Notes under the pieces: generated by a model | What the model was told of the DNA's origin: nothing | Seen by the model: the letters and a program-made list of their open reading frames with translations, nothing else | Databases searched by the model: none | Program-made: the position numbers and the translations under genes | Shown here: positions 1 to 64,000 of the stretch, one piece after another | Layout: each line of letters starts with the position of its first letter | How positions within the stretch are numbered: the stretch's first letter is position 1 | From: a virus | Taxonomy: Duplodnaviria; Caudoviricetes | Direction: 5' to 3' (one strand) | DNA length: 64,000 nt | Virus record (IMG/VR): IMGVR_UViG_3300020460_000012

Positions 1-12
1 AAGAGGGCAAAT

Positions 13-228
13 ATGGGAATGAGCAGTTGGATTTTAGATCAAGTAGATGAGTTCTACGAGATAGCACAGAAGACCATCGGGTCTTGTGAGTGCATAGAAG
101 AATTTCAAAAAGAGATGAAAGAGCATGAAGGTCTCCTAGCAGGGAGCACCGAGCTTGAATACTTATACAACGACAATGGGTATTCCGATCTTTGGAACGA
201 GTATTGGGAGAGTTTCCAAGATGCTTAA
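13..228 (+). CDS. Small acidic early protein, hypothetical
   Basis: ORF track; GAGGGC at 3-8, 4 nt before the ATG; D/E-rich with a W/Y-rich C-terminus. Confidence 0.75.
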   Translation: MGMSSWILDQVDEFYEIAQKTIGSCECIEEFQKEMKEHEGLLAGSTELEYLYNDNGYSDLWNEYWESFQDA

Positions 229-424
229 ACCAGCTTATTGCGATAGGATTGCACACGCCATTAGGGAAGAGCTTGTAAAGAGCGACCCACTAGGCATTAT
301 TGGGTTGGTTGGTCCAATTGAATGGGACCTTAACTCAGAGGGTTCATTCATGTCAACAAAGAAGACCATGGAGGTCACTGACATGAATGGTAAGACTTAC
401 ACCGTAACCATAGAGGAGAAGTAA
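221..424 (+). CDS. Hypothetical early protein (start revised to ATG 221)
   Basis: ORF track gives 155..424; ATG 221 overlaps the upstream stop and follows GGGAGAG. Confidence 0.65.
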   Translation: MLKPAYCDRIAHAIREELVKSDPLGIIGLVGPIEWDLNSEGSFMSTKKTMEVTDMNGKTYTVTIEEK

Positions 425-597
425 TGTTAGAGCTGATAGGGCTGATAGCTTTAATCTACTTGGCAGTTAAATTTTTACCAGGCATATTGGTGTTCGCACT
501 AAAGGTGCTCATAGTATTAGTAGGTATCTGGCTTATCCTGAATGTCCTTGTGTGGATGTTTGGATGGCCAAACTTTTTAATCGTTATGCCTCTTTAG
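424..597 (+). CDS. 57-aa hydrophobic membrane protein (not in ORF track)
   Basis: TAATG coupling at 424; translated by hand as MLELIGLIALIYLAVKFLPGILVFALKVLIVLVGIWLILNVLVWMFGWPNFLIVMPL. Confidence 0.7.
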   Translation: MLELIGLIALIYLAVKFLPGILVFALKVLIVLVGIWLILNVLVWMFGWPNFLIVMPL

Positions 598-628
598 GGG
601 TTGACAAATTCTTTAATCATGCTATACT
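595..628 (+). promoter_or_regulatory. Early sigma70-type promoter 1
   Basis: TAGGGG-TTGACA(601-606)-16 nt-TATACT(623-628). Confidence 0.85.
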
Positions 629-657
629 ATATGTATAGTTAAACAAAAGAGGGCAAC

Positions 658-1140
658 ATGGCAACAAGAGCAAGAATAGCACTTCAACTTAGTGAAGACA
701 AAATCATAGGATCCTATCATCATTGGGACGGATACCCTGGTGGACTAGGATACAATCTCATTGACAATTGGTATAAAGCTGACAAGGTAGAAAAGGCTAT
801 CATGTTAGGTGATGCAAGTAAATGGGGGCAGTTCATAGGAGAAAAGATCGACTTTAATGACACACAAGCAGATTCCTATGCTTATCAGAATGTTTATTAC
901 GGTCGTGACCGAGGCGAGAAAAATTGTCATCATCAGGTTTACACAAGCGAACAGGCTTATCTCAAGAACGGATTCAAGTCAGGTGAAGATTACATTTATC
1001 TAGCAAAGAACACAGGACAGAATCAGTTGACTTGGTTCTATGCGAAGTATGATATGAAGGAGTTTCTTCCTGTTGAAGGCAAAGCGATTAGAGAGCATAT
1101 AGAAATGTTGGAAATGCATTTGAACAAGGAGGCCGCATAA
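658..1140 (+). CDS. Conserved phage early protein with HWDGYP motif
   Basis: ORF track; MATR...YHHWDGYP pattern is common in uncharacterised phage proteins; GAGGGC RBS. Confidence 0.8.
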   Translation: MATRARIALQLSEDKIIGSYHHWDGYPGGLGYNLIDNWYKADKVEKAIMLGDASKWGQFIGEKIDFNDTQADSYAYQNVYYGRDRGEKNCHHQVYTSEQAYLKNGFKSGEDYIYLAKNTGQNQLTWFYAKYDMKEFLPVEGKAIREHIEMLEMHLNKEAA

Positions 1141-1661
1141 TGCCAAATTGGTGTAGCACAGATATAGAAATTATTGGCCCCACAGCTGAGATGAAGAAGC
1201 TGGCGGCTATTGTAAACTCAAACGATGATCCTGGATTCTTACAAACTATATGTCCAGGGCCCGAAGAATGGAACTATGATTGGTCCGTACAGAACTGGGG
1301 CACCAAGTGGGACATTAGTGAAGGGCATGCTGACGTAGAAGAGCTTGCGACTGCACACCCGATCCTACAGTCCAAGTTGTCTATCGCGACACAAACTGCA
1401 TGGGCACCCCCACTAGAGGCTCTCGACTACTACCTGCAGGAGAATCCTGAGTATATAGTCAAATGCTATTACTATGAGCCTGGCATGGACTTCGCAGGCA
1501 TATGGGAAGATGGCTATGACGATTGTCTCACAGATCTACACGATAAAAACATCGACTGGAACGAACCAGCCAGCCTAGCACAGAAGCTAGACGAGATGTA
1601 TGGCATCTGTGAAGAACATGCACAGTATGATGACGAAAACTTTGCCTACGAGAGTAGATAG
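1140..1661 (+). CDS. DUF1281/YubB-like (Api92-like) ferredoxin-fold protein
   Basis: MPNWC N-terminus, NWGTKW, TAWAPP and YYEPGMDFAG motifs. Confidence 0.75.
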   Translation: MPNWCSTDIEIIGPTAEMKKLAAIVNSNDDPGFLQTICPGPEEWNYDWSVQNWGTKWDISEGHADVEELATAHPILQSKLSIATQTAWAPPLEALDYYLQENPEYIVKCYYYEPGMDFAGIWEDGYDDCLTDLHDKNIDWNEPASLAQKLDEMYGICEEHAQYDDENFAYESR

Positions 1662-1692
1662 GGGTTGACAACTAGAATATTGATGCTATACT
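1659..1692 (+). promoter_or_regulatory. Early sigma70-type promoter 2
   Basis: TAGGGG-TTGACA(1665-1670)-16 nt-TATACT(1687-1692). Confidence 0.85.
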
Positions 1693-1722
1693 GTAAGTAT
1701 AGTTAAACAAAAAGAGGGCGTT

Positions 1723-1932
1723 ATGGGAATTTCAAGAGATAAAGCAATTGAGTTGGTCGAAGAAGGAATTGTCGATCCGATCCAGATGGTCATCATGTGT
1801 GTGAAATACATGAGTGAGGATGACGTCGAGGATATGCTCGATTGTAACGAACTGAGTGATCGGTTCATGGAAGAGGACGATGGCCAACCTGACTGGGAGC
1901 AGGAGTGGGCCGACTTTGGGGAGGAATACTAA
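1723..1932 (+). CDS. Small acidic early protein with DGQPDWEQEW tail
   Basis: ORF track; GAGGGC RBS at 1714. Confidence 0.8.
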   Translation: MGISRDKAIELVEEGIVDPIQMVIMCVKYMSEDDVEDMLDCNELSDRFMEEDDGQPDWEQEWADFGEEY

Positions 1933-1938
1933 GGTTAC

Positions 1939-2060
1939 GTGGTACCTACAAAGGCCCGGTCTCTGCAGGACCCTGCACAGTCGAAAGACACCGTAGAGCA
2001 GATAAGGGTAGGCTAAGGTACTAGATTAAAACAGTTGCATGCCGAGATCTAGACGCCACA
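1939..2060 (+). ncRNA. Candidate structured RNA (unclassified) in an early intergenic region
   Basis: GC-rich non-coding stretch with several stems: GTACCT/AGGTAC, CCTAC/GTAGG, TGCAG/CTGCA, GTC-GAAA-GAC, CTAGAT/ATCTAG. Confidence 0.45.
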
Positions 2061-2096
2061 TTATTTTAAAAAAACAAAAACAAGCTGGAGGGCAAA

Positions 2097-2705
2097 ATGA
2101 CTATTTCAAGAGAACAAATTAAAAAAGCATTCGTAAGTGATCCCAAGGACATAGGCGAAGAAGCATATAACAATCAGGACTGGTACCAAGAAGATGCTCA
2201 GAGAATGAGATACATCTTGGCGACCATTAATATGTCACCAGGTGATTCCTATGCTGACTTCAACGGTGAAGAAAGGCAATTAAAACTAGGTCAAGAGGAC
2301 AATAGGTTCTTTGATTGCATAGATTTTGATTATCAAGGTGGTTACGAGATCAAGGACGAAGCGAAACTGCTTGAACTGATCAACATGAGTGATGAGGATG
2401 TGGCAGAATATATTAATGTCAATGAATATGAGTGGATAGGTGATGACTACGATCATATCTCAGACTACCTATTTAAGATTATGAATGAATGGCAAGACGT
2501 TCTTGAATATGATACCGAGGACGAGGACGAGGATAGCATGACCATTACCACAAGAGAAATAGACTATGTGGTAGATTCTGAGACAGGCTTTAAGAGCGAA
2601 AACAAATATGAAGTGGCCTACAATATTCTCAACGAATATTGGGACAGTCTTCCGGATGATCACAAAGAATCAATCCACAAAAGACTGGAAGCGATAGGTG
2701 TATAA
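2097..2705 (+). CDS. Acidic hypothetical early protein
   Basis: ORF track; GGAGGGC RBS at 2087-2093. Confidence 0.8.
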   Translation: MTISREQIKKAFVSDPKDIGEEAYNNQDWYQEDAQRMRYILATINMSPGDSYADFNGEERQLKLGQEDNRFFDCIDFDYQGGYEIKDEAKLLELINMSDEDVAEYINVNEYEWIGDDYDHISDYLFKIMNEWQDVLEYDTEDEDEDSMTITTREIDYVVDSETGFKSENKYEVAYNILNEYWDSLPDDHKESIHKRLEAIGV

Positions 2706-2707
2706 TC

Positions 2708-2839
2708 ATGTATAAAATATACAATGATGAAAATATATTAGTGGCAGAGAGTGATACACTTTCTTTGTCAGTGCAAGAATTACTAGAGGGTAATGGATAT
2801 ACTATTATATTTCGTAAAAAAGGGGTTGACAAACTCTAA
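2708..2839 (+). CDS. 43-aa hypothetical protein (not in ORF track)
   Basis: MYKIYNDENILVAESDTLSLSVQELLEGNGYTIIFRKKGVDKL; fills the gap and runs into promoter 3. Confidence 0.45.
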   Translation: MYKIYNDENILVAESDTLSLSVQELLEGNGYTIIFRKKGVDKL

Positions 2840-2853
2840 ATAGGTGCTATACT
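2821..2853 (+). promoter_or_regulatory. Early sigma70-type promoter 3
   Basis: AGGGG-TTGACA(2826-2831)-16 nt-TATACT(2848-2853). Confidence 0.85.
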
Positions 2854-2891
2854 ATATGTATAGTTAGGGCAAACAGAAAAAAGAGGGCTTT

Positions 2892-3086
2892 ATGCAAATT
2901 ACTAGAACTAATCCTTTCACAAACACCGTTAACACACGTGAGCTGGATATTACTCCAGAGCAGGTGGCTGCGTATGAGGCAGGTGCTCTGCTTCAAAACG
3001 CTTTCCCAAACCTCTCAGCAGACGATCGCGAGTTTTACAAGACTGGCATCGACAACTGGGACGAGATGTTCGGAGGGGAGGAGTAG
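2892..3086 (+). CDS. Small conserved phage hypothetical protein
   Basis: ORF track; GAGGGC RBS; LLQNAFPNLSADDREF motif. Confidence 0.8.
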   Translation: MQITRTNPFTNTVNTRELDITPEQVAAYEAGALLQNAFPNLSADDREFYKTGIDNWDEMFGGEE

Positions 3087-3254
3087 ATGACTGTTCAAGA
3101 AGCATGGAGCATCGTAGGCAATCAGCCTAAGTCCGCGATCAAGAATATGGTCAAGGCGCTTGGCATGATGAAAGCTTTGAATACTCCAGAAGAGAACCGT
3201 AGACTTGAGGCAGGGAAGATCTGCTTGAAGACTACCAACCCGAGGTATTCATAA
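3087..3254 (+). CDS. 55-aa hypothetical protein (not in ORF track)
   Basis: MTVQEAWSIVGNQPKSAIKNMVKALGMMKALNTPEENRRLEAGKICLKTTNPRYS; abuts both neighbours; GGAGGAG upstream. Confidence 0.7.
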   Translation: MTVQEAWSIVGNQPKSAIKNMVKALGMMKALNTPEENRRLEAGKICLKTTNPRYS

Positions 3255-3436
3255 TGGCTATCTGTCCCGAATGTCACACCATGGACAAGAACTTCTTCGC
3301 ACCGAAGTGCCATGCTTGTAACACACCGGTTGGGTTCATCAATCAATGTATAGTGTCACTGATGTATAATGTGGTCTTCTTTGGAACACTGTATCTGATG
3401 TGGCTTTTGGTAAAATATTTATTTTGGAATTTATAA
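3254..3436 (+). CDS. Zinc-ribbon (CPEC...CHAC) protein with C-terminal transmembrane helix
   Basis: Two CxxC pairs and a hydrophobic tail; TAATG coupling. Confidence 0.7.
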   Translation: MAICPECHTMDKNFFAPKCHACNTPVGFINQCIVSLMYNVVFFGTLYLMWLLVKYLFWNL

Positions 3437-3440
3437 CATT

Positions 3441-3475
3441 TAGGGGTTGACACGTATACAGTTTGATCATATACT
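3441..3475 (+). promoter_or_regulatory. Early sigma70-type promoter 4
   Basis: TAGGGG-TTGACA(3447-3452)-17 nt-TATACT(3470-3475). Confidence 0.85.
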
Positions 3476-3515
3476 GTATATAACAATTAAGCAATGACAA
3501 CTGAAAGAGGGCAAT

Positions 3516-4520
3516 ATGTCAAATATTAAATTACTTGAAGGTAGCTATAAGATCCGCGGCAAGGAAGTAGATCTTACAGGTATGGTCTTTCCACTAGTAG
3601 AAGGCTACAAGGTTGGTACCCAGGGCGGATACGTAACCGTTGATGGATCAGCAGTAGCTGGCTTTCCAGATCGAAACATCAAGATCAAAGTAAGCGGTCC
3701 GAACTGCTTCGATCAGAGCACCACTGCAAAGGTCACCAAGCGAGAAGAGACAGACGAAGAGACGATTGAAAGACTTCGTGAGCGTTTCGACATGCTTGAA
3801 GATATGACCCGTGCAACTAAGAGAGGCGATGTGCGAGCAATGATCGTAAGTGGCCCTCCAGGTGTTGGTAAGTCACATGGTGTTGAAAAAGTACTAGGCA
3901 ACCATGAACTGATTGCTCAGCTAGGCAACAAGCCTGCTAAGTATGAAGTGGTCAAGGGTGCTATGTCAGCTATAGGACTCTACTGCAAATTGTACAAACA
4001 CGCAGACAAAGATAACGTGCTAGTGTTTGACGATTGTGATAGTGTGTTCAGCGATGAGCTTTCATTGAACATCTTGAAGGCCGCCCTAGACTCGAAGAGG
4101 ACTAGAAAGATTTGTTGGAACACAGACAGTTTCAAATTACGAAATGAAGGTGTGCCAGACAGCTTTGACTTTAAAGGCTCAGCTATCTTTATCACCAACA
4201 TCAAGTTTGATAACGTTAAGAGCAAGAAGATGAGGGACCATTTAGAAGCTCTTGAGTCACGTTGTCACTACATTGATCTGACTATTGATACGGACAGAGA
4301 GAAGATGTTACGTATTAAACAGATCACCAAAGACGGCATGCTAAATGACTATCAGTTGGGCGAGCATGTCGAGAACGATATTGTCGACTTTATGGAAGCG
4401 AACAAAAACAAGCTCAGGGAATTAAGCTTGCGAACTGTTCTTAAAGTCGCAGACTTAGCCAAAGCATTTCCCGACAGATGGGAAGCGATGGCTGAGAACA
4501 CGGTAATGCGTCGAGCTTAG
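3516..4520 (+). CDS. Phage AAA+-type P-loop ATPase
   Basis: Walker A GPPGVGKS, Walker B VLVFDDCD, sensor FITN, arginine finger ALESR. Confidence 0.85.
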   Translation: MSNIKLLEGSYKIRGKEVDLTGMVFPLVEGYKVGTQGGYVTVDGSAVAGFPDRNIKIKVSGPNCFDQSTTAKVTKREETDEETIERLRERFDMLEDMTRATKRGDVRAMIVSGPPGVGKSHGVEKVLGNHELIAQLGNKPAKYEVVKGAMSAIGLYCKLYKHADKDNVLVFDDCDSVFSDELSLNILKAALDSKRTRKICWNTDSFKLRNEGVPDSFDFKGSAIFITNIKFDNVKSKKMRDHLEALESRCHYIDLTIDTDREKMLRIKQITKDGMLNDYQLGEHVENDIVDFMEANKNKLRELSLRTVLKVADLAKAFPDRWEAMAENTVMRRA

Positions 4521-4537
4521 AGCTCCGCCACCGTGTT

Positions 4538-4665
4538 CATGTACCAGCGTCCGGGGTGCCCTCCCCCAGCTGGTACTACATGTCGGAAGTTTCAGCAAGC
4601 CCTCACGCTGGCTCCGACGAATAGAGCCCTGCATAGTGTGCCCTCGCTATGCGGGGCTCGACCTT
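4538..4665 (+). ncRNA. Candidate three-hairpin sRNA with GCCCUC loops, antisense to the early-gene GAGGGC RBS
   Basis: Three consecutive stem-loops (4541-4576, 4582-4618, 4624-4659) with loops UGCCCUC, AAGCCCUCAC and GUGCCCUC; U-G pairs favour the + strand; CUUUU follows. Confidence 0.7.
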
Positions 4666-4711
4666 TTAGACTTATCCACAGGGCAAAAATCCACATAAAA
4701 TAATGGTAAAT

Positions 4712-4746
4712 TAGGGGTTGACAGATCTGGATTCAGAACATATACT
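4712..4746 (+). promoter_or_regulatory. Early sigma70-type promoter 5
   Basis: TAGGGG-TTGACA(4718-4723)-17 nt-TATACT(4741-4746). Confidence 0.85.
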
Positions 4747-4776
4747 GTATATAACAGTTAGGAAATAGAGGGCATT

Positions 4777-5199
4777 ATGAAAAAGATATTAATTACTACC
4801 GCACTAATAGCAAGTTTAGGTCTTGCTACAACTCCAGTTAAAGCTGACACAGACGACTTTATCAAAGTCATAGGCGCTGTGATTATATTAGATCAGCTTT
4901 TCAACAAAAACGATCGTAGACACAACGGCGGCTATCATCCACAGAACGGTGGCTACTACCCCGGCGGTATCTACGATGACAGAGGTTACGATCACAACCG
5001 TAGGGTTTGTAACGGTAACCTAGGCTGTACTCCATATGATAACAATCCTTGGAACAATCCTAGAAAGCATGGTTATGCTAGAGGATATGACACAGGTGAG
5101 ATCTGTGGACAAAGAACAGAGCATTACAGAAACTATACAGAGACTCTTCACTTAGACTGTAATGGTAATGTTTTATTTGTAACTAGACACGCCAAGTAA
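4777..5199 (+). CDS. Secreted/periplasmic G-Y-N-rich protein
   Basis: Signal-peptide-like N-terminus (MKKILITTAL...VKA); NGGY repeats; GAGGGC RBS. Confidence 0.75.
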   Translation: MKKILITTALIASLGLATTPVKADTDDFIKVIGAVIILDQLFNKNDRRHNGGYHPQNGGYYPGGIYDDRGYDHNRRVCNGNLGCTPYDNNPWNNPRKHGYARGYDTGEICGQRTEHYRNYTETLHLDCNGNVLFVTRHAK

Positions 5200-5210
5200 G
5201 GAGGGCACTT

Positions 5211-5498
5211 ATGAAAGCACATCAAGCACAATATATCCTTGAGCAGTTCGTTGACTCAACCAATAGATGGAATAGCATATTTGGCAAAGAGCCTATGACA
5301 TTTCCTCTAAGCCAACAGAACGCAAACAGTCTTATGGACAAGCTTGCAGGAGAGCTATCACCAGAGAACCTACACTGTGATGGTGAGATATCACATGCAC
5401 AGGCTCAACGTAAGTTCCGTGAGCTTAACACTATCAAGAAAGCACTAGAAACCTACTGCTTGAACAATTGGCTTGATACCCCTGAGTGCGTATATTAG
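5211..5498 (+). CDS. Conserved phage hypothetical early protein
   Basis: ORF track; LSPENLHCDGEIS motif; GGAGGGC RBS. Confidence 0.8.
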   Translation: MKAHQAQYILEQFVDSTNRWNSIFGKEPMTFPLSQQNANSLMDKLAGELSPENLHCDGEISHAQAQRKFRELNTIKKALETYCLNNWLDTPECVY

Positions 5499-5529
5499 GG
5501 GTTGACAAGACTGCAATTGATGTTATTAT
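5496..5529 (+). promoter_or_regulatory. Early sigma70-type promoter 6
   Basis: TAGGGG-TTGACA(5502-5507)-16 nt-TATTAT(5524-5529). Confidence 0.8.
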
Positions 5530-5564
5530 AGTAGAGTAAGTTAAACAAAACAAGCGAGGGCAAT

Positions 5565-5897
5565 ATGAACTACACTGTACAAGAACTTAAAGACCTGTTA
5601 GAAGATGCTAAACTAGCGGCTTACACTGCTGGCATTGAGCACCTAGACACATATGGTGAGCATGCTTACTGTGGCTTTGCTTGGGTAGATATATTTGGTG
5701 TTAAAGGCAACACCAAGCTAGGCCGTGCTATGAAAGCGGCAGGCTATGAGAAGGACTACAAAGGTGCTTACTCAATATGGAACCCAAGTGGCTTAGGTAC
5801 GCAGTGCATGAGCACTAAAGAAGCTGGTGCTAGAGCGGCGGCGCAAGTGTTTAAGGACGCAGGCTTTACAGCTTACGCAGGCAGTCGACCAGACTAG
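5565..5897 (+). CDS. Conserved phage protein with CGFAWV motif
   Basis: ORF track; CGFAWV...Q.M..KE.GA.A motif; GAGGGC RBS. Confidence 0.8.
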   Translation: MNYTVQELKDLLEDAKLAAYTAGIEHLDTYGEHAYCGFAWVDIFGVKGNTKLGRAMKAAGYEKDYKGAYSIWNPSGLGTQCMSTKEAGARAAAQVFKDAGFTAYAGSRPD

Positions 5898-5917
5898 GTC
5901 GCAACCAAACTGCCAGC

Positions 5918-5945
5918 AACCCCGGCTTAGGTCGGGGTTTTTTTT
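5918..5945 (+). terminator. Rho-independent terminator ending the early region
   Basis: AACCCCGGC-TTAG-GTCGGGGTT stem-loop followed by a T run. Confidence 0.85.
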
Positions 5946-6123
5946 GAAAAAATTTTCTCGGGGGGTCGGGGTTATATACGACAAATTTGCAACTGCCCGC
6001 ACAAGTGCTTAATGACCGCTTTTTAAAAATTGGGTGATGCAAAATCACCACCTCGATTCTGTAAGTACTTGCCTACAATTTTTTACGCGACTCGATTTTT
6101 TTCACACAGAACCCATTTCGGCC

Positions 6124-6131
6124 TATAAATA
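6124..6131 (+). promoter_or_regulatory. T4-type late promoter TATAAATA
   Basis: Exact TATAAATA 4 nt upstream of ATG 6136. Confidence 0.7.
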
Positions 6132-6135
6132 CACT

Positions 6136-6333
6136 ATGCTAGGAAATGATCTTAAAATAGCAGGACTACAAGCAGTTATAGTGCTAGTACCAACCTACAC
6201 AGTCGCATATCTAACTGAGCAAATGGTATACACTATTCCCATGCTAGCGGCCAGTAGTTTTGTAGCTGCCGCACTACGTCCTAATACTAGTATCAAAGTA
6301 GATGATGCCAGCAAAGACGGTGGTAAGGAATAA
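6136..6333 (+). CDS. 65-aa two-TM membrane protein (start revised from 6034)
   Basis: MLGNDLKIAGLQAVIVLVPTYTVAYLTEQMVYTIPMLAASSFVAAAL...; directly follows a late promoter. Confidence 0.65.
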   Translation: MLGNDLKIAGLQAVIVLVPTYTVAYLTEQMVYTIPMLAASSFVAAALRPNTSIKVDDASKDGGKE

Positions 6334-6488
6334 CTTTTTACTATGCAAAAAACAACCCCTCTACACTGTGAACACCAGTGTGTTACACACCAAAAAAGGT
6401 TAAATAACACTGTATACACACGTAGATTCACAACAATTCAATCCAACTGCGGTTTCGTCAATAAGCGTATAGCAGACTCACATCTCGT

Positions 6489-6737
6489 GTGTATACTCTA
6501 ATGTATCGTGTCAAACTAATTTACAGTACTAGGCCAAGAATAGAACGCTTCATACGAGACACTCGCTATGAGGATGTGCTTACCCAAACTGCTTGTACCA
6601 AACTATTACTTAATCACAACATACACACCACACAGCCAGATCACTGTACTATTGAGTTTGAGTCAGATCGCGACCGCATGTTGGCCATGCTTAAACTGTC
6701 AGAATCTACACTCTACAAAGCAAGGTTAGTAGATTAA
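6489..6737 (+). CDS. Hypothetical protein (ATG 6501 is an alternative start)
   Basis: ORF track. Confidence 0.5.
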   Translation: MYTLMYRVKLIYSTRPRIERFIRDTRYEDVLTQTACTKLLLNHNIHTTQPDHCTIEFESDRDRMLAMLKLSESTLYKARLVD

Positions 6738-7022
6738 GAACCATCTTTGTTCTAATCAGCTTCTAAGGCCAATTGCAACGCTATGCAATACATCTGTCGT
6801 GGTGGTAGCACAGTTTTAGAACCTTTATGTGTGTTCTAGTATGTGTGTACACCTAGCAGATTTTTTGCACTAGTAAACGCTAAATTTTGTGCAAAAAGCG
6901 TTTACCGCTTCGCGGCAGGTAGTGCGTACCGCAGGCGGCTTCGCCGTAGTAGTTGCTAAATAGTTGCACTTGTTGACCGTGAGGGCTGACAAGCTATATC
7001 TCAAACACTGGAGAAACAACAA

Positions 7023-7184
7023 ATGGACGGAGAAACTCTCGACCTGCTTCTAAAACTATGGCCCGTGGGTCTTGGTTTTGTTACATTGGTAATAGTGCTA
7101 GCACAGATGTACTCTAGAATCAATGTTCTCGAAGACAAGGTCAGGACGCTGTTTGATCTATTTAATAGGGAAAAGGACAAATAA
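7023..7184 (+). CDS. 53-aa single-TM plus coiled-coil protein, holin-like/XhlA-like architecture (not in ORF track)
   Basis: MDGETLDLLLKLWPVGLGFVTLVIVLAQMYSRINVLEDKVRTLFDLFNREKDK; GGAG RBS; TAAATA at 6957. Confidence 0.65.
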   Translation: MDGETLDLLLKLWPVGLGFVTLVIVLAQMYSRINVLEDKVRTLFDLFNREKDK

Positions 7185-7265
7185 CAACACAGTCTCTATG
7201 ACTGCTATACCAATCCAAAACGCACACCACAGTAGTGCAGTGGTATTCAAATCCGTTAGTTTCAT
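7158..7265 (-). CDS. 35-aa hydrophobic peptide (not in ORF track)
   Basis: MKLTDLNTTALLWCAFWIGIAVIETVLLFVLFPIK; ATGA overlap with the upstream ORF. Confidence 0.5.
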   Translation of the reverse strand: MKLTDLNTTALLWCAFWIGIAVIETVLLFVLFPIK

Positions 7266-7354
7266 TGCTTAGTTGCCTTGTGGCTATACCAAAAAGTTAC
7301 AAGCCCACCTACTATGGGCAAGCTCATCAACAGTATGATCAAAAACAGTGTCAC
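7262..7354 (-). CDS. 30-aa hydrophobic peptide (not in ORF track)
   Basis: GTG start overlapping the upstream TAG; MTLFLIILLMSLPIVGGLVTFWYSHKATKQ. Confidence 0.45.
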   Translation of the reverse strand: MTLFLIILLMSLPIVGGLVTFWYSHKATKQ

Positions 7355-7560
7355 TAGCGTTCGTCTTCTCCATAGCGTCCACGGTTTCGATTGCCATCAC
7401 CGTTTAGCTCAGTTAAGTCCTGTTGTTTGGCTTTGAAGTCAGTCTGCTGTATCATTTCTTCTATTTGTTTTCTCTGCTGTTCTATGATCTCAGCTTGTGA
7501 CTCTATCTGCCTACGCTGAGCTTGAATCACAGGTTCATGTGGAAATTGTATTATGCCCAT
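7354..7560 (-). CDS. Small coiled-coil protein
   Basis: ORF track; Q/E/I heptad-rich; TAATG coupling. Confidence 0.65.
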   Translation of the reverse strand: MGIIQFPHEPVIQAQRRQIESQAEIIEQQRKQIEEMIQQTDFKAKQQDLTELNGDGNRNRGRYGEDER

Positions 7561-7778
7561 TAGTATATCATCCTTCTTAGTTGGTCTGCCATTCTTGCAG
7601 TTTCGTCTTCGTCTAAACAGCTACACTGCATGTTTGATCTTAGGTGCCCTTCACACCATGCTATGTATCCGCTAGGGCAACGAAACTCATCTGGATCTAC
7701 TCGATCATAGTTATAAGCATAGTCTTGGTTTGCACAACCACTAGCCAACAGTAATACCATAACAAAATACTTGTTCAT
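7560..7778 (-). CDS. Small Cys-rich lipoprotein
   Basis: Lipobox LLLASG-C, four further Cys; AAGGAG RBS. Confidence 0.75.
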   Translation of the reverse strand: MNKYFVMVLLLASGCANQDYAYNYDRVDPDEFRCPSGYIAWCEGHLRSNMQCSCLDEDETARMADQLRRMIY

Positions 7779-7891
7779 ACGTCTCCTTCGTTGTCAGTAA
7801 ATGCAGGGTGACCTTCAAAGTATAGCTGTATCATCACATGTATAGCTGTGTTGACAAAGATCAGCATACCGAACATTACCCATCCAACCAT
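7775..7891 (-). CDS. 33-38-aa single-TM peptide (not in ORF track)
   Basis: MVGWVMFGMLIFVNTAIHVMIQLYFEGHPAFTDNEGDV; ATGA overlap with the lipoprotein gene; TAAATA at 7891-7896 may favour a start at 7876. Confidence 0.5.
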   Translation of the reverse strand: MVGWVMFGMLIFVNTAIHVMIQLYFEGHPAFTDNEGDV

Positions 7892-7929
7892 ATTTATCTC
7901 TTAGTTTGAATACTTATCATTTACGTGGA

Positions 7930-9357
7930 TTACTCTGATCCTAAATTATTGATGAAGTTTCTTAATTTGGTTGAATCTGTTTCTGCTTTAATCTTGCCTA
8001 CTGTATCACCTTGTGTAGGATCTGCATCTTCTGGATCACCTGTTTCGGGAACAGTCTTTCTCTTCAAGCTATCATATATTGTGCTGTTGCGTTTATCAAA
8101 TTCTTGATATTCTTCATCATCTGCTAGATCTCTAATACGCAAACTGTCTACATCAAATTCAAGATCTACCTTAGCACCAACACCACTACTGCTTCTAGTT
8201 TTCATTAGCTGTATTTGATATCTACCACGTTCACGCATTGCTCTACTAGTAAAGATACCTATAACATTATCAGCAGTTTGAATCTTACTAAGTCCACCAC
8301 TAATATGCGAATGATCAAATTCAATTTCTTCTACTGCACCTCTGTTTAGCTGTGCCGCTGTTACAAATACAGTATTCAACTCCATTGCTAGATTACGTAG
8401 TTCTTCACTTACATACTTGTCTTTAATAAACAAGTTTTCAGCACTTACCTTAGCACCATTTGGCATAAGCAAGTCTAAGTAATCAATCAATAGTACATCA
8501 ATCTTACGTCCTGTTTTAATTTCATATTCTTTAATATAGCTACGCACATCATTTGGAGTCTTACCACTAGGCATATATTTTACTTGAAATGCTCCACTCT
8601 TTTTGCCTATCATTTTAACTTTCATTTCAACATCATCTATATTCTTAAAAATATCACGTGTTGAAATATCAGTTACCATACTGTCAACTCTCATACTAAC
8701 TAAGTTTTCACTTAGCTCTAGTGTAAGATACAATACGTTCATTCCTGCTAGTGCCCAATTAACTCCTAGGTTAGCTAAGAATAAACTTTTACCTGCACCT
8801 GATCCACCTGCAAATATATTCAGCTCACCTCTATTAAATCCACCAAATAGTTTCTTATCTAGGCTTTCCCAACCTGTAGTTACTTGTCCGTTATTATCTT
8901 TGATTGCTTCTAATCTTGCTCTCGGATCACGCCAGTAGTCTGTACCTAAGTCTTTTTGCAATCCTATCTGTACTGCTTTCTTAACTAGATCTTCTACCGG
9001 ACCATATTCGCCCTTTTCAAGTAAATCAGCACCTTTTAATATTGCACTTTCTAGTGCCTTGTGTCTGCTAAATGTTTCAAACTCTGCTAGTAGCCAATCG
9101 TAGTGATTTTCTTGCATCTGTCCTGGATCAGCTAAGTCTGCTTTTGTTGCCGCATTAATTATTTCAAATGTAGGCAATGCATTGTGTTCTGTTACATATT
9201 CATTTAGAAACTTTGCGGCATCTTGTAAACGCCTATCAAACATTGTATGATCAAATACTGTTTGACATCTAACAAATGTTTCTGCATCTGTTAGCATCAT
9301 TTCAAGATATACTTTTTGTATATCATATCCATAGTCTGTGTTTTGTCTTGTTGCCAT
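7930..9357 (-). CDS. gp41: Replicative DNA helicase, DnaB/T4 gp41-like
   Basis: Walker A GGSGAGKS, LLIDYLDL, TAAQLNR, KTRSS motifs. Confidence 0.93.
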   Translation of the reverse strand: MATRQNTDYGYDIQKVYLEMMLTDAETFVRCQTVFDHTMFDRRLQDAAKFLNEYVTEHNALPTFEIINAATKADLADPGQMQENHYDWLLAEFETFSRHKALESAILKGADLLEKGEYGPVEDLVKKAVQIGLQKDLGTDYWRDPRARLEAIKDNNGQVTTGWESLDKKLFGGFNRGELNIFAGGSGAGKSLFLANLGVNWALAGMNVLYLTLELSENLVSMRVDSMVTDISTRDIFKNIDDVEMKVKMIGKKSGAFQVKYMPSGKTPNDVRSYIKEYEIKTGRKIDVLLIDYLDLLMPNGAKVSAENLFIKDKYVSEELRNLAMELNTVFVTAAQLNRGAVEEIEFDHSHISGGLSKIQTADNVIGIFTSRAMRERGRYQIQLMKTRSSSGVGAKVDLEFDVDSLRIRDLADDEEYQEFDKRNSTIYDSLKRKTVPETGDPEDADPTQGDTVGKIKAETDSTKLRNFINNLGSE

Positions 9358-9363
9358 ATTATT

Positions 9364-9392
9364 ATTTTACTACTTATGCCACTTATTGTCAA
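9364..9392 (-). promoter_or_regulatory. sigma70-type promoter, leaderless, for the helicase
   Basis: TTGACA-17-TAAAAT, 6 nt before the ATG. Confidence 0.7.
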
Positions 9393-10338
9393 GTTCTATT
9401 TTGGTTTTTGTTTGAGCTAATACTGCTCCTATACAGCTACCAGGGTCACCTGGATTTTGAGGGACATGTACATCAACCCAATCGGTTCTTATGTTGTCTA
9501 CTGCTCTTTTATTTAATGCAGAGCCCCCTGCAAGTGCTACGTACTTCGACCCTGTCATTTTCTTTGCACATGCACTTAGATTGTTTACACAATATTCAAA
9601 TACTGCTTGTGTGGCAGCCGCAATGTCATTAAGGTCTTCTTCGCTAGTTAATTCAGGTCTCCACCATCTACAGCCTCTATGCATGTTTTCTAACATTCTA
9701 ATATTAGGGTTCCAACCAACTCCTTCAACGTTTACTAATTCATTTAATATCTTTATAAAATGTCTTTTAGGGTTACCTGCATCACCCATAGAGGCTAACA
9801 TATACTCATCTCTGTTAGGCACCAGGCCACAACGTTGTGTCATTGCACTGTAAAACAAACCTAAACTGTGTGGATACCCCTGACTGTGTATTTTTGTAAG
9901 TTTATTATTTTTACCATGCCACATAGTAAGGGTTTCAAATTCGCCTATACTATCCATTACAATTACTGCACAGTCATCATGGGGCTGTGTATAATAAGCA
10001 TATGCCGCATGACTTAAATGGTGTTGGGTATATTTTATTGGCGAAATTATATCCCAACGTTTAAGATATCTACGTATATTATTTTCTGCCCATAACCAAC
10101 CCTGACCAGCTCTCCATTGGCGTAGAGTTTTTAGTCCTGGACGTTCATACCAAATTACTTGATCGGGTATATCTCTGTATGTAAATTTTCTAGCTACCTC
10201 TATTTGATCCCAGTTAGGGTCAGGATCGTTTGGTATACCCGAAAAGTCTTTGCTCAAACTAGCCCATGATAGTTCGTTACCATCAAAGACAGCTATACTA
10301 GCATCATGGCTGTTACCAACCATTCCCCATGTAATCAT
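9370..10338 (-). CDS. Carbamoyltransferase N-terminal (Kae1-like) domain, CmcH/NodU family, lacking the C-terminal domain
   Basis: HDASIA, HHLSHAAYAYY, VMDSIGE, SLGLFYS, LAGGSALN, PGDPGSCIGA motifs; only 322 aa. Confidence 0.85.
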   Translation of the reverse strand: MITWGMVGNSHDASIAVFDGNELSWASLSKDFSGIPNDPDPNWDQIEVARKFTYRDIPDQVIWYERPGLKTLRQWRAGQGWLWAENNIRRYLKRWDIISPIKYTQHHLSHAAYAYYTQPHDDCAVIVMDSIGEFETLTMWHGKNNKLTKIHSQGYPHSLGLFYSAMTQRCGLVPNRDEYMLASMGDAGNPKRHFIKILNELVNVEGVGWNPNIRMLENMHRGCRWWRPELTSEEDLNDIAAATQAVFEYCVNNLSACAKKMTGSKYVALAGGSALNKRAVDNIRTDWVDVHVPQNPGDPGSCIGAVLAQTKTKIELDNKWHK

Positions 10339-10964
10339 CTATTCTCCCATTGCTCTTTATCAACACGTATATACCAACCCCTTCTTGGCTTACCAAGTGA
10401 TTCGCCATTAGGGCCAGTAGGCCACCACAGGTAAGGTCGTAAGTAATCAGGAAAACTTTTACCCCCACCTGCAAAATTGGTTTTTACAAATACTCTTTTA
10501 CAATACTTAAAACAATCATCTAGCCAGTATTCATAATTAAATATTGTACCTGGTTCTAAACATTCTCTATCAAAGACAGTACGTGTAGCTACAATCATAT
10601 CATACTGTCTATCTAGTTTCATAGGCTCGTTCATGTTTACATACATTACAAACCTCTTTAGTCCTAATACGTCACAACAGTCTTTGTATAGTCCGCCTTT
10701 GTCTGTATGATCAAAAAATTCATCTACATCTGTAAGTTCTATATCACTTATACCTTTTTGTTCTTTAATAAGGTATGCAAGCATGCCCATGCCACATCCT
10801 ATTTCAAGAACAGAGTTAACGCCATCAAAATTCATGTTATCTACACAAAATTGTTTTTCAAGCATATACATATCCCACTTGTGTATATACTTTGCACCCG
10901 GGGCTTTTTTCCAATGACTCTTTGATATTTCTAAAAGTTTTTCTCTATATTCTTCAATTTGCAT
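10335..10964 (-). CDS. Class I SAM-dependent methyltransferase
   Basis: VLEIGCGMG motif I; YDMIVAT. Confidence 0.75.
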   Translation of the reverse strand: MQIEEYREKLLEISKSHWKKAPGAKYIHKWDMYMLEKQFCVDNMNFDGVNSVLEIGCGMGMLAYLIKEQKGISDIELTDVDEFFDHTDKGGLYKDCCDVLGLKRFVMYVNMNEPMKLDRQYDMIVATRTVFDRECLEPGTIFNYEYWLDDCFKYCKRVFVKTNFAGGGKSFPDYLRPYLWWPTGPNGESLGKPRRGWYIRVDKEQWENR

Positions 10965-11223
10965 TTTTGTACTTGTCTTTCAAATAATCTAAATCAATAG
11001 AACGTTCAGATGTGGTATTATCTTTAGAACTATATTTCCATTCTCCTGTACTAAGAGGACTTATATATCCAGTATCACTATAATAAGAGTAAATGTACTT
11101 TGCTGGAAATCCTCCTACACTAACTAGTTTCCGTATCCAATTGTGCTTATCCTTTAACACACTTGCTTCTTTTTCTACAATCTTAACCATTCTCTGATTA
11201 AGTCTTTCCCATTCGTTACTCAT
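10954..11223 (-). CDS. Hypothetical protein
   Basis: ORF track; overlaps both neighbours in operon fashion. Confidence 0.6.
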   Translation of the reverse strand: MSNEWERLNQRMVKIVEKEASVLKDKHNWIRKLVSVGGFPAKYIYSYYSDTGYISPLSTGEWKYSSKDNTTSERSIDLDYLKDKYKNAN

Positions 11224-11641
11224 CTCGTAGTTTTTCTTTCTCTAAACTAAGTTTGTCCTTCAAACTCATTAAGTAAGCCGCACCTGCAAGTATTACAATA
11301 GCACCAGCCTCTGCAATTAGGTTTAAAGGATCAGCTTCTTTGCTGTGCAATACAATTAGCCTACACAATGCAGTGATAGCAATAATAATTGGCAGTGTTA
11401 CAGGTATTCTAGAACTTGCATAAAATGCACCTATCATACCAATAATTTCTGTGTATATGAATAGCAGGAATATATCTCCTAGTGCAATATGCCGTCCGAC
11501 AATCATACTTGCTACTTCAATTCCTGCCGCAAGTAAAGTTAAAATGCCTATTACAGCTAGCATAAACTTTTCAGTTATCACTGTAGTCCAGTGTAGCTTT
11601 TCTGTAGCAAATGCTTTTTCGAATTTAGGTATAAGTGGCAT
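11216..11641 (-). CDS. psiE: Phosphate-starvation-inducible E (PsiE)-like membrane protein (start revised)
   Basis: DIFLLFIYTEIIGM...RIPVTLPIIIAITALCRLIV motif; four TM segments; TAATG start at 11641. Confidence 0.8.
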   Translation of the reverse strand: MPLIPKFEKAFATEKLHWTTVITEKFMLAVIGILTLLAAGIEVASMIVGRHIALGDIFLLFIYTEIIGMIGAFYASSRIPVTLPIIIAITALCRLIVLHSKEADPLNLIAEAGAIVILAGAAYLMSLKDKLSLEKEKLRDE

Positions 11642-11949
11642 TATACAATTATCCCTTTGTCTGGTTGAACAATTCCTGTAGTAGTAGCAACATACTGTTT
11701 TGCTATTTCTCCTTGTGTAGCACCTACACAAGTTACTGAGTCTCCGTTAAAGGTAAACTTACCTTCTGGGGCTACACTAAACATAAAGGGTGCTAGTCCT
11801 AATCCTTTCTCATTTGCAATTAGAACCATTGGTTTAATTAGTTCATAACCACCTGTTACTCTTTCATTAAATTTACCAACAATTTCTTCACCACTAGCTA
11901 ATTTTAAGCTTATAGTGTCGCCTTTTTTAAATGCTACTTCTACTAACAT
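11641..11949 (-). CDS. Conserved phage protein with a possible Sm/LSm-like fold
   Basis: ISLKLASGEEIVGK resembles the Sm1 motif; GGAGG RBS. Confidence 0.65.
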   Translation of the reverse strand: MLVEVAFKKGDTISLKLASGEEIVGKFNERVTGGYELIKPMVLIANEKGLGLAPFMFSVAPEGKFTFNGDSVTCVGATQGEIAKQYVATTTGIVQPDKGIIV

Positions 11950-11957
11950 ATTTCCTC

Positions 11958-12113
11958 CTATTTGTAAATAAACGGGTCACGTTTTTTTAATTCTTTCATT
12001 TTTTTTCTAAAAGCTAATTCTTCCTTAATTTTAGTATAAGGCCAAATTATTATTTGCCATATACTTTTTAGAACACTTATAATTGCATTCCAAATCTTTT
12101 TTAAATAAACCAT
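11958..12113 (-). CDS. 51-aa basic amphipathic protein ending KRDPFIYK (not in ORF track)
   Basis: MVYLKKIWNAIISVLKSIWQIIIWPYTKIKEELAFRKKMKELKKRDPFIYK; fills the gap exactly. Confidence 0.7.
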   Translation of the reverse strand: MVYLKKIWNAIISVLKSIWQIIIWPYTKIKEELAFRKKMKELKKRDPFIYK

Positions 12114-13081
12114 TTTTTTGCTCCTAATCTTATTTTTAAAGGAGAAGTTTCAGCATGACTTACAATACTGTGTAGAGTAAAAATCCTGCCATAATGCTCT
12201 ACTGCATCTCCAATGTCATTAATGTTATCGCCCCAAGGTGGTAAAGAAACTCCCCAGCCAAAGTCTATGGCTTGTTCTACAAGTTTCGAACCCGCTTTAT
12301 CTCTGTCAGGCACTACTATTACATCTTTATTTAATCTATTAATTAATAGTGCTTGTTGATCTTTGGCTTCGCTTCCTAATAGTGCAACGCCTTCGATATG
12401 GATAGCATCTATAGGACCTTCGCATACAATTACAAATATTTTTGCAGGGCGTTGATCATCTAAGTTAAACACATATCCTGGCTGTTGCTCTGAAAGATAT
12501 TTTACCTTTTTATTATCATTCACAGATCTTGCAGTCCAGCCCACAATGCGGTCTTCATAGTAAAAAGGTATAATTAGTCTATCTCTATATCCTAATGATG
12601 GAGACCAATAGTAGTTGTAATCTTCTAAGAACAATTTTCTTTGTTTCATATAGTTAACTACTTGTGCAAAATGCTCACTAGTGTTTGAACACTCTGCAAT
12701 GCTTACTGCATCTAATGGCAACGGCACAGTATTAAACTTAGGTACTTCTACAAGTTGCTGTTTTACTTGTATGCCTTCGTTCTCCTGCATTACAGTAAGT
12801 GCAAGTTTGTTAATTACATCATCTGGTGCATTTAACCATTGTAGTAACTTTCTCATTTTAACACTTAGATTGCGACCTTGTTGCCAGCTAGCTTTATAAC
12901 CACAGTTGAAACAATGGTAACTTACCCCATCAGCGTTTGATATTAAACCACCACGCTGTCTTGTGTCAGCTGTAGTCCCATTATGTTGACAACAAGGCGC
13001 ATTGAATGCGGTCCACCCGCTAGGCGTTTGTTTACGCTTAGGCGGCAGATATGTCAGAACTGTATCGTTGACTACACTCAT
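12101..13081 (-). CDS. gp61: DNA primase (zinc-binding plus TOPRIM), T4 gp61-like
   Basis: CC..H / YHCFNCG zinc motif; VCEGPIDA and VVPDRD TOPRIM motifs. Confidence 0.9.
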   Translation of the reverse strand: MSVVNDTVLTYLPPKRKQTPSGWTAFNAPCCQHNGTTADTRQRGGLISNADGVSYHCFNCGYKASWQQGRNLSVKMRKLLQWLNAPDDVINKLALTVMQENEGIQVKQQLVEVPKFNTVPLPLDAVSIAECSNTSEHFAQVVNYMKQRKLFLEDYNYYWSPSLGYRDRLIIPFYYEDRIVGWTARSVNDNKKVKYLSEQQPGYVFNLDDQRPAKIFVIVCEGPIDAIHIEGVALLGSEAKDQQALLINRLNKDVIVVPDRDKAGSKLVEQAIDFGWGVSLPPWGDNINDIGDAVEHYGRIFTLHSIVSHAETSPLKIRLGAKKWFI

Positions 13082-13087
13082 AATACT

Positions 13088-13116
13088 ATTATAGCGTAGT
13101 TACTCGCTTTTGTCAA
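13088..13116 (-). promoter_or_regulatory. sigma70 promoter, leaderless, for the primase
   Basis: TTGACA-17-TATAAT, 6 nt before the ATG. Confidence 0.8.
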
Positions 13117-13177
13117 GGCTTTTTATGATTATTTCTCTTTGTTTATCGGAGTATTTTGTCCAATTAGCTATCTGCTC

Positions 13178-13210
13178 AAGGGTGCGGCCGCATCCGCGAC
13201 ACACACCCTT
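13178..13210 (-). terminator. GC-rich hairpin after the DUF6580-like gene (terminator-like, weak U tract)
   Basis: AAGGGTGT...GTCGC-GGAT-GCGGC...GCACCCTT with G-U pairs on the - strand. Confidence 0.5.
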
Positions 13211-13217
13211 AATTAAG

Positions 13218-13721
13218 TTACACTGTTTTTTGCAAGGACTTTCCATACTTTTTTGTGATGTAGTATAAGCCATAAAATATTGCAGTATAAAAGATTGTAC
13301 CTAACAGTGTCATATGAAAGAAAGGTATAGCCGCTACGTAGCAAGCAAATAATCCTTCTAAGGTATAACCGTACCAACCTCCTGTCCACACTCCAAAGTT
13401 TGTAACAATAAAGAATGTAACGGGGGCTAATACACTATTAGTCATTAGGTTTTTACTGTAACTTGCGATAAAGCTACACAATGCTACTGAACCATATGTC
13501 CAAAATAGCCATTGATGTAATCCCCAATATAAGTCGCCTATAAACATTGCACCTAAAGTAATAGGAAGTGCCGCATACCATTTATTAACTAAAAATGGAA
13601 TAAAAATAGCCACTGCTAGTATAGGTGTAAAGTTTGGTGGGTGCGGAATAATTCGAGACATGCCAAGTATTGTGGCAAATCCGATTATCCATGCTACCAA
13701 CTCAATGTTGTGCCGACCCAT
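13218..13721 (-). CDS. DUF6580-like integral membrane protein (putative ECF S-component-like vitamin transporter)
   Basis: RIIPHPPNFTP signature; FFIVTNFG and YVAAIPFF motifs; about six TM segments. Confidence 0.75.
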   Translation of the reverse strand: MGRHNIELVAWIIGFATILGMSRIIPHPPNFTPILAVAIFIPFLVNKWYAALPITLGAMFIGDLYWGLHQWLFWTYGSVALCSFIASYSKNLMTNSVLAPVTFFIVTNFGVWTGGWYGYTLEGLFACYVAAIPFFHMTLLGTIFYTAIFYGLYYITKKYGKSLQKTV

Positions 13722-14056
13722 GTCTCTGTTCTTTCAAAATGTGGATTGATATCATTAAGCATATACACACTTAAATTATCTGTCAAAGAATAATTTACAG
13801 TTAGTGTTTGACTATACATATCTAACAGATGTTCGCTTGTTGCACTGTCAATTGCAACTGAAGCACTATAAGTGCTTGATAGCTTATCTGTCCATGGTTT
13901 AGTTGCGTAAAAGTAACCGTATTGTAATCCAGTTACTGTACCTTTTTCAGCAGTAATGCTGAACATCATATCATCTGTAAAAGATGACTTTGCTTCTTCG
14001 GCAGAAACCGAGACACAAAAAAAGACCGCAAAAAGCAGTCCAAGTAGTTTGTTCAT
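13694..14056 (-). CDS. Exported beta-strand-rich protein with terminal Trp (outer-membrane-protein-like)
   Basis: Signal peptide ending VSA; alternating aromatic beta-strand pattern; C-terminus TWVGTTLSW; GGAGG RBS. Confidence 0.6.
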   Translation of the reverse strand: MNKLLGLLFAVFFCVSVSAEEAKSSFTDDMMFSITAEKGTVTGLQYGYFYATKPWTDKLSSTYSASVAIDSATSEHLLDMYSQTLTVNYSLTDNLSVYMLNDINPHFERTETWVGTTLSW

Positions 14057-14080
14057 ATGTCCTCCTTTGTGAACAACACT

Positions 14081-14109
14081 AGTATATATTACTTAAAGTA
14101 ATTTGTCAA
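14081..14109 (-). promoter_or_regulatory. sigma70 promoter for the two-gene membrane module
   Basis: TTGACA-17-TATACT. Confidence 0.75.
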
Positions 14110-14121
14110 GAGTAATTTTGG

Positions 14122-14910
14122 CTAGTTTCTTACTAATATTTGGGTAATTTTATCTGCTGGATTTACTGTTGTTTTGAATCTTATGTAAGAAAATACGCCA
14201 TTAAAACTTACAGGACTAGGAGCAGTTTCTGTTCCGTTAAATGATAAAGTAGCAACTGTACCCCAATTTGTTGTTCCTGTAATCTGGTTATCCAAAGTTG
14301 CTTCTACAGTAACGTCTCCAATAAATGCATTTGTATATATAGCGGCTGTATGTAATGCTTCGTTACCGTTGACTGCTGGTTCCGCATTTACAGCACTTGA
14401 CACCCAGATACTTGAGTTAACTGCTGTCTCAGTTAGAGATGTTACAGAAGATGTTTTTAAAGGACCAGGAAATGTTTTTCCGTTAACAAATATTGTTCCA
14501 TTATTTTTAAAATTACTTTGATTGTAAGTTAAAACTTTATCTCCGTCTGTTTCAACAAGATATACAACATAGCTTAAGAATTGTTGTTTTAAATTTTTAA
14601 GATCATTTTCTGTAACTGTAACTTTAAATTTACCTCGTGAAATTGTACTACCGTCATCTTGTATTGTACAGTCTTTTTCTATTACCAACCTATCGCTCTC
14701 ATCATATGCCATAAATTTTATAGTGTAACCTGTTGCTACATTTACACCTTTCTGGTCTGCGTTTAATAATTTAAATTGTAAAGCATTGTCTATGCCTCTA
14801 TAAATTTCTATGTCTCTATTATACACTGGTCTATACTCCGTAATGAAACCTGCCAAATCTGCGACAAGTATGGTTGTGTTATCGACTAAATATCTTGGTA
14901 ATAACTGCAT
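14122..14910 (-). CDS. Putative virion structural protein, beta-rich (start revised to 14910)
   Basis: TATAAATA at 14915-14922 immediately before MQLLPRY; T/S/N/V-rich. Confidence 0.6.
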   Translation of the reverse strand: MQLLPRYLVDNTTILVADLAGFITEYRPVYNRDIEIYRGIDNALQFKLLNADQKGVNVATGYTIKFMAYDESDRLVIEKDCTIQDDGSTISRGKFKVTVTENDLKNLKQQFLSYVVYLVETDGDKVLTYNQSNFKNNGTIFVNGKTFPGPLKTSSVTSLTETAVNSSIWVSSAVNAEPAVNGNEALHTAAIYTNAFIGDVTVEATLDNQITGTTNWGTVATLSFNGTETAPSPVSFNGVFSYIRFKTTVNPADKITQILVRN

Positions 14911-14943
14911 AATGTATTTATAGGAAAAATGTGACAAACACTA

Positions 14944-15318
14944 ATGTTAACTAAAGATATAGAGAACAACTTCCCTTTTTTAAGCGTTGTAAACTACGGC
15001 GGACAAGAATATATCGGTATTGTAATTAATCAAGACGCTAGCGTTACTAGCATGTATGTGTATACAGAATTACATACTAAAGCAGAACAAGAAAGATTTT
15101 TAGAGCTAGGTGATGTATGGTGGTGGGAATCAAATAGAATGATTCCTATAAACATATTTTTAGCAATAGAAATGAAACCCTATAAGTATTGTATAATGAC
15201 AATGAATAGTAAAGATGTTAAAGTAAGTATAGGACCATGTGTTAATTTAAATAATTTAGCAGTCAAAAGAATTAAAAGAAAAAGTGTACAGCTAGTACGC
15301 AAACCTCCAAGAGACTAA
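14944..15318 (+). CDS. Conserved phage hypothetical protein
   Basis: ORF track; FPFLSVV...WWWESNRMIPINIFL. Confidence 0.75.
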   Translation: MLTKDIENNFPFLSVVNYGGQEYIGIVINQDASVTSMYVYTELHTKAEQERFLELGDVWWWESNRMIPINIFLAIEMKPYKYCIMTMNSKDVKVSIGPCVNLNNLAVKRIKRKSVQLVRKPPRD

Positions 15319-15548
15319 TCGTTTAAAGTCATTTTATATCTAATCCACATAAAGTAATCTATCACAAGTATTTGTAGTGCAATACCTATAGGAGTTAATG
15401 CAAACCCTAATAGGCCAGGAACAAAAATAATAAACATAAAAATATTTGTAATATATCCTAAACACTGTTCTTTAGGAACTTGCCACTTTAACCACGGTTG
15501 GGGTTCTTTAGGCCTTTTTGGCCTATAATCATATGCTTCCCAATCCAT
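15315..15548 (-). CDS. Small two-TM membrane protein
   Basis: ORF track; two hydrophobic segments. Confidence 0.6.
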   Translation of the reverse strand: MDWEAYDYRPKRPKEPQPWLKWQVPKEQCLGYITNIFMFIIFVPGLLGFALTPIGIALQILVIDYFMWIRYKMTLND

Positions 15549-16113
15549 CTTCGCTCTTTTCTAAGTTTTCACAGATTAAATTCATATGCACTACTACAGC
15601 TACAGCATAGCTAATTGCATGTGCTTTCTTAAAATAGTAATCACCGTTTGATGGTTTTGTCCATACTTCTTTCATTATCGTTGGCCACTGTTCGTTTGCT
15701 AGATGTCTCTTGGCTGGACGTATTATGGCTAGTGTTGCCGCTAATTGTTCTACCGAGGTAGGTTTCAATTGTCTCAATAGATCTCCGTGACCGTTGACGT
15801 GAAAGACTTGATCGACGAAGCTGTCGTGCTCCAATAGTTCCCATAATGGTTTCCTTTCTATTAATTGGGTTAAGTGTTCTTCATTTTTTATATCTTTGTA
15901 TATGCTCACATTTAAAAAGTCCAGTTTAAAATATCCTCGTTTTTCAGCTTCCTTGTGTTCAAGTGTTGCTAAATTATCAACAGGATTATGCGGAATTTCA
16001 TTAGCATAAATTCCTGTGTTATGTTTTTTGCCAGTATCTAACTTTGCAACTCTATGTTTAAGTTGATCTAGTATTACTGATCTATCAGCAAAATCTATAT
16101 CAATATCAGGCAT
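15529..16113 (-). CDS. Miniature DNA polymerase III alpha (DnaE)-like protein
   Basis: MPDIDIDF, KHNTGIY, GYFKLDFL, LAATLAIIRP and FKKAHAISYA are all DnaE signatures, within 194 aa. Confidence 0.8.
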   Translation of the reverse strand: MPDIDIDFADRSVILDQLKHRVAKLDTGKKHNTGIYANEIPHNPVDNLATLEHKEAEKRGYFKLDFLNVSIYKDIKNEEHLTQLIERKPLWELLEHDSFVDQVFHVNGHGDLLRQLKPTSVEQLAATLAIIRPAKRHLANEQWPTIMKEVWTKPSNGDYYFKKAHAISYAVAVVVHMNLICENLEKSEDGLGSI

Positions 16114-16363
16114 CTGGATTTCCTATGTACCAATCTTGTATTGTGTTTACCCTTACATCTCTTATAGCTTTTTTATCAAGAGCATACACTACTATGCTTG
16201 TACTTTCTGGGCGTATATTTTTTATAGCTAATTTTATATTATCCATAAGGTCCTGATTAAGAGTACATGGCATAATCCTAATTTCATTAGTATCAATTTT
16301 TTTAAAGGTAATTGTAACAACTCCTTTTTTTAATGCACGTACTAGTTGACTAAGATCTTGCAT
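16106..16363 (-). CDS. WYL-like/SH3-fold (DUF2693-like) protein
   Basis: VVTITFKK..TNEIR.MPCTL...VYALDKKAIRDVR pattern. Confidence 0.6.
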   Translation of the reverse strand: MQDLSQLVRALKKGVVTITFKKIDTNEIRIMPCTLNQDLMDNIKLAIKNIRPESTSIVVYALDKKAIRDVRVNTIQDWYIGNPDA

Positions 16364-16865
16364 TTTCTAACTCATATAACTTTTTATACTTTGCTGACTT
16401 TTTAATAGCCATATTCCATTTTAATTTACTACAACGATCTTTCATAGTAATACCAAGCAAATGATCTAGTTCGTGCAAGTAACACTTTGCACTATATCCA
16501 TCAATTTTAACAGTTTGCTTTTCTAAATTTTCATCATAAAATTCTGCAAGTATTTCTTTTGGTCTACGTAATTTTACATAGACATGAGGAAAACTTAGAC
16601 ATCCTTCTAAATCTATTACAGTGTCCTCAGTATACTGTACAACTGTTGGATTTATGCATATATTTGTATTGTCTGGTTTATCTCCCATTACAAAAACTTT
16701 TGCATCTAATCCTATCTGATTTGCACTTAATCCTATACCTTTGCTAGACAACATAAGATCTACCATTTGTTTGTGTAGCTCTTTTGGATCAAATCCAGGA
16801 TTTTCTAAATCAACTTCTTTGACTGTTTTTTCAAGCCAGTCATTTGGATAGTATAATAATTTCAT
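16350..16865 (-). CDS. def: Peptide deformylase (start revised to 16865)
   Basis: GIGLSANQIG, EGCLS and HELDH motifs. Confidence 0.93.
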   Translation of the reverse strand: MKLLYYPNDWLEKTVKEVDLENPGFDPKELHKQMVDLMLSSKGIGLSANQIGLDAKVFVMGDKPDNTNICINPTVVQYTEDTVIDLEGCLSFPHVYVKLRRPKEILAEFYDENLEKQTVKIDGYSAKCYLHELDHLLGITMKDRCSKLKWNMAIKKSAKYKKLYELENARS

Positions 16866-17224
16866 AATTCGTATTCTTGCCAATCTATATTATTAAGCCC
16901 TTCATCACGCTTTAAATTTACAGCATGAGCTTTAACTCTGCCCTTCCAGTTTATATCATTAATTAGCACTCTGCCTGTGTCAGCATAACCCATTAATAGA
17001 ACATCATAAGGAATACCAAATTTTTGCAATGTTGCTTCTGTTATATCTCTTACACTTTCTCTTCTTCCTGTAATAAGAATAATTCTGCAACCTTTCATTT
17101 CCCATTCTGTAAATTTATCAAGTACACCCGGAAGCATTTCTGGATTTACATTTACTAAGTCATAATGTCCATTTGGTGAATATTTAAATAGAGTTCCATC
17201 TATATCACATATTATTGTTTTCAC
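16862..17224 (-). CDS. HAD-superfamily phosphatase (capless, PNKP-phosphatase-like)
   Basis: ICDIDGTL, LITGR and INDIN motifs. Confidence 0.8.
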   Translation of the reverse strand: MKTIICDIDGTLFKYSPNGHYDLVNVNPEMLPGVLDKFTEWEMKGCRIILITGRRESVRDITEATLQKFGIPYDVLLMGYADTGRVLINDINWKGRVKAHAVNLKRDEGLNNIDWQEYEL

Positions 17225-17592
17225 ATTATTCCTTTCTTACGCATATCATCTCTAATTTTACTAGCACTTATCTCATGCATTTTTTTACCTAACTTATGTT
17301 CTGTAAAAGTATATCCTACATCTCTGCCATAACTTATATCTACAATATTAGGTACTTTCATTATAACATACTCTTTGTCATATGTAAAGCTTTCTTTTTT
17401 TAATTCTTTAATTATATTATCAGCAACTTCTATAGTATTAAATGGATTATCTTGCCAGCCTTGGACATCTCTTATCATAATACATACCTGTCCTTCTTTG
17501 GCTAATGCTTTTTTAAAAAGTTCAGTGTGTCCTTTATGCCACGGTTGCCAGCGTCCTAACATCTGCACTGTAGGTTTTTTCCAATCAAACAT
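17221..17592 (-). CDS. HxGH (cytidylyltransferase-like) nucleotidyltransferase
   Basis: GRWQPWHKGH and ISASKIR motifs. Confidence 0.8.
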   Translation of the reverse strand: MFDWKKPTVQMLGRWQPWHKGHTELFKKALAKEGQVCIMIRDVQGWQDNPFNTIEVADNIIKELKKESFTYDKEYVIMKVPNIVDISYGRDVGYTFTEHKLGKKMHEISASKIRDDMRKKGIM

Positions 17593-18010
17593 TTTTTTTC
17601 GCCCTAAATCTTTTTAATACATCTGCAAGTTGAACATGTGTATCATTAAACCATTGTGCTACATGGTAGTCCCATTCCAATGGCTTTTCAAACATAACAT
17701 TAGTATCTTCGTATCTGCTTTTTTCAATAGTATCCATCCATACTTCAAAATCAGCTTTATACTTTATCCTAGTTAGAAATGTTGGAGCAACAAAATCTGC
17801 TACTGCTATTTTACCCGCACTTACTACACCGTCTGCTAGATATCGCATACGTTCTGCTTGCCTTATCCTACCTTCAGGACTAAAGTCCCAATCATGATAT
17901 CTTTCACGTACTTCATCGGCATTAATCCATACTCCTCCTATTTCTTTAGCAAAAGGTTCTGCTAAAGTTGTTTTGCCACTTCCAGGCAATCCGAAAATTA
18001 AGATCCTCAT
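17585..18010 (-). CDS. Adenylylsulfate-kinase (CysC)-like P-loop kinase
   Basis: GLPGSGKTT, INADEVR, DFSPEGRIRQAERM and FEKP motifs. Confidence 0.7.
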   Translation of the reverse strand: MRILIFGLPGSGKTTLAEPFAKEIGGVWINADEVRERYHDWDFSPEGRIRQAERMRYLADGVVSAGKIAVADFVAPTFLTRIKYKADFEVWMDTIEKSRYEDTNVMFEKPLEWDYHVAQWFNDTHVQLADVLKRFRAKKNV

Positions 18011-18699
18011 AGATTAGACTCCTTTGCAACATCTTTAACTAGTTGAACATCGTTAGGCTGCCTTTTAAATCTTATAGCCCAATGCTCAGGATCAATCATA
18101 GGATATATAATTTCTAGTTGTTCATCATTAAACTTGCCTAGCATGTCTTTACCGCTAGTACAATTTAGTATTAACCACGGACTAATCTTACCATCTCTTA
18201 TATGCCATACTGCTCTATTTAAACTTACATACTTAAAATAATGATTCCACGGGGCTTGTTCTTGTTCGTCTGCCCATTCCATCATAGTCATTACGCTACG
18301 TTCTAGTGCAGTTTCAACTCCTTCTTTCTTAATAAGATTGATAGCATATTTTTCATACATCTCTTCTCTGCACCAGTGATCTAGTTTTACTCCACTAGTT
18401 ACTACATGATCGATATATTTTTCTGGATACAAAGGCCTAACATTACTTACAAAACTACCAAACTTAACAAATGCATTGTAGTAAGGACTTTTATCAAATT
18501 CATCATACGTTTTGTCTTTCTTACTTCCTGCACTTAATTTATAGAATTTGTTAAATGCAATCAATCCAAGTTGTACACGCTTTTCTCCACGTTGTAAAAA
18601 TCTCCTTTTAGGTTGACACATATGTACAGCTAATGTTTTTTCACGAGTGAACCCTACGCCACAATATTCACATATGTATGGCTTTTCAGAGTTTGACAT
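18007..18699 (-). CDS. Conserved phage protein with an N-terminal C2H2/C2HC zinc finger (start revised)
   Basis: YICEYCGVGFTREKTLAVHMC. Confidence 0.7.
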   Translation of the reverse strand: MSNSEKPYICEYCGVGFTREKTLAVHMCQPKRRFLQRGEKRVQLGLIAFNKFYKLSAGSKKDKTYDEFDKSPYYNAFVKFGSFVSNVRPLYPEKYIDHVVTSGVKLDHWCREEMYEKYAINLIKKEGVETALERSVMTMMEWADEQEQAPWNHYFKYVSLNRAVWHIRDGKISPWLILNCTSGKDMLGKFNDEQLEIIYPMIDPEHWAIRFKRQPNDVQLVKDVAKESNL

Positions 18700-19144
18700 T
18701 CTCGATTCCGTGTTCTTCTGCAAGTTGTAAGAGTTCTTTTTTTGTAGATATTCTAGCAAGTAATTCTACCTCGTCTATTTTCATGTTTGGATAAATGTCT
18801 TGAATTAATTTTTCGCCTTTGCTGTTATCGCTTGTTTTCTTTTTGAATCCGATCCATTTGTGAAATTCAATTTTGCCTGTTGCACCGCTTGTGCATAATA
18901 GTTGCCATTGTAATTTAGGATGCCTTGTACCTAGTACATTAAAGTTTTTGTTGTAGTATTCGTTTGTTTTAAATACAGCTAGTTCTTGTTTTTCTCTATT
19001 ACCAGTTACACTACTAGCATATCTATTAAGTAACCAAAAGCTAACCTGTTTACGCTCATCTTCAGATAGTTCGTCCCAGACACTTTTTGCGTTCATATCA
19101 ATTGCCGCAAGTATATCTTTTACTGGGAGTTTTTGCTGTGCCAT
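18686..19144 (-). CDS. Clamp-loader small subunit (T4 gp62)-like protein
   Basis: FWLLNRYAS...NEYYN...HPKLQWQLL pattern resembles gp62 homologues. Confidence 0.55.
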   Translation of the reverse strand: MAQQKLPVKDILAAIDMNAKSVWDELSEDERKQVSFWLLNRYASSVTGNREKQELAVFKTNEYYNKNFNVLGTRHPKLQWQLLCTSGATGKIEFHKWIGFKKKTSDNSKGEKLIQDIYPNMKIDEVELLARISTKKELLQLAEEHGIENVKL

Positions 19145-19833
19145 TCTTTCAAGTCCTCAGGAGTATTAATCTCCATACCATTATATTGTACACTCAAACA
19201 GCCTATTTGCCAACCACTTTTTAACCAGCGTAACTGTTCTAATTTTTCAACATCTTCTTCTTGAGAAACTACTAAATTTGGATAAACACTTAATGCATTA
19301 CGTGTATATCCATATACACCTAGGTGCCATTCTCCATAACCTGTAAGTCCCCTACCAAACCATAATGCTTGATCACCTGCACGTACCATTTTTACTGTGC
19401 TTGGGTCATTCTGTTTTTCTTTTGGCATGTTTGTAAACACTGTAGTAATAGGATAGTTTTTTAATTGCCAAATACATTTTTCAATTATACTTACAGTAAT
19501 ATCAGGCATATCACCTTGCACATTTACAAATTGATCGTAGTCATAATCCCAACCATAACCAGTAGCATGTAATTTCTGCCTTTGCATTTCTGCCATATAT
19601 CCAGCACATCTTTCTGTACCATTTTCGAATGGAGTATCATCTACCCATACATTTCCTTCGGGAAATAAACTAGCTACACGCCTACTATCTGTAAGCACAA
19701 AGGTGTCTAAGCCCGTCTCTAAGCAACGATCGTACACTCTACGTATCATCGGTACACCATTTAATAGTTTTAATGGTTTATCAGGAAAGCGAGTTGATCC
19801 GATTCTAGCTGGAATTAGAATAGCTGTATTCAT
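19120..19833 (-). CDS. kdsB: CMP-Kdo synthetase (3-deoxy-manno-octulosonate cytidylyltransferase)
   Basis: IPARIGSTRFPDKPL, GTERC, VNVQGD, HLGVYGY and LEQLRWL motifs. Confidence 0.92.
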   Translation of the reverse strand: MNTAILIPARIGSTRFPDKPLKLLNGVPMIRRVYDRCLETGLDTFVLTDSRRVASLFPEGNVWVDDTPFENGTERCAGYMAEMQRQKLHATGYGWDYDYDQFVNVQGDMPDITVSIIEKCIWQLKNYPITTVFTNMPKEKQNDPSTVKMVRAGDQALWFGRGLTGYGEWHLGVYGYTRNALSVYPNLVVSQEEDVEKLEQLRWLKSGWQIGCLSVQYNGMEINTPEDLKEWHSKNSQ

Positions 19834-20587
19834 GTATCTCTCCTACTACTTTATCAAAGTCCTCTAGTCTTAACATATTAGGACCATCACTTGGTGCATT
19901 ATCAGGATCTGGATGAACTTCTAAAAAGAAATTTGTAATCCCCAAAGCACTACCTGCACGACATAAGCCAGGAACGTAATCGCGATTGCCGCCGCTACTG
20001 CCTCCAAGACCGCCTGGTTTTTGTACTCCGTGCGTGGCATCAAGTACCACAGGGGTACTATAATTATTAAGCATATAGTCCAAACCAGTAAAGTCAACAA
20101 CAAGAGTATTATATCCAAAACTTGTTCCTCTCTCTGTTATCCAAACTTCTTTGGCACCTTCTGTCTTTGACAGAATACCTTCCATGTCCCAGGGTGCAAG
20201 GAACTGGCCTTTCTTAATATTAACTATCTTATTTGTCTTACAAGCCGCCTGTACTAAGTCAGTTTGTCTACACAAGAAAGCTGGTATTTGTATAACATCA
20301 ATTACATTATCATAGTAATGATGTATGTCATGAATATGTTCAATTGTATGAACATCAGTCAGTATTTTTACACCTGTTTGTTCTTTGATATGTTCAAAGT
20401 CTGTAAGTGTAATTGCAAAACCCTGGCCACGTTTCCCACCAATGCTACTTCTGTTAGCTTTATCAAAACTGGCTTTAAAATAGTAATCTGCTCCGTATTT
20501 GTCGCAAACATCTTTACATGTTTGAGCAATTAATAAACTATGTTCTAGAGACTCATGTTGGCAAGGGCCTGCAATTATTCTAATCAT
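19805..20587 (-). CDS. kdsA: Kdo 8-phosphate synthase (start revised to 20587)
   Basis: IAGPC, KASFDKANRSS, QIPAFLCRQTDL, KKGQF, ERGTSFGY, DATH and PSDGP motifs. Confidence 0.95.
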   Translation of the reverse strand: MIRIIAGPCQHESLEHSLLIAQTCKDVCDKYGADYYFKASFDKANRSSIGGKRGQGFAITLTDFEHIKEQTGVKILTDVHTIEHIHDIHHYYDNVIDVIQIPAFLCRQTDLVQAACKTNKIVNIKKGQFLAPWDMEGILSKTEGAKEVWITERGTSFGYNTLVVDFTGLDYMLNNYSTPVVLDATHGVQKPGGLGGSSGGNRDYVPGLCRAGSALGITNFFLEVHPDPDNAPSDGPNMLRLEDFDKVVGEIHEYSYSNSS

Positions 20588-20969
20588 CTTTTTTCTCCGG
20601 GGGCATTGTAAATAAAGCATTTACATTGTCATCTATTGGTATAGGTTTGCGAGCAAAGACACACCATTTATATGCCCACATTGTATCTTTAGTAGTGCAA
20701 AAATTTTTAAAACTTGTTCCTGTTGTATATACATCATCTACAACCATCCAAGGATGATCACCTTTAGTAACATATTCTTCCATTGCTTTTTGTAATGGAA
20801 GTCCGCCTCTTGGTATTCCTATTACTTTACTAAAAGGTTCATGTTGGTACGTCATAATCATTTTTGCAATACAACGCCATTCAGCATCACTTATAGCATC
20901 ACACTCTAATTTCCATTGTAACGGTAATCCTGCATGGCTTATAAAATCTCCATCCTGGAACAAATTCAT
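20580..20969 (-). CDS. Type I phosphoribosyltransferase-like protein
   Basis: IGIPRGG and VVDDVYTTGTS PRPP-binding motif. Confidence 0.8.
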   Translation of the reverse strand: MNLFQDGDFISHAGLPLQWKLECDAISDAEWRCIAKMIMTYQHEPFSKVIGIPRGGLPLQKAMEEYVTKGDHPWMVVDDVYTTGTSFKNFCTTKDTMWAYKWCVFARKPIPIDDNVNALFTMPPEKKDD

Positions 20970-21106
20970 TTTTTCTTTTTCCTTCTTTTTCTTCTTAGTT
21001 TATCATATAATTTTCTTGTCCTTGTAAAAACAATATCTTTAACTGTCTTTCTTCTTTGCCTTGCATTTTCACTTTTGTGAATTCTATCTGCACGACTTTC
21101 AGTCAT
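20966..21106 (-). CDS. 46-aa very basic peptide (not in ORF track)
   Basis: MTESRADRIHKSENARQRRKTVKDIVFTRTRKLYDKLRRKRRKKKK; GGAG RBS; ATGA overlap with the next gene. Confidence 0.7.
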   Translation of the reverse strand: MTESRADRIHKSENARQRRKTVKDIVFTRTRKLYDKLRRKRRKKKK

Positions 21107-21109
21107 AAG

Positions 21110-21391
21110 TTACTCCTTTTTTGTATCCTTTGCTAACAGATAAATGTCAAGTATTTTGTGCAAATATCTTGACAATGCTTTGTTTGTTTTTGCCATTTCG
21201 TTTATATCCTGCCAGTCTTTATATGTGAATAAGTCCCCTTGTTCTTTAGCTACAGCTCTTTCACATGCTTCAGGATATCCTCCTACCACCCATCTAGGAA
21301 TATTTCTATATGGGTCATCTCTATAACGTGCATAAACTACGTCATCTACTCTTTCGTATATTAATGCTTGTCCGGGTACCAAGCTTCCCAT
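21110..21391 (-). CDS. Conserved phage hypothetical protein
   Basis: ORF track; operon coupling. Confidence 0.7.
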   Translation of the reverse strand: MGSLVPGQALIYERVDDVVYARYRDDPYRNIPRWVVGGYPEACERAVAKEQGDLFTYKDWQDINEMAKTNKALSRYLHKILDIYLLAKDTKKE

Positions 21392-21756
21392 TATTTGACC
21401 TGCGTACCAATAGTTCTACGCACTATATCATCATGAGCAAATTCTGCCCAATATAGTTCAAATGCTACACCGTCTTTCAAACCTTCAAACTGATGTATCT
21501 TGCCTGGTTTTACTTGGGTGAAGTCGCCTGCTTTTAGTATAGTTTCGTCAACTAAGCCTTCTTGTGCGCCATCTTGCCAAACACGTATTAACATTTCTCC
21601 TGACTCAACAAAAAAGCCATTCCATTTAAATTGATGCTCATGTTCTGAACATTTGTAACCTGCTTTAAATTCTATACGGTGAAACTCAAGAACACCGTTT
21701 GCATGGACTAACTCTGTGTTACCCCAAATTTTACCAGCCTTAATTCCCATCATCAT
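21391..21756 (-). CDS. Cupin-fold protein (sugar isomerase-like)
   Basis: KIWG...CSEHEHQFKWNGFFVESGEM...PGKIHQF. Confidence 0.8.
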   Translation of the reverse strand: MMMGIKAGKIWGNTELVHANGVLEFHRIEFKAGYKCSEHEHQFKWNGFFVESGEMLIRVWQDGAQEGLVDETILKAGDFTQVKPGKIHQFEGLKDGVAFELYWAEFAHDDIVRRTIGTQVK

Positions 21757-21759
21757 CTC

Positions 21760-22371
21760 CTATATGATATATTCTTTCATGTACTCACATGCTTCTTTGA
21801 ATGTGAGATATCTGCCGCCTCGTACATTATGATCTCCGGGTACAAAACACAATGTCCAGCGTGGTTCGTTAGTAGGATTATATGTTGAATGTAATTGTCC
21901 TACGTTTAATAAACTAGGTGTGTTAGTGCCACACTCGTATACTAATGTGCAATCTTCTTTTTTTGCAAGTAAGTTTGTGTGTTGTCTTTCACTAAAATCA
22001 TCATCCGGTTGTAATTCTTCACCTAGCATTTCTTTTGCAGACTCTAAGTCTGTAATTTGTTTTGCATTTGCTGATTCCCACCATCTTACTGTGCCTTCCT
22101 TAGGTCCCCAAGTTACATTAATTTTAGCACGATTATCTATAGTAAGATCATCAGCATGAATAGGCAATTCTCCTCCGTTAGGTGGAGTATAAAATACTTC
22201 TGTATGGTTGCAATGTAGCCCTATACTTGCAAGCCATTTATCCATAGCCTCGTCTTTATAAGGCCAAATATCAATGTGTTGCATACTGTCTGGTACAGTT
22301 TCACATAATGGATGTTTAGATATTTCAAACGGTAAATTTAAATATCTATGATATATGTTTTCTTGTTCCAA
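21760..22371 (-). CDS. Hypothetical protein, possible double-stranded beta-helix oxygenase
   Basis: PIHAD ... NVGQLHS ... RWTL pattern (HxD...H...R). Confidence 0.5.
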   Translation of the reverse strand: MEQENIYHRYLNLPFEISKHPLCETVPDSMQHIDIWPYKDEAMDKWLASIGLHCNHTEVFYTPPNGGELPIHADDLTIDNRAKINVTWGPKEGTVRWWESANAKQITDLESAKEMLGEELQPDDDFSERQHTNLLAKKEDCTLVYECGTNTPSLLNVGQLHSTYNPTNEPRWTLCFVPGDHNVRGGRYLTFKEACEYMKEYII

Positions 22372-22383
22372 TTATCTCCCTTT

Positions 22384-22890
22384 CTAAACTAATTTTGAAT
22401 ACTCTATAACTTCACACTGTCGTGATATATCCTTTACAAAAAATGCACATTTAGGTCTTTCGCCTTGTGTGATTGGTATTGTTAATAATTGTCCATTTTT
22501 CATTTTTGGAAAATACCATTTTACGTCTGTGTAGAAGTTAACGATATTTATTGGTGCAAAGTCTATCTTGTAGCTCGATAATGGATTAAATAAAAAAGCT
22601 TCAAAGCCTCTATCATTTAAACTAGTTAAAGGAAGTATTTCTAAATCATTTCCACTTTCCGAACAACCTACAGCGATACTCCAATCGACAGGCATTGTTA
22701 TTTCTTGCCCAGCAATGTTTAATACCATAGCTGGAGAACTAAATGATTCTAAAAAAATCAATGGAACAAAAAAGAAATCTGGATTCTGTGGATCTGAATT
22801 ATCAAGTACGCTAAAACGTACATCGTCATCTATTTGTTCTGGTAAGTCCTCTAAACTAAAGCATTTATTTTCTAATGTTAATATTCTCAT
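22384..22890 (-). CDS. Conserved phage hypothetical protein
   Basis: ORF track; directly follows uvsW. Confidence 0.7.
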   Translation of the reverse strand: MRILTLENKCFSLEDLPEQIDDDVRFSVLDNSDPQNPDFFFVPLIFLESFSSPAMVLNIAGQEITMPVDWSIAVGCSESGNDLEILPLTSLNDRGFEAFLFNPLSSYKIDFAPINIVNFYTDVKWYFPKMKNGQLLTIPITQGERPKCAFFVKDISRQCEVIEYSKLV

Positions 22891-22893
22891 GTA

Positions 22894-24351
22894 CTAATTC
22901 CAATCAACCTTTTCTATGGTGAAGGGGTATTGAGCCTCCTTATAAAACTTCTTACGTTGTGTCAAATGTCGCTTCGCAAACTTACACGTAGAAGTTATAT
23001 CCCATATTTGCACGAAGTCTTTATCTTTTGCCTTTCTTACGCCTCTGCCTATTGATTGAATTACTCTTACAAATGACTTGCCTGGTTCAATTAGTACTAA
23101 ATTAAATATCCTAGGAATATTAATACCAACAGCCGCAACTCCGTAAGTAGCAATTATTACTTTGTTTGTTGCGTCTTGTATTTCGTCATATGTATCTTTT
23201 CTATCTTTTAACTTTACATCGCCTTTTATAAAAACACTATCTGGTATAATTTCTTGGAGCATTTCTCCTGCACTAATTCTATCAACTAAAATAAGTGTGT
23301 TGCCTGACTGTGATACTGAGTTTAAAAGTTTGCCTATATATTCAATCCTGTTAGTATTTGTAACAAGATATTTTAATTCTTCTTGATAGTTACTATGTGC
23401 TACTGTGTCAATTAACTGAACTACATTCACATGGCAGTCTGACAACACACCTTTGTCTTGTAATTCTTTAGCACTAATGTTTCCTATAACTGGACCTAAA
23501 CTTGCATGTATACTTTCAAACTCAAACTTTTCTTTAGGTATAGTGCCTGTTAGTCCCCAGCGTATTGGAGCATTACGTAAATTTTGTGTCAATAACTTTT
23601 TAAGTACTTCTGCTTTAGCTTGGTGTACTTCGTCGATAATTATAGTGCTTACACCTTCTAAGAACTCTGCAAGTGATAACACTGCATCTCCGTCTTTATG
23701 TTTCTTGTCAAGTATATTAAGACTTTGCCAAGTACATATAGTGTGAGTCTTACCTAATTCCTTCCTATCGCCGAAGTACACCCCTACATCTAGACCACAA
23801 TTTATGTAGTCCTCCTCCGTCTGTGTAACAAGACTTTTGTTTGGTACAACTACTATGCTACGCCCATATGGCTCAACTAATTTACTTAATGTTGCAGTAA
23901 TTATTGTCTTACCTGCGCCTGTTGCAACCTCTTGTAAGCTTTGAGGATTTTGTAGGAAATTGTTTATAGTTTCAACTTGATAGTCTCTTAATTTAATTTT
24001 TTCTCCTTCTGCAGGATGTCCTTTTGGCCATGTTTTATCTTGCCAAAAGTCTTCTGTAATATCTGTAAAGTCTAAGGTAACAGGATGCCTGTTGTCTTGT
24101 ATATCGATAATCTCAACATTATTTCGTTGTAAAATGTCCACGATAGTATCAAGATGATTAACATATCCAGTACCACCAATGCCGAAAAAATTAACTTTAC
24201 CATCCCACCTTCCTAACTTATACTGTGGCATATATCGTGCATAAGGAACCTCGAACTTGAGTGCATTTGCAATCTTTCTACGTATGTCAACTTCAAGTCC
24301 TTCTAACTTAATGTTGACTTCATCCTGTATCACTAATCTACAACTAGCCAT
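22894..24351 (-). CDS. uvsW: UvsW-like superfamily 2 helicase (start revised to 24351)
   Basis: ATGAGKT, IIDEVH, GLTGT and QSIGRGVR motifs. Confidence 0.9.
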   Translation of the reverse strand: MASCRLVIQDEVNIKLEGLEVDIRRKIANALKFEVPYARYMPQYKLGRWDGKVNFFGIGGTGYVNHLDTIVDILQRNNVEIIDIQDNRHPVTLDFTDITEDFWQDKTWPKGHPAEGEKIKLRDYQVETINNFLQNPQSLQEVATGAGKTIITATLSKLVEPYGRSIVVVPNKSLVTQTEEDYINCGLDVGVYFGDRKELGKTHTICTWQSLNILDKKHKDGDAVLSLAEFLEGVSTIIIDEVHQAKAEVLKKLLTQNLRNAPIRWGLTGTIPKEKFEFESIHASLGPVIGNISAKELQDKGVLSDCHVNVVQLIDTVAHSNYQEELKYLVTNTNRIEYIGKLLNSVSQSGNTLILVDRISAGEMLQEIIPDSVFIKGDVKLKDRKDTYDEIQDATNKVIIATYGVAAVGINIPRIFNLVLIEPGKSFVRVIQSIGRGVRKAKDKDFVQIWDITSTCKFAKRHLTQRKKFYKEAQYPFTIEKVDWN

Positions 24352-25522
24352 ATATGTTACTATATCTCCTAAATGGACTACCATATTCTTCTCTAAAAAG
24401 AATTAAGTCACATTCATTCATAATGTATGTGTTAACATTTTTGTCAAGATTACTTTCAAAGCAGATTGCCGCTGATGGTTTCCAATCAGCTTTAATAAGA
24501 ACCTTTGGTAGTTTATCTTTACTAATATACACTATTTTTGTATTTTTGTCAACCCAATTATTTAAATTCCTATGTTTAACTAACTCGTTAAATCCGTCAT
24601 CTTTATGTTCTTTTCTAAATAAAACACTCTGTTCAGAACTATTAAGAATAGCTTTATAAAAATTTACAATAGGATGAATTTGCTTTTCTGCATTATCTTT
24701 ATCTAAACAAATTAGCAACGGAAACCTATTTAAAATTAATAAATTAGAGAGTGTTTCTTCTAGCGTAACTTCACTAGGCTTAATTTGCATAGTAGGATTT
24801 TCTCTATACGCAATTTTTTCCAAAGTTGTTTTTGGAGTATAATCGTCTATATGTTCTAATCCATATTTAAATCTACGATCTATAAACCTTAATAAGCTAG
24901 TTTCGGTTAATTCTCCGATATCTTCTTTTATTAATGCTTTTGCTTTTTTGTGTACATTACGCAATTCACCACCATATATACCAGGCACATATTTGTCTTT
25001 TTGTGCTTCCATGTGTTTTATTTCGTGATATACTAATGCTATTTCTTTATCTACCTTAAAATTTTTATCTACAAATCTATTAAGTAAAAGTAAAACATTT
25101 AATTCTGTATAATTAAAAAAGTGTTCGTGTGAACCTTTCTTATGCTCATAGCCATCGGCGGCATTTGATATTTCATTAATAAGAACAATATCAGATTTCT
25201 TAAAAGGAAATCTAATTTTAATTTTTCCTTCTTCTAATCTAATATATTTTTCCCTGTTAATAGTACGCAAAGGCTTACGCAGTTTTTTAATACAAGTTTG
25301 TAAGTCAATATCAAAATTATCGAACTGTGATTGATAATTAATTATCTTCTTTTGCATCAATGCGTATTGCCTATCAGTAAGAGGTGTGCCTTTAAGACAT
25401 TGCCTAGCTATACTATACATTATAGTATAATCTTCCTTAAACAACTGAAACTGGTCAGAGCCTTTCCTAAATCCAGCAAGTAATTCAAGGCAGTCTTCAA
25501 TATTGGTAACATCTTCAAGCAT
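24344..25522 (-). CDS. Conserved phage hypothetical protein
   Basis: ORF track, 392 aa; has its own promoter. Confidence 0.75.
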   Translation of the reverse strand: MLEDVTNIEDCLELLAGFRKGSDQFQLFKEDYTIMYSIARQCLKGTPLTDRQYALMQKKIINYQSQFDNFDIDLQTCIKKLRKPLRTINREKYIRLEEGKIKIRFPFKKSDIVLINEISNAADGYEHKKGSHEHFFNYTELNVLLLLNRFVDKNFKVDKEIALVYHEIKHMEAQKDKYVPGIYGGELRNVHKKAKALIKEDIGELTETSLLRFIDRRFKYGLEHIDDYTPKTTLEKIAYRENPTMQIKPSEVTLEETLSNLLILNRFPLLICLDKDNAEKQIHPIVNFYKAILNSSEQSVLFRKEHKDDGFNELVKHRNLNNWVDKNTKIVYISKDKLPKVLIKADWKPSAAICFESNLDKNVNTYIMNECDLILFREEYGSPFRRYSNIYG

Positions 25523-25528
25523 AGTAGT

Positions 25529-25557
25529 ATTATAGCTTAATTAAGCTTAGATGTCAA
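25529..25557 (-). promoter_or_regulatory. sigma70 promoter, leaderless
   Basis: TTGACA-17-TATAAT, 6 nt before ATG 25522. Confidence 0.8.
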
Positions 25558-26385
25558 GTGTTTTAATGGTTTTCCAGCTGATATTTCATCTAATGTATAT
25601 TCAGTGTGAGCATAATCATTTAACCATTGTTGTCTTTCTGGCATGTTAGGATTCATTATATCATGTAAGTTACTATTAGCTACATCATATGCTAGACTAC
25701 TATTGCCTACAAAAGCTGGTATACCTGCTATAACGCTATGTGGTCCCGGATTGCTACTCCAACAAACAGTTGCCCATGCATTCCTAACATCGAAATCATA
25801 ATCGTCATATGTACTTTCTATTTTTACAGGCGTTTGTCGTATTACATTTTTAAAATCTTTTTCTACATATTGAACAGGATATCTAGGATGCGGCCTCCAG
25901 TAGATAGGCATATCAGTATGTTCACGTATTGTATTAATTGTGTTTCCTAACCATGCTGTCATGTTAGGCATTCCTCTCCACTGCAAACTTTTTTCGTGTT
26001 GCCCACAGATAAGAATATACTTCCCTTCAGTCCTCCAAGGTTGTAGTTTTAATCCAAGTTGTTCCGCCCTACTGCTATTATTATTGCTAGGACCAAAGTA
26101 AGCATCTCTATTAATGCCATTTAGTGCAACCTTCCAAGTAGTTCCTCTTTTAATTCCGCCGACTTCTAATACTATTGTTGGCTTTTTGTTACGTTGGTTA
26201 TTGTCCCATATATCTTTGTTCTGAGCCATTCTGCCATGCCAAAGAACGCTCCAAATAACATCAACATCACTGCCACTATCATTATTGCAAACATCATGAC
26301 CAGCACCCACAAGACTGTTGCTAAAGGCATCAAATACCGGTCCGCTATTGAGTGCGCCATATTGCCTCCATAAACTAAACTTCAT
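25537..26385 (-). CDS. GT-B glycosyltransferase, capsule-synthesis (KpsS/KpsC)-like
   Basis: ILICGQ...YWRPHP...SSNPG..SVIAGIP pattern shared with paralogues in the island. Confidence 0.6.
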   Translation of the reverse strand: MKFSLWRQYGALNSGPVFDAFSNSLVGAGHDVCNNDSGSDVDVIWSVLWHGRMAQNKDIWDNNQRNKKPTIVLEVGGIKRGTTWKVALNGINRDAYFGPSNNNSSRAEQLGLKLQPWRTEGKYILICGQHEKSLQWRGMPNMTAWLGNTINTIREHTDMPIYWRPHPRYPVQYVEKDFKNVIRQTPVKIESTYDDYDFDVRNAWATVCWSSNPGPHSVIAGIPAFVGNSSLAYDVANSNLHDIMNPNMPERQQWLNDYAHTEYTLDEISAGKPLKHLTSKLN

Positions 26386-27223
26386 TCCAATATGCTTCCT
26401 GCCGCCTTTCCATCAAATCTTTTCCGCGGCTACGGCCTTCTTTTTTTCTAGCACCTTTTAAGTGATCTAACCATTTACCTAATACACTATTAATTAACGG
26501 GTGACCACCTCCTCCTGTCTTTGCAGGGTTGTTGTATATGTTAGCACTATAGTCTAAAACAGATGGATAATTTACTTTCATGTTATTAAGTATGGTTCCA
26601 AAAACATAGCTATCATGCCATTCTTCTAACGTAAAGATACCGTTTTCTGCGTCTTCATATACACGTTCAAATTCTGCAATAAATTCTTTTGCAATTTCAT
26701 TTTGTACATTTATTCCATAGAATCCACACTCAGGCCATGTCTGCGAACCTTTACCACGCCCTACGTAAGTAATCCAACAATCATCTGGCAGTTGCTCTAT
26801 AAAGTCTTCATATGACCACGGACTATGAACAAATGTATCTGCATCCATCCAAACACACCAGTCCTTAGAGCGTTGTACAGCGTCATACACAGCATATGTT
26901 TTATTAGCAAACCTTATAGCGTCCCATTTAAACTCTTTATGCCAATCTCTTGGTCTTCGGGCTTTTATATCAGGCGGCGGAGTGCCATTTGCTTTTGGGT
27001 CATCTTTCCAACGCTGTTTAAATGCAACAAGTTTTGGTAATGTTTCTACTGCGTCTAAAATTGTAATTTGTTCTGGATCTGGATTGTTTGGTTGGCAATT
27101 TTCTGCATATACAAGTAGCTTAACTTTTTTATCTATATTTTTTGCAAAGCTATCTAAAAATCTTTGACCATATTGATCAAGACCTGATCGATGAAATGTT
27201 GTTAATACTGTTATTTCTTTCAT
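26375..27223 (-). CDS. GT-A-type glycosyltransferase
   Basis: FKWDAIRFANK, WMDAD (DxD) and WHDS motifs. Confidence 0.7.
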   Translation of the reverse strand: MKEITVLTTFHRSGLDQYGQRFLDSFAKNIDKKVKLLVYAENCQPNNPDPEQITILDAVETLPKLVAFKQRWKDDPKANGTPPPDIKARRPRDWHKEFKWDAIRFANKTYAVYDAVQRSKDWCVWMDADTFVHSPWSYEDFIEQLPDDCWITYVGRGKGSQTWPECGFYGINVQNEIAKEFIAEFERVYEDAENGIFTLEEWHDSYVFGTILNNMKVNYPSVLDYSANIYNNPAKTGGGGHPLINSVLGKWLDHLKGARKKEGRSRGKDLMERRQEAYWNEV

Positions 27224-28158
27224 AGTGGTTTATCCGCCCATTGTCTAAGATGTTTCCATGCAGTGCCATCTTTTAATTCATCTAGTGTCCAATGCATTTG
27301 TGCCATTTTTTCAATCCAAGGTTGTCTATCAAAATGTGTTATATTTTCTAAATCAGCAAAATTTGTATGTGCAACGTCTTTGGCTTGGCTTCTTGTTGAG
27401 TCAGTTAGGAATACAGGTACACCTTCAATTGCCGCAACAACTCCAGGACTAGAATTATGATTTACTAGGCAATGAGCTTGTGCTAAATCATGCATAATAC
27501 TATCTGCATTTGATACTCTTACATTAGGCAAACGATATCTTGCAATACTACGTTTGTGCTCTAGTGTATTTTTATCTCCAGGATGAAACCTTACTACAAT
27601 AACTCTATCAGAATACTTCCTAATGTTTTGAACAGTTCTAACTACCCAAGGTAACAGTGGTTGATTATCCATACTCCATCCACCATCTCTTTGGCAACAT
27701 ATCAAAATATAATTACCACTATTTTTCCAAGGCTTTAATTCTAAATTTAATCGATTTTTAATAAGTTCCCATCTAGAAGGATCAGGAGCACCGTTACAGT
27801 ATTCTCCTGTAGTAGGAAAAATTCCGTCATAACTGTATCTTAAAAATTTATTTGAATTACCAGGGTCTGCATACAAAAACAAGTTTGCATCAACAATTAA
27901 TGTCCGTTTGCCTCTTCTTTTTTGATGTTCAATAACCCGTTTGCGTAAATCTAAATGTTTAGAACTTTTACTTCCAGGATGAACAAATCCTTGCATAACA
28001 GCAACATCTGCATCTACAACATTGTAGTCTGTTACTATTGTTCCTTGGTCTCCGCTTTTCCAAACACCTTCGATTGCGTTTACAATAATAGCAGGTTTCT
28101 CAGGATTAGTGTTACCTGGCGGTATTCCCATTAGGTAACTTGCTACTGTAAAACTCAT
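27220..28158 (-). CDS. GT-B glycosyltransferase, capsule-synthesis-like paralogue
   Basis: ILICCQ...VVRFHPGD...NSSPGVVAAIEGVP. Confidence 0.6.
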   Translation of the reverse strand: MSFTVASYLMGIPPGNTNPEKPAIIVNAIEGVWKSGDQGTIVTDYNVVDADVAVMQGFVHPGSKSSKHLDLRKRVIEHQKRRGKRTLIVDANLFLYADPGNSNKFLRYSYDGIFPTTGEYCNGAPDPSRWELIKNRLNLELKPWKNSGNYILICCQRDGGWSMDNQPLLPWVVRTVQNIRKYSDRVIVVRFHPGDKNTLEHKRSIARYRLPNVRVSNADSIMHDLAQAHCLVNHNSSPGVVAAIEGVPVFLTDSTRSQAKDVAHTNFADLENITHFDRQPWIEKMAQMHWTLDELKDGTAWKHLRQWADKPL

Positions 28159-28976
28159 TTAATATCATACTCCCTCAATATTGGCAACACATTTCCTGCA
28201 ACCATTTCTTGTGGATTGAATTGACAATAACCTAGCCAGTTTTGCCAACCTATAACTTTTTCTTCTTCTACATATAGCGGGCTTTCAATATCTTTTAGAT
28301 CTGTACCACATGCAAAGTCTGCCGCATTTGGTGCTAATGTAAAACAAGGAATGCCGTAGCCTATTGCTTCGGTTGCGGCAATGCTGTTATACGTTACAAC
28401 AGCAAAAATATTATCTTCTTCGAACTGAGCGTATATACTATTATCCCTTACACGTTCTCTTCTTAATCCTTTGTTGCGTACTATTACTTCTCTATCGGTA
28501 TATTTTTTAATGTCTGCAATAGTATTTGTTATCCATTCATCACGCTTAATACCATAAAAGGAACAGGGTTTATCGGAAGGTGTAACTAATAGAATAGGTC
28601 CACCATCTTTTTTCCAACCTTTAAATCTAATATCTTGGCTGTCAATGCAATTATCAAATCTGTCAGCTGGAAGATCAAATCTTGGTTGACTATGTTGCAT
28701 ACCGCTTGGTACAACACGATGCCAGTGCTTCTTTTTATTTAGATTTCCGATATACCCTGTATCTATATAGTAATATGGGCGTTTCTGATACTCACACATA
28801 TTAACTGTTTTTCTTTGTGCCATGCTCCTGAACACAACTGGGATTTCAGTATCCCAATGCTGTAAAGCTTTCCATCCTGGTATTTCTTCAGCTTGTGTAC
28901 CCTGTGCAAAGCAACTTACAATAGCATCTCTAGTATCTATTGCAAGCATATCTGGCCCTGTTTTTATCTCATCCAT
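28155..28976 (-). CDS. GT-B glycosyltransferase, capsule-synthesis-like paralogue
   Basis: ILLVTPS...VTYNSIAATEAIGYGIP. Confidence 0.55.
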   Translation of the reverse strand: MDEIKTGPDMLAIDTRDAIVSCFAQGTQAEEIPGWKALQHWDTEIPVVFRSMAQRKTVNMCEYQKRPYYYIDTGYIGNLNKKKHWHRVVPSGMQHSQPRFDLPADRFDNCIDSQDIRFKGWKKDGGPILLVTPSDKPCSFYGIKRDEWITNTIADIKKYTDREVIVRNKGLRRERVRDNSIYAQFEEDNIFAVVTYNSIAATEAIGYGIPCFTLAPNAADFACGTDLKDIESPLYVEEEKVIGWQNWLGYCQFNPQEMVAGNVLPILREYDIK

Positions 28977-29649
28977 TCATCATTTCCTGTAGTTCTTTCT
29001 TCCAAGTAGAATGATAAGCACAATTTCTGTAGTTTTCAAACCACGGTCCGCCTTCAGTATAATGCAATGCTTTAGGAGAGCCGTCTTTGCCTTCTTCGTA
29101 CCAGTCAGTCAGCCAATTCCATTCATGACTAAGTTCACCGATTTCGGAATCTTCAAGCCAACTAAATCTATGCAGATATGCACCTGAAATATCAGGATTG
29201 TTAACTAAACTTCTATTTAACTTTACATTACTTGGGTGCCCGCAATTAAACAAAACAACACTAGACCAGTTCTTGCGGGGATAAACGGTCTGGGTTTGTC
29301 CATCCATCTTTATTCCTTCTTTAGGAGTGTAATCATGCTGAGCACACATTACTGCATACTTCTCATCAGCCTGATCAAATAAATTTTTTATATCATCTAT
29401 GAAAATTATGTCGCTATCACAGAATAATGCCCAACCATCAAAGTTGCATAATTCTGGTACAAGAAACCTTGTAAATGTAAACTCAGTACTAGCTAGTTTA
29501 TCTATTGGTCTGTCATACCAGCCTTGATCTCTTAATTCATTTTGTTTTAATGCTTTTACTTGCACACTTTTATTACGAACTTCGAGACTATGCTTACACA
29601 CTTGATATGCAATATCTTCTCTAGTATCATATCCTACAAATACTTTCAT
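28969..29649 (-). CDS. GT8-like glycosyltransferase
   Basis: VFVGYD.RE, TEFTFTRF, FCDSD, RKNWSS, WNWL and HYTEGGPW motifs. Confidence 0.8.
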   Translation of the reverse strand: MKVFVGYDTREDIAYQVCKHSLEVRNKSVQVKALKQNELRDQGWYDRPIDKLASTEFTFTRFLVPELCNFDGWALFCDSDIIFIDDIKNLFDQADEKYAVMCAQHDYTPKEGIKMDGQTQTVYPRKNWSSVVLFNCGHPSNVKLNRSLVNNPDISGAYLHRFSWLEDSEIGELSHEWNWLTDWYEEGKDGSPKALHYTEGGPWFENYRNCAYHSTWKKELQEMMNG

Positions 29650-30443
29650 AAATCATATCTTTCTATATCTTCTTCTGTTAATTTATTTGAGTCGCCCTTC
29701 CATATCTCTACAATATGAGCAGGTTCGCTTGTATCATTACACCCTTGATGCCATGTGCCTGCTGGTACATCAACAGGATTATTAGGATGTAAATCTCTTA
29801 CAGTACAGCCTTCAAATGGGTCTGTGCTAATTCCTATGTTTGTCTTTATATAAGCTTTTCCACTGACTATATTCCATGTTTCACTTCTATGTTTATGTCT
29901 TTGCATACTTAACTTTGATTTAGGATTAATAACAAGTTCTTTAACTTGAAAGCCATCACCTTTATATAAGTTTCTATAATGACCCCAGGTTCTTTGTGTC
30001 TTTGGTGCTTTCCAATCTTCCAATATCCAGCTACTAGAATTCTTTTTGTCTGTGCCTCCTACTCCAAACTCAAAACTTACATTTCTTTGATCTTTATACA
30101 TTTCATATTCTGGAATATTTGATTGCTCTCTATCACCACCATTTGCAAAAATAATTTGATCAGTATTTCCTGTTGTAGATAGCATATAAAATATAGCACC
30201 GCATGCTGTATTATCATCATCATTGAAACTTATTACTTTATCTACAATTTCTAGTTCCTTTATAATACTAAGTCTTTCAGTAAAAGGCATAAAAGCTTTG
30301 CCTTTTTTTCTAGCTAACCATTCATCGGAATTTAAACCTACAACAAGCTTATTACCAAGTTTTTTTGCGGCTTTAAAATAAGCAATATGTCCACTATGTA
30401 AAGGATCAAATCCTCCTGTGACTAATACAAATTTTTCGTTCAT
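29646..30443 (-). CDS. Cytidylyltransferase-like domain fused to a C-terminal cupin (mannose-6-phosphate isomerase type II-like)
   Basis: TGGFDPLHSGH, FANGGDR; RTWG...LSMQRHKHRSETW. Confidence 0.85.
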   Translation of the reverse strand: MNEKFVLVTGGFDPLHSGHIAYFKAAKKLGNKLVVGLNSDEWLARKKGKAFMPFTERLSIIKELEIVDKVISFNDDDNTACGAIFYMLSTTGNTDQIIFANGGDREQSNIPEYEMYKDQRNVSFEFGVGGTDKKNSSSWILEDWKAPKTQRTWGHYRNLYKGDGFQVKELVINPKSKLSMQRHKHRSETWNIVSGKAYIKTNIGISTDPFEGCTVRDLHPNNPVDVPAGTWHQGCNDTSEPAHIVEIWKGDSNKLTEEDIERYDL

Positions 30444-30480
30444 GCTAATACTTATGTATGTAGATAATGATTTTAAATTA

Positions 30481-30966
30481 TTATGGTTTGTAGGAAATTA
30501 ATCCTAAATGTTTATGTGTGGGTTTGTATAAAGAACGTATGCTTGTGTATCCGTGTGTTTCAAGAATTTGTGATAATTGTGTAAAGTTATAGCCACTTTT
30601 ATGTAAGTCCCAAGTTTCTCCAGTTTCGGCTTCTCTTTGCCAACCCCAGAAGCCCGCCCTTGCATGTGCAATATTTTTGCCTACTTGCCATTGATGAACA
30701 TGAAAGTCCATATTAGGACAACGTATATCCATTTGTCCACCAGAACGTAAAATTTTAAAGCATGCCTTTAGCCAACGTTCGCCTTGTTCAAACGTAAGAT
30801 GTTCTATAAAATGTCTTGAAAAAATATGTGTAATTGAATTAGGTTCTACATGCTTGTCAATTTCATATGCAGGGCATACAAAATCTATACCTGGCAAATT
30901 CCTAATATCACATGTTTTATAATCTTGGTGGGTCGGCGTTTCACCACAGCCGAACTCTATCATCAT
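30481..30966 (-). CDS. Class I SAM methyltransferase (Methyltransf_11-like)
   Basis: EFGCG and SRHFIEHL motifs. Confidence 0.75.
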   Translation of the reverse strand: MMIEFGCGETPTHQDYKTCDIRNLPGIDFVCPAYEIDKHVEPNSITHIFSRHFIEHLTFEQGERWLKACFKILRSGGQMDIRCPNMDFHVHQWQVGKNIAHARAGFWGWQREAETGETWDLHKSGYNFTQLSQILETHGYTSIRSLYKPTHKHLGLISYKP

Positions 30967-31922
30967 TTTTGAAAAAACTTTCTAACAAAGTTATTAATAA
31001 TTATAGACACGACTTTGTTGTTTACATGTCTTGGTGTATTATCCTCAAACAGTGTAGGGAAATCTGTATGAGCACCTACCCAACGTACCATTTCGTAGCT
31101 AGGCCAATAGTATACATTTTCATGGACATGATTATTTAAAAATTCATCTAAACTTACACGTAATATACTTTTGCTTACACAGTCACTTATAATTGTTGGT
31201 CTGCCCATAAATGTTGCATTTAATGGTACTGGACTAAGTGTAAAAATAACTTGTGTGTCTTGTCCTGCATACGTATGAATAAGATTTACAATACGTTGCA
31301 TGTTTTCTACATTTTCTTGTACTGTGCTAGTTACACATTCATGCTTGTCTGGATCAAAATATTTTGCAGGAACTCCACGCCAAAATACTTGTTTAGTGGC
31401 TCTATCTCGCCAAACTTCTGCTAATCCGAATGTAACTACTACCCCTTTTGTCTTTTTAAAATGCTCCAAGAGAGCCTTTTGTTCATCTTCTGGCTCCCAT
31501 TTATACGCACCTGCTTGTGGATCATTATCGTACCAGTAAGCATCTGAACTACGATCTCCAGTTAACGCCCATTCTAAGTATTGACGTACAGCAAATGAAT
31601 TATTTAGGCCTTCTGGTACATTTATATAATCTGCATTCTTACCGTTTGCTTTTAACCAATTGCGTAATCTTTCTGCAAAACAACTGCCCATTGTAACTAC
31701 TGTTCCGTCTGCAGGTATAGTAGGATTATTAGGACCATGCCCTGTAAAAACAAATTCTTCTGCAAGTTTTTCTAGATCATCAAATTGAGATTTGTCTTTT
31801 GGAAAATAAGTAATCAAATCATTTGTATGCCATTTACTTTTTACCAAGTCTATATTACCAGCTGACATTTTTCCGCTACCTTTTGAATTAGCAGTAGCAT
31901 TTGCTAATCTAGCTTTTGCCAT
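30963..31922 (-). CDS. GSCFA-family (SGNH-like) protein
   Basis: MGSCFA, TFGLAEVW, TLSPVPL, SKSILR and YWPSYE motifs. Confidence 0.85.
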   Translation of the reverse strand: MAKARLANATANSKGSGKMSAGNIDLVKSKWHTNDLITYFPKDKSQFDDLEKLAEEFVFTGHGPNNPTIPADGTVVTMGSCFAERLRNWLKANGKNADYINVPEGLNNSFAVRQYLEWALTGDRSSDAYWYDNDPQAGAYKWEPEDEQKALLEHFKKTKGVVVTFGLAEVWRDRATKQVFWRGVPAKYFDPDKHECVTSTVQENVENMQRIVNLIHTYAGQDTQVIFTLSPVPLNATFMGRPTIISDCVSKSILRVSLDEFLNNHVHENVYYWPSYEMVRWVGAHTDFPTLFEDNTPRHVNNKVVSIIINNFVRKFFQK

Positions 31923-31923
31923 A

Positions 31924-32844
31924 TTATATTATTCCTTTTAATAAATGATACCACGGATCACCTCTAGCAATTTCATCTTCCCTCCATTGGCAATAACCTA
32001 AGTTGTTAAGCCATTGTTGTCGATCAAAATACTCTAAGTTTTCAAGTGTATTTAAGTTTTTATTTGAACATTCCCACGCCATTGAACTAGGACACAAACT
32101 AAAAGTAGGTATCCCTTCGCATATACTTTCTGTTAGAGCATTACTATTAAATCCTACTACAGCATATGCATTTTTAAAATCTTCGTATAAGCCTGCGCCG
32201 CCTTCTAAGTTTCCAGAGCCGTGCATGTTTTTACTTACAGTAATTCCGCTAGTATCTATCTTCTCAAGTGCTTGTCTTTGTCTATCCATTCTAGCAGGAT
32301 GCATTCTAGCTACAATAGGCCTATCAGTATATTTACGTATTTCAGCGATAGTGTTCGCAATGAAATTATCAAATGTTCTATGCTTAGCCATTAAATTTTT
32401 TAAGCTACTATCACCAGGTCGTTGCATTGCAAGTAGTATATACTCGCCTCCGCTTTTCCAATCTTTGATATCTATATTTTGGTCTTTTTGAATTTGTTTC
32501 CATCTATCATCAGGACAGTTATCATTACAATAATTTCCTTCGTCCCTAAAGTAACTAGTCCAGCTCCATCTATGATAAGCTTTTGGATGTGGCGGAAAAG
32601 GCATATTACGTCTAAACACACTACTCTCTACTACGATATATGGTTTACCACTATCTCTTATATGTTCGTATTGGGCTCTAAATTTTCGAAAGAATTTATT
32701 TTCTAGTATGTTTGCTTGTACAAATACATCTGCCTTTTCAATAACGCCTTGATTTTCCCAATCAACTACTTTAAAATTTGGCAAGTCAGGAAGAGGGTGC
32801 GTTCTATAAGACCCTTTTATTCCTACAACAAATTTATCCAACAT
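31924..32844 (-). CDS. GT-B glycosyltransferase, capsule-synthesis-like paralogue
   Basis: ILLAMQRPGD...ARMHP...NSNALTESICEGIP. Confidence 0.6.
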   Translation of the reverse strand: MLDKFVVGIKGSYRTHPLPDLPNFKVVDWENQGVIEKADVFVQANILENKFFRKFRAQYEHIRDSGKPYIVVESSVFRRNMPFPPHPKAYHRWSWTSYFRDEGNYCNDNCPDDRWKQIQKDQNIDIKDWKSGGEYILLAMQRPGDSSLKNLMAKHRTFDNFIANTIAEIRKYTDRPIVARMHPARMDRQRQALEKIDTSGITVSKNMHGSGNLEGGAGLYEDFKNAYAVVGFNSNALTESICEGIPTFSLCPSSMAWECSNKNLNTLENLEYFDRQQWLNNLGYCQWREDEIARGDPWYHLLKGII

Positions 32845-33394
32845 TATTAAAATATAATCCTCTGTTTTTTACAAATGCTTTTTTACCTTTTTTTCCTAAG
32901 TTAAGCGTAGAATTATTACGTAAAAATTTTGTTTTATTTTCGTCTAGCTTAAATCCATTTTCTTCAAAACGTGCAATCCAATAATCTTCTTCTTGTAAAT
33001 TAACATGATGATGACCATTCCATCCTGGAGGTGCATATGTTACCACTGCTGTTTTTGCACATTTGAAAGTATCCATGTAGTTTGCCATATATTGTTCTTC
33101 TACATGCTCTAAAAATTCTACACTCCATGCTACATCATAATCCTCATGTATTACAGGACTTCCTTTAGTATAATCATGTATAACAAAATAATTAGGATCA
33201 AAACGTGTTAAGGTATAATCTCCGTCAACGCCTATAGTACGTAATCCCTTATTTTTAGCCAACTCTACCATTCCACCTGGCCCGCATCCTATGTCAATAA
33301 AACTTTTAATGCCAAGGTTGACTAACCATTGTAAAGCGCCTTCGTCTATGTGTGTTTTTCCTTGGTGTCCTCCAAGATGGGGTTCTAATGTCAT
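32834..33394 (-). CDS. Class I SAM methyltransferase
   Basis: IDIGCGPG, WSVEFLEHV and GHHHVN motifs. Confidence 0.8.
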   Translation of the reverse strand: MTLEPHLGGHQGKTHIDEGALQWLVNLGIKSFIDIGCGPGGMVELAKNKGLRTIGVDGDYTLTRFDPNYFVIHDYTKGSPVIHEDYDVAWSVEFLEHVEEQYMANYMDTFKCAKTAVVTYAPPGWNGHHHVNLQEEDYWIARFEENGFKLDENKTKFLRNNSTLNLGKKGKKAFVKNRGLYFNNVG

Positions 33395-34032
33395 TACAAA
33401 TACCTTTTCAGTTGATCCGTATACTTCGGATTGTTTTTATGTTTGTCACCTTTAAGTGTAAGAAACACACTTTTAGGATTTGCTTTTCCCATGCATATCC
33501 ATTCTACAGGTGCCGGAGTATATTGGTGTACATCATGCAACTGTAAAAGTATATCTTGATCATGTCCGTATTTCCAAGATCTAGTTGCAGTCTGTAATAA
33601 GTTATTAGCATAATCTTGTCTAAATAGTCCTGTGCCTAATGTAACAAATCCGCATAGCCAAGGGTGTATTGCATTTTTTTTATGATGTTTTAGGACAGTA
33701 ACTTTAGATGTTACATTGATAAACTCTTCTTTAGTAAATTCTCTTGTGCAAATACTATCTGCATCTAATATCATTACATGTTCATTGTTATCAAATTTTT
33801 TAGATGCCACTAAAAATCTTACAGCTTGCAGATATGCTATTGATACATCTACATATTCTTCAGTTGTATAGTCAACATCTTCTAATCGCCAATCCGGGTG
33901 GTATTCATCTGAATTAACAATATGACAATGTAAATTTAGCCATGAATGAGAATTATATTTTTGGATACTTTTTAAAAGATTAAATCCCCATTTACTATAA
34001 TAGTTTTGGTCACATGCTAATAAGATATGCAT
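33394..34032 (-). CDS. GT-A-type glycosyltransferase-like protein
   Basis: ILDADSI (DxD) and DQDIL motifs. Confidence 0.6.
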   Translation of the reverse strand: MHILLACDQNYYSKWGFNLLKSIQKYNSHSWLNLHCHIVNSDEYHPDWRLEDVDYTTEEYVDVSIAYLQAVRFLVASKKFDNNEHVMILDADSICTREFTKEEFINVTSKVTVLKHHKKNAIHPWLCGFVTLGTGLFRQDYANNLLQTATRSWKYGHDQDILLQLHDVHQYTPAPVEWICMGKANPKSVFLTLKGDKHKNNPKYTDQLKRYL

Positions 34033-34033
34033 A

Positions 34034-34816
34034 TTATGAACTCGATATAGAAAATCTTTTAAGGAATTTGTTATGTAATTTTTCTTTACCTTTTCCTTTT
34101 GTATGCACCATAAATTGATTTATACCACTATTGTTAAAAGGACTTTTATTGTTAATAGGATTAGGATTTAAATTTTTAAAGCCGCCAAATCCGCCTGCTT
34201 CGAACTGTAATCTTAGTTGGAAAAATATCCAACTGTCATGTGTTTCTCTAAGTTGATCTAAATTATTTCCTTCGTAATATTCTTCAAATGCAAGTAAAAA
34301 GTTTTTAGCCAATGGTGTACGTAAATTATATCCCATTAGTCCACATTCATCATAAGATGTTTTAGTATTACTAGGACGACCTAAATATGATATACAAGAT
34401 TTTGTAGGAAATAATTCTGCAAGCCATTGCATAGTTATATTAGTATGCATTAAGACATCTGCGTCTAGCCAAATAAGATAGTTTGTTTTACATACTTTTG
34501 ATTCTTCAAATATAGGAAAAGTTTTATGAGCAAACTTAATTGCGTTCCATTTAAATTTCTTTGTTTCTTTTACAGGCGCATCACCGTTATAATGGGGATT
34601 GTGTTTGTGTCTATTTTTAAACTCTACAAGTTTAGGACAAGTTGAATACAAATCTTTTAACACTATCCTATCTTGCATATATCCTAAATCTATTTTATCT
34701 TCTGAATATATTACAATCTTTACTTCAGGAGGTAAAAATTGATGCCAGCTTTGAATATTAATTTTGGATGTTTCGTCCCAGTACTTCTGGTTAAGACTTG
34801 TAACAATAGTATACAT
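34034..34816 (-). CDS. GT-A-type glycosyltransferase, paralogue of 26375..27223
   Basis: FKWNAIKFAHK, WLDAD, ECG and HDSW motifs. Confidence 0.7.
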   Translation of the reverse strand: MYTIVTSLNQKYWDETSKINIQSWHQFLPPEVKIVIYSEDKIDLGYMQDRIVLKDLYSTCPKLVEFKNRHKHNPHYNGDAPVKETKKFKWNAIKFAHKTFPIFEESKVCKTNYLIWLDADVLMHTNITMQWLAELFPTKSCISYLGRPSNTKTSYDECGLMGYNLRTPLAKNFLLAFEEYYEGNNLDQLRETHDSWIFFQLRLQFEAGGFGGFKNLNPNPINNKSPFNNSGINQFMVHTKGKGKEKLHNKFLKRFSISSS

Positions 34817-34853
34817 TTGTCCTCCTGCTATATGTAATTATTAATTATAACTC

Positions 34854-35507
34854 TTACACGACACCAATCACGGCATTTTTTTCGCCTCTGCCTAGCTTTT
34901 TTAACATTTTGTATCCTAGAGGAGTCAATATTTCTAACAATGAATCTCTTTCAAATCCATAACGTTGCGGATGGTTTTTGCGTTCATATAGAATAATAGG
35001 TTTATATTTTTCGATAGTTTTTAGAGAGCCTTTTGCTATTAACGGCTCAAACCCCTCAGCATCAATCTTAATAAAATCAATATCAGTAATATTTAATTGG
35101 TCAAGCGATTTTATTTTGTAACTACCTATAGAATTGTGTATAACATGTGTGCTAAATGTTTTAGCTGTCTTTTTTAAATCTACACTTCTTTCAGTATCAC
35201 CTATCCCAAAATTATGTAAATTTACATTTGAAGTTTTGCTTTGCATGTTTTGTTTCAAACATTCAAATACGTCTGTATCTATTTCAAAACTATGCACAGA
35301 TTTAAATTTTTTACTTAGTTGAAAAGAAATTATACCTATATGGGCGCCAATGTCTATTGCAGTCCTAAATTGCGTACAATATGCTAAGGCGTCATTTAAT
35401 TCTTTGGATTGATAATTATCTATATGATCAGATTGGCGTTTAGCTGACTTTACACTTATGTCGTAATCTAATGTAATCCATCCATGATAATTCTTATAGG
35501 CTGGCAT
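34854..35507 (-). CDS. FkbM-family methyltransferase
   Basis: IDIGAHIG, IKIDAEGFE and KPII motifs. Confidence 0.85.
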   Translation of the reverse strand: MPAYKNYHGWITLDYDISVKSAKRQSDHIDNYQSKELNDALAYCTQFRTAIDIGAHIGIISFQLSKKFKSVHSFEIDTDVFECLKQNMQSKTSNVNLHNFGIGDTERSVDLKKTAKTFSTHVIHNSIGSYKIKSLDQLNITDIDFIKIDAEGFEPLIAKGSLKTIEKYKPIILYERKNHPQRYGFERDSLLEILTPLGYKMLKKLGRGEKNAVIGVV

Positions 35508-35949
35508 CTTCCATGCCTGCTACTCTTAGTTTTACAACGTTTGTTATCTGCCATTGCTTTTGATCAAGACCTTTAAGTAATCCTAGCCACTTGTTGCGTA
35601 TAAGAGCAAATTCATTTATAATTTTTTCGTAGTCAACAACGTCTGTCTCGCCGTCGACGTACTTTTCTACATCGCGACTTGACAGAGCTCGTTGATAATT
35701 TTCAAGATATTTCTTAAAATAAGAACTACGCAGTCTACGAAGTTCAATATTTAAATAGTTGAGGATAGCTTCAATTTCTTGTAGCTGATTAAAACGCTGT
35801 TCTACGATGCCAGGCATTTCTGCCGCAGACTTTTCTACATTACCTTTAAGTTTTACTTCTTGCCTAGCATTGATAAGCTCTTGCTCAAAATATGCGACAG
35901 CATCGGTAATTTTACTTATGTCTCGAGATACTTCGCTATACCAGCCCAT
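35494..35949 (-). CDS. uvsY: Recombination mediator UvsY-like protein
   Basis: Helical 151 aa protein downstream of uvsX; VEKYVDGE motif. Confidence 0.75.
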   Translation of the reverse strand: MGWYSEVSRDISKITDAVAYFEQELINARQEVKLKGNVEKSAAEMPGIVEQRFNQLQEIEAILNYLNIELRRLRSSYFKKYLENYQRALSSRDVEKYVDGETDVVDYEKIINEFALIRNKWLGLLKGLDQKQWQITNVVKLRVAGMEDASL

Positions 35950-36179
35950 TAATAATCCTCGTCGTAGTCGTCCTCATCGTAATCATCGTCTGAATCTAGA
36001 TAATAGTTAATTGCATAATCTAAAGAGCTACTTGATCCTAGTGCCGCCATAAGTGTTTCATCTGAAACACCATAATCCGCAAGCATGTCTACAAACTTTT
36101 CGGCAACTACCTCTGTTTGTTTTTTATCAATGTATTCTTTAAATAGACTCCAAGTGTCAACTATCTGTTCCTCAGTCAT
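35949..36179 (-). CDS. Small acidic conserved protein
   Basis: ORF track; D/E/Y-rich tail. Confidence 0.7.
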   Translation of the reverse strand: MTEEQIVDTWSLFKEYIDKKQTEVVAEKFVDMLADYGVSDETLMAALGSSSSLDYAINYYLDSDDDYDEDDYDEDY

Positions 36180-37257
36180 TAATGGTATTCTCCTCGATAT
36201 CGTTATCGGTTTCTTCAGTAACCTCAGCGGTATTTACCTCGTTGGCTTCTTTTTTGGCGAAATCCGACATTACGGTATCGAGGATCGGACCAGTCCAATT
36301 CTTACGATATTCTAATAGTTCTTCACCTTCACTAGTAGTATATTTTAGTCGATTACCTTGCTTTTCAATTAAACCTTTCTTTTCAAAAAGTTCAACAAGG
36401 CCACTATAAGGATTCATGCCAGTTTCGTATGGAATCTTTACTTGTACACCTTCAAAAGGTTTGGCATAACGTGTTTTCATAACTTTACAGCCTGCACGTA
36501 TACCTCTTACATCTGAGATTTTGTTTCCAGATTCATCTTCTTTTAGTTTAAGTTTTTTCATTGCTACAACAATTGAAGATGCGTAAATAAATCCTTGTCC
36601 ACCGCTAATTTTATCATCAGGATCAAACATGTCCTGCGATGCATATGTATGATTAGTACATACTAGTCCTACATTATGTGAACCTATCATATTAACAGTA
36701 TTTCTAACAAGTGCAGTAAGTGCTTTAGGTTTCCTACCCATATCACCTTTCATATCACCCTTGTTAAATTGATCAACATCAGTAGGTGTTAGTAACATAC
36801 CTAATGAGTCAATAACAAAAAGTACTTTTGGACGATCATCTTCGTCCATTGCTTTATAATCAGACATAAATGTGCTGATTGTTTTTGCTACATCGTCAAT
36901 CATTGACATATTTAATTTAAGCAATTTATCTTCGCTTGTGTCAACATCTAACGCCTGTAACCACGATTCGTCAAGAGCATTTTCTGAGTCAATTAATACT
37001 ACAAAAATACCTTGATCTTGGGCATGTTTTACAATATTGCCTGCACAGAAATAACTTTTTCCTGCACCGGACTCGCCTGCAAATACTGTAACTTTTCCCA
37101 TAGGAACTCCTTTGTGGAAGTCTCCTGAGATAAGATAATTAAGTGCAAAAGATCCTGTACTAATCCAATCTGTTGGATCATTAAATCCTGCACTCATACC
37201 TTGAATAGACTTAGTTAAGTCCTTACGGAACTTACTTACATCAAATGATTTAGCCAT
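36172..37257 (-). CDS. uvsX: RecA/UvsX recombinase
   Basis: GESGAGKS, IDSE, VIDSLG, TNHTY and SGG motifs. Confidence 0.92.
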   Translation of the reverse strand: MAKSFDVSKFRKDLTKSIQGMSAGFNDPTDWISTGSFALNYLISGDFHKGVPMGKVTVFAGESGAGKSYFCAGNIVKHAQDQGIFVVLIDSENALDESWLQALDVDTSEDKLLKLNMSMIDDVAKTISTFMSDYKAMDEDDRPKVLFVIDSLGMLLTPTDVDQFNKGDMKGDMGRKPKALTALVRNTVNMIGSHNVGLVCTNHTYASQDMFDPDDKISGGQGFIYASSIVVAMKKLKLKEDESGNKISDVRGIRAGCKVMKTRYAKPFEGVQVKIPYETGMNPYSGLVELFEKKGLIEKQGNRLKYTTSEGEELLEYRKNWTGPILDTVMSDFAKKEANEVNTAEVTEETDNDIEENTIND

Positions 37258-37280
37258 AATTTCTCCTAGTTAAGAATAAT

Positions 37281-37300
37281 GTGGGGGATTTCTCCCCCAC
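37281..37300 (-). terminator. Hairpin between ssb and uvsX (terminator, attenuator or stabiliser)
   Basis: GTGGGGGA-GAAA-TCCCCCAC on the - strand; no strong U tract. Confidence 0.55.
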
Positions 37301-37306
37301 TCTATT

Positions 37307-38296
37307 TTATTGTGCTTGACGCTGTCTAATCATTGCAAGAATGTCAGAAGCTTTGTTATCACCAGTGTCGCCTGCAGGAGTAGATGTAGCAGTTTCAGCT
37401 ACAGGTGTAGCAGTTTCAGCTACAGGTGCTGCCTCTTGTGCTGGCGCACTTTGGCTTGTTGCAGTTGCATTGGGTGATGCCGCTACTGTTGGATCACCAG
37501 TTCTAGCCGCCATTCCGCTTGGACGGAAATAGTTGCTCCAACGATCTGGATCATATGCTTCGCCATCGACAGATGCTTCAAACATCTCTTTCATAACCTT
37601 TACGGCTGTTTCGTCTGGCTTCTTAGGAAGGAAGTCTGTAAAGTTAAACAGACCATGTGTGTTAACTGCATTCATTTCAGCATCAGTTAACGGACGCTCT
37701 CTACGAGCCCAGTTAGATGTTGAATAGTCTGCATACCCGCCTTTACTAGTTTTATTAAGACGGAAGTCTACACCAGCAGTATAATCTGTTGGTAATTCCT
37801 CCATGTCTGGATCCATTAAAGCCGCTTTAATAATTTGGAAAATTTGTGGACCAATAATAAAACGTCTAATTGGATTTTCTGGAGTCTTATCATCACTGAG
37901 TGGATTCTCAGTAACAAAGCCTTGGAAGATATAAGAACGCTTCTTCCAATATTTACGACCCATATCTTCAAGACTTGGATCTTTAAACCAACCACGTACT
38001 TCGTTCAAGATATCGCAAGTTTCTCCATACATCTCCATGCATGGTACTTGTACTTGTACTGGACGTGAATCAGTTTCACCTTTAACACCTGCGAACGGAA
38101 GTTTAATCATTAAACGTTCTGCCCAGAAGAAAGTGTTATCTTCATTCCCATCAGGAAGGAATCTGAAAGTACAACTTTCACCTTCTTTGATATTCCAAAA
38201 TGGGTAAATTGCGTTGTCGCCGCCGCTGTTAGAGTTGCCACCTTGGCGTGACTCTTGTTCTTTGAGCTTTGCTCGGATCTCTGCTAATGTTGCCAT
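37307..38296 (-). CDS. gp32: Single-stranded DNA-binding protein, T4 gp32-like
   Basis: IRFLP-like FRFLPD, KYWKKRSY and YADYSTS motifs; A/P/T-rich linker. Confidence 0.85.
   Translation of the reverse strand: MATLAEIRAKLKEQESRQGGNSNSGGDNAIYPFWNIKEGESCTFRFLPDGNEDNTFFWAERLMIKLPFAGVKGETDSRPVQVQVPCMEMYGETCDILNEVRGWFKDPSLEDMGRKYWKKRSYIFQGFVTENPLSDDKTPENPIRRFIIGPQIFQIIKAALMDPDMEELPTDYTAGVDFRLNKTSKGGYADYSTSNWARRERPLTDAEMNAVNTHGLFNFTDFLPKKPDETAVKVMKEMFEASVDGEAYDPDRWSNYFRPSGMAARTGDPTVAASPNATATSQSAPAQEAAPVAETATPVAETATSTPAGDTGDNKASDILAMIRQRQAQ
37385..37428. repeat. 21-nt tandem repeat (2 copies) in the SSB linker
   Basis: TGTAGCAGTTTCAGCTACAGG x2, encoding PVAETA(T). Confidence 0.8.
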
Positions 38297-38362
38297 AGTT
38301 TGTGCCTCCTTAAATTGCCTATGCTATGTTGTATTTGCCTAAATGTGCAATACATACTATGT

Positions 38363-38391
38363 ATAATACACTCTTATATTTAGCCTGTCAA
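38363..38391 (-). promoter_or_regulatory. sigma70 promoter for ssb with a nested TAAATA
   Basis: TTGACA-17-TATTAT; the spacer contains GCTAAATA. Confidence 0.75.
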
Positions 38392-38435
38392 GCGTTTTTT
38401 TGATTTATTTTTGGAGACTTGTAAAAGTTAGCTGA

Positions 38436-40178
38436 TTATCTTAAACCAGCTAACTCACGCATTCTATCAAATTCTGGCTCAGCTTCCATCTTCTGTGGAT
38501 TAGCTTTCATTTGGTACTCTTCGTAGGTTGCGTTGATTTGTTCAATAAATGCCTTTGCAGGTTCTATGAACTGCTCTCCGTAATCCTTTTCTACCATTGT
38601 AAGGACTGCGGTCTCGCCTTTTGGAAACTCGCCTGTCTCTCTATCATAATAGCTTAAAATGAATTCGCCTAGTGGAGTTTTATCCTTCTCGTCAGCCTTA
38701 GACATAGTACCGTCTTTGTCGATTTTTACTGCCATAGTATCATCTTCTTGGTGATCGTCGCTGTGTTTCATAATTAGTTTAGCATTTACTTCTATATCAT
38801 CTGAACCTGTAATTTTTTCAAGCTCTTCCATACAAGCCTTTGTAATAGGCATTTCGTCGATATGGTCGCTGATGTATGCCCCTGGATCATCCTCAAATTT
38901 CTCTTCACCATACTTTTCATCCATTTTAGCACGTTCATTTGTTTCAATAAAATCTGTAGGAATGCCACTACTCGTTGCATACTTAACATAACCATCTGGT
39001 AGTGAGTCACCGTTACTGCCAATGTATCCATCATACTTGTCAGCCCAGGCTTTAATTTTATCTCCCATATCGTCTTCGCTAAACTGCCCCATCATTCTTT
39101 CAAAGCCTTGCTCTATCTCAATATCTTCTTTAGCCTTTTTCTTTTTGTTTGCTTTTCTATGAGCAGGTGTGCAACCATCTTCGGCTACTAAATCATCAGG
39201 TCCTAATTCTTTTGCTTTGGTAACTTCACTTACTAGTTTAAACACATAAGGAAAAATGTCTTTCAATTCTTCGTTAAACTGTTTGATAGTAAGTTGATCA
39301 ATCCAATTTTCAGCTACGTCAGCAGGAACATCTTCCATTACGGCAGGAGTAAATGCATCAAATGTTTCTTTGTAGTACGCCTTTTTTTGTAAATTACTTA
39401 TTGTTTTTCTAACTGTAACAATTCGATCATTAACAGCATCAGTATAGTCGGAAAGTCCTTCTGCCATTACACTTGATCTATTCATATAGTTTTTAAATTT
39501 TCTAAGTTTTGCCATTTCTTCTGAAAGGCTTACGATATGTTTTCCAAAGTCGTCATATGCATTTCCACCTTCTGCAACATGACGAGCCATTGCTCTTGCT
39601 CCGTTGAGGTGCTTGTATGGATATTTAAAGCGTTCCCCTTCAGAACTTTCAATGTAAATTGATCCTATATGTCTTATACGTCCTGATACTTTTTCATCAT
39701 TAACACTTTCTGTGTGTTTTAGTACTAATCTTGCACCATCTACGTCTTGGTAACTTATTCTGGAAGTACCGTAGAGTTTTGATTCTGCCATTGTTTCATC
39801 TCCGACTTTGTTTGACAAAAATTGATAATCTCTTTTGTTCAAATTTGTTTTTGTTATATCCCTTATGCTAAATTCTAACATACGTTTTTTTGCAAATAGT
39901 CTTAACTCTTTTAAAAACCCATACCAATTATCTTTTGTCATGGAATCTTCTTTGGATATAAAATCCTTAGAGTAAATCACTGTCATGCCTTCATCTTCAG
40001 TTATATTTACACTTACATTGCCTAAAACTTTGCCTGCTTCTTTATATTCAAAATCAAAAAAGCGAGCCTGTGAAGGTTCGTTTATAACTTCTCCTGCTTC
40101 ATTACCAATAGTAATACTAGGAAAACGTCCTCGTATTTTGTTAAAAAGATCTTCGCCTATTTTATCAAATTCTTGCAT
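38436..40178 (-). CDS. Large conserved late protein of unknown function
   Basis: ORF track, 580 aa; TAAATA 4 nt upstream; acidic C-terminal half. Confidence 0.8.
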   Translation of the reverse strand: MQEFDKIGEDLFNKIRGRFPSITIGNEAGEVINEPSQARFFDFEYKEAGKVLGNVSVNITEDEGMTVIYSKDFISKEDSMTKDNWYGFLKELRLFAKKRMLEFSIRDITKTNLNKRDYQFLSNKVGDETMAESKLYGTSRISYQDVDGARLVLKHTESVNDEKVSGRIRHIGSIYIESSEGERFKYPYKHLNGARAMARHVAEGGNAYDDFGKHIVSLSEEMAKLRKFKNYMNRSSVMAEGLSDYTDAVNDRIVTVRKTISNLQKKAYYKETFDAFTPAVMEDVPADVAENWIDQLTIKQFNEELKDIFPYVFKLVSEVTKAKELGPDDLVAEDGCTPAHRKANKKKKAKEDIEIEQGFERMMGQFSEDDMGDKIKAWADKYDGYIGSNGDSLPDGYVKYATSSGIPTDFIETNERAKMDEKYGEEKFEDDPGAYISDHIDEMPITKACMEELEKITGSDDIEVNAKLIMKHSDDHQEDDTMAVKIDKDGTMSKADEKDKTPLGEFILSYYDRETGEFPKGETAVLTMVEKDYGEQFIEPAKAFIEQINATYEEYQMKANPQKMEAEPEFDRMRELAGLR

Positions 40179-40188
40179 ATTGTATTTA

Positions 40189-41769
40189 TCAATAGTTACT
40201 ACTTATAAAGATTGGCATTGGAGGATCATAATCTGTAATTTCTTCAGCTTGTGTAAACGTATTGTATATTCTTGGATCCCAATCCTTTAAAACTGCCATC
40301 ATTCTTATAGCTAATAGTGCCGCACTTATTAAATCATCGGTTTGTCCTAGTTTAGCTTGGTAACTGCTTCCTGTGGCTACATAATTTTTAAGTTCGGAAA
40401 TGAAAGGTTTGCTGTGTATAATCATCTTTTCATTTTCCACCATAGTTTTTAATCTGCTACATGCTGTTATTTTTGTACTATGTGTTGTGTTGAATCCTTT
40501 ACGGAATTTTCTTACATGCCCTTTACGTATAGGTTCACTTACAAATAATCCAGGAATGTTTTCTTCTCCAAAGTCATTGATTACAATTAGTGCCGCTTCG
40601 CCTATGCCATTATTTTCAACACTCCAATATAGTCCGGTATCTGAATCAGTTTCTTTTACTATATAACTGCAAATATCTGCTAATACTCTTATTTGTCCAG
40701 GAATTGCTGTTGTATTATGTTGCCATTCTGCTACCTGTTCATAACTAGGTAATTCAAAAACTTGTATAGCCGCGTTGTCTCCTCCTGTGCCCATGCTAGG
40801 GTCAAGAGCTACAGCATATGTAAATTCAGAGGAAGGTTTTTTATACCATCTTGTTTGCCCCATGTTTACTAAAGGTTGATGTCCTTCCATTTCTCCAAGT
40901 ATCAATGAATTAATGAGTGTTTCGTCAAAAACCAAAAATTCACAATCATACTCTCTTCTAAATCTTTCTTCGCCAATACGCCCAAGTTCATCTTGTTTCC
41001 ATTTTTCATCTCTATCTGGATGTTCTTCCCAGTAGCTACGAAAACTATGAAATCCGTTTATGCCTAATTCCTGTTCATTGCCGTGTTCATCAAATTTATC
41101 TTCTGCTTGTTTCCAAATTGTTGCAAAGGTATCTTCATCTGAATTAGGGGTACTAGTAAGTATTGCCCTACCACCAGTTGCTAGTGTTGGCGATATAGAA
41201 GTCCAAAAGTCGGTTGCTATGTTAGGTTGTACAAATGCAAACTCATCACAATACAATAAGGAAATACTCATACCACGTCCTGTATTGCCTGTGGTAGTAG
41301 CACTAACTATACGTGATCCATTTTCAAATTCAATACTGCCTTTATTATAATTTATAACACCGGCTCTTACATGATCTGCACACAATTCATATCCGTAGCG
41401 TATTCGTTGCATAATTTCTTGTGCGCCTGTGTGCTTATGAGCGGCAATAAGTATAGTTTGATCCGCATTAAACATAGCATACCATAACAAATATATAGCG
41501 GCACACGTAGTTTTACCTGTTTGTCTAGGTAACATATTAATATTAAATCTATGATCGTGATAACTTTGTAGCAGACGTTCTTGATATTCAAATGGTTTAA
41601 ATAATAATTTGCCTTGCGTAGGATGCTGAATGTACGCAAAGTTACGTGCAAAGTAGTCATAGCCAGTTTTTTCGTCCATGCATTTAGCAAGGTCTTGTAT
41701 CTGTTCTTCAGTAAACGTTTCTTTTTTATTGGCTTTTTTTGTTAAAACACCATCTAAGCTTTTAGCCAT
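40189..41769 (-). CDS. gp17: Terminase large subunit, T4 gp17-like
   Basis: PRQTGKT, LLYCDEFAF, LTSTPN, ALDPSMG and DDLISA motifs. Confidence 0.95.
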   Translation of the reverse strand: MAKSLDGVLTKKANKKETFTEEQIQDLAKCMDEKTGYDYFARNFAYIQHPTQGKLLFKPFEYQERLLQSYHDHRFNINMLPRQTGKTTCAAIYLLWYAMFNADQTILIAAHKHTGAQEIMQRIRYGYELCADHVRAGVINYNKGSIEFENGSRIVSATTTGNTGRGMSISLLYCDEFAFVQPNIATDFWTSISPTLATGGRAILTSTPNSDEDTFATIWKQAEDKFDEHGNEQELGINGFHSFRSYWEEHPDRDEKWKQDELGRIGEERFRREYDCEFLVFDETLINSLILGEMEGHQPLVNMGQTRWYKKPSSEFTYAVALDPSMGTGGDNAAIQVFELPSYEQVAEWQHNTTAIPGQIRVLADICSYIVKETDSDTGLYWSVENNGIGEAALIVINDFGEENIPGLFVSEPIRKGHVRKFRKGFNTTHSTKITACSRLKTMVENEKMIIHSKPFISELKNYVATGSSYQAKLGQTDDLISAALLAIRMMAVLKDWDPRIYNTFTQAEEITDYDPPMPIFISSNY

Positions 41770-41795
41770 TACTATATCCTTGTTTGTATACTTAC

Positions 41796-42647
41796 TTATC
41801 CTAATAAAAATGGATTATTTGTAATTTTTTCTTTTAACCAACTAGGAACTTTTGGATCATCATGTATTCCAAATCTTTGTATATTTGCTTCTATCCTACT
41901 GGCTAGGTATCTATAATTATTCCTTGTCCAATTTGCATCAACCAAATATTCTCTTATAATATTAAATGAATCGTCATATTCTAAGTTAAATTTTATTTCT
42001 TGGCCAAAATATTCATTTATTTTAGTGTATGTTTTATTAGGTTGTATAAAGTCTTCGAAATAAATTATATCTATAGGATTTAATTCATGCCTAGCTTCAT
42101 TTTCTAATTCATATATTGACTTTATAAAATTTCCAAGGAAAAATTCCAAACGTGGTACAAACGGTAAAAATTTACTAAAGTCTGCTTTTGCTTTTCTACT
42201 TGATTCTAGATAGGCACCTATCTGTGCGCCTGTGCTTTCTTCTTTAAGTGTATTTTCGTCATGTATAGTATATGAAGCGGCAATTTTACTAAAAATTACT
42301 TTCCAAATATCTTTTCTTATTACTATTAACGGACGATATCCATAATCATTTACTAAGCTTCGTATGTTAACTTGATCTCCTGGTATAACTTTAAAGCCAT
42401 TAAACTTTTTTGTAAAGTTAGGCTCTATCACCTCTTTTAGTTTATATTTCCAGTCAAGTGTAACTTTAGAGTTCGCTAACGCAAATGGTTCAAAAAGATA
42501 ACTCTCGTTATCTATTATTCCTTCAACTTTTTTAGATGAATAAAGATAAACATCACCACATGCATTAAGTGTGTTTGCTATAGCAGTTGTACCTGATCTA
42601 GGTAGTCCTAAGATAAAAAATTTATTTTTTTCCTGTGAAGATTTCAT
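41796..42647 (-). CDS. Sulfotransferase-like P-loop protein
   Basis: FILGLPRSGTT 5'-PSB-like motif; IRKD; IYFEDF. Confidence 0.65.
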   Translation of the reverse strand: MKSSQEKNKFFILGLPRSGTTAIANTLNACGDVYLYSSKKVEGIIDNESYLFEPFALANSKVTLDWKYKLKEVIEPNFTKKFNGFKVIPGDQVNIRSLVNDYGYRPLIVIRKDIWKVIFSKIAASYTIHDENTLKEESTGAQIGAYLESSRKAKADFSKFLPFVPRLEFFLGNFIKSIYELENEARHELNPIDIIYFEDFIQPNKTYTKINEYFGQEIKFNLEYDDSFNIIREYLVDANWTRNNYRYLASRIEANIQRFGIHDDPKVPSWLKEKITNNPFLLG

Positions 42648-43080
42648 TTACCCTATCTTTTACTTGTTCTAGATTTGTACAACTTGTTGAAAAATATCTT
42701 AGTTCGTTACGCATAGTTTCAAAGCTTAACTTTCTAAAACTTAATTCATCTTTAATTTCGTACAGCTCGGTTGTTTGTTTAAAATTTCTGTTTTCAAAAA
42801 AACGCAAAGATTCTCTAGCTACAGGTTCGTCGCAAAAGTCAAGGTAATCTTTTTTAGTTTCAAAATATGTTGCGATCTCTAATGTATTGCCATTATCTTT
42901 TAAAATAATATGGCGTTCTTTTAATTTGCCATTACGGAAGTAATCTCTAGCTAAATCACGTACTCCTGTTCCTTGTCCGGGTCCTGGAGCTTCATATTCT
43001 GTATCTTTATAATAAAATTCTTGTATATCTTTAGACTTTCTATTATCTAAATCAACTAATGTTTGTTTAAATACGTACAT
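42622..43080 (-). CDS. Hypothetical protein
   Basis: ORF track; TAAATA 5 nt upstream. Confidence 0.7.
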   Translation of the reverse strand: MYVFKQTLVDLDNRKSKDIQEFYYKDTEYEAPGPGQGTGVRDLARDYFRNGKLKERHIILKDNGNTLEIATYFETKKDYLDFCDEPVARESLRFFENRNFKQTTELYEIKDELSFRKLSFETMRNELRYFSTSCTNLEQVKDRVNEIFTGKK

Positions 43081-43094
43081 AATGTTATTTAATC

Positions 43095-43121
43095 AAAAAA
43101 ATAGCGTCCGAAGACGCTATT
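43095..43121 (-). terminator. Rho-independent terminator
   Basis: AATAGCGTC-TTCG-GACGCTATT plus T run on the - strand (C-UUCG-G loop). Confidence 0.85.
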
Positions 43122-43138
43122 GGATTTTATCCGGGGGA

Positions 43139-43426
43139 TTATCTAGCTAGTGTATGGCCTTGTAATTTAACGGCTTCTTGTATATCTGCTATCTGGAACT
43201 CATCTGTAGGATTGTTTGCTTGTAATGCTTTGATAACATCTGTCATTGTAACTGTTCCAGCATTGTATCGTGGTACAAACTCTTCAACAATTTTGTGTGA
43301 AAAAGTTGGTAGCTGAGTTGCTGTTCCCCAGTCAATAAACGTCATTAGATCGTCGTGACTATTAAAAGCATCTGGCACAACCTTTTCTTTAAGTTCACCT
43401 TTTTCTAATACATTTACTTTTAACAT
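43139..43426 (-). CDS. Hypothetical protein (start revised to 43426)
   Basis: MLKVNV starts 4 nt after the upstream stop. Confidence 0.6.
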   Translation of the reverse strand: MLKVNVLEKGELKEKVVPDAFNSHDDLMTFIDWGTATQLPTFSHKIVEEFVPRYNAGTVTMTDVIKALQANNPTDEFQIADIQEAVKLQGHTLAR

Positions 43427-43430
43427 AATA

Positions 43431-44450
43431 TTATCCGCAGTTGCTAGCGTAAAGCTTTTCAAAATTAGCTTTGCTACATCCGTATTTTTCTGCTACTTTG
43501 TCAAACATTTCGTGTTTAGCACATCCGCTTGCATCAAGTTTTTTCATTTCTTTTGTGCAACCTGCCTCGTCAAAACCTTTAGATCCGTCTCCTTTAGAAC
43601 CAGCTTTTTTAAATGCACCTTCTTCAACGGATTCTTTCATTTCTTTTTGGCAATCATCAATCATTGCTTTAAGCTTTTCTTGATCACAGTTAGGATGCAT
43701 TTTACAAATTTCAGCTTTGGTTTTTCCATCTTTGCACATTTTCATAATGTGGGCTTTTGATGGCATTTTCTCTTCTTCTGCCTCGCCTACTTTTTTAGAT
43801 TTTTTATCTTTAACAGCTTTTTTCATCGGCTCTTTTTTGTCACCATCACCATCGATATCAATATAATCTGGTTTTGCTTTCTTTTCAGCAAGCATTTTAT
43901 ATAGGTCTTCTTTAATGCTTTCTAGTGCAGGATTGACAGTACGTATTGCTGATCTATCTTTCTTTCTATGTAAATCATTACCGTCATGAATGTTATCTTC
44001 ATAGTCGCCCAAAGTGCCTCTATCTTCTGGCTCTTCTCCTGGAGCACTATTTGCCCATTCATCTACATCGCCTTCTTCATCTTCTTTGTCTTTGATAGCT
44101 TTCTGTAGTTCAGGTGGTAGTTTTTTCTGTTTAGCAGTTATTTCATCTACTTCATCTTCTGCTTCTGGTTCACTATCAACAATGCTACGGAATTTTTCCA
44201 TATCCATTCTTGGTCCTAATGATTTTGCTGTAACTTCTTCTGCTCCGCCTAAACCTGCATTTTTCATCATATCTAGCAAATCAGCTACATGCTCTTTGCC
44301 TGATGCATTCATTGTTACATTTACACTCACAGGATTACCTTTATCTTCTGGTGGCATCGGCATACGTGGCGGCATGTCTGGTGCCATCCCCATTGGTCCT
44401 TCTGCCATCCCTGCGTCTACTGACTCAATTAATTTTTTCATTGTACTCAT
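43431..44450 (-). CDS. Charged low-complexity late protein, possible internal head/scaffold protein
   Basis: KPDYIDIDGDGDKKEPMKKA motif; Cys-containing C-terminal repeats; GGAGG RBS. Confidence 0.7.
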   Translation of the reverse strand: MSTMKKLIESVDAGMAEGPMGMAPDMPPRMPMPPEDKGNPVSVNVTMNASGKEHVADLLDMMKNAGLGGAEEVTAKSLGPRMDMEKFRSIVDSEPEAEDEVDEITAKQKKLPPELQKAIKDKEDEEGDVDEWANSAPGEEPEDRGTLGDYEDNIHDGNDLHRKKDRSAIRTVNPALESIKEDLYKMLAEKKAKPDYIDIDGDGDKKEPMKKAVKDKKSKKVGEAEEEKMPSKAHIMKMCKDGKTKAEICKMHPNCDQEKLKAMIDDCQKEMKESVEEGAFKKAGSKGDGSKGFDEAGCTKEMKKLDASGCAKHEMFDKVAEKYGCSKANFEKLYASNCG

Positions 44451-44451
44451 A

Positions 44452-45021
44452 TTAGCCTCCTACGACTGCTTTTGTATTTTGCATGTGACCTTTGATGTCT
44501 TTTGAGTCTCCTTGTGGAGCTTCTGCAACGCCATCTGAAACATCACGCTCTTTTCTTGCAGTTTCAAGTTCTTTTAATAAATCCATTGTTCTGTTGTCTG
44601 CTACTTCGTTTTGAGCAGACTCCCCACCCATATCTTCCGTGCCAAGTAATGCTACATATTCTGAGCTATTCTCTTCGCCTTCTTCTTGATACGCTTCTCG
44701 AGGATCTTCCGGTGTGCGTACATTGATATGACTTTGTGGTATATCACAGCAATTACCTAAGTAAGTTTGTAATACTTGTGGGGTAGTAGGGTATTCTACT
44801 TCAGCCTCAAAAAAAGTAACTTCTGTGTTTTCTAATTGTGGAAAGTCTAACGGACGTTTTTGTATTGGTGTTTTTTTGCCTTTTGTAAAATTACGTACTG
44901 TAAACTTTTGCATGACAGATTCTAATCTATCTTCAATCCCTTCAGGTAATTCACCAGCAATACCAATATTGAACGAATACGTTGCTTTTGATTCATTTAA
45001 TATTTCTGCAAATGTTTTCAT
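44452..45021 (-). CDS. Conserved late protein of unknown function
   Basis: ORF track; TAAATA at 45043-45048. Confidence 0.7.
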   Translation of the reverse strand: MKTFAEILNESKATYSFNIGIAGELPEGIEDRLESVMQKFTVRNFTKGKKTPIQKRPLDFPQLENTEVTFFEAEVEYPTTPQVLQTYLGNCCDIPQSHINVRTPEDPREAYQEEGEENSSEYVALLGTEDMGGESAQNEVADNRTMDLLKELETARKERDVSDGVAEAPQGDSKDIKGHMQNTKAVVGG

Positions 45022-45041
45022 TTCTTTTGATCCTCTATAAA

Positions 45042-45545
45042 CTATTTATCTTTATCAATGCCTTTAAGCTTCTCTAGAAGGCTATTTCTGTCAGTAACAA
45101 CATACCCTTGTCCGTTGATTATTCCATCATCACCTGTAGTTGAATCTTTATCTAATTTTTCTTTTTTAAGTTGCAAATCTATCATTTTAATTTTTTTATC
45201 TAGTTTAGCAACTTTAGCATCTAAACTTGTTTTAAGCATACCTCCTGCTACTTCAAACACCCTACCGCTATATCTACTTTCAACATTCATGCCTAAATCC
45301 ATAAGATCATCATACGCTGTAAGGGCTTTATCTGCTATTTCATTTAGTTCTTTATCAGCCATATCGCCTAAACCTTTTACAGCAGGTAAAGCACTAGCAA
45401 TCTTATCAAATTCCTCTATATCCCTAAAGGCTTTTTTCTGCTCTTCAAGTTCATAAGACTTTTGTTCTGACTCTTGTGATTTAGCTGTTTCTATAATTTC
45501 CTTAGAGTCAGGTAAATTAAGTAAATCTTCTAGCTTTTTAGTCAT
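45042..45545 (-). CDS. Terminase small subunit (gp16)-like coiled-coil protein
   Basis: SRYSGRVFEVAGGMLKT resembles the gp16 PRAYEVAGQL pattern; DRNSLL tail. Confidence 0.5.
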   Translation of the reverse strand: MTKKLEDLLNLPDSKEIIETAKSQESEQKSYELEEQKKAFRDIEEFDKIASALPAVKGLGDMADKELNEIADKALTAYDDLMDLGMNVESRYSGRVFEVAGGMLKTSLDAKVAKLDKKIKMIDLQLKKEKLDKDSTTGDDGIINGQGYVVTDRNSLLEKLKGIDKDK

Positions 45546-45576
45546 TACAACTCCGATAATATACTACTATATTTAG

Positions 45577-45810
45577 TTAATAATCGTAGATATTTACGCT
45601 GTTTGGATCTACGTATGTTGGCTTACAATATGCAGTTATTCTGTGTTCTGGTGGTACTAGATGTTTTGATCCGTAATTACCGTACTGTTTTGGTATACGT
45701 TTTGCATAATATTGACATACATTTATACTCCTAAAGTACATTGCATTAGGTTGTTGTCTAGCATCTTCTCCTGCGCCTATTAGCACAATTAAAACAAAGG
45801 CATGTATCAC
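45577..45810 (-). CDS. Small exported hypothetical protein
   Basis: Hydrophobic N-terminus; C...C pair. Confidence 0.6.
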   Translation of the reverse strand: MIHAFVLIVLIGAGEDARQQPNAMYFRSINVCQYYAKRIPKQYGNYGSKHLVPPEHRITAYCKPTYVDPNSVNIYDY

Positions 45811-45819
45811 TTTTCATTT

Positions 45820-46257
45820 TTACTTTCTACGGCCAGTATGAAATATATCATCTTCCGTTACAATGCGGAATAAAATTCCTTTTTGTTTACACCATGCTCT
45901 TGCTGATTCCCATTTTGCTTGGTTCACTATCCATGATGCTTGATTATGTCTACTTTTGCCTAACTTTTCTTTTACAGTTTGATTTTTCGGTTTTACTTCT
46001 ATTAGTTCAACACGCTGTTTGCCTCTTTGATCATTATAAACTATAAAAAAATCTGGTACATAAATTGTATGCTTGCCTGTTAAAGGGTTTCGATAAGGAA
46101 TTTTTACAGCTTCACTTGCCCATTGTGATATAGCTCTATGCTCGTCACAAAATTTCATAAAGGTGAATTCCCAACCTGATCTATATGTTGGACTTTTTGT
46201 TCCTACATATTTGCTAGGGTTTTTAAGATTGTATTTCCCTTGTGCAAAATGAGCCAT
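45820..46257 (-). CDS. gp4: Head completion nuclease, T4 gp4-like (TnsA-like)
   Basis: YRSGWE, YVPDF, IEVKP and NQAKW motifs. Confidence 0.85.
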   Translation of the reverse strand: MAHFAQGKYNLKNPSKYVGTKSPTYRSGWEFTFMKFCDEHRAISQWASEAVKIPYRNPLTGKHTIYVPDFFIVYNDQRGKQRVELIEVKPKNQTVKEKLGKSRHNQASWIVNQAKWESARAWCKQKGILFRIVTEDDIFHTGRRK

Positions 46258-46258
46258 C

Positions 46259-46639
46259 TCAATTTATTATATTCCGTTGATCAAACAAATCGCCGTTGTC
46301 TGCTGATTTATAACCTAACATACTTGATTTACTTCTATTTAAGTTAAGTATTTGGGCTACTATATTACTAAGTTGTACATCTGATGTACCGCTTAATGTA
46401 TCTATTAATTGGAAAACTGGTACTTCGTCAATATCTGCCTGTTGTAATAAAACACTTGCTGTGTTCACAGCCGCAACTTGATCAAAGCCCCTTTTAAGAA
46501 AGTGTCCTACAACTGCATCAACTTCACCCGGAGTGCTATTAATAGGAGTATCAAAATAATTATTGAAATAACTTTTTGTTGACTCAGAATCGTTTTTATC
46601 GAATGGTCCTTTACCTATATTTTGATCTGAACTTGCCAT
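46259..46639 (-). CDS. Conserved structural-region hypothetical protein
   Basis: ORF track; TAATG coupling. Confidence 0.7.
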   Translation of the reverse strand: MASSDQNIGKGPFDKNDSESTKSYFNNYFDTPINSTPGEVDAVVGHFLKRGFDQVAAVNTASVLLQQADIDEVPVFQLIDTLSGTSDVQLSNIVAQILNLNRSKSSMLGYKSADNGDLFDQRNIIN

Positions 46640-47919
46640 TACGTTAATATACTCCCTTTGTTAGCTTGTATAGCTTGGGTAGCTTGTTCAGCTAGTTTCC
46701 TATCACCATTTGAAGCTCTGTCAATTAAATTATTTTCTATTGCGGCTTTCCTAGTATCACTTGCAGTATTATAGCTAGCTAAAGTTTCTCCTGCAAAAGC
46801 ATTACTATTTAATGCTCTAGATATAAAACTAGATTTTACTGAACTGTTAGTACTTAATGCATTTAATATATTATCGCCGTCTAGTATGTTAATATCATTG
46901 CTAACAAGTGTTGTTACTGCATCACTAATTGGACTTGTCCTTGGAATTGTAGTGCCACGTAATCCACCTGTCTGTGAATTGCCAAATAAGTCTCTCAAAC
47001 CTGCTCCTAATATGTTGCTTCCATTTCCTGATAGTATGCCAAACAAACTATCTCTTCTTGATCTACTATTATTAGACCTAGGTAAAATTGGATTCCTACG
47101 CTGTCTACGCGGATCTATTAATGCAGGATCAGCTGACATAGTATTTCTAAAACTCATTTCAGAATCAAAATATCCTATTGGGCTAGGGGCATTATCGTAA
47201 CCAGTTTCAGGATCAGTAAATCCTACAGGCTGTCCGTCTTCGCCCACTTGTCCATTAGAATAAATTACACTTTCGTATGCTAGCGTGATACTATTCCTAT
47301 TCATATCTGCTCCTGTAGTAGCATCAACATCACCATGATCAAACGCACTTATTAATGGATTTATAAGTGTATACGCAAACCATTCTCGTCTTGCTAGTTG
47401 ATATATTCTAACATGTTTAAAAAACGGATTTACTTTTTTATTATTTAAACCATAATTAGGTACTGCTTCTTTAAATTTATCTCTAGCCATATATGCAGGA
47501 GAACTTCTTGTGCCGTCTTCATGATTGCCATCAACAAAATAATATTGATAATAGTCTTGTAATAATCCTCTTGTTAAACCTAAATTATCGTCATGAAATG
47601 TAATTGTAATGTCTTGATAGTCTAATCTAGTCTGTATATTTTTCTTACGATTATATTGCTGTTTGTTTTCAACAGCTACACGATATTGAGGTAAATCGGC
47701 TGTCTGTGCTAATACGCCAATTTCTTTTTTAAATCTCACTGTATTATTATTTGCTGAATTTCCTACTTCTGGATATAAATCAAATACTATATGATATAGA
47801 AATTTTGTCTTAGGGGCTAGGGCAAATGTATGTTGTGTATACAGTTGGTGAGCATGCCTTGCGTCCCTTAAATGTACATCAAGGTCAATATTATAGAGGT
47901 ATGGATCTTTGATACTCAT
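46639..47919 (-). CDS. Tail-tube-fold baseplate/tube initiator protein (gp54/gp48-like)
   Basis: ADLPQY...QYNRK...ITITFHDD...ITLAYE tube-like motifs. Confidence 0.6.
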   Translation of the reverse strand: MSIKDPYLYNIDLDVHLRDARHAHQLYTQHTFALAPKTKFLYHIVFDLYPEVGNSANNNTVRFKKEIGVLAQTADLPQYRVAVENKQQYNRKKNIQTRLDYQDITITFHDDNLGLTRGLLQDYYQYYFVDGNHEDGTRSSPAYMARDKFKEAVPNYGLNNKKVNPFFKHVRIYQLARREWFAYTLINPLISAFDHGDVDATTGADMNRNSITLAYESVIYSNGQVGEDGQPVGFTDPETGYDNAPSPIGYFDSEMSFRNTMSADPALIDPRRQRRNPILPRSNNSRSRRDSLFGILSGNGSNILGAGLRDLFGNSQTGGLRGTTIPRTSPISDAVTTLVSNDINILDGDNILNALSTNSSVKSSFISRALNSNAFAGETLASYNTASDTRKAAIENNLIDRASNGDRKLAEQATQAIQANKGSILT

Positions 47920-47954
47920 ATTAATATTTATCCTATGTAGATAAGTGCGTATAT

Positions 47955-47990
47955 AAAAAAACGGAAGTAACTATTAATTACTTCCGTTTT
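47955..47990 (-). terminator. Rho-independent terminator after the tail tube gene
   Basis: AAAACGGAAGTAA/TTACTTCCGTTTT inverted repeat with T run. Confidence 0.8.
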
Positions 47991-48012
47991 AAAGCCAATC
48001 AGTTAAGTTTTA

Positions 48013-48651
48013 TTAAACTTGTGTTCCGCCTGCCGCTGCCGCTAACGCTCTGGTTGTTGTTTCACCAATACCGTTAATATCTTCGTCAGCACCAAACTGT
48101 ATAGCATTATCATAACGAATGCTTAGTGTTGTAGTAACTGCTTCGTTAGTTGCATATGCTAGTGTGTTGTAGTTTGCTGATTCAATATAGCAACCTACTA
48201 AATGGAATCTGTCAATTACATTTGCACCGTTAGCACCGTTACCACCATCTAGTATCTCAATTCTAGTTTGGAATTTGTAGCTACCACTTGAAACTGCACT
48301 AGACTGTTCGAAGAAATCAAACTGTCTTTGTAACTGTTGTCCAATAATCTTTTGAACATTGTTATTAGCATCTTCACGTAGTGTAAGTGTTACTGGTTCC
48401 CAAGTATGCTTACCTGCAAGGTATGCTCTTGAGTTGTATGAATCTAATGTCATTTGTTCAAAAGTTACATTTGGTCTTGTAACGTCTTGAACTTGTCTTG
48501 AAATTTCTCTAACACCGTCTGGACCCCCAGTAGTGCCAAAGTTATCTAAAAATACCCTGAAACGATATTGTAACTTAGGCATCAATAAAGATGAGTTAGA
48601 ATTCGCGCCTTCTGTGGGTATCGAAATGTTTTGTAAAGTTGTGATTGGCAT
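48013..48651 (-). CDS. gp19: Tail tube protein, gp19-like
   Basis: KLQYRFRV, AGKHTWEPVTLTLREDA, LSIRYDNA; follows the sheath gene. Confidence 0.85.
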   Translation of the reverse strand: MPITTLQNISIPTEGANSNSSLLMPKLQYRFRVFLDNFGTTGGPDGVREISRQVQDVTRPNVTFEQMTLDSYNSRAYLAGKHTWEPVTLTLREDANNNVQKIIGQQLQRQFDFFEQSSAVSSGSYKFQTRIEILDGGNGANGANVIDRFHLVGCYIESANYNTLAYATNEAVTTTLSIRYDNAIQFGADEDINGIGETTTRALAAAAGGTQV

Positions 48652-48690
48652 TTTTTCTATTCTCCTAATACATTATTATTTATACGTTTC

Positions 48691-48714
48691 TGAGGGGCAA
48701 TTTCTTACCCCTCA
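48691..48714 (-). other. GNRA-capped hairpin between sheath and tube genes
   Basis: TGAGGGGTAA-GAAA-TTGCCCCTCA, followed by late promoter TATAAATA (48677-48684). Confidence 0.6.
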
Positions 48715-48727
48715 TTAAGTACGTATA

Positions 48728-51700
48728 TTATCCTAATGCCGCAATTTCCCCTGTATTTTTAAGTCTAAGCGGTATGTAAATAAATTCAATTGCTTTGACT
48801 GGTTCTATAGCTACATCTAAGTAAAGCTCGTTTTTATCAATCCTTGCTGGTGTGTTATTAGATTCATCACACACTGTAACAAAGTCATACAACGCTCTTA
48901 AACTTACAAGTTCTAGCATAAGCTGATCTGCCGCCGCTTTGATTTGATCACGTGTAATCTTATCATTTGGCTCAAACAAATATGGTTTAGCAAGTAGCTC
49001 AAGCTGTCCACGTAAGTATACAACTAGTCTAGCAACATTGATTCTATCTAATGCACTTGCATTTTTAGCACGAGTCTTTTGACCAAATACAACTAATCCT
49101 GCTCCGCTCATAAACGTAATTGGATTAATCTTATTTGAGTACAATGTATCACGCTGTCCTGTGTTTAATGCAACTGCTTTAAATTCGCCTTCGCTAGTAA
49201 TAAAACCACTTGAAGTTGCGTTCGATACTCCACCACGTCTTGTTCCAGCTGGTGCAAACCAGGGGAACGCCACTTGGTCGTTTAGTACTATTGTACGTAG
49301 TGCCATATGACTTGCTGGAACAACAATGTTGTTGCCTGCATTATCGCTTGTAAATCCTGCTGGATAGTACATTCCAAGATACTCATCAAAGCTTACTGCT
49401 CCGTTGTCATTATCTTCTAGTGCAGTTCTAACATTAGTTGCCCACTCATTAAGCGATGTTGCATCTGGTGTTAATCTAAATGGTGTGTCGCCTACAACAA
49501 ATGCTGTTAAGCGTCTGTCAGTATTTAAAGTAATCATTTCACCAATTAGTTCTGGATAACCTGGGCAAGCTAGCAAGTTAAACTGACGTGATTCTTCGTC
49601 ACGTATGTCAGTGTTGCTATTGACCATTGCTTGTAAAGCCTGTACTACAGATTTACGTTGTGCATGACGCCCAAATGTTCCTGAACCATCTTCAGCATTT
49701 CCTGAATCAGTTACCCAACGATGTGGATAGTAAGCCGCCATTGAAGCATCACCTTGTCTAGTGTTAAGTGCAGTTACATCAATTGCATTTCTTACAAATT
49801 TCTTAACGTTAAATCCGCTTCTACGTAGATTCCAAAGAATCATACCTTGTGGATATAATGCTGGATCAGGTGCATCTGGATCTAAGAAATCACTAGTAAG
49901 CAGTTCAGCTATTGTGCTTGAAGGAGCATTACTAGTTGTTCCCCCTGTTGCACCAAATCTTGCATCTGCAAAAAGTACACCATTTTCTGTAGTTTGATCT
50001 GCTTTATCTAACAGTACCCATTTAGAAGTAGTACCGTTCCATCTGTAAATTCCTGGATAATCTTCAACACTAGCTGTGCTAATCCAAATATCTCCATCAA
50101 CTAAAGCTGTTAAGTCTGATTGTGTAGTAGGCTCTTTTGCCGCTACAATCGGACCTGCTGGATCACAGTTTGCATATGCTCCACTGTAATTATGATAACC
50201 AACCCATGTAGTTCCGTTATGAATCATAAGGTCTACTTCGTCTACAACTGAACTATACCATAATGTACCATTTTCAGTTAAGCTAGTTGGTGCAGTGCTT
50301 GAAGCTGTGTAAGTTAATTCTTTCCAGTTTGAAGCTACCCAATCACTTGCAGTATCGCCTGTTGGTGCAGTATATAAATTAGCTGTACCAGTACCGTTTG
50401 CAAAATTATAAACAGCAAAGCCAATTAGTGCTAATCCACCATCTGTGTCTTTGATTCTAATTTCGCCACCTAGTTTGTGGGAAATTTGTATTTTGTTACT
50501 TGAGTCAACTATTGCTGTAATGTTTTGGAAACCTGCGGCATTAATTGCTCCTGCAATTACATCTGCATCACTTGATGCGCCTGTAGCAGTAACACTAATA
50601 GTTTTCATAGCGTCTAAAGCTTGTTGATTTGCTTTTGACTCTTGCATATTAAATGCATATGCTTGACTACTTAATTGTGTGGTTACTGCACTAGAAGTAA
50701 TTTTAGTTGCTCCAGTAGCCGCTCTTTGGAAAATTTTGCTATTAGCAATAATCGGGCTTACTTCTTCAACATTTGTATTAACATACAAATCACCTAATGC
50801 GATACCTGCTCCGCCACCTGATTTATCAAGTGCAAATAGTGCGGCATGGTTTGTATCATAAATTGGTGCTGTAATTGTTGACCAAAGTTGCGTAGAAGTG
50901 GCATACTTCTTTACTTTGTAATTTGCGCCACCGTTTGGAGTAGTTGTTTTAATCCAAAGGCTTCCTGTTGGTGCAGGTTCTGAATCACCTGACTTATACT
51001 GAGGTACACTTGTATGCGGTGCAATAGTAAGCTTAGGTGCTTCATAAGTTGCCGCAGATACACCAGTATCTGTAAGTATAGTTCCTGTACCGTTAGCAAT
51101 AACAACATCTGCACCAGTTGAATAAATTTCTAGTGCTCCGTCTACTGCCGCCGCTGTAATTCCTGCAATAGATGCAGTATTAATATCTGAAGCCAAAGCT
51201 GTAACTGTAGTACCAGCTAATGTAACAGTAGTAGCATTAATTACCACTGTATTTCCGTTACTTAATGTAGGATTAGAAGCTGTGCCTGTCACTACTGGAT
51301 GGCTAGCTGACCAGTTGGTCGATCCAACTTCAACCCATGCTCCTGCCGCTACACCTGCTCCAGAATTTCCTTTTGACTTAAAATAAAATTTGTTAGTTGT
51401 AGTTGTTGCAACAACTGCATAATCACCAATTGCTCCTACAGAAGCTTTTGGTATGCCAGATGCTATGTTGCCAACTAAGTCTGTTAACTTAGTAATTACT
51501 TTTGGTGTTTGTGAAGAAAAGCTTTGGCCGCCTGTTGTAGTGATTGCCGCCGCATTCCATTCTAAAATACCAAACAAGCTATTAAGTGTATCAAACCAAT
51601 GTGCGCCATCTGCTGGCTCACCGCCTGGTGCTGTTGCACTTGCTTGTAGTTTGCCTAAATCTAGGTCTGCTCTAACAACATATGCTCTGTTTGTTACGCC

Positions 51701-52003
51701 TAGTAAAGAGTATGCTGTTTGTAGTCCATACTCGTTTAACTCTCCGCCATGTATCATATTGCCGTTTGAGTCTGAATAAAATTTTGGATCGCCGAATGTT
51801 TCACCAAGCTCTCTTTGGCTGGTGATCAAATAAGGCTTACCAGCGTTTGCTTTTAGTGTTCCCGCTGCCGTTCCTGCGCCTGAACTGCTTGTCTTGTTAG
51901 AAGCAGTAGCGACAAAAATCATTGGTACCGTACCAGCCGCCGCTGGGGTGTAGAATGATTCGTCAATTACTTTGACTTCTACGCCTGGTGAAGTTAATGC
52001 CAT
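48728..52003 (-). CDS. gp18: Contractile tail sheath protein, gp18-like (large, 1091 aa)
   Basis: MALTSPGVEV N-terminus; WFAPAG, NPI, RINVARL and EFIYI motifs. Confidence 0.93.
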   Translation of the reverse strand: MALTSPGVEVKVIDESFYTPAAAGTVPMIFVATASNKTSSSGAGTAAGTLKANAGKPYLITSQRELGETFGDPKFYSDSNGNMIHGGELNEYGLQTAYSLLGVTNRAYVVRADLDLGKLQASATAPGGEPADGAHWFDTLNSLFGILEWNAAAITTTGGQSFSSQTPKVITKLTDLVGNIASGIPKASVGAIGDYAVVATTTTNKFYFKSKGNSGAGVAAGAWVEVGSTNWSASHPVVTGTASNPTLSNGNTVVINATTVTLAGTTVTALASDINTASIAGITAAAVDGALEIYSTGADVVIANGTGTILTDTGVSAATYEAPKLTIAPHTSVPQYKSGDSEPAPTGSLWIKTTTPNGGANYKVKKYATSTQLWSTITAPIYDTNHAALFALDKSGGGAGIALGDLYVNTNVEEVSPIIANSKIFQRAATGATKITSSAVTTQLSSQAYAFNMQESKANQQALDAMKTISVTATGASSDADVIAGAINAAGFQNITAIVDSSNKIQISHKLGGEIRIKDTDGGLALIGFAVYNFANGTGTANLYTAPTGDTASDWVASNWKELTYTASSTAPTSLTENGTLWYSSVVDEVDLMIHNGTTWVGYHNYSGAYANCDPAGPIVAAKEPTTQSDLTALVDGDIWISTASVEDYPGIYRWNGTTSKWVLLDKADQTTENGVLFADARFGATGGTTSNAPSSTIAELLTSDFLDPDAPDPALYPQGMILWNLRRSGFNVKKFVRNAIDVTALNTRQGDASMAAYYPHRWVTDSGNAEDGSGTFGRHAQRKSVVQALQAMVNSNTDIRDEESRQFNLLACPGYPELIGEMITLNTDRRLTAFVVGDTPFRLTPDATSLNEWATNVRTALEDNDNGAVSFDEYLGMYYPAGFTSDNAGNNIVVPASHMALRTIVLNDQVAFPWFAPAGTRRGGVSNATSSGFITSEGEFKAVALNTGQRDTLYSNKINPITFMSGAGLVVFGQKTRAKNASALDRINVARLVVYLRGQLELLAKPYLFEPNDKITRDQIKAAADQLMLELVSLRALYDFVTVCDESNNTPARIDKNELYLDVAIEPVKAIEFIYIPLRLKNTGEIAALG

Positions 52004-52113
52004 TTTAGTTCTCCTGTTGGATATCGTTTTACTAACTGTATTTATGTCTATAGATTAATTTCACCCTATATATTAGCATAAAAAAGGGACCAAAAAGGTG
52101 AGCTAAATACAGT

Positions 52114-52449
52114 ATGCGTCCTTTATGCAAATGTAAGCAACGGCCTGCGGCCATAAACTATTATAAAGATGGTAAACCCTACTATAGAAAGCTGTGCGAA
52201 AAATGTTTACGCAATGGTCTTAATCATGGAGTGCCTAAGTGGCAACAATATGGTTATGAAAAAAAAGAAGTTTGTGAAAAATGTAACTATAAAAGCAAAC
52301 ACTCAGAAGTATTTAATGTTTTCCACATAGACGGGGATTTAAATAATTGTAGACCTACAAATTTAAAAACAATTTGTGCTAACTGCCAGCGTATTGTACA
52401 GAAGCAAGGGGTTCGCTGGAAACAAGGTGACCTTCGACCTGACTTTTAA
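52114..52449 (+). CDS. HNH-type zinc-binding endonuclease-like protein
   Basis: CEKC...HIDGDLNN...NLKTICANC; TAAATA 4 nt upstream. Confidence 0.7.
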   Translation: MRPLCKCKQRPAAINYYKDGKPYYRKLCEKCLRNGLNHGVPKWQQYGYEKKEVCEKCNYKSKHSEVFNVFHIDGDLNNCRPTNLKTICANCQRIVQKQGVRWKQGDLRPDF

Positions 52450-53029
52450 GATCTTGTATAGTCCCATCATTATACAAAATTGCATCAAAATGGTTATTAG
52501 TATCAATCCATTTATATTCACTAGCATGTATATCATATGCAGACATTAAATCACTTCCTGTTTGGTTATCTAATATTGCTTGACCAAACCATTCAGGATC
52601 TGTACCACGTTTTACTTGCCAAATTTCTCCGCCAAGATCTCTAATAACATTTTGTTCATTTCGAAATCTCACATCAGGAATAACAAATTCTTTAGTAGGA
52701 TTGTTAATTATTTTTTGTTTTACCATGCTTACCCATATACCATCGTAAAAGCCATTACGCATACAATCAGTGCCAAACTCTTGTAAAACTAACCTAGGTG
52801 TAATTTCACGGCCTGTTTCCTGTGTCCAAAACTGGTCAACTTGTTCTCTCCATTGCCTAGATATATGACTATCACCTTCTAGCATATCCCTATCCCAACT
52901 GAATAGTTCAGCTACTGCATCTTTTAGTTTATCTGCAAATGATATTTTTTCAAAACCGTACTCGTCTACAAGATAGTCACTTACTGTACCTTTACCGGAA
53001 CCAATAAGTCCACAGATACCAATAATCAT
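52379..53029 (-). CDS. gp1: Deoxynucleoside monophosphate kinase, T4 gp1-like
   Basis: GLIGSGKGT, SFADKLK, RLVLQEFGT, IPDVRF and HASE motifs. Confidence 0.88.
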   Translation of the reverse strand: MIIGICGLIGSGKGTVSDYLVDEYGFEKISFADKLKDAVAELFSWDRDMLEGDSHISRQWREQVDQFWTQETGREITPRLVLQEFGTDCMRNGFYDGIWVSMVKQKIINNPTKEFVIPDVRFRNEQNVIRDLGGEIWQVKRGTDPEWFGQAILDNQTGSDLMSAYDIHASEYKWIDTNNHFDAILYNDGTIQDLKSQVEGHLVSSEPLASVQYAGS

Positions 53030-53056
53030 AAAATGTCTCCTAAGTTTATAGTAGTT

Positions 53057-53085
53057 ATTATATGATAATTTTAGCTTGTTGTCAA
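53057..53085 (-). promoter_or_regulatory. sigma70 promoter for the dNMP kinase
   Basis: TTGACA-17-TATAAT. Confidence 0.8.
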
Positions 53086-53092
53086 GTGGTTT

Positions 53093-53851
53093 TTAGCCGA
53101 TTAAAAAGCCATAGCCTTGTCCGCCTGCTACTGCGGTGCTTACTTCTTGCTCTAACTTTTCCATTTCAGCTTGTGCTTCTGATTTAAGTGCATCACCGTT
53201 CAAAGTACTTCCGCCCCCAGGACCAGCTATAGTAGCAAATTTACTCCTTGCTTCTCCTAACATGTACTTACATGATGCTAAAGTGTAGTCTTTAATCCAT
53301 TGCTTTGCAAGATAGTCTGATAGTAATTGTGTGTCTGGTCTGTAGTTATATGCATAAAGCAATAGATCTTCTTCTGCACGTGGACGTTGTAGCAACGTAA
53401 GTTTCTTAGTAGTTGTATTCCATTTAAATTCAATAAAACTACCAAACATACGTCCTACTAGCTCTTGATGTTGTGCAAATAAATCATATGTTGCTAATCC
53501 GCCTAACTTAGAGCCTGATAGCAAATATGTATTTGTATAGGCCATGTTAAATGGTTCAAACAACGAGCCTCCGTCTGTACCTCCAGTCCTAGAACCTATT
53601 GACCTTCTAAATAGCTTTCTTATTTCAATTACTTCATCAGGTAGTATATATTCGTTTTGATCTACTACTGTAGTCAAAAACAAGTATGATTCTTCAACAC
53701 TATTATCTGATCTTTGTCTAAATTTACTTAAAGCTTTGCTAAGTGCGGTTTCGTAATGAACAGGGTCTAATTCTACATCAATCATGCCACCACCTAAGGA
53801 CGCATTTACGTAGTCATATACCTCTTGTTTCATTGTTGCTAGCTCAGACAT
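53093..53851 (-). CDS. gp13: Neck protein gp13-like
   Basis: LGGGMIDVELD, WIKDYTLA..K..LG and LNGD motifs. Confidence 0.85.
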   Translation of the reverse strand: MSELATMKQEVYDYVNASLGGGMIDVELDPVHYETALSKALSKFRQRSDNSVEESYLFLTTVVDQNEYILPDEVIEIRKLFRRSIGSRTGGTDGGSLFEPFNMAYTNTYLLSGSKLGGLATYDLFAQHQELVGRMFGSFIEFKWNTTTKKLTLLQRPRAEEDLLLYAYNYRPDTQLLSDYLAKQWIKDYTLASCKYMLGEARSKFATIAGPGGGSTLNGDALKSEAQAEMEKLEQEVSTAVAGGQGYGFLIG

Positions 53852-53869
53852 TCTCTACTCTCCATATAG

Positions 53870-53890
53870 TATTTATCGTTACGATAAATA
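53870..53890. promoter_or_regulatory. Palindromic back-to-back late promoters for the two neck genes
   Basis: TATTTATCGT-T-ACGATAAATA perfect inverted repeat. Confidence 0.75.
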
Positions 53891-53895
53891 TACAT

Positions 53896-55056
53896 ATGCC
53901 AAGACTGTCTTTATATAAACCAGAACGCGGTAACGATTTTCATTTTCTTGACAAGCAAATTCAGGAAATGTTCACTGTTGGCGGTACTGATATCAATGTT
54001 CACAAGTATTTAGGTGCTAGGAACCCATCATCTGCAGAATCAACGTCTGATCAACCAAGATATGATGCTGTAAAAGAAACTAATATACAAGATCTATTAT
54101 TTTTAGAAAATAGAGATAGAAAATATGATCCAGACGTATATACAATGCGAGCAGTATACAATGTACAGGATATAGATTTTGATCTAAGCCAATTTGGTTT
54201 ATTTTTAAGTAATGATACATTGTTTATGACCATACATATTAATAGTTCTGTGAAAACATTAGGCAGAAAAATTATGAGTGGTGATGTAATAGAATTACCA
54301 CACTTAACAGACGAATACGCTTTAAATGATTATGATGTAGCCCTAAAGAGATTTTATGTTGTAGAAGATGTAAACAGAGCCGCAGAAGGCTTTAGTCAAA
54401 CATGGTATCCTCATTTATACAGGCTTAAATTAAAGCAGATATACGATACTCAAGAATACAAAGAAATATTAGATTTACCTGCAAGCGAAAACTCAAGCAA
54501 TACATTAAGAGATGTACTTTCTACGTATGAGAAAGAAATGCAAATTAATAGAGCAGTAGTAGCACAAGCTGAACAAGACGCACCTAAGAGTGGGTTCGAC
54601 ATAAGTCATTTTTACTCTATTGCAACAAATGACGACGGTTCAGTGGCACTACAAACTGCTGACGAAACAGATTTAGATGCTTCTATGATCAATACTACAG
54701 CAGACGAAATAGCTGATAGACCAGACAGAGAAGGATATACAGGTTACTTAGTAGGTACAGGTGATGCCGCTCCAAACGGTGCTCCTTTTGGATTTGGAAT
54801 AGCATTTCCAAAAGATAATAGGAATGGAGACTACTTTCTACGCACTGACTTTTTGCCTAACAGAATGTTTAAGTTTGATGGCAACAGGTGGGTTAAACAA
54901 AATGATGATATTAGAATGACACTAAGTAACACATTAGAAAAACAAACACAGAAGGCAAGCTTTATTAATAATACAGCGTCAAGTACAATTAATGGTGAAG
55001 TTGTACCAGAAAGACAAAGCTTATCTAAAGCACTTCGTCCAAAAAAGGATAACTAA
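53896..55056 (+). CDS. gp14: Neck protein gp14-like (start revised to 53896)
   Basis: MPRLSLYKP start after TAAATA; DLSQFGLFL and GDVIELPH motifs. Confidence 0.7.
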   Translation: MPRLSLYKPERGNDFHFLDKQIQEMFTVGGTDINVHKYLGARNPSSAESTSDQPRYDAVKETNIQDLLFLENRDRKYDPDVYTMRAVYNVQDIDFDLSQFGLFLSNDTLFMTIHINSSVKTLGRKIMSGDVIELPHLTDEYALNDYDVALKRFYVVEDVNRAAEGFSQTWYPHLYRLKLKQIYDTQEYKEILDLPASENSSNTLRDVLSTYEKEMQINRAVVAQAEQDAPKSGFDISHFYSIATNDDGSVALQTADETDLDASMINTTADEIADRPDREGYTGYLVGTGDAAPNGAPFGFGIAFPKDNRNGDYFLRTDFLPNRMFKFDGNRWVKQNDDIRMTLSNTLEKQTQKASFINNTASSTINGEVVPERQSLSKALRPKKDN

Positions 55057-56480
55057 TGCAACATTTTTATGACGGACAGATTAGACGCTATACAACACAA
55101 ATGATGCGTATTCTAAGTAATTTTCCTGTTATAGACGGAGACGGGCAAACTAAAGAAGTACCTGTAATGTATGGTGACCTTACTAGGCAAGTTGCAAATA
55201 TTATAAGAGAAAATAGTGAAAATAAACTACCTAGTGCTCCGCGAATAAGTGTTTATATAACAGGATTAGAACTAGATAAAGATAGGTTAACAGATTCAAC
55301 TTACACTAGAAAAACTAATATACGTGAACGAGCATATGATGAAACTGCAAAAGAATATGTCAACACAGAAGGCAAAGCATATACAGTGGAAAGACTTATT
55401 CCTACTCCTTACTTAATGAGGTGTAATGCAGACATATGGGCAAGTAACACTGATCAAAAATTACAATTACTTGAACAAATTTTAGTATTGTTTAATCCTA
55501 GTTTAGAAATGCAAACAACAGATAATTTTATTGACTGGACAAGTATTACAGTTGTACATTTAGAAAATGTTCAATGGAGTAGTAGAAGTGTGCCAGTTGG
55601 CGTAGACACAGAGATAGATATTGCTACACTTAGTTTTAGTATTCCTGTGTATATAAGTCCGCCTACTAAAGTACGTAAGATGGGCGTCATTACAAATATT
55701 ATTACAAGTATGTTCGATGAGACAAACGGAACAATCGAAGATGGCATATCTCAACCTCAATTAAATGCATATGACGATACATCATTGCCAGGTAAATCAA
55801 CTGACTCTAGAGGTTCAAGGGTTGGTTCAACAGCTGGTGGACATTCAGCTAATGTTAACTTTGCCCAATGGACAGTATATGTAAGTCAAGGAAATGCACA
55901 GCTAGTTGCTAACGGTATGGTCGGTGTTAAAAACTGGAGAGAAATATTCACTGCACTACCTGGTGTTTATGCCGCAGGAGTAAGCAGAATATTCTTAACA
56001 AATGATGATAATTCTATGACTGCTACAGGTACTTTTGCTATTAATCCTCTTGATGAGGGAATGATTGCTATTGATTTTGATACCGATAGTTTCCCTGCAG
56101 ATACTATTATTACAAGTAGTTCGGGCTCTAGAACATCAGTAGATTATGTTATTGATCCTACAAATTATGATCCTACTCCTATTAAAGTTTCAGGACTTAG
56201 ATTGTTACTATTAGATAATGTAGGTGATGCAGATGCAACTAATGTTCCAAATGCTTGGGCTAATGCAGATGGTACCGGATTTGTTGCAAAGATAAATGAT
56301 ATTATTGAATGGGACGGCTCCAAATGGAATATTATATTTGATGCATCGGCAACTACAACAACCACATATATAACTAACCTACATACACAAACCCAATACA
56401 GATTTAAAAACCAAGAATGGTTATTAAGCATAGACGGAGACTATCCAGTAGGGACCTGGAGGATCGAACTCAGCGGATAA
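55056..56480 (+). CDS. gp15: Tail sheath stabiliser/terminator gp15-like
   Basis: FYDGQIRRY, VPVMYG, PRISVYI, QLLEQILVLFNP motifs. Confidence 0.75.
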   Translation: MQHFYDGQIRRYTTQMMRILSNFPVIDGDGQTKEVPVMYGDLTRQVANIIRENSENKLPSAPRISVYITGLELDKDRLTDSTYTRKTNIRERAYDETAKEYVNTEGKAYTVERLIPTPYLMRCNADIWASNTDQKLQLLEQILVLFNPSLEMQTTDNFIDWTSITVVHLENVQWSSRSVPVGVDTEIDIATLSFSIPVYISPPTKVRKMGVITNIITSMFDETNGTIEDGISQPQLNAYDDTSLPGKSTDSRGSRVGSTAGGHSANVNFAQWTVYVSQGNAQLVANGMVGVKNWREIFTALPGVYAAGVSRIFLTNDDNSMTATGTFAINPLDEGMIAIDFDTDSFPADTIITSSSGSRTSVDYVIDPTNYDPTPIKVSGLRLLLLDNVGDADATNVPNAWANADGTGFVAKINDIIEWDGSKWNIIFDASATTTTTYITNLHTQTQYRFKNQEWLLSIDGDYPVGTWRIELSG

Positions 56481-56488
56481 TTACTTGT

Positions 56489-56929
56489 ATGAGTGCAAGT
56501 ATTATATGTAGTGGAGCTTTATTCTATACTCTAAACACGAATCGCTTTTTATTTTTACATCGTAGTAATGGTAAAAAATCTGATGTTTGGGGGTTAGTAG
56601 GTGGCACAAATGAAGCAAAAGAAACTCCATGGGAAGGTCTCAAAAGAGAAATAATTGAAGAAATTGGTGAACTTCCTCCTCTAAAGAAAACGTTGCCACT
56701 TGAAAGTTTTTTAAGTAATGATAAAAAATTCTTATTCCACACTTATCTTTGTATTGTAGAAGAAGAATTTATTCCGCAACTTAACAAAGAACATGACGGT
56801 TTTGCTTGGTGTAGTTTTACTAAATGGCCAAAACCCTTACATCATGGACTACGTAACACACTACAAAGTAAAATTAATCTTACAAAACTTGAAACTGTTT
56901 TTCAAACCATTAATTTACTTGACAAATAA
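56489..56929 (+). CDS. Nudix hydrolase (start revised to 56489)
   Basis: GGTNEAKETPWEGLKREIIEEIG Nudix box. Confidence 0.85.
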   Translation: MSASIICSGALFYTLNTNRFLFLHRSNGKKSDVWGLVGGTNEAKETPWEGLKREIIEEIGELPPLKKTLPLESFLSNDKKFLFHTYLCIVEEEFIPQLNKEHDGFAWCSFTKWPKPLHHGLRNTLQSKINLTKLETVFQTINLLDK

Positions 56930-56947
56930 GGCAAATAATAGTATAAT
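56919..56947 (+). promoter_or_regulatory. Consensus sigma70 promoter, leaderless, for the heptose operon
   Basis: TTGACA-17-TATAAT, 6 nt before ATG 56954. Confidence 0.85.
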
Positions 56948-56953
56948 AGTTAT

Positions 56954-58093
56954 ATGAAAGTTCTAGTTCTTGGAGATATAATTACTGACAAATACATCTA
57001 CGGTACTTCTACACGTATTAGTCCTGAGGCTCCTGTGCCAATAGTGAATCTTACAGATGTTAAAACTTCATTAGGTGGCGCTGGTCTTGTAAGTAGCAAT
57101 TTAAAAAATTTAGGTGTAGATGTAACATTAGTATCTAATGAACAACCAAAAAGTGTAAAAACTAGAATTATAGCTGATGGACACTACATTACAAGACTAG
57201 ATGAAGATCAAAAAGCAGACGGAAAAGCTGTATTAAAAAATATTCTCAAAAGTGATTTTTCTTCATTTGATTATGCTATACTAAGTGATTATAACAAAGG
57301 TGTATTAGATCACTGTAATGAAATTATAGACCATATTAATAGTTATGGCTGTAAAGTTATTGTAGATCCAAAACGTAATTATACACATTACAAAAATGCA
57401 TGGCTTGTAAAACCAAATGCAAAAGAATATAAAGAATTTCAGTTTGATAAGCACGAAGGAAATATTATTGTTACAAATGCATCTGGTGCTATTAGAGCAG
57501 AGTTTGATGGCGAGCAACATTTTATTATACCTGAACAGGTTGAGGTTAGTGATGTTACTGGAGCAGGAGATTGTTTCTTAGCGGCATTTGTATATGGTCT
57601 TACAAAAGGTAAAAACATAAAAGATAGCTTAGAACTTGCATCTAAAGGAGCAACCGAAAGTGTTAAGCACTTAGGAACGTACACGCTTTCATTAGATGAT
57701 ATTGAAGAAACCACTGTGTTTACTAACGGTGTTTTTGATATATTGCACAAAGGACATTTGCATTTACTTCAAGAAGCTAGTAAACTAGGAAGTCGTCTTG
57801 TTGTAGCAATTAATTCAGATGATAGTGTAAAAAGATTAAAGGGTAATGATCGCCCTATTAATGATGTAAAAAAACGCACTGAACAATTAGCAATGTTACC
57901 TTGGGTTGACGAGGTACATGTTTTTGATTATGATACTCCTTATGAACTTATAAAACATATAATGCCAAGTATAATTGTAAAAGGAGGCGATTATACTACA
58001 GATACAGTTGTAGGTAATGACTTAGCAGAAGTGAAAATTATTCCTACGTTAGAAGGTTATTCTACAACAAAAATAATAGAGGATATTAAATGA
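56954..58093 (+). CDS. hldE: Bifunctional heptose 7-phosphate kinase / heptose 1-phosphate adenylyltransferase
   Basis: RISPEAPVP, SDYNKG, DVTGAGD, TNGVFDILHKGH and VKGGDY motifs. Confidence 0.92.
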   Translation: MKVLVLGDIITDKYIYGTSTRISPEAPVPIVNLTDVKTSLGGAGLVSSNLKNLGVDVTLVSNEQPKSVKTRIIADGHYITRLDEDQKADGKAVLKNILKSDFSSFDYAILSDYNKGVLDHCNEIIDHINSYGCKVIVDPKRNYTHYKNAWLVKPNAKEYKEFQFDKHEGNIIVTNASGAIRAEFDGEQHFIIPEQVEVSDVTGAGDCFLAAFVYGLTKGKNIKDSLELASKGATESVKHLGTYTLSLDDIEETTVFTNGVFDILHKGHLHLLQEASKLGSRLVVAINSDDSVKRLKGNDRPINDVKKRTEQLAMLPWVDEVHVFDYDTPYELIKHIMPSIIVKGGDYTTDTVVGNDLAEVKIIPTLEGYSTTKIIEDIK

Positions 58094-58698
58094 CAAAAAA
58101 GGTAGTAATTGATAATGCTGTGCCAAAAGAAGTGTTTAAAAAAATCCAAGAACATATGTTAAGTTTACAATACAATTGGCATTATGGAGAAGGTGTAGCA
58201 GATAAAGGCGATGTTGGTAACTTTCAATTTGTCCATACAATACATGAAGGTTATTATATGGATCGACCAAATGACTATCAGGTAATATATCCTGTCATGG
58301 ATGTGTTGGGTCCTCAATTACTAATAAGGGTAAAGGCAAACTTACTTACAAAAACAGATACAAACGAAGTACATGGCATGCATAATGACACAGTTATTCC
58401 AGGTGCATTAACTGCGGTATACTATTTAAATACTAATAATGGATACACTATTTTCGAAGATGGAGACAAAGTCGAAAGTGTTGAGAATACATTGGTTATT
58501 TTTCCTGCAAAAATTAGACATAGTGGTGCTAGTTGTACAGACAAACTTAGAAGAGTAGTAATTAATTTTAATTTTATACCTTGGAGAGATGATCCTAAAT
58601 GGCATGCACTAATGGATGACGAAGATATAAGATATCGGAATCATTGGGAAAAGGACATGCAATTACCTTATGATAACAACGGAGTGCCGTGTAAATGA
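58090..58698 (+). CDS. 2OG-Fe(II) oxygenase
   Basis: MHND, YYLNTNNGYT, RHSG and RVVINFN motifs. Confidence 0.8.
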   Translation: MTKKVVIDNAVPKEVFKKIQEHMLSLQYNWHYGEGVADKGDVGNFQFVHTIHEGYYMDRPNDYQVIYPVMDVLGPQLLIRVKANLLTKTDTNEVHGMHNDTVIPGALTAVYYLNTNNGYTIFEDGDKVESVENTLVIFPAKIRHSGASCTDKLRRVVINFNFIPWRDDPKWHALMDDEDIRYRNHWEKDMQLPYDNNGVPCK

Positions 58699-59516
58699 GA
58701 ATACTAGTAACTGGATATAAAGGATTTATCGGAAAAAATTTATCTAACTATTTGCTTACCCAAGGACATGATGTGGAGGGTTGGGAGTATATAGATAATA
58801 CTGTGCCAGATCCTAGTTCATATGATTGGGTCATTCATCTTGGTGCTATTACAAGCACTACATATACAGATGTAGATCAAATAATTGAACAAAACTTTGA
58901 AAATAGTATGCGTATGTTGCAGGTTTGTGAAAATTATGGAACTAATTTTCAATATGCTTCTAGTGCTAGTGTTTATGGTCCTACTACACATTTTACAGAA
59001 AATGGACCTTTACTTCCTCAATCTCCGTATGCATGGTCAAAATATTTATTTGACCGATTTGTAATTAAACATATTGAAGAATTTACTGTGCTTGTACAAG
59101 GATTTAGATATTTTAACGTATATGGTCCTGGCGAAAATGATAAAGGAAGCCAAGCATCTCCTTGGACTAAGTTTAGATTACAAGCGTTAGATGAAGGAAA
59201 GATTGATGTATTTGAAGGTAGCAGTGAGTACAAACGTGACTTTGTCTGTGTTGAAGATGTTTGTAAAGTACATCAAAAAATGTTGACTGTCGATGCAAGC
59301 GGCATCTACAATGTTGGAACAGGAAATCCAGAAAGCTTTGAAAACGTAGCTAGAGAAATTGCAAAAAAATACGATGCTACAATTAATTATATTCCAATTC
59401 CAGATAATATTAAGCCTCAGTACCAAAAATATACTTGTGCAAATCTAGACAAATTAAATACTGTGATTGAAATGGATTGGAAAGGTATAAAGGAATATAT
59501 TAATGCTACAGAATAA
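58695..59516 (+). CDS. hldD: ADP-L-glycero-D-manno-heptose 6-epimerase
   Basis: TGYKGFIG, YASSASVYG, YAWSK, RYFNVYGP and RDFVCVED motifs. Confidence 0.88.
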   Translation: MRILVTGYKGFIGKNLSNYLLTQGHDVEGWEYIDNTVPDPSSYDWVIHLGAITSTTYTDVDQIIEQNFENSMRMLQVCENYGTNFQYASSASVYGPTTHFTENGPLLPQSPYAWSKYLFDRFVIKHIEEFTVLVQGFRYFNVYGPGENDKGSQASPWTKFRLQALDEGKIDVFEGSSEYKRDFVCVEDVCKVHQKMLTVDASGIYNVGTGNPESFENVAREIAKKYDATINYIPIPDNIKPQYQKYTCANLDKLNTVIEMDWKGIKEYINATE

Positions 59517-60195
59517 CGGAGATCATAATATACTTTGTCCGTTTGGACCTATGATTTATGAAAGTAAAATAAGTGAGGAAGATATAAAATTTGTAAAAAG
59601 TTTTGCAGAAATAAATAGAGATTCTGCATCGCAAGGGTCTGCTTTATCAGGAAATATAAAAGAACAACGAGGTAATGAAAAAGCTGATCCAAAAATGCTA
59701 TCTACTATGATGGAAGTACTACGTCCGCATATTATAAATTGGATAATTGCTGATGACCAAAGAAAGTTAATTAATGCAGGTGCTTCTAGCGAAGAAAAAA
59801 TTATGATAGAAACAGTTGACTATGACAGCATGAAATGGCATTTAGGAAATGGTGTATGGTTTAATTTTATGAAGCAACACGAATTTAATCCTTTGCATTG
59901 CCATACAGGTACGTTAAGCGGTATTATAATGGTTGAAGTTCCGGAAGTAATAGCTACTGAACCCGATATATTTCCTATGGATTCTAATGCAAGATGCCCT
60001 GGACAATTAGAATTTGTGCATGGTAGTTATGGCGCAGGCGCACATAGGATTATTCCTAAAACTGGACAAATTTTTGTATTCCCAGCAGAACTAAGGCATC
60101 AGGTTTATCCATTTCAAAGTGATGTAGAAAGAATTACTATGAGCTGGAATGTTTTTGATATTTCGTTTGATAAGAAAAAGGATATGTGGAACTAA
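59503..60195 (+). CDS. 2OG-Fe(II) oxygenase (TIGR02466-like)
   Basis: FNPLHCH, LSG, FPAELRHQVYP and RITMSWN motifs. Confidence 0.8.
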   Translation: MLQNNGDHNILCPFGPMIYESKISEEDIKFVKSFAEINRDSASQGSALSGNIKEQRGNEKADPKMLSTMMEVLRPHIINWIIADDQRKLINAGASSEEKIMIETVDYDSMKWHLGNGVWFNFMKQHEFNPLHCHTGTLSGIIMVEVPEVIATEPDIFPMDSNARCPGQLEFVHGSYGAGAHRIIPKTGQIFVFPAELRHQVYPFQSDVERITMSWNVFDISFDKKKDMWN

Positions 60196-60587
60196 TGAAA
60201 GAACCTACAAGATTAGAAGGACATGTACCCAAAGGTTGGGGCTATGAATTAATATGGGCAACTAACGACAAGTACTGTGGTAAGATAATGGTATTTGAAA
60301 AAGTAGGTGCAAAGTTTAGTATGCATTTTCACAAAGAAAAAGAAGAAACATGGTTTGTTAATAGCGGAAAATTTATCGTAAGATGGATTGATACTTCTAA
60401 TGCTACGTTACACGAGAAAGAATTAAAAGAAGGTGATGTTTGGCATAATCCTCCTTTACAACCTCATCAGTTAGAATGTTTAGAACCTATGAGTTCAGTA
60501 ACTGAAGTTAGTACAGCTGATTCAGTAGAAGATAATTACAGACTTATTCCAGGCGACAGTCAAAGTAAAGAAACAGAAAATGGTTGA
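60186..60587 (+). CDS. Cupin-fold sugar isomerase-like protein
   Basis: PKGWGYE, SMHFHKEKEETW, PLQPHQL, EVST motifs. Confidence 0.8.
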   Translation: MELMKEPTRLEGHVPKGWGYELIWATNDKYCGKIMVFEKVGAKFSMHFHKEKEETWFVNSGKFIVRWIDTSNATLHEKELKEGDVWHNPPLQPHQLECLEPMSSVTEVSTADSVEDNYRLIPGDSQSKETENG

Positions 60588-61191
60588 AATAAGTTGGAGT
60601 GACGACTATGATCCTAGTCCTAATTATATCGCACCTAAGTGTGTAGTAGGATTAGATAGAGATGGTGTAATCAACAAAGATCTAGGCACATATTGTTACA
60701 AAATAAAAGACTTTGAACCTATTCCTGGTAGCATAGAAGCTATTGCTAAACTACGCAGATTAGGTCATAAGATTACAATTATCACAAATCAAGGTGGTAT
60801 TGAAAAAGGATTATTTACGCAAGAAGATGTAGATAACGTACATAAGCATTTGTTTGAATTACTAGGTAAAGCTGGTTGCACTAGTATAGACGGAATCTAC
60901 TATAGTGCTAGTAGCAGAAAAAATGATATGTACGCGAAGCCTAATATAGGAATGTTCAAACGATGTGAAAAAGAAATACCACACGTAAAGTTTGCACAAG
61001 GTTTTTATGTTGGTGACAAAATTACTGATTTAAAGGCCGCAATGAAAATAGGTGCTATTCCTATCTTAGTACGCACCGGATATGGTGAAGAAACAGAAAA
61101 ATTATTAAATAGATTTACTTACAAAGCAATAAAAAAGCGTACCAAAGTTTTTGATACGCTTTCTGACTTTGTAAAAAGTTTAGAAAATTAA
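60580..61191 (+). CDS. gmhB: D,D-heptose 1,7-bisphosphate phosphatase (HAD IIIA)
   Basis: LDRDGVIN, ITNQGG, KPNIGM, VGD and LVRTGYG motifs. Confidence 0.85.
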   Translation: MVEISWSDDYDPSPNYIAPKCVVGLDRDGVINKDLGTYCYKIKDFEPIPGSIEAIAKLRRLGHKITIITNQGGIEKGLFTQEDVDNVHKHLFELLGKAGCTSIDGIYYSASSRKNDMYAKPNIGMFKRCEKEIPHVKFAQGFYVGDKITDLKAAMKIGAIPILVRTGYGEETEKLLNRFTYKAIKKRTKVFDTLSDFVKSLEN

Positions 61192-64000
61192 GCTTGAGCT
61201 TCACCCCATTTAATAATAATATTCGAATTAATATCTGAGCCAGTCACTTTATACACATTAATAGCTAAAACGTCAGGTCCATTAGGAAATGTTCCTCTGC
61301 CACCTAATGGCGTATTTGTTAACTCTTTCAACTGAGCAAGATCTAGTGTAGATCTCTCTCCAGGCACAGCAATAAATGAGAACACAGTTTCTCCAGGCTG
61401 AGCAAACGGTGGTTGTTCAAATGTTGCTTCAATTGTTCCTGATCCTAGTGCAAGTGTTCCAGTGAATGCGTTATTAAATGATATTTCATAAAAAGTATAA
61501 CTTGCCCACGTAGTTGATGTAATATTACTTACATAAGTGTTAGCAGGGAACGTACCTCCACCGCTTATTCCTGTAATAGCAGTACCAACTACTGTACCCG
61601 CACTATCTACACTTGCTGTAGTTAAGTAAGCATAGTTTTTATTAACAAGTGCCGCGTTGTAAGCAATAGTATAGTGATCAATTGATCCTCCTGGTATACT
61701 ACCTGTTGTATTTTTAGAAAGTCTAAAGTATCCCCAGTTATTACTGGATGGAATATATCCATCTACAATAGTTGTATTAGCTGGTATATGTGTACCTGTA
61801 ATAGATTTACCTAGTACAAAATTTATATCATTACTACCAAATACCGCTCTATAGTCTGATCCACTAACCTCTACATATCTACTACCAGGCCAGTTAGAAT
61901 ATGTACCGCTGTTTACTTGTGCAGTAAGAGCAGCCACAGATGTCATATTAGCAGTTGTAGCTGATTCACCTGTTGTCCAAGTAACACCACCACCTGATGC
62001 TATCTGAGCAAAACTAGGTTGTCCACCTTGTGCAACTCCACTCAATCCTGACCAATTTACATCTGAGGGGTTAAGTGGATAATTTTGAGGATTAAGCACA
62101 CCTTCAACAACAATACCACCGCTTCCTGATTCTGATGTAACTTCAAGACCCATCAGCAATAGCTGAGCACGATTAAGTAGTTCTCTTTCTCCTAAATCAC
62201 CTGTAATAGCATTAGAAACACTAGGTGCTAAACGCATCATAAATGCAGTCTGTTTTGTAGTACTAACAGCAATACCAGTTTCAGCATAACTAAAAATATA
62301 TCCACGATCTTCATCAAATCCACCGTCTGTTAGGAACGCACTACCCCAATGACTAATTAATGGAGTAATTGTTTGTGATATAATTATTACACCGGTCCTT
62401 GCATCGTGTGTAGTAGCAGGACCTCCTGTATAACTACGTTCTGCTCCTGCTTGGAATGTAAGTAAGCTAGCATTTCTAGTAACTCCAGTCAATGTATTTG
62501 TTGCCTTATTATTAGCTGTGTATGTCATTACTTCGTTATCAATATACACTGTGGCTTGATATGGAAAGAAGCTACTATCTTCTAGTTCGATAGTTGTTTG
62601 ATTGTTTGTCATTGCTGTCTTAAGTTTACCTGGAGGACCTTCGTTTGTTACTTCGTACCTAACAGGCAAGTTACCTGAACGCATAAATGCTTCTGTGTTT
62701 ACGTTTGAATTACGCATTCTATGTGCAAAAACAAAGTTACCGTCTGCACCTCTAACCATCCAATCAATAAATCCAGCACCATACCAAGTATATTGTATTC
62801 CAATCATTTGCATTTTAGCTATATCCATATGATAGCCACTTGGTCCTGTGCCGTCTAATTTATCTAAATTAAACTCACTTTGTTTTGCTTTTTTATCTCT
62901 TACTAGTGCTACTTTAGCTCCTGTAATATCAATTACGCCGCGCCAGTCTGGTGTTATTGTGCAACTAGTATCGTTGGTAACATTTGTAACTACATGTGTC
63001 ATACCTTTAATAATAATTCTATCGCCAGCTGTTAATTGATCTCTAAATCTTGTATTTGTACCTGTTACTAGGTTTGAATCTTGGCTAAGTGCTATTGTTC
63101 CGGCAATCTGTTTTGTACCAGTACGCTGTACTGCACTAATTTGTGTACCATCAAATTCCCATAAAATTCCGTTTTGGTCATCAAATATTCCTGAACGCAC
63201 AGTTGCACCGTGCCAACTTACAACACTCATTTGTGCTCCAAAGCCTAATACTGCTGTTGTAGCACCCAGCCTTCTTTTCGATCTAACTTTAAAAGTTCTT
63301 TCGTCTACAACAGATACAACAGTGTAATCAAATTCTTCACCAACTGCTGTGTCAGGTCCACTGTTATAACCTTCTGTTTCAATACCTAATAAACGTATTA
63401 CGCCGCCTACTTGTACCCCATGATCATTGTCATCAGTGACCACTGTAATTAAACTATCAACTTCAATATCCTCAGCTACTACACTTTGTAGATCATAGCT
63501 TGGTGCAAACAATGCACCTGTGGTATACATAATACCTTTACCTGACTGATATCTAATATATTTTTTACTTTGACGTATTGCTTGAGCACCATGTTGTGGG
63601 CCTCCTGTCCCAAGTTGCACACCTCCATCATACGGTCTATGTACAAAGAAACTGTCTGGTCTTGGGTAAACTATACCACTAACAGGAGAAACTGATACAT
63701 CAATTGCACCTGTAGTACGTGCTTGATATCTTAGTGTATTTGATGTGGGAACTTCTGTTGCAAAGAAAGAACCTCCAGCTAAAGCATGATTGTTTGATCC
63801 ACCATCATCAGATGTGATACTAACAATAAATGTATCTCCAGGCACTAGTCCATGTGCATTAGGAAATGATACATTTAATGTTGCCAAGGCCGCATAACTT
63901 ACTGTTTGATTGACAGCTATAGTTCCTGTTGTAGCTTCTGACATTGTTACCGTAGATATAATATCTATGTTAGTTCCTGGGTTAGCAATAGTATACGTAC
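61188..64000 (-). CDS. Large beta-rich virion protein (tail fibre/baseplate-like), 5' end outside the window
   Basis: G/T/S-rich; the frame stays open from ATG 63944 to the window edge (TYTIANPGTNIDIISTVT). Confidence 0.7.
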   Translation of the reverse strand, partial: TYTIANPGTNIDIISTVTMSEATTGTIAVNQTVSYAALATLNVSFPNAHGLVPGDTFIVSITSDDGGSNNHALAGGSFFATEVPTSNTLRYQARTTGAIDVSVSPVSGIVYPRPDSFFVHRPYDGGVQLGTGGPQHGAQAIRQSKKYIRYQSGKGIMYTTGALFAPSYDLQSVVAEDIEVDSLITVVTDDNDHGVQVGGVIRLLGIETEGYNSGPDTAVGEEFDYTVVSVVDERTFKVRSKRRLGATTAVLGFGAQMSVVSWHGATVRSGIFDDQNGILWEFDGTQISAVQRTGTKQIAGTIALSQDSNLVTGTNTRFRDQLTAGDRIIIKGMTHVVTNVTNDTSCTITPDWRGVIDITGAKVALVRDKKAKQSEFNLDKLDGTGPSGYHMDIAKMQMIGIQYTWYGAGFIDWMVRGADGNFVFAHRMRNSNVNTEAFMRSGNLPVRYEVTNEGPPGKLKTAMTNNQTTIELEDSSFFPYQATVYIDNEVMTYTANNKATNTLTGVTRNASLLTFQAGAERSYTGGPATTHDARTGVIIISQTITPLISHWGSAFLTDGGFDEDRGYIFSYAETGIAVSTTKQTAFMMRLAPSVSNAITGDLGERELLNRAQLLLMGLEVTSESGSGGIVVEGVLNPQNYPLNPSDVNWSGLSGVAQGGQPSFAQIASGGGVTWTTGESATTANMTSVAALTAQVNSGTYSNWPGSRYVEVSGSDYRAVFGSNDINFVLGKSITGTHIPANTTIVDGYIPSSNNWGYFRLSKNTTGSIPGGSIDHYTIAYNAALVNKNYAYLTTASVDSAGTVVGTAITGISGGGTFPANTYVSNITSTTWASYTFYEISFNNAFTGTLALGSGTIEATFEQPPFAQPGETVFSFIAVPGERSTLDLAQLKELTNTPLGGRGTFPNGPDVLAINVYKVTGSDINSNIIIKWGEAQA

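Follow-up and report, generated by a model that had tools for sequence, protein, structure and literature searches.

How large lytic phages time their gene expression has been learned mostly from T4, in which the proteins RegB and RegA end early expression. Phage antisense RNAs that mask ribosome sites in their own operon are known from temperate phages: the C4 RNA of P1 and P7 and the sar RNA of P22 are cut from or co-transcribed with their targets, and their loops pair with the Shine-Dalgarno (SD) region through longer, unique complementarities within one immunity operon. In the Csr/Rsm sponges (CsrB, RsmZ) the loops carry the mRNA motif GGA itself because a protein is titrated.

T4 RegB, together with S1, cuts an extended site that overlaps the SD (GG*AGRAYARAA) and is found for the most part in early mRNAs; RegA blocks initiation regions, and its sites are AU-rich (PMC3014915). 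Hairpins 7, 13 and 14 of Staphylococcus aureus RNAIII, and RsaE, are regulatory RNAs with C-rich loops (Geissmann et al. 2009, PMC2790875). The promoter-early stem-loop (PeSL) cassettes of T4-like phages (Arbiol et al. 2010; Comeau, Arbiol and Krisch 2014, PMC4122927) are defined as a stem-loop, a sigma-70 early promoter, an SD and a start codon (PMC4122927).

The window analysed here is a 64,000-nucleotide stretch of DNA from an uncultured marine phage (IMG/VR record IMGVR_UViG_3300020460_000012). Its first 5900 nucleotides contain nine + strand copies of GAGGGC, each 3-4 nt 5' of the ATG of an ORF (3 nt in seven of the nine, 4 nt at 3 and 5201), and the ORFs so opened are 64-334 codons long (Table 1). 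Our recount agrees with the positions and gaps given in the original prediction, which was made from the sequence alone. GAGGGC-N3-4-ATG occurs on average 0.08 times (maximum 2) in 2000 dinucleotide-preserving shuffles of 1-5900, compared with the nine observed, and GAGGGC alone occurs on average 1.6 times (maximum 7). The remaining 58.1 kb has a single + strand GAGGGC, at 6981 and with no ATG after it, and no - strand copy, and none of the 74 ORFs called there is preceded by one. The start sites of these 74 ORFs have a canonical SD-like purine run in 31 cases and none or a weak one in 42. The claim that the signature is confined to early genes holds in the window. Even in the early block, the downstream cistrons at 221, 424, 1140, 3087 and 3254 have GGAG/GGAGG-type sites.

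Table 1. Positions of the tag copies, promoters, hairpins and adjacent gene in the window
Feature	Position	Strand	Remarks
GAGGGC tag	3..8	+	4 nt before ATG 13, ORF 13-228; upstream cut by window edge
GAGGGC tag	649..654	+	3 nt before ATG 658, ORF 658-1140; first cistron after promoter 601-628
GAGGGC tag	1714..1719	+	3 nt before ATG 1723, ORF 1723-1932; promoter 1665-1692 upstream
GGAGGGC tag	2088..2093	+	3 nt before ATG 2097, ORF 2097-2705; no consensus promoter upstream
GAGGGC tag	2883..2888	+	3 nt before ATG 2892, ORF 2892-3086; promoter 2826-2853 upstream
GAGGGC tag	3507..3512	+	3 nt before ATG 3516, AAA-ATPase gene; promoter 3447-3475 upstream
GAGGGC tag	4768..4773	+	3 nt before ATG 4777, ORF 4777-5199; promoter 4718-4746 upstream
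GGAGGGC tag	5201..5206	+	4 nt before ATG 5211, ORF 5211-5498; internal cistron, no consensus promoter of its own
GAGGGC tag (GCGAGGGCA)	5556..5561	+	3 nt before ATG 5565, ORF 5565-5897; promoter 5502-5529 upstream
Six sigma-70-type early promoters	601-628, 1665-1692, 2826-2853, 3447-3475, 4718-4746, 5502-5529	+	
AAA-ATPase-like early gene	3516..4520	+	phrog_1250, function unknown
Hairpin 1, in AAA 3'UTR	4541..4576	+	hexaloop UGCCCU 4557-4562 (GCCCTC 4558-4563)
Hairpin 2	4582..4618	+	10-nt loop AAGCCCUCAC 4597-4606, 'GCCCUC-ACGCU' type, kept in relatives
Hairpin 3, T type	4624..4659	+	15-bp stem, hexaloop UGCCCU 4639-4644

The signature had been called private to this phage, which proved wrong, as it is lineage-wide in uncultured marine phages and class-specific genome-wide in the relatives. 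In 41 related IMG/VR loci, 186 of the 264 promoter-proximal ORFs have RGGGC no more than 16 nt from the ATG, compared with 35 of the 784 other ORFs (odds ratio 51); the gap after RGGGC is most commonly 3 nt (95/221, range 2-9). The leader logo of these relatives (G.86, A.97, GGGC, A.81) stands in low-information, A-rich surroundings; what is conserved is the 7-mer GAGGGCA, within which AGGGCA varies least. The base before AGGGCA varies (G, A), and the hairpin loops (below) show no corresponding change. In four larger relatives the motif is clustered in one early block on one strand (a reversed-motif control gave 0-2 matches), and in a complete 357-kb relative genome 15 of the 18 forward matches are within 9.5-23.3 kb. 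The tag is common to a clade of uncultured marine phages, with one early cluster per genome, and in this phage and its relatives GAGGGCA stands on the first gene of almost every early operon. A second, TSS-proximal AGGGCA is present in 20 of 264 leaders of the relatives, and the window has one at 2866, in the leader of the tag at 2883.

Is the tag simply what an unusual host ribosome recognizes? The GAGG part is purine-rich, is complementary to CCUCC of the 16S 3' end, and stops 5-6 nt short of the ATG in each of the nine copies, where an SD is expected (~5-9 nt). Its pairing with the canonical anti-SD amounts to 4 bp and -6.3 kcal/mol, to which GC(A) contributes nothing, and the original prediction was correct that this anti-SD accounts for GAGG and not for the following GC. 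The two GGAGGGC variants reach -9.8 and -12.6 kcal/mol, and a canonical SD (AAGGAGGU) reaches -12.9 kcal/mol. A host anti-SD that itself reads GCCCUC, the exception that the original prediction had allowed for, is rejected: a search for GCCCTC 22-32 nt after an anchor in prokaryotic 16S gave zero matches in 185,579 species, whereas the canonical control CACCTCCTT gave at least 120. In addition, the late genes use canonical AGGAGG, which argues for an ordinary host anti-SD.

The tag is the 3' part of a larger repeat. Six of its nine copies are preceded by a near-perfect sigma-70 promoter, each with 11/12 consensus matches (TTGACA, 16-17 nt, TATACT or TATTAT), and promoter, leader, tag and ATG together make up a repeated PeSL-like unit (repeat families D1-D6). 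The motif could for this reason be no more than an SD variant that travels with the cassette, as the ribosome-site end of a mobile promoter-leader unit, made uniform by common descent, recombination between cassettes and a putative local context preference of the host ribosome. PeSLs mediate module shuffling in T4-like phages (PMC4122927), and some RNA-library contigs have 1707 joined to 12, or 2071 to 2821, which are cassette borders. We nevertheless consider this explanation less likely than the one we prefer: between the -10 box and the tag, leaders of one genome or of different genomes are unlike in both length and sequence, yet the 7-nt tag does not change, and the tagged genes at 2097 and 5211 have no cassette promoter. 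The distance from the -10 box to the tag also varies, from 20 to 31 nt, and since the tag is instead anchored to the ATG, a role at the level of RNA or translation fits.

The complement of the tag, UGCCCU/GCCCUC, fills the three loops at 4541-4659, a region with a folding z-score of -4.85 in which the loops are predicted to be unpaired (opening cost 0-0.1 kcal/mol). UGCCCUC is predicted to pair with GAGGGCA on eight leaders through 6-7 bp, with -13 to -19 kcal/mol; a hairpin loop is calculated to bind the tag with -14.2 kcal/mol and a canonical SD with -6.3 kcal/mol. Relatives keep 2-4 such hairpins. Every genuine array that we found lies directly 3' of the end of the AAA gene and upstream of a tagged gene, one per genome. 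Nearly all non-coding + strand GCCCTC copies in relatives are in hairpin loops (98 of 139 distinct sites overall), and the sites outside the loops are mostly Walker-A codons of the AAA gene. Hairpin 3 of the window matches covariance model R1 (35.9 bits, E 7e-6), and in 25 distinct copies of this T type the loop UGCCCU and its closing pairs are invariant while 84% of stem cells pair, with a covariation score of 0.718 versus 0.228 in shuffled alignments (0/500) and 0.11-0.21 in slid controls. Variable pairs favor the + strand (G-U to A-C, 22 to 5), and T runs follow 13 of 28 distinct copies, while A runs precede one of the 28. The T hairpin of the relatives is often directly adjacent to the next promoter; hairpin 3 in the window has a weak T run and was not called by a terminator scan. 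The commonest 6-mer in 561 hairpin loops is GCCCTC and that in 258 leaders is GAGGGC. Loci with a genuine array have 111 tags on the same strand and 4 on the opposite strand, versus 30 and 19 at loci with chance pattern matches. Rfam, its C4 antisense RNA included, gave nothing at gathering thresholds in the window and nothing at E<=5 in 4400-4800, and the metatranscriptome contigs, assembled from RNA libraries, cover parts of the early block, none of them spanning the hairpins.

These observations bear on the cassette explanation, under which the loops would act locally in cis (silencing the SD of the next gene on read-through, or stabilizing the AAA mRNA) or be fortuitous. The single array per genome, always placed between the AAA gene and a tagged gene, would suit it, but a role in cis alone cannot explain the tag, as hairpins are missing upstream of most tagged genes. 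Moreover, hitchhiking leaves unexplained both that the top loop 6-mer is the reverse complement of the top leader 6-mer and that invariant loops sit on covarying stems. A more distant, 62%-identity sister group bears on both readings. GAGGGC(A) tag and GCCCUC hairpins are both absent from it, which favors a link between the two; its leaders have a related GGCA-type motif (AAGGCAAC, RGGCACA), some with AGGGCA, and this motif without hairpins speaks for the cassette explanation. The GCA part may therefore predate the hairpins or be independent of them, and part of the tag may have another, older reason. PA5oct has neither tag nor hairpins, which again favors the link. In locus L037 the T-type hairpin is lost and the leaders read GGAGAUC, as the link would have it; against it, one or two GCCCUC-like hairpins are kept there, though most leaders are without the tag.

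The hexamer is present on both strands of the early block, and the hairpin-region copies in the window are 41 and 41 bp apart, which would also suit a site on DNA that a protein binds or modifies in either orientation, for example as a roadblock to early transcription. The spacing is not kept in relatives (35-67 bp), however, the leader copies have one orientation and are anchored to the ATG rather than to the promoter, and stem covariation preserves RNA pairing with a + strand G-U bias, all of which make this very improbable.

A protein could instead read GAGGGCA in the RNA, as a RegB-like endoribonuclease or a translational repressor of the early or middle period, with the hairpins unrelated. 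T4 RegB with S1, and RegA, are the precedents (PMC3014915), and the second AGGGCA in the 20 leaders mentioned above could suit a dimer. No match to RegB (PF10715) or RegA (PF01818) was found in four related genomes, one of them complete, which counts weakly since the control genomes were silent too. None of 10 early window proteins matches a Pfam RNA-binding or nuclease family, and reading by a protein would not explain why the conserved loops are exactly complementary to the tag; we regard it as improbable. As to the T4 sites themselves, the motif is GAGGGCA and not the GGAGR of a RegB target with its A-rich RAYARAA context, and it is G/C-rich and upstream of the AUG, unlike an operator of RegA, whose sites are AU-rich, unstructured and over the AUG (PMC3014915). 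The RegA-like repressor that had been suggested as one possible reader thus finds no backing here.

The motif, its class restriction, its conservation, the structure and strand of the RNA and the complementarity are directly supported by these data. Since the exact complement of the tag lies in conserved hairpin loops of the early region, the phage may silence its early genes with an antisense RNA. The reading that we prefer, with a probability of roughly 45%, is that GAGGGCA, besides being a moderate SD, is also what an anti-SD RNA from the AAA 3'UTR binds to turn off early translation. The tag, at the 3' end of the repeated early promoter-leader cassette, would serve two purposes: its GAGG part would be a moderate SD for the ordinary host ribosome, 5-6 nt before the AUG, and AGGGCA/GAGGGCA would be the landing site for the UGCCCU and GCCCUC loops of a 2-4-hairpin RNA (three here). 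This RNA would be transcribed with the early AAA gene and probably released from its 3'UTR. As it accumulates, its loops would base-pair with the tag that marks the first cistron in every early operon transcribed by the host polymerase, outcompeting the weaker anti-SD pairing and masking the ribosome site. Early translation would then be shut off as a class, possibly with faster decay; genes that start leaderless or from a canonical AGGAGG would be spared. The original prediction had proposed a reader other than the ribosome, and of its two options the RNA at 4538-4665 has become a good candidate (complementary loops, covarying stems, + strand); that it does the reading, and with it the stability of the RNA, its pairing in trans and repression, we infer from sequence. 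Both motifs are invariant within the clade, so the tag-loop complementarity is in effect one evolutionary observation. Pairing all bases of a closed 6-nt loop is sterically demanding.

If the preferred reading is true, the whole early class is silenced at translation by a multi-loop RNA derived from a 3'UTR. The sequence suggests a solution other than that of T4, in which a short word within the ribosome site labels the early class; the only conserved element able to read it is an RNA from the early class itself, which would make the circuit a delayed negative feedback. Conservation across dozens of uncultured marine phage genomes would make it a common mechanism in the ocean virome. The tag is also a simple computational marker of the first cistrons of early operons in this clade, and for engineering purposes the pair of tag and loop would offer a small, orthogonal switch of translation. 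Should the RNA link prove wrong, phage early cassettes still fix non-anti-SD bases beside the SD, and another explanation is needed.

How does the locus compare with the systems outlined above? Like PeSLs, it has short repeated units of a near-consensus sigma-70 early promoter, an SD and a start codon that precede small variable early ORFs and may lie at the borders of gene indels. It differs from them in that the SD includes an unvarying 7-nt word that departs from the complement of the anti-SD and in that a separate conserved RNA displays the complement of this word, neither of which has been described for PeSLs; also, a strong stem-loop (hairpins 4541-4659) stands directly 5' of only one promoter, that at 4718, and a weak candidate (558-573) lies upstream of the promoter at 601. 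As at the T4 RegB/S1 sites, early transcripts share a class mark in the form of an extended motif overlapping the SD, and as there a non-ribosomal factor that inactivates transcripts is proposed as the reader; here the sequence is GAGGGCA and the candidate reader is an RNA rather than a nuclease. We offer tentatively, at somewhat less than even odds, the view that this widespread marine jumbo phage clade ends early expression through a circuit made of RNA only, and so has in RNA what T4 has in RegB. With similar reserve, the RNA could be the first antisense RNA of a lytic phage to act on the phage's own genes across a whole regulon: unlike the single-operon C4 and sar RNAs, its putative target is a 6-7-nt tag that recurs on early operons, a dozen or more of them, in a lytic-type jumbo phage. 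The Csr/Rsm sponges are similar in having several hairpins with one short word in every loop, and the same class of word at SDs and upstream leader sites of a regulon. On the transcribed strand, however, the loops here show not the leader motif itself but its complement, which excludes a Csr-like sponge and indicates RNA-RNA pairing. The window RNA has no sequence or Rfam relationship with RNAIII or RsaE but resembles them in its predicted loops and stems: several loops of one RNA show the same unpaired, conserved C-rich word (UCCC there, GCCCUC here) on stems that vary, and this word is complementary to the G-rich SD regions of a set of many mRNAs. Unlike those RNAs it is phage-encoded and lies in a 3'UTR, its putative targets are the phage's own early operons, and its word is longer, with non-SD bases that give class specificity.

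The original prediction placed nine GAGGGC sites on the + strand of 1-5900, and all nine were found exactly there, each of them 3 nt (seven sites) or 4 nt (two sites) before an ATG. In 2000 dinucleotide-preserving shuffles of this region GAGGGC (the tag) occurred on average 1.6 times, compared with the 9 copies observed, and the complete arrangement GAGGGC-N3-4-ATG occurred on average 0.08 times (maximum 2), compared again with 9. In the remaining 58 kb the + strand has a single isolated copy and the - strand lacks the motif, and 0 of the 74 ORFs outside the early block carry the tag (canonical purine runs precede 31 of them; in 42 such runs are weak or missing), so its proposed restriction to early genes holds within the window. 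Six tags stand before promoter-proximal cistrons, and a seventh has its upstream context cut by the window edge; those at 2088 and 5201, which have no consensus promoter, read GGAGGGC, and the coupled downstream cistrons of the block use GGAG or GGAGG sites. The distance from tag to ATG is tight and that from tag to -10 box is variable (20-31 nt), which favours action on the RNA during initiation over a part in promoter function. At the middle/late gene starts 13081, 25522 and 56954, TATAAT lies 6-7 nt before the ATG and leaves no room for an SD, which suggests that such genes have leaderless mRNAs.

The source of the window is a marine jumbo myovirus assembled from a metagenome. Its closest cultured relative is Pseudomonas phage PA5oct (54% identity between the large terminases, TerL), and its genes include a 1091-aa sheath, UvsX and helicases; no near-identical DNA was found in the phage collection searched. 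Positions 1-5900 form a + strand block of ~15 small ORFs with a GC content of 43% (about 35% elsewhere in the window), driven by six near-perfect sigma-70 promoters that each have 11/12 consensus matches (TTGACA, a 16-17 nt spacer, and TATACT or TATTAT). On the model of T4-type phages, the block can be taken as early genes transcribed by the host polymerase. Ten early proteins had no informative Pfam or PHROG assignment, tRNA and Rfam searches of the window gave no match, and the 164-nt gap at 1933-2096 has no significant structure (folding z -0.92). An inverted repeat spans the -10 boxes of early promoters; as its left arm precedes the likely start site, it has the look of an operator bound as DNA by a dimeric repressor, not of an RNA stem.

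Coordinates of features in and around the early block
Feature	Position (nt)	Strand	Remark
AAA-ATPase-like early gene (phrog_1250)	3516-4520		
Three hairpins	4541-4576, 4582-4618, 4624-4659	+	directly 3' of the AAA stop codon; GCCCTC in loops
Six early promoters	601, 1665, 2826, 3447, 4718, 5502	+	consensus match
Inverted repeat across -10 box	612-642, 1676-1706, 2837-2867, 3465-3490, 4736-4761		CTATAC-N5-GTATAG at first three promoters; ATATAC-T-GTATAT at 3447 and 4718

The AAA-ATPase-like gene has about 175 relatives in IMG/VR, and of these, the 41 loci at 69% identity or more (the clade below) were compared for the tag. The commonest 6-mer and 7-mer upstream of their ORF starts are GAGGGC and GAGGGCA, and 186 of 264 distinct promoter-proximal ORFs have RGGGC in the 16 nt before the ATG, compared with 35 of 784 others, an odds ratio of 51 whose p-value is not a true probability because these ORFs are related sequences. 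The signature had been called private; this is wrong, as the tag is lineage-wide. When leaders are aligned on GGGC it is preceded by G (.86) and A (.97) and followed by A (.81) within an otherwise A-rich, low-information leader, and since some relatives mostly use AAGGGCA or GGGGCA the constant core is AGGGCA. The genome-wide count suggested originally was made on four larger related genomes, each of which has AGGGCA-N2-8-ATG only in a single block and on a single strand (for example, 15 of 18 forward matches in a 357-kb genome rated complete fall within 9.5-23.3 kb); the reversed pattern gave 0-2 matches.

As originally argued, the canonical 16S tail explains the GAGG of the tag and not the GC that follows: pairing is limited to GAGG and yields -6.3 kcal/mol, and a full SD yields -12.9 kcal/mol. 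The host anti-SD is most likely ordinary, judging from the AGGAG and AGGAGG sites before highly expressed late genes of the window. A 16S 3' end that itself reads GCCCUC was sought in one genome for each of 185,579 prokaryotic species (a conserved anchor, then the motif 22-32 nt later) and gave zero matches; the control motif CACCTCCTT gave at least 120 in the same scan. Two relatives encode ribosomal protein bS21 (PF01165), L199 (G002:332212-332364) and L200 (G001:23004-23159), with profile scores of 69 and 56 bits, and one of these genomes is rated complete; tblastn found no copy in the window. Because bS21 is a neighbour of the anti-SD helix, a copy made by the phage could matter for the change from SD-led early genes to SD-poor late ones.

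Where, then, is the complement of the whole tag? Non-coding GAGGGC on the - strand of the window occurs solely at 4558, 4599 and 4640, in the three hairpins of the table. Their region has a folding z-score of -4.85, opening the loops costs about 0 kcal/mol, and they match no Rfam family. Relatives have 2-4 hairpins at the equivalent position with differing stems and GCCCUC loops, and 98 of 139 distinct + strand GCCCTC sites in their loci are loop-enclosed, most others being Walker-A codons of the AAA gene. The T-type hairpin (hairpin 3 of the window) aligns gap-free in 25 distinct copies: its hexaloop UGCCCU and the G-C and U-G closing pairs are invariant, and three adjacent pairs are formed in every copy by 3-4 pair types, with a covariation score of 0.718 compared with 0.228 after shuffling (0/500 reach 0.718) and 0.11-0.21 in slid controls. 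A covariance model of this hairpin, R1, finds one copy per genome and finds it absent from PA5oct and from the more distant 62%-identity sister group (L042-L080). PA5oct has neither tag nor hairpins, so its published transcriptome is uninformative here. In the transition zone past the early block, 6538-6573 (36 nt) is 72% identical to hairpin 3 (4619-4654) with loop GAGACACUCG in place of UGUGCCCUCG, and may be a decayed second copy.

Variable stem pairs are G-U 22 times compared with A-C 5 times, and T runs follow 13 of 28 hairpin copies compared with A runs before 1 of 28. The hairpins thus belong to a + strand transcript, as an early-operon 3'UTR or terminator, and this strand evidence excludes a Csr-like sponge made from the minus strand. 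The exact pattern of two hairpins matched 36 loci in IMG/VR, of which ~16 are chance matches in GC-rich coding DNA of unrelated phages, with neither hairpins nor AAA gene, and every genuine array is located 3' of an AAA gene. Tags lie on the same versus the opposite strand 111 to 4 times at the genuine loci and 30 to 19 times at the chance loci, which serve as an internal control only. A looser count of hairpin-plus-motif co-occurrence over all fetched loci included many false loops and was discarded.

The 561 distinct + strand hairpins of the clade have GCCCTC as their most frequent loop 6-mer, and GAGGGC is the commonest 6-mer of 258 promoter-proximal leaders (154 of them), followed by AGGGCA, the exact complement of which is UGCCCU. 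The match is longer in some lineages, where loops AUUGCCCUC match GAGGGCAAU and leaders GCGAGGGCA match UGCCCUCGC. Pairing energies are reciprocal: the tag gives -14.2 kcal/mol with the loop and -6.3 with the anti-SD, and a canonical SD gives -6.3 and -12.9, respectively, so it is the extra GC(A) that would let the RNA single out tagged leaders among the phage's genes and win against the ribosome there. We propose, with a probability of roughly 45%, that the tag has two roles, as a moderate SD and as the target of an anti-SD RNA that derives from the 3'UTR and has several loops; this RNA would bring about a delayed, class-specific shut-off of early translation. The original prediction had something other than the ribosome read the tag; its candidate RNA at 4538-4665 gains comparative support, and its other candidate, a RegA-like repressor, found no family matches. 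A protein reader seems improbable to us: RegA/RegB family searches of four relatives were empty, and control genomes were equally silent. That the tag acts as a DNA-level site is very hard to credit, as this conflicts with the stem covariation, the fixed orientation and the ATG anchoring.

The tag could also be a mere hitchhiker in a PeSL-like cassette, since promoter, leader, tag and ATG together fit the published PeSL definition (PMC4122927) and RNA-library contigs have alternative junctions at cassette borders. A marine RNA-library contig joins 1707 to 12, which puts the promoter-1665 leader onto the gene at 13 via AGGAAGGGCAAAAAT, and another joins 2071 to 2821, omitting 2072-2820 (two ORFs, 2097-2839); variant genomes thus seem to differ by whole gene modules exchanged at these borders. 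We consider this account rather unlikely as a full explanation, because hitchhiking leaves unexplained both a fixed 7-mer inside otherwise variable leaders and the complementary invariant loops. Contigs of four metatranscriptome studies map to parts of 1-6000 and leave 4520-4680 uncovered; such contigs carry no information on RNA ends or levels.

Against the anti-SD RNA it can be said that a closed hexaloop does not easily pair over its full length. Tag-loop covariation cannot be scored because both motifs are invariant within the clade, and system-level covariation could not be demonstrated because no hairpin loop that could pair with the sister group's leader words (AAGGCAAC, RGGCACA) was found there. 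As the sister group keeps these GGCA-type words without the hairpins, some of the tag may predate the RNA. Its early leaders (e.g., L042 4550-4595) have 2-3 tandem AAGGCAA(A)C words and RGGCACA before the ATG. The 69%-identity relative L037 retains GCCCUC-like hairpins, has lost the T-type hairpin and has GGAGAUC leaders. These early leaders (3300-8700) consist of a 5' hairpin (GAGCGAACAGCUC), a CCAAUAACUCC box and a GGAGAUC-type SD, the last in 7 of 8 promoter-proximal leaders, a distinct design which indicates that leader architecture is swapped as a whole set between lineages.

Full-text literature searches yielded nothing of relevance on GAGGGC as a phage ribosome-binding element or on phage sRNAs that target early SDs. 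The promoter-leader-tag-ATG cassette is probably a further PeSL-type unit, and the contig junctions suggest module exchange at cassette borders of the kind described for PeSLs. The tag with its complementary loops would be a new form of antisense control at ribosome sites, and a notable one if it worked in trans across a whole early regulon. The mechanism proposed for the hairpin RNA is like that of S. aureus RNAIII and RsaE, whose UCCC loops bind SD regions (PMC2790875), and the proposed tag system is alike in purpose to T4 RegB, whose target on early mRNAs is an extended site that overlaps the SD (PMC3014915).

Follow-up and report, generated by a model that had tools for sequence, protein, structure and literature searches.

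The window analysed here is a stretch of DNA of 64,000 nucleotides (64 kb) from an uncultured marine T4-like giant myophage, in which genes for a tail sheath protein of 1091 aa and for a DnaB-type helicase can be found. Relatives of this phage reach up to 262-358 kb, and the DNA of the window is present in many marine metagenomes. Nucleotide searches of INPHARED, both near and distant, gave no cultured-phage relative of the window, in which ARAGORN detected neither tRNA nor tmRNA over the full 64 kb. The first part of the window is an early block (Table 1), whose promoter-leader units are near-identical repeats, and within it lies the gene of an AAA-type ATPase, a protein with an identity of at most 46% to those of cultured phages. 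It is at the end of this gene and in its 3' untranslated region (3' UTR) where we find an array of RNA hairpins, whose loops display the complement of GAGGGC, a ribosome-binding site (RBS) motif of the early genes.

Table 1. Features of the early block and of the hairpin array, with their positions in the 64 kb window.
Feature	Position	Strand	Remarks
Early block	1-7000	+	Small genes, one to three per promoter
Six near-consensus sigma-70 promoters	601, 1665, 2826, 3447, 4718, 5502	+	11/12 consensus matches, within 1-5600
GAGGGC RBS, ATG at 13	3..8	+	Motif search
GAGGGC RBS of gene 658-1140	649..654	+	Motif search
GAGGGC RBS of gene 1723-1932	1714..1719	+	Motif search
GGAGGGCA RBS of gene 2097-2705	2088..2093	+	Operon-internal gene, not promoter-proximal
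GAGGGCUU RBS of gene 2892-3086	2883..2888	+	Second AGGGCAAAC in same leader, 2866-2874
Early promoter of ATPase transcription unit	3447..3475	+	Sigma-70-type, TTGACA-17-TATACT
GAGGGC motif of the ATPase gene's own RBS	3507..3512	+	Possible cis target
AAA-type ATPase gene, 334 aa, phrog_1250	3516..4520	+	3' end and 3' UTR carry the hairpin array
Hairpin 0	4496..4538	+	Last ATPase codons form the 5' arm; stop codon 4518-4520 as triloop; without GCCCUC
Hairpin 1	4541..4576	+	Stem GUACCAGC/GCUGGUAC plus GGGG/CCCC; loop UGCCCU(C) at 4557-4563
Hairpin 2	4582..4618	+	Stem GUCGGA/UCCGAC plus CAGC/GCUG; 10-nt loop AAGCCCUCAC at 4597-4606
Hairpin 3	4624..4659	+	15 bp; GUGCCCUC at 4638-4645 within UGUGCCCUCG at 4637-4646
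Early promoter of gene after ATPase; bounds the hairpin array	4718..4746	+	TTGACA-17-TATACT
GAGGGCAU RBS of gene 4777-5199, immediately after the array	4768..4773	+	Motif search
GGAGGGCAC RBS of gene 5211-5498	5201..5206	+	Internal gene
CGAGGGCA RBS of gene 5565-5897	5556..5561	+	Motif search

The array extends over positions 4496-4665 of the + strand and is made up of four hairpins, three of them with GCCCUC in the loop. A preliminary description of this DNA had drawn hairpins 1 to 3, and their stems, loops and coordinates proved correct, every one, when checked on the sequence; it had overlooked hairpin 0, the fourth one, which encloses the ATPase stop codon and with which the array starts inside the coding sequence (CDS) of the ATPase. 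Folding of both strands of 4521-4680, as had been advised, gave a structured + strand (-66.6 kcal/mol, z = -5.2, with none of 200 shuffles as good) and a poor - strand (z = -1.4), whereas the + strand of 4490-4675, with hairpin 0 included, reached -90.2 kcal/mol (z = -7.15). The most accessible loop is that of hairpin 2, where GCCCUC is unpaired with a probability of 0.84. After hairpin 3 come GACC and a weak U tract of only UUUU (4664-4667), and a terminator scan of the window did not call it as a terminator. On the whole + strand of the window, GCCCTC occurs at four sites, three of which are the loops of the array and the fourth (3853) a set of codons of the ATPase Walker A motif, and the 64 kb hold one array only. 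No Rfam 15 family matched the window over its whole length at gathering thresholds, nor 4440-4720 at E <= 10. An origin of the RNA from the 3' UTR, as had been put forward, fits these data: the array adjoins and overlaps the end of the ATPase CDS in all array lineages, and the absence of a promoter-like site on the + strand of 4300-4540, the 3' end of the ATPase gene, is what would be expected for such an origin.

The second component of the system is the RBS motif. It had been claimed that GAGGGC precedes the ATG of nine early genes, and the search confirms nine GAGGGC-N3-4-ATG sites against 0.34 expected, a number reached by none of 100 shuffles. All nine are on the + strand and within positions 1-5567, that is, in the early region only. 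The target variants that had been assigned to the variants of the loops are likewise all present (GAGGGCUU at 2883, GAGGGCAC at 5201, CGAGGGCA at 5555, and GGAGGGCA at 2087 and 5200). The bare 6-mer shows no enrichment over the window (14 copies, 9.7 expected), and its non-random features are its placement at start codons and in loops. Its distance to the ATG is fixed at 3-4 nt and its distance from the -10 box varies from 20 to 31 nt, which, together with its presence before internal genes (2088, 5201), indicates a signal for the start of translation and not a part of the promoter. Moreover, the middle and late genes of the window have ordinary GGAG or GGAGG as Shine-Dalgarno (SD) sequence, from which a canonical anti-SD of the host can be deduced; pairing with 16S therefore leaves the GC(A) part of the early motif unexplained.

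About 200 loci of IMG/VR (L001-L207), collected with homologues of the ATPase, allowed to follow the array among relatives. One ATPase clade, which comprises 61 unique lineages and has 99% SH-like local support, bears the array in all of them, always after the gene and as 2-6 hairpins with unrelated stems and GCCCUC loops (61/61 lineages). In 36 unique loci, the 81 copies of GCCCUC downstream of the ATPase are all located in hairpin loops, 80 of them with at least 4 of the 6 nt unpaired. G.U pairs amount to 61 of the 761 stem pairs (8%) of 36 unique relatives; as each would turn into an A-C mismatch on the opposite strand, they point to an RNA of the + strand, which had been the initial claim and which the asymmetry of the folds also supports. 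A minus-strand RNA was rejected on account of the same G.U pairs and of the poor fold of that strand. Stems that covary around fixed loops downstream of the ATPase, proposed beforehand as a check, were indeed found in the 61 lineages. In an ungapped alignment of 24 terminator-type hairpins (A1), for which slid alignments served as controls, 82.7% of the cells are paired in comparison with 39-47% in the controls, both sides change in 12 of the 14 stem pairs, and the covariation score is 0.72 versus 0.11-0.26. The block UGUGCCCUCG is invariant in this alignment, including its U.G closing pair.

A close-up view of these arrays shows that the last hairpin is in most relatives directly followed by 5-8 U, that is, an intrinsic terminator. 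At the opposite end, an equivalent of hairpin 0 of at least 6 bp (typically 12-20) spans the stop codon in 35 of the 36 unique relatives, with 32 different 5' arms among them, and in most relatives its loop consists of the stop codon plus GCCCUC. Several apical modules are semi-conserved (GGA-N2-3-GCCCUC-R-UCC, AGUGU-GCCCUC-GCU and A-GCCCUC-AC-GCU); the 'A GCCCUC AC-GCU' module of hairpin 2 is widespread among relatives, and the 'GGGU GCCCUC CC' module of hairpin 1 also occurs in L001, L025, L028, L103 and L120. In L094, a GIY-YIG-like gene has been inserted between the ATPase and the array, and a duplicated 3' end of the ATPase keeps hairpin 0. One further locus, L038, has variant C-rich loops and is a singleton in IMG/VR. 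With respect to the 16-mer GGATGTGCCCTCGTCC, 25 of its 35 matches in IMG/VR correspond to arrays of the clade and the rest to coding sequences without an array, most of them in high-GC viruses; bacterial genomes gave scattered matches only, mostly in high-GC genomes and chance-like in that much DNA. Outside the ATPase context, about 13 lineages carry a long terminator hairpin with GCCCUC in its apical loop after the final tRNA in an early Met/Arg/Leu cluster, which indicates that the functional unit is the single GCCCUC-loop hairpin at the 3' end of an early transcript. These tRNA-trailer hairpins would fit stable anti-RBS hairpins coming from abundant precursors, and would also fit a protein that recognises early terminators.

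The array clade, and only that clade, has (G/A)AGGGCA as its early ribosome-binding site. From 221 unique start sites, the logo of the RBS reads aaaaa-G(76%)-AGGGC-A(74%)-A, with as a rule 3 nt between it and the ATG, and that of the loop U(57%)/A(32%)-GCCCUC, so the exact complementarity of loops and early RBS that was first described in the window holds for the clade as well. All 61 array lineages possess the RBS motif, and the 34 lineages outside have neither the array nor GAGGGC start sites. As array and motif have a single origin, in one clade, their co-occurrence represents one evolutionary event with zero independent contrasts, and the invariance of the loop core means that compensatory changes of loop and RBS are not visible in this clade. 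In whole contigs, GAGGGCA clusters in a single early block of 8-14 kb that contains the array: three example contigs have 12/13, 11/15 and 15/17 of their sites inside the block, and reversed-pattern controls gave 0-3. The array itself is present once per early block searched, in the window and in the contigs of relatives.

The RBS of the ATPase contains (G)AGGGC in 45 of 59 relatives (76%), and the 14 relatives whose ATPase RBS is without the motif keep their arrays. Dozens of other early genes per genome bear the motif, which is retained in 15 of the 18 homologues of gene 658-1140, including that of the divergent L037. In the sublineage formed by L037 and L081, GCCCUC/GCCCCUC loops are kept and most early genes use a UAGGAGA leader, and the sole gene of L037 retaining GAGGGCACA is the homologue of window gene 658; this pattern would fit a reduced set of targets, and equally a function of the loops that is unrelated to the RBS. 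In L098, on the other hand, most sites are AAGGGCA and the terminator loop is AUGCCCUUA, one suggestive case in which loop and RBS may have been matched to each other.

The typical loop-RBS match comprises 7 bp (UGCCCUC:GAGGGCA) at -12.0 kcal/mol, in comparison with -6.3 for the same site and the 16S tail. The pairing scan was corrected for accessibility; uncorrected duplex prediction had given meaningless long interior-loop duplexes. After this correction, eight motif-bearing early start regions of the window pair at -7.6 to -10.2 kcal/mol, all of them through the loops and mostly through loop 2, and values of -6 kcal/mol or better were obtained for 9 of 18 early start regions versus 6 of 75 other ones. 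Beyond the core motif no co-adaptation was detected, since the loops of a given phage fit its own RBS flanks no better than foreign loops do (7.06 versus 7.10 contiguous bp, p = 0.76). In the same line, U hardly ever follows GCCCUC on its 3' side (1%), though the RBS most often offers an A at the partner position, a rarity which indicates that a longer duplex is not selected. Altogether, the structure of the RNA, its strand, its conservation and its complementarity to the early RBS are solid.

Regarding expression, contigs assembled from four marine metatranscriptomes span the ATPase gene as well as gene 4777-5199 and leave out 4540-4780, a gap that is uninformative on abundance. Six marine metatranscriptome runs, from two studies, contain 45-65% of the 31-mers of 4490-4700. 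These runs are absent from the six RNA runs listed for a 2-kb stretch, so that the hairpin region would dominate an assembly of the locus in them. Such an enrichment is suggestive: it would fit a stable fragment, and a carry-over of DNA could also produce it.

The preservation of the loops on changing stems in more than 60 related phages suggests that the RNA of the array probably controls early-gene translation. More specifically, we propose with moderate confidence that it is a 3'-UTR-derived anti-RBS RNA, whose loops would pair with the early ribosome-binding sites and lower the translation of the corresponding genes. The GC-rich array would outlive the body of its mRNA, either as a 3' UTR or as a processed fragment, and its pre-formed loops would make GC-rich loop-to-linear contacts of 6-9 bp covering the Shine-Dalgarno region. 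These contacts would reduce the binding of the 30S subunit to early messages, among them the array-bearing mRNA of the ATPase, and the expected outcome would be a negative feedback together with a shut-down of early-protein synthesis. Pairing in the cell, its repressive sign, the action in trans and a role in timing are the parts of this model that we infer. Counting against it, the array RNA, with its early promoter, faces many strongly transcribed targets, which it must outlive or exceed in number. Furthermore, the repeated promoter-leader cassettes could in part keep GAGGGC through recombination, as happens with the promoter-early stem-loop (PeSL) cassettes (PMC4122927). In a broader version, which we advance more tentatively and regard as possible, this widespread clade of marine T4-like giant phages may combine a private (G/A)AGGGCA code with a cognate RNA, supplied by the ATPase arrays and, in some lineages, by tRNA-trailer hairpins, whose multiple GCCCUC loops would titrate the early sites in trans and give a post-transcriptional shut-off, protein-free and self-timed, of all early genes.

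Some features of the hairpins would also be explained if the GCCCUC loops were the sites of a sequence-specific RNA-binding protein, of the phage or the host, acting at the 3' ends of early transcripts, be it in termination or antitermination, in processing, in stabilisation or in sequestration, and their complementarity to the RBS were secondary or coincidental. A 10-nt invariant block with an invariant U.G closing pair is typical of hairpins recognised by proteins, and the existence of several semi-conserved apical modules, the same loop on terminators after the tRNA clusters of about 13 relatives, the persistence of the loops in L037/L081 with few matching RBSs, the missing co-adaptation of the flanks and the avoidance of U 3' of the motif all go in that direction. 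We nevertheless consider this explanation unlikely. By our own estimate, with offsets allowed, a loop would be an exact 6-7 nt complement of the private RBS by chance in roughly 1 in 500 cases or less, and the GC(A)/(U)GC part of the match lies outside ordinary Shine-Dalgarno logic. Moreover, loop and RBS motifs co-occur both in the phylogeny and in the genome, and no candidate for the RNA-binding protein was found among the early genes of the window. A purely local role, in which the ATPase mRNA would owe its stability and its termination to the array and the loops would pair within one molecule, with no trans sRNA and no regulon-wide control, appears less probable still. The partner would then be either the RBS of the ATPase itself, with circularisation or autoregulation as a result, or that of the next gene on read-through, for insulation. 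In its favour, array and ATPase 3' end are always joined, hairpin 0 overlaps the CDS, the search for an internal promoter from which a separate RNA could start was negative, and even after the insertion of a homing endonuclease (L094) the array is still accompanied by a copy of that 3' end. To this can be added the motif in the ATPase's own RBS in 76% of the lineages and the weak U tract of the last hairpin of the window, which makes read-through into gene 4777, with its GAGGGCAU RBS 125 nt downstream, plausible. Two to six loops per array exceed, however, the need of one cis target, and arrays remain where the ATPase RBS is without the motif (14/59). Neither the dozens of other early genes per genome with the motif nor the GCCCUC-loop hairpins after tRNA genes, which have no RBS, would be expected from pairing in cis only.

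A function of the locus at the level of DNA, either as a promoter/stem-loop recombination cassette of the PeSL type or as a double-stranded protein site present in both orientations, seems to us very improbable. The order of stem-loop, early sigma-70 promoter, SD and ATG is indeed the PeSL layout of T4-type phages (PMC4122927), and the promoter-leader units are near-identical repeats. The stems of PeSL are conserved, however, whereas here they diverge and covary around fixed loops, and G.U pairs, one of them invariant, suit a single RNA strand only. The covarying stems and these strand-specific pairs largely exclude the DNA-level reading. In addition, the motif follows the ATG rather than the promoter and also precedes internal genes, and the array is single-copy in each early block searched. 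Other candidates were rejected. As its stems are not conserved, the array is not fully explained as a PeSL recombination site, and a sponge of the CsrB/RsmZ type for CsrA does not agree with GCCCUC loops, nor with an opposite strand that has GAGGGC without GGA and folds poorly. A tandem-repeat or ToxI-like antitoxin is discarded because the stems are unrelated, and a mobile REP/MITE element because the array is single-copy.

If the proposed anti-RBS RNA is real, an RNA that matches the private RBS signature of a whole regulon would be a new way for lytic phages to schedule their gene expression, and environmental phages, for which few regulatory RNAs are known, would gain a large, well-defined family of them. 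Even if the loops bind a protein, the array is a conserved structured RNA that is new and strongly supported by covariation. The system is compact, with an RNA of 170 nt and targets of 7 nt, which makes reporter tests in E. coli feasible without cultivation of the host, and the pair of array and RBS could find use as an orthogonal switch of translation.

Hairpins with unrelated stems and a shared C-rich loop directed against the SDs of multiple mRNAs are a feature of the 3' domain of S. aureus RNAIII, of RsaE/RoxS and of the alphaproteobacterial cuckoo/CcsR RNAs. As in this type, at least two hairpins of the array, three in the window and 2-6 in relatives, have the same C-rich single-stranded loop, which is complementary to several SD regions (nine sites in the window and 221 unique sites in relatives). 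Those RNAs are, however, cellular regulators with UCCC or CCUCCUCCC loops against ordinary SDs, whereas the loop here is GCCCUC, its putative target is a private SD variant of one phage regulon, and no Rfam family is matched. Two T4 proteins act on early messages, RegB by cleaving GGAG in their SDs and RegA by binding their start regions. The resemblance lies in a distinctive translation-start feature common to early messages that a phage factor would use to silence them; the effectors of T4 are proteins, unlike the candidate effector described here, an RNA, and the signature is GAGGGC. To our knowledge, early-gene shut-off in virulent phages is known mainly through proteins, namely RegA, RegB and Alc of T4, and the phage anti-RBS RNAs that we know of, such as c4 of P1 and sar of P22, act on single genes of temperate phages.

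The c4 RNA of P1/P7 is encoded by the phage and processed, and its loops pair with sites covering the RBS and block translation (PMC12197685). As with c4, and with the related CI RNA of P4, we have here a structured phage RNA with loops against RBSs in the same transcription unit as a target. Unlike the array, c4 controls a single operon (icd-ant) from an upstream position and serves the immunity of temperate phages; the array has 2-6 loops of the same sequence at a 3' end, belongs to a giant T4-like phage of the virulent type and faces a motif common to many early genes. PeSL cassettes of T4-type phages have conserved stems (GN-loop-CN and similar), occur before many genes and have been read as recombination sites (PMC4122927). 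Common to PeSL and the array are an early or hyperplastic region of a T4-like genome and small genes that each come with a stem-loop, a sigma-70 promoter close to consensus and an SD in common (PMC4122927), in the window with the promoter 4718-4746 after the hairpins and with six near-consensus promoters with shared leaders in 1-5600. In contrast to PeSL, the array appears once per early block searched; its stems vary, and its loop, which is fixed, complements the shared SD. The P1/P7 c4 RNA, the RNAIII/cuckoo type and PeSL are thus the closest analogues of the array, which is a member of none of them.

The array of hairpins with GCCCUC loops at the 3′ end of the AAA-type ATPase gene is headed by hairpin 0, a long stem-loop built over the stop codon of this gene. 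Compensatory changes are found in its stem, which is conserved in 35 of 36 relatives, and their loops carry GCCCUC besides the stop codon. Such an arrangement would have to be unfolded by any ribosome terminating at the ATPase stop. In the related phage locus L094, a GIY-YIG-like gene, probably a homing endonuclease, has been inserted at this point, where duplication of the ATPase 3′ end has provided a copy that keeps hairpin 0 intact. The sole other + strand copy of GCCCTC in the window (3853-3858) encodes the Walker A motif of the ATPase (GPPGVGK) and is conserved in all relatives because of this coding role; it does not belong to the hairpin element.

Complements of the loops were also found outside the ribosome-binding sites of early genes. 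CGTGAGGGCT is not followed by a start codon; it falls in the spacer of a weak promoter-like site, where the early block has its border. In some early leaders the ribosome-binding motif is present a second time, as AGGGCAAAC, close to their predicted 5′ end, so that each message in some lineages has two sites to which a loop could bind.

Features of the hairpin array, its relatives and the early region
Feature	Location	Details
Hairpin 0, long	window 4496-4538	5′ arm, final ~24 nt of ATPase CDS; triloop, stop codon 4518-4520
GIY-YIG-like gene, 201 aa	L094:2189-2794, minus strand	exactly between ATPase stop and hairpin array
CGTGAGGGCT	window 6978-6987	10-nt complement of loop 2 (AGCCCUCACG)
Second motif copy AGGGCAAAC	window 2866-2874; every leader of L035; L001/L002 leaders	
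Short palindromes enclosing the -10 boxes of early promoters	window 620-640, 1684-1704, 2845-2865, 4738-4753	
tRNA-trailing GCCCUC terminator hairpins	L007:2328-2400, L090:792-860, L021:2848-2915, L089:1325-1400, L013:2260-2310	

A distinct early leader cassette characterizes the sublineage of two related loci, L037 and L081 (in the early genes, at around 800-6700), where a hairpin GAGCGAACAGCUC is followed by ACUCC...UAGGAGA, and the GGAG could be masked in cis by CUCC. There, GAGGGCACA is retained only by the homologue of the window gene at 658-1140. The -10 boxes of early promoters are embedded in short palindromes (TATAC-N5-GTATA or ATATAC-T-GTATAT), which could be operators for an early repressor acting at the DNA level or merely mirrored -10 elements.

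GCCCUC hairpins also occur next to tRNA genes, none of which is present in the window itself. Among the related phages, about 13 have an early Met/Arg/Leu tRNA cluster whose last tRNA is followed by a long terminator hairpin exposing GCCCUC in its apical loop, and these hairpins could be copies of the array's loop derived from tRNA trailers.

Follow-up and report, generated by a model that had tools for sequence, protein, structure and literature searches.

A compact cassette in this giant marine phage is best explained, at a probability that we put at about 0.6, as a phage-borne auxiliary system for the uptake of cobalamin (corrinoid), in which its first two genes would provide a route across both membranes of the host. 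Seawater contains little vitamin B12, a shortage that limits many marine bacteria, most of which must import the vitamin. Since close relatives of the phage carry a BtuB-type receptor at the same position, the phage probably boosts the B12 supply of its host, by what would be an undescribed short cut; the new element here is the small beta partner encoded by gene 1. A first-pass annotation of the window (the whole 64,000-nucleotide stretch of DNA analysed) had described the pair of genes and suggested that they scavenge a micronutrient, possibly B12. Its observation as a whole is real, and its interpretation is supported by the evidence set out below, the checks that it proposed on fold, co-occurrence and riboswitches having all come out as it predicted.

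Layout of the cassette

The cassette lies on the minus strand, in the order sigma70-type promoter, gene 1, gene 2 and hairpin, and each element was confirmed at the position first assigned to it (Table 1). The promoter is the cassette's own, as had been proposed: a TTGAC -35 and a TATA-type -10 element stand before gene 1 in almost every related locus, whichever gene precedes them (recognised in 18 of 31 loci by a strict pattern and by eye in most of the others), and the sequence AAAGGAG(G/A) is likewise present in several relatives. A perfect TTGACA-17-TATAAT at 13116..13088 is the promoter of the next gene, a primase, and does not belong to the cassette. No riboswitch was detected in the window at E values up to 1. 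A compositional anomaly of the cassette was considered and rejected, its GC content being 0.36–0.39 compared to 0.30–0.37 nearby.

Table 1. Features of the cassette and their coordinates in the window
Feature	Coordinates	Strand	Basis
Cassette promoter, sigma70-type, TTGACA-17-TATACT	14081..14109	minus	11/12 consensus matches
Shine-Dalgarno sequence of gene 1, AAGGAGG	~14061..14067	minus	direct sequence reading
Gene 1, 120 aa, exported six-strand beta protein, candidate outer-membrane partner	13694..14056	minus	ORF
Gene 2, 167 aa, DUF6580 membrane protein, S-component fold, candidate solitary inner-membrane cobalamin importer	13218..13721	minus	PF20221
Overlap of gene 1 and gene 2, 28 nt	13694..13721	minus	sequence reading
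Gene 3, 57 aa, DUF1289 four-cysteine protein, overlaps 3' end of gene 2	13100..13273	minus	PF06945
Strong RNA hairpin, begins 6 nt past gene 2 stop codon, within gene 3	13177..13212	minus	folding energy

The overlap between genes 1 and 2, already reported at first pass, places the ATG of gene 2 within the part of gene 1 that encodes its conserved ...ETW..., and measures 28 nt in 44 of the 49 related loci and 37 or 52 nt in the other five. The two genes also occur together in other genomes, a DUF6580 gene lying directly downstream of gene 1 in every one of these 49 loci.

The module is not the self-contained pair that was initially described, as a third, overlapping reading frame had been missed. 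Gene 3 matches PF06945 over positions 1–45 of 47 (E 6e-15, 55.3 bits compared to a cut-off of 27) and contains all four cysteines (C14, C18, C25 and C28), which are conserved in seven relatives; homologues (E ~1e-17 to 1e-18) are found at the same position in L089, L093, L105, L106, L107, L114 and L117. It resembles DUF1289 proteins of the E. coli YdhL type over its full length, including all four cysteines, and differs from other DUF1289 proteins in being phage-encoded, in overlapping a transporter gene and in having a conserved hairpin across its CxGC motif. DUF1289 appears in the literature in mentions without any treatment of function. The hairpin reported to close the cassette is real, with a 16-bp stem and a centroid energy of -25.6 kcal/mol (z = -3.4 compared to shuffles), but it lies inside gene 3. 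It is kept in every DUF1289-bearing locus, and in L089 the stem displays one compensatory change (AAG...CTT to AAT...ATT). We rejected it as an intrinsic terminator, there being no U-tract after the stem and no call in a terminator scan.

Gene 2 and the B12 context of DUF6580

Gene 2 matches PF20221 (DUF6580) with E 1.3e-35 (123.5 bits, cut-off 27) over model positions 8–157 of 162, and the PHPPNFTP signature recognised at first pass is present, within the conserved loop R-x-x-P-H-P-P-N-F-T-P. All invariant residues of the family, taken from alignments of 15 and 46 sequences, are kept (R23, H27, N30, D63, H69, N108, C127 and others); these are found in the L1, L3 and L5 loops and at the ends of the helices next to them, the region that forms the ligand pocket of S-components. 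The predicted model is a helical bundle with seven DSSP helices (pLDDT 90.5), and comparison with 48,161 PDB representatives bore out the suggested S-component fold: the best 15 were all ECF S-components or relatives (Z 9.6–12.1 over 141–158 residues), among them RibU (Z 12.1), FolT, BioY, ThiT, BtuM (Z 10.9), CbiM/NikM and PanT, compared to Z ≤ 6.2 for unrelated folds. In the literature we found no paper naming DUF6580 and no experimental evidence for any DUF6580 protein.

The upstream neighbours of bacterial DUF6580 genes (n = 76) include 19 TonB-dependent receptors, five DUF4430 proteins, two CobA/BtuR and one each of PduO type, MetH-like and BtuF-like proteins, while the downstream neighbours (n = 74) include five proteins with B12-binding domains, four of PduO type, four TonB-dependent receptors, four radical SAM proteins and two BtuF-like proteins. 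The first-pass annotation had asked whether bacterial homologues are found under cobalamin riboswitches, and 16 of the 30 loci scanned (11/15 plus 5/15) do have a cobalamin/AdoCbl-II riboswitch upstream in the same orientation; these loci come from SAR11, SAR116, Ignavibacteria, Omnitrophota and Patescibacteria. In five bacterial genomes with DUF6580, a search for EcfT (PF02361) gave no match, and no clear BtuC was found either. SAR86 loci have neither a riboswitch nor an adjacent receptor, thus the substrate of DUF6580 may not be uniform across the family.

Phage copies of DUF6580 occur on at least 101 IMG/VR contigs. A TonB-dependent receptor adjoins DUF6580 in 33 of the 83 contigs examined, and these receptors score highest against the BtuB model TIGR01779. 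In three phage loci (L142, L147 and L150), whose flanking genes encode a virion protein and a gp32-type SSB, an AdoCbl-II riboswitch lies directly upstream of DUF6580-BtuB; loci of the gene 1 type have no riboswitch, and in another phage lineage DUF6580 is paired with a lipoprotein of ~60 aa. Given the cobalamin-riboswitch context in bacteria, the lack of EcfT in the five genomes and the AdoCbl-II riboswitches in phages, gene 2 is predicted to be a solitary B12 importer, and we consider this probable.

In the DUF6580 tree every gene-1-linked copy belongs to one all-viral clade (support 96), and gene-1-linked and BtuB-linked copies are interleaved, the sister groups having support values of 99 and 98. 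L126 and L135, which carry gene 1, and L129 and L130, which carry BtuB, are syntenic phages with flanking proteins that are 74–94% identical, and differ in what occupies the slot. Gene 1 therefore replaces a BtuB-like receptor in place in syntenic sister phages, although such a replacement, read from the sequences, indicates that the position can be occupied and does not establish equivalent function. No Plug domain was found elsewhere in the gene-1-type records.

Radical SAM enzymes that bind B12 are encoded by the BtuB-type phage relatives. Neither the 64-kb window nor the gene-1-type records G001–G003, which are only 13–67% complete, yielded a B12-dependent enzyme, and G001–G003 gave no B12-binding domains. 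We considered whether related phages have a ribonucleotide reductase of class II (B12-dependent) and rejected this (150–173 bits compared to a cut-off of 400, in frames of 777–811 aa); the enzyme is probably of class I, and was therefore dropped as a rationale for B12 uptake.

Gene 1, its family and its predicted fold

The signal peptide and amphipathic beta strands originally read from gene 1 are both present. The N-terminus is a Sec-type signal peptide (MNKLLGLLFAVFFCVSVSA/EE), and the mature protein is acidic, has no cysteine and ends in an aromatic residue. An AlphaFold2 model (mean pLDDT 82) contains six long beta strands, four of which alternate between hydrophobic and polar residues, and one hydrophobic face is left without any cover. 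The sheet of the monomer is open and is not a closed barrel of eight or more strands, in keeping with the earlier caveat that about 100 residues are too few for a monomeric barrel.

The likeness of the terminal Trp to a BAM beta-signal was also upheld. The C-terminus reads W-V-G-T-T-L-S-W, within a G-x-x-Y-x-W ending of which G115 and Y118 show a conservation of at least 90%; the chain ends in W in 31 of 36 close homologues and in W or F in nine of ten distant members. The aromatic terminus, the hydrophobic or aromatic residue at -3 and the Gly at -6 that characterise BAM-type beta-signals are all present. Other conserved motifs are YGYFYATKP and RTETW.

Gene 1 has no match in Pfam, PHROG or NCBIfam. 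A whole-library HMMER profile search listed only small proteins of its own family and no other family. The family amounts to 36 clusters when grouped at 90% identity and, among 1.84 billion representative proteins, to 11 at 50% identity, with lengths of 68–133 aa throughout. A pattern scan of 185,579 species genomes found no copy of gene 1, and 50,697 deposited phage genomes contained no relatives of gene 1 or gene 2. On these searches the gene 1 family appears to be tiny and phage-only.

The first-pass annotation had proposed a structural comparison with outer-membrane barrels, and the best PDB alignments of gene 1 are indeed to segments of such barrels (TamA, Omp33, PapC and KdgM, Z 7.5–8.3), followed by soluble half-barrels at Z 6.1–7.0 (DUF3836 7.0, LolA 6.6; also Rv2717c, nitrobindin and LolA3). 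Among viral structures the best matches are cyanophage OMP-like/DUF680 proteins (BFVD, probability 0.98–1.0, TM 0.37–0.49 for named members), with a language-model feature score of 0.96 against that family. These six-strand cyanophage proteins have been modelled as dimers forming a 12-strand barrel, and their genes are reported beside phosphate nutrient-uptake modules (bioRxiv 10.64898/2026.10.24.761521). Gene 1 is presumably located in the outer membrane. Judged from the model, its structural matches are middling (Z ≤ 8.3) and the soluble half-barrels nearly equal, which counts against this location.

We rejected the idea that gene 1 is a TonB-dependent receptor in truncated form: a profile search of 16 phage and bacterial receptors gave E ≥ 0.13, local alignments of five gene 1 proteins with six phage receptors gave z ≤ 2.0, the Plug domain and 22-strand barrel of such receptors are lacking (no Pfam match), and there is no remnant of a receptor upstream in L126.

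The proposed uptake route, its alternatives and known systems

We propose that host RNA polymerase would transcribe the cassette from its own sigma70-type promoter, and as there is no B12 riboswitch, expression should be insensitive to B12. The 28-nt overlap would cause gene 1 to be made in a fixed ratio with gene 2. The gene 1 protein would be exported by Sec and most probably inserted into the outer membrane by BAM via its C-terminal G-x-x-Y-x-W signal, where several six-strand half-barrels may join to form a single barrel; this assembly, in place of a BtuB-type TonB-dependent receptor, would deliver or concentrate corrinoid for the inner-membrane carrier. Gene 2 would be that carrier, a solitary protein binding B12 at the periplasmic face and moving it inward in a BtuM-like manner, without an ECF module or BtuCD. 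Gene 3 may be an optional cytoplasmic accessory, and the imported B12 would serve enzymes of the phage or the host that need it in the course of infection. In this scheme we infer which substrate is carried and in which direction, the outer-membrane placement of gene 1 and how it oligomerises, and any physical contact between gene 1 and gene 2.

It counts against the proposed route that a 12-strand barrel formed from a six-strand dimer is probably too narrow for B12 (~1.4 kDa). The more specific suggestion that gene 1 constitutes a minimal, TonB-independent entry for corrinoids, in which several 100-residue half-barrels form a pore or docking site replacing BtuB, is a tentative one that we think unlikely. 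If true, ~290 codons would encode a complete two-membrane B12 uptake system, and gene 1 would be a simple object for studying the formation of oligomeric barrels and the passage of large solutes without TonB. Among the outer-membrane components known from vitamin uptake, a true substitute for BtuB of this kind would be the smallest.

Gene 1 might instead be a periplasmic or membrane-peripheral protein for the capture or hand-off of corrinoid, fulfilling the role of DUF4430 proteins or BtuF elsewhere, with gene 2 importing B12 and the host BtuB performing the outer-membrane step. Bacterial DUF6580 is also paired with DUF4430 (5/76) or BtuF-like proteins, soluble half-barrels score near the outer-membrane barrels, and the lipoprotein partner in the other phage lineage suggests small accessory binders rather than channels. 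However the conserved G-x-x-Y-x-W/F ending is typical of BAM substrates, the model of gene 1 is open with its hydrophobic face uncovered, its best viral structural matches are the cyanophage OMP-like proteins, and it is BtuB itself that gene 1 replaces in the syntenic phages, so that a capture or hand-off role seems doubtful. We similarly weighed the idea, raised by the first-pass annotation, of receptor masking or superinfection exclusion, by which gene 1 would be a small outer-membrane protein that binds and blocks a host receptor on which this phage or its competitors depend (e.g. BtuB or another TonB-dependent receptor), and gene 2 would either make up for the uptake that is lost or have no more than a linkage to gene 1. 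BtuB is well known as a phage receptor, and Llp of T5 blocks FhuA. Phage-encoded outer-membrane proteins with an exclusion role are known (Lom-LamB in lambda, bioRxiv 10.64898/2026.10.24.761521), and the early-type host promoter and the confinement of the gene 1 family to phages are consistent with such a function. Yet linkage to a transporter at 49 of 49 loci, with translation coupled by a 28-nt overlap that is locked into conserved codons of both proteins, is not what one would expect of a free-standing exclusion factor, and the complete BtuB-like receptor held in the slot by sister phages represents a receptor added, not hidden; exclusion is on balance distinctly improbable.

The cassette could also import a micronutrient other than cobalamin, or export something, if the B12 context of the bacterial genes is not transferable to the phage clade. 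There is no riboswitch in the window or in gene-1-type loci, the SAR86 copies lacking B12 context lie in the same half of the tree, and S-component folds bind many different vitamins. We nevertheless hold this to be very improbable, as a BtuB-like receptor is the partner of other copies in this all-viral clade, riboswitches control the bacterial groups closest to it (SAR11 and SAR116), other phage DUF6580 operons have kept the AdoCbl-II riboswitch, and gene 2 retains every invariant residue of the pocket. The preferred reading, uptake of cobalamin by genes 1 and 2, adds phage evidence, including operons still under a B12 riboswitch, for DUF6580 as a widespread B12 importer. Giant marine phages would accordingly supply B12 via a full BtuB-like receptor, a tiny lipoprotein or a 100-residue half-barrel. 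The present cassette, consisting of a promoter, three overlapping genes and a hairpin, is compact enough for direct testing in E. coli.

Like gene 1, proteins of the cyanophage OMP-like family (PF24653 Phage_OMP / IPR056410 / DUF680) are ~120 aa long, begin with a signal peptide, have six strands and end in an aromatic residue, and both groups come from aquatic phages. Membership of gene 1 in PF24653 is nevertheless not supported by sequence, since none of its 36 family members matches the model at E up to 10 (in a control, the model recovers its members in cyanophages syn9 and P-SSM2) and the hhalign probability is 22%. The conserved motifs differ, PF24653 having GPYV...KY.F in place of YGYFYATKP and RTETW, and strict coupling to DUF6580 is a feature of gene 1 and not of the PF24653 family. 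As far as the models indicate, the resemblance is one of fold and size only.

Gene 2 can be compared to BtuM of Thiobacillus denitrificans (PDB 6FFV, 8C7P and 8OVV; Rempel et al. 2018, PMC6072759). Both are small membrane proteins with the S-component fold (Z 10.9, rmsd 3.6 over 149 residues, TM 0.60), gene 2 being probably solitary as BtuM is, and both BtuM and DUF6580 are adjoined by btuB-type receptor genes. Genomes with BtuM can lack an ECF module and BtuCD (PMC6072759), and the five DUF6580 genomes showed no EcfT and no clear BtuC. Linkage to btuB and the B12 regulon, as known for BtuM, is found for DUF6580 in bacteria and phages alike. Sequence similarity to BtuM was not detected: with E values up to 10 allowed, HMMER searches with the single sequence and with the DUF6580 profile retrieve nothing from a PDB set that includes BtuM entries. 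The hallmark of BtuM, an invariant cobalt-ligating Cys80 in loop 3 (PMC6072759), is absent from DUF6580, in which loop 3 reads G-L-H-x-x with the invariant His69 and no cysteine; the sole conserved cysteine is the near-invariant Cys127 at the start of helix 6. The families also differ in size, with 4,687 clusters of DUF6580 in many phyla and phages compared to 131 proteobacterial BtuM homologues (PMC6072759). By analogy gene 2 may work like BtuM, yet it is no BtuM.

The remaining comparison is with operons that combine BtuB with an importer. Unlike these, which are under cobalamin riboswitches, the cassette has no riboswitch, and in place of their 580-aa receptor it has a 120-aa protein without a plug, a 22-strand barrel or receptor similarity. 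With the BtuB operons, both the riboswitch-controlled ones and the phage copies, it shares the coupled order of a (putative) outer-membrane component followed by DUF6580, and with the phage BtuB operons it further shares a DUF6580 from the same clade, at the same locus in syntenic phages.

Organization of the cassette and its third gene

The window comes from an uncultured marine T4-like giant phage encoding a tail sheath, a T4-type terminase, a DnaB-type helicase and a primase. The cassette, on the minus strand, is flanked by a virion structural gene (14937..14122) and the gene for the primase (13081..12101). The first-pass annotation had described a self-contained two-gene envelope module, and its promoter, two overlapping genes and hairpin were all confirmed where it had placed them, with both genes as described; it had missed a third gene, encoding a DUF1289 protein, whose ORF shares sequence with the end of gene 2 and encloses the hairpin.

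Features of the cassette and of the adjoining primase promoter
Feature	Coordinates	Strand	Remarks
Cassette promoter TTGACA-17-TATACT	14109..14081	-	11 of 12 consensus matches
Gene 1 ribosome site AAGGAGG	between promoter and gene 1	-	Read from sequence
Gene 1, 120 aa	14056..13694	-	ORF
Gene 2, 167 aa	13721..13218	-	ORF; 28-nt overlap with gene 1
Gene 3, 57 aa, full-length DUF1289 four-cysteine protein	13273..13100	-	E 6e-15
Hairpin, 16-bp stem	13212..13177	-	-25.6 kcal/mol, z -3.4
Perfect sigma70 promoter TTGACA-17-TATAAT, for primase gene	13116..13088	-	Inside 3' end of DUF1289 ORF, immediately upstream of primase gene

DUF1289 follows DUF6580 in 8 of 49 loci holding a gene 1 homologue, the window included. 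The hairpin spans the CxGC codons of DUF1289 and is kept in all seven related DUF1289-bearing loci, its arms being formed in every DUF1289 locus by the codons for (K/N)GV and RT(L/I) on either side of the motif. In one of these loci (L089) a compensatory pair of changes alters both amino acids, which, together with the presence of the same hairpin in all DUF1289 loci, suggests that selection acts on the RNA in addition to the protein.

Gene 1 and gene 2 products

Searches of Pfam, PHROGs and NCBIfam gave no hit to gene 1, and no member of its family turned up among 185,579 species genomes. The family is very small, with 36 clusters at 90% identity; at 50% identity only 11, all of 68–133 aa, came out of an HMMER search through all 1.84 billion representatives. 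DUF6580 lies directly downstream of gene 1 on the same strand in all 49 loci, with an overlap of 28 nt in 44 of them. The gene 2 ATG sits inside the codons for gene 1's invariant ...ETW..., so that the overlap is under constraint from both proteins. The gene 1 product carries a Sec signal peptide without a lipobox, and its mature chain is acidic, free of cysteine, 28% Ser/Thr and 14% aromatic. Its model contains six long strands (pLDDT 82), four of which have alternating hydrophobic and polar faces. Substrates of BAM are known for a C-terminal beta-signal, and the G-x-x-Y-x-W ending of gene 1, kept even in the most distant family members, fits such a signal. Against the PDB, the gene 1 model aligns best with segments of outer-membrane barrels (TamA 8.3, Omp33 8.0, FyuA 7.9, PapC 7.8, KdgM 7.5). 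In a viral structure library the top matches are cyanophage OMP-like/DUF680 proteins, in agreement with a language-model search, but sequence tests do not support membership of gene 1 in that family. Six-strand phage OMP-like proteins have been described as incomplete barrels with a predicted dimer forming a 12-strand barrel, their genes sometimes adjoining phosphate-uptake genes (bioRxiv 10.64898/2026.10.24.761521).

Gene 2 matches Pfam DUF6580 at E 1.3e-35; no literature naming DUF6580 or PF20221 was found. When its confident AlphaFold2 model (pLDDT 90.5) was compared exhaustively with 48,161 PDB representatives, the 15 best structures were all ECF S-components or CbiM/NikM-type relatives (RibU 12.1, BtuM 10.9, with FolT, BioY, ThiT and PanT also among them), and unrelated folds scored 6.2 or less. 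With HMMER, no solved structure, not even BtuM, showed sequence similarity to gene 2. The residues invariant in DUF6580 (R23, the PHPPNFTP loop, D63, G67, H69, N108, Y117 and C127-Y128) map, by predicted helices, to extracytoplasmic loops L1, L3 and L5 and the adjoining helix ends, a region that we infer to be the S-component ligand-binding place.

Genomic surroundings of DUF6580 in bacteria and phages

We sampled 80 bacterial loci, with proteins 33–46% identical to phage gene 2. TonB-dependent receptors account for 19 of the 76 upstream neighbours scanned, others including DUF4430, CobA/BtuR, PduO-type adenosyltransferase, MetH-like and BtuF-like proteins; downstream neighbours include B12-binding domains (5), PduO-type proteins (4), receptors (4), radical SAM proteins (4) and BtuF-like proteins (2). 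With Rfam, a cobalamin or AdoCbl-II riboswitch was found upstream in the same orientation at 11 of 15 receptor-linked loci and at 5 of 15 other bacterial DUF6580 loci, the bearers belonging to SAR11, SAR116, Ignavibacteria, Omnitrophota and Patescibacteria. DUF6580 operons controlled by AdoCbl-II riboswitches occur in SAR11 (L072, L033) and in Patescibacteria of the candidate phyla radiation (L013, L017); the SAR86 DUF6580 genes have neither a riboswitch nor an adjacent receptor. Neither an EcfT gene nor a clear BtuC was found in any of five DUF6580-bearing genomes.

Among viruses, DUF6580 is present on at least 101 IMG/VR contigs and in none of 50,697 deposited phage genomes. The adjacent partner in the 83 viral loci examined is a TonB-dependent receptor (33), gene 1 (10), a lipoprotein of about 60 aa (16) or nothing recognisable (24), and the receptors score highest, by a wide margin, with the BtuB model TIGR01779. 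The lipoprotein, a third kind of small exported partner, belongs to another phage lineage (L155, L159-L173; e.g. L159:5433-5615:+), where it follows and overlaps DUF6580; it bears an L(A/V)GC lipobox, ends in ...FTITQTFKWS and is without a match in Pfam. In three phage loci an AdoCbl-II riboswitch directly precedes DUF6580-BtuB (L142:5825-5903, L147:5803-5883, L150:3034-3120); these operons sit between genes for a virion structural protein and a gp32-type SSB and are therefore true phage DNA. No riboswitch was found in gene-1-type loci, the window included, or in receptor-upstream phage loci; a conserved sigma70-type promoter stands in its place, so that expression of the cassette should not respond to B12. 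Another phage contig carries a glutamine riboswitch (RF01739, 54.6 bits; L134:3697-3743) upstream of a BtuB-DUF6580 pair, which may hint at a cyanobacterial host.

In a FastTree phylogeny of 169 DUF6580 proteins (local support values only), all gene-1-linked copies group in a single all-viral clade (support 96); there they are interleaved with BtuB-linked copies, as sister groups at support 99 and 98. Phages L126 and L135, with gene 1, are syntenic with L129 and L130, with a BtuB-like receptor; flanking proteins are 74–94% identical and the content of the slot differs. No receptor remnant was seen in L126, gene 1 shows no similarity to receptors, and no Plug domain was found elsewhere in the gene-1-type records, which are incomplete. 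In L126-L130, homologues of window genes 53093..53851 and 52379..53029 flank the cassette. These two genes adjoin each other in the window, where the cassette is 39 kb away beside the primase gene; the different positions indicate that it is mobile as a unit with its own promoter. In L001, L102, L118 and L119 the cassette comes after tRNA genes.

A putative B12 uptake cassette and its alternatives

The micronutrient-scavenging interpretation, possibly for B12, offered by the first-pass annotation is supported, and we put the probability that the whole is an auxiliary B12 uptake cassette at about 0.6. For gene 2 taken by itself, a role as a B12 importer is likely, more so than the picture as a whole. 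The weakest link is gene 1: its exchange with BtuB in syntenic phages, a C-terminus resembling a beta-signal and its likeness in fold to outer-membrane proteins suggest a putative outer-membrane stand-in for BtuB. A 12-strand gene 1 dimer would probably be too narrow for B12, so that assembly into a higher oligomer, or a docking role, would be required. Soluble half-barrels score slightly below outer-membrane barrels against the gene 1 model, and we consider it rather unlikely that gene 1 is a periplasmic capture or hand-off protein; a role in receptor masking or exclusion appears less probable still. The riboswitches of L142, L147 and L150 link phage DUF6580 copies to B12 directly, and a cassette substrate other than B12 seems very improbable.

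As to the benefit of B12 uptake to the phage, BtuB-type relatives encode B12-binding radical SAM enzymes. Two giant phages of the BtuB and DUF6580 type (L202:1195-3219, L203:40-1896) encode class B proteins of 620–770 aa with B12-binding and radical SAM domains, which are likely consumers of imported B12. The ribonucleotide reductases of relatives were considered as B12-dependent class II enzymes and rejected, as they look like class I.

The closest known parallel to gene 2 is BtuM, whose discovery came from genomic context of this kind (PMC6072759). DUF6580 has the same context in bacteria, but it lacks the loop-3 cysteine that is a feature of BtuM and no sequence relationship between the two could be detected; DUF6580 thus probably works in a BtuM-like manner without being a BtuM. 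The novel element here is a phage-only half-barrel protein in the place of BtuB.
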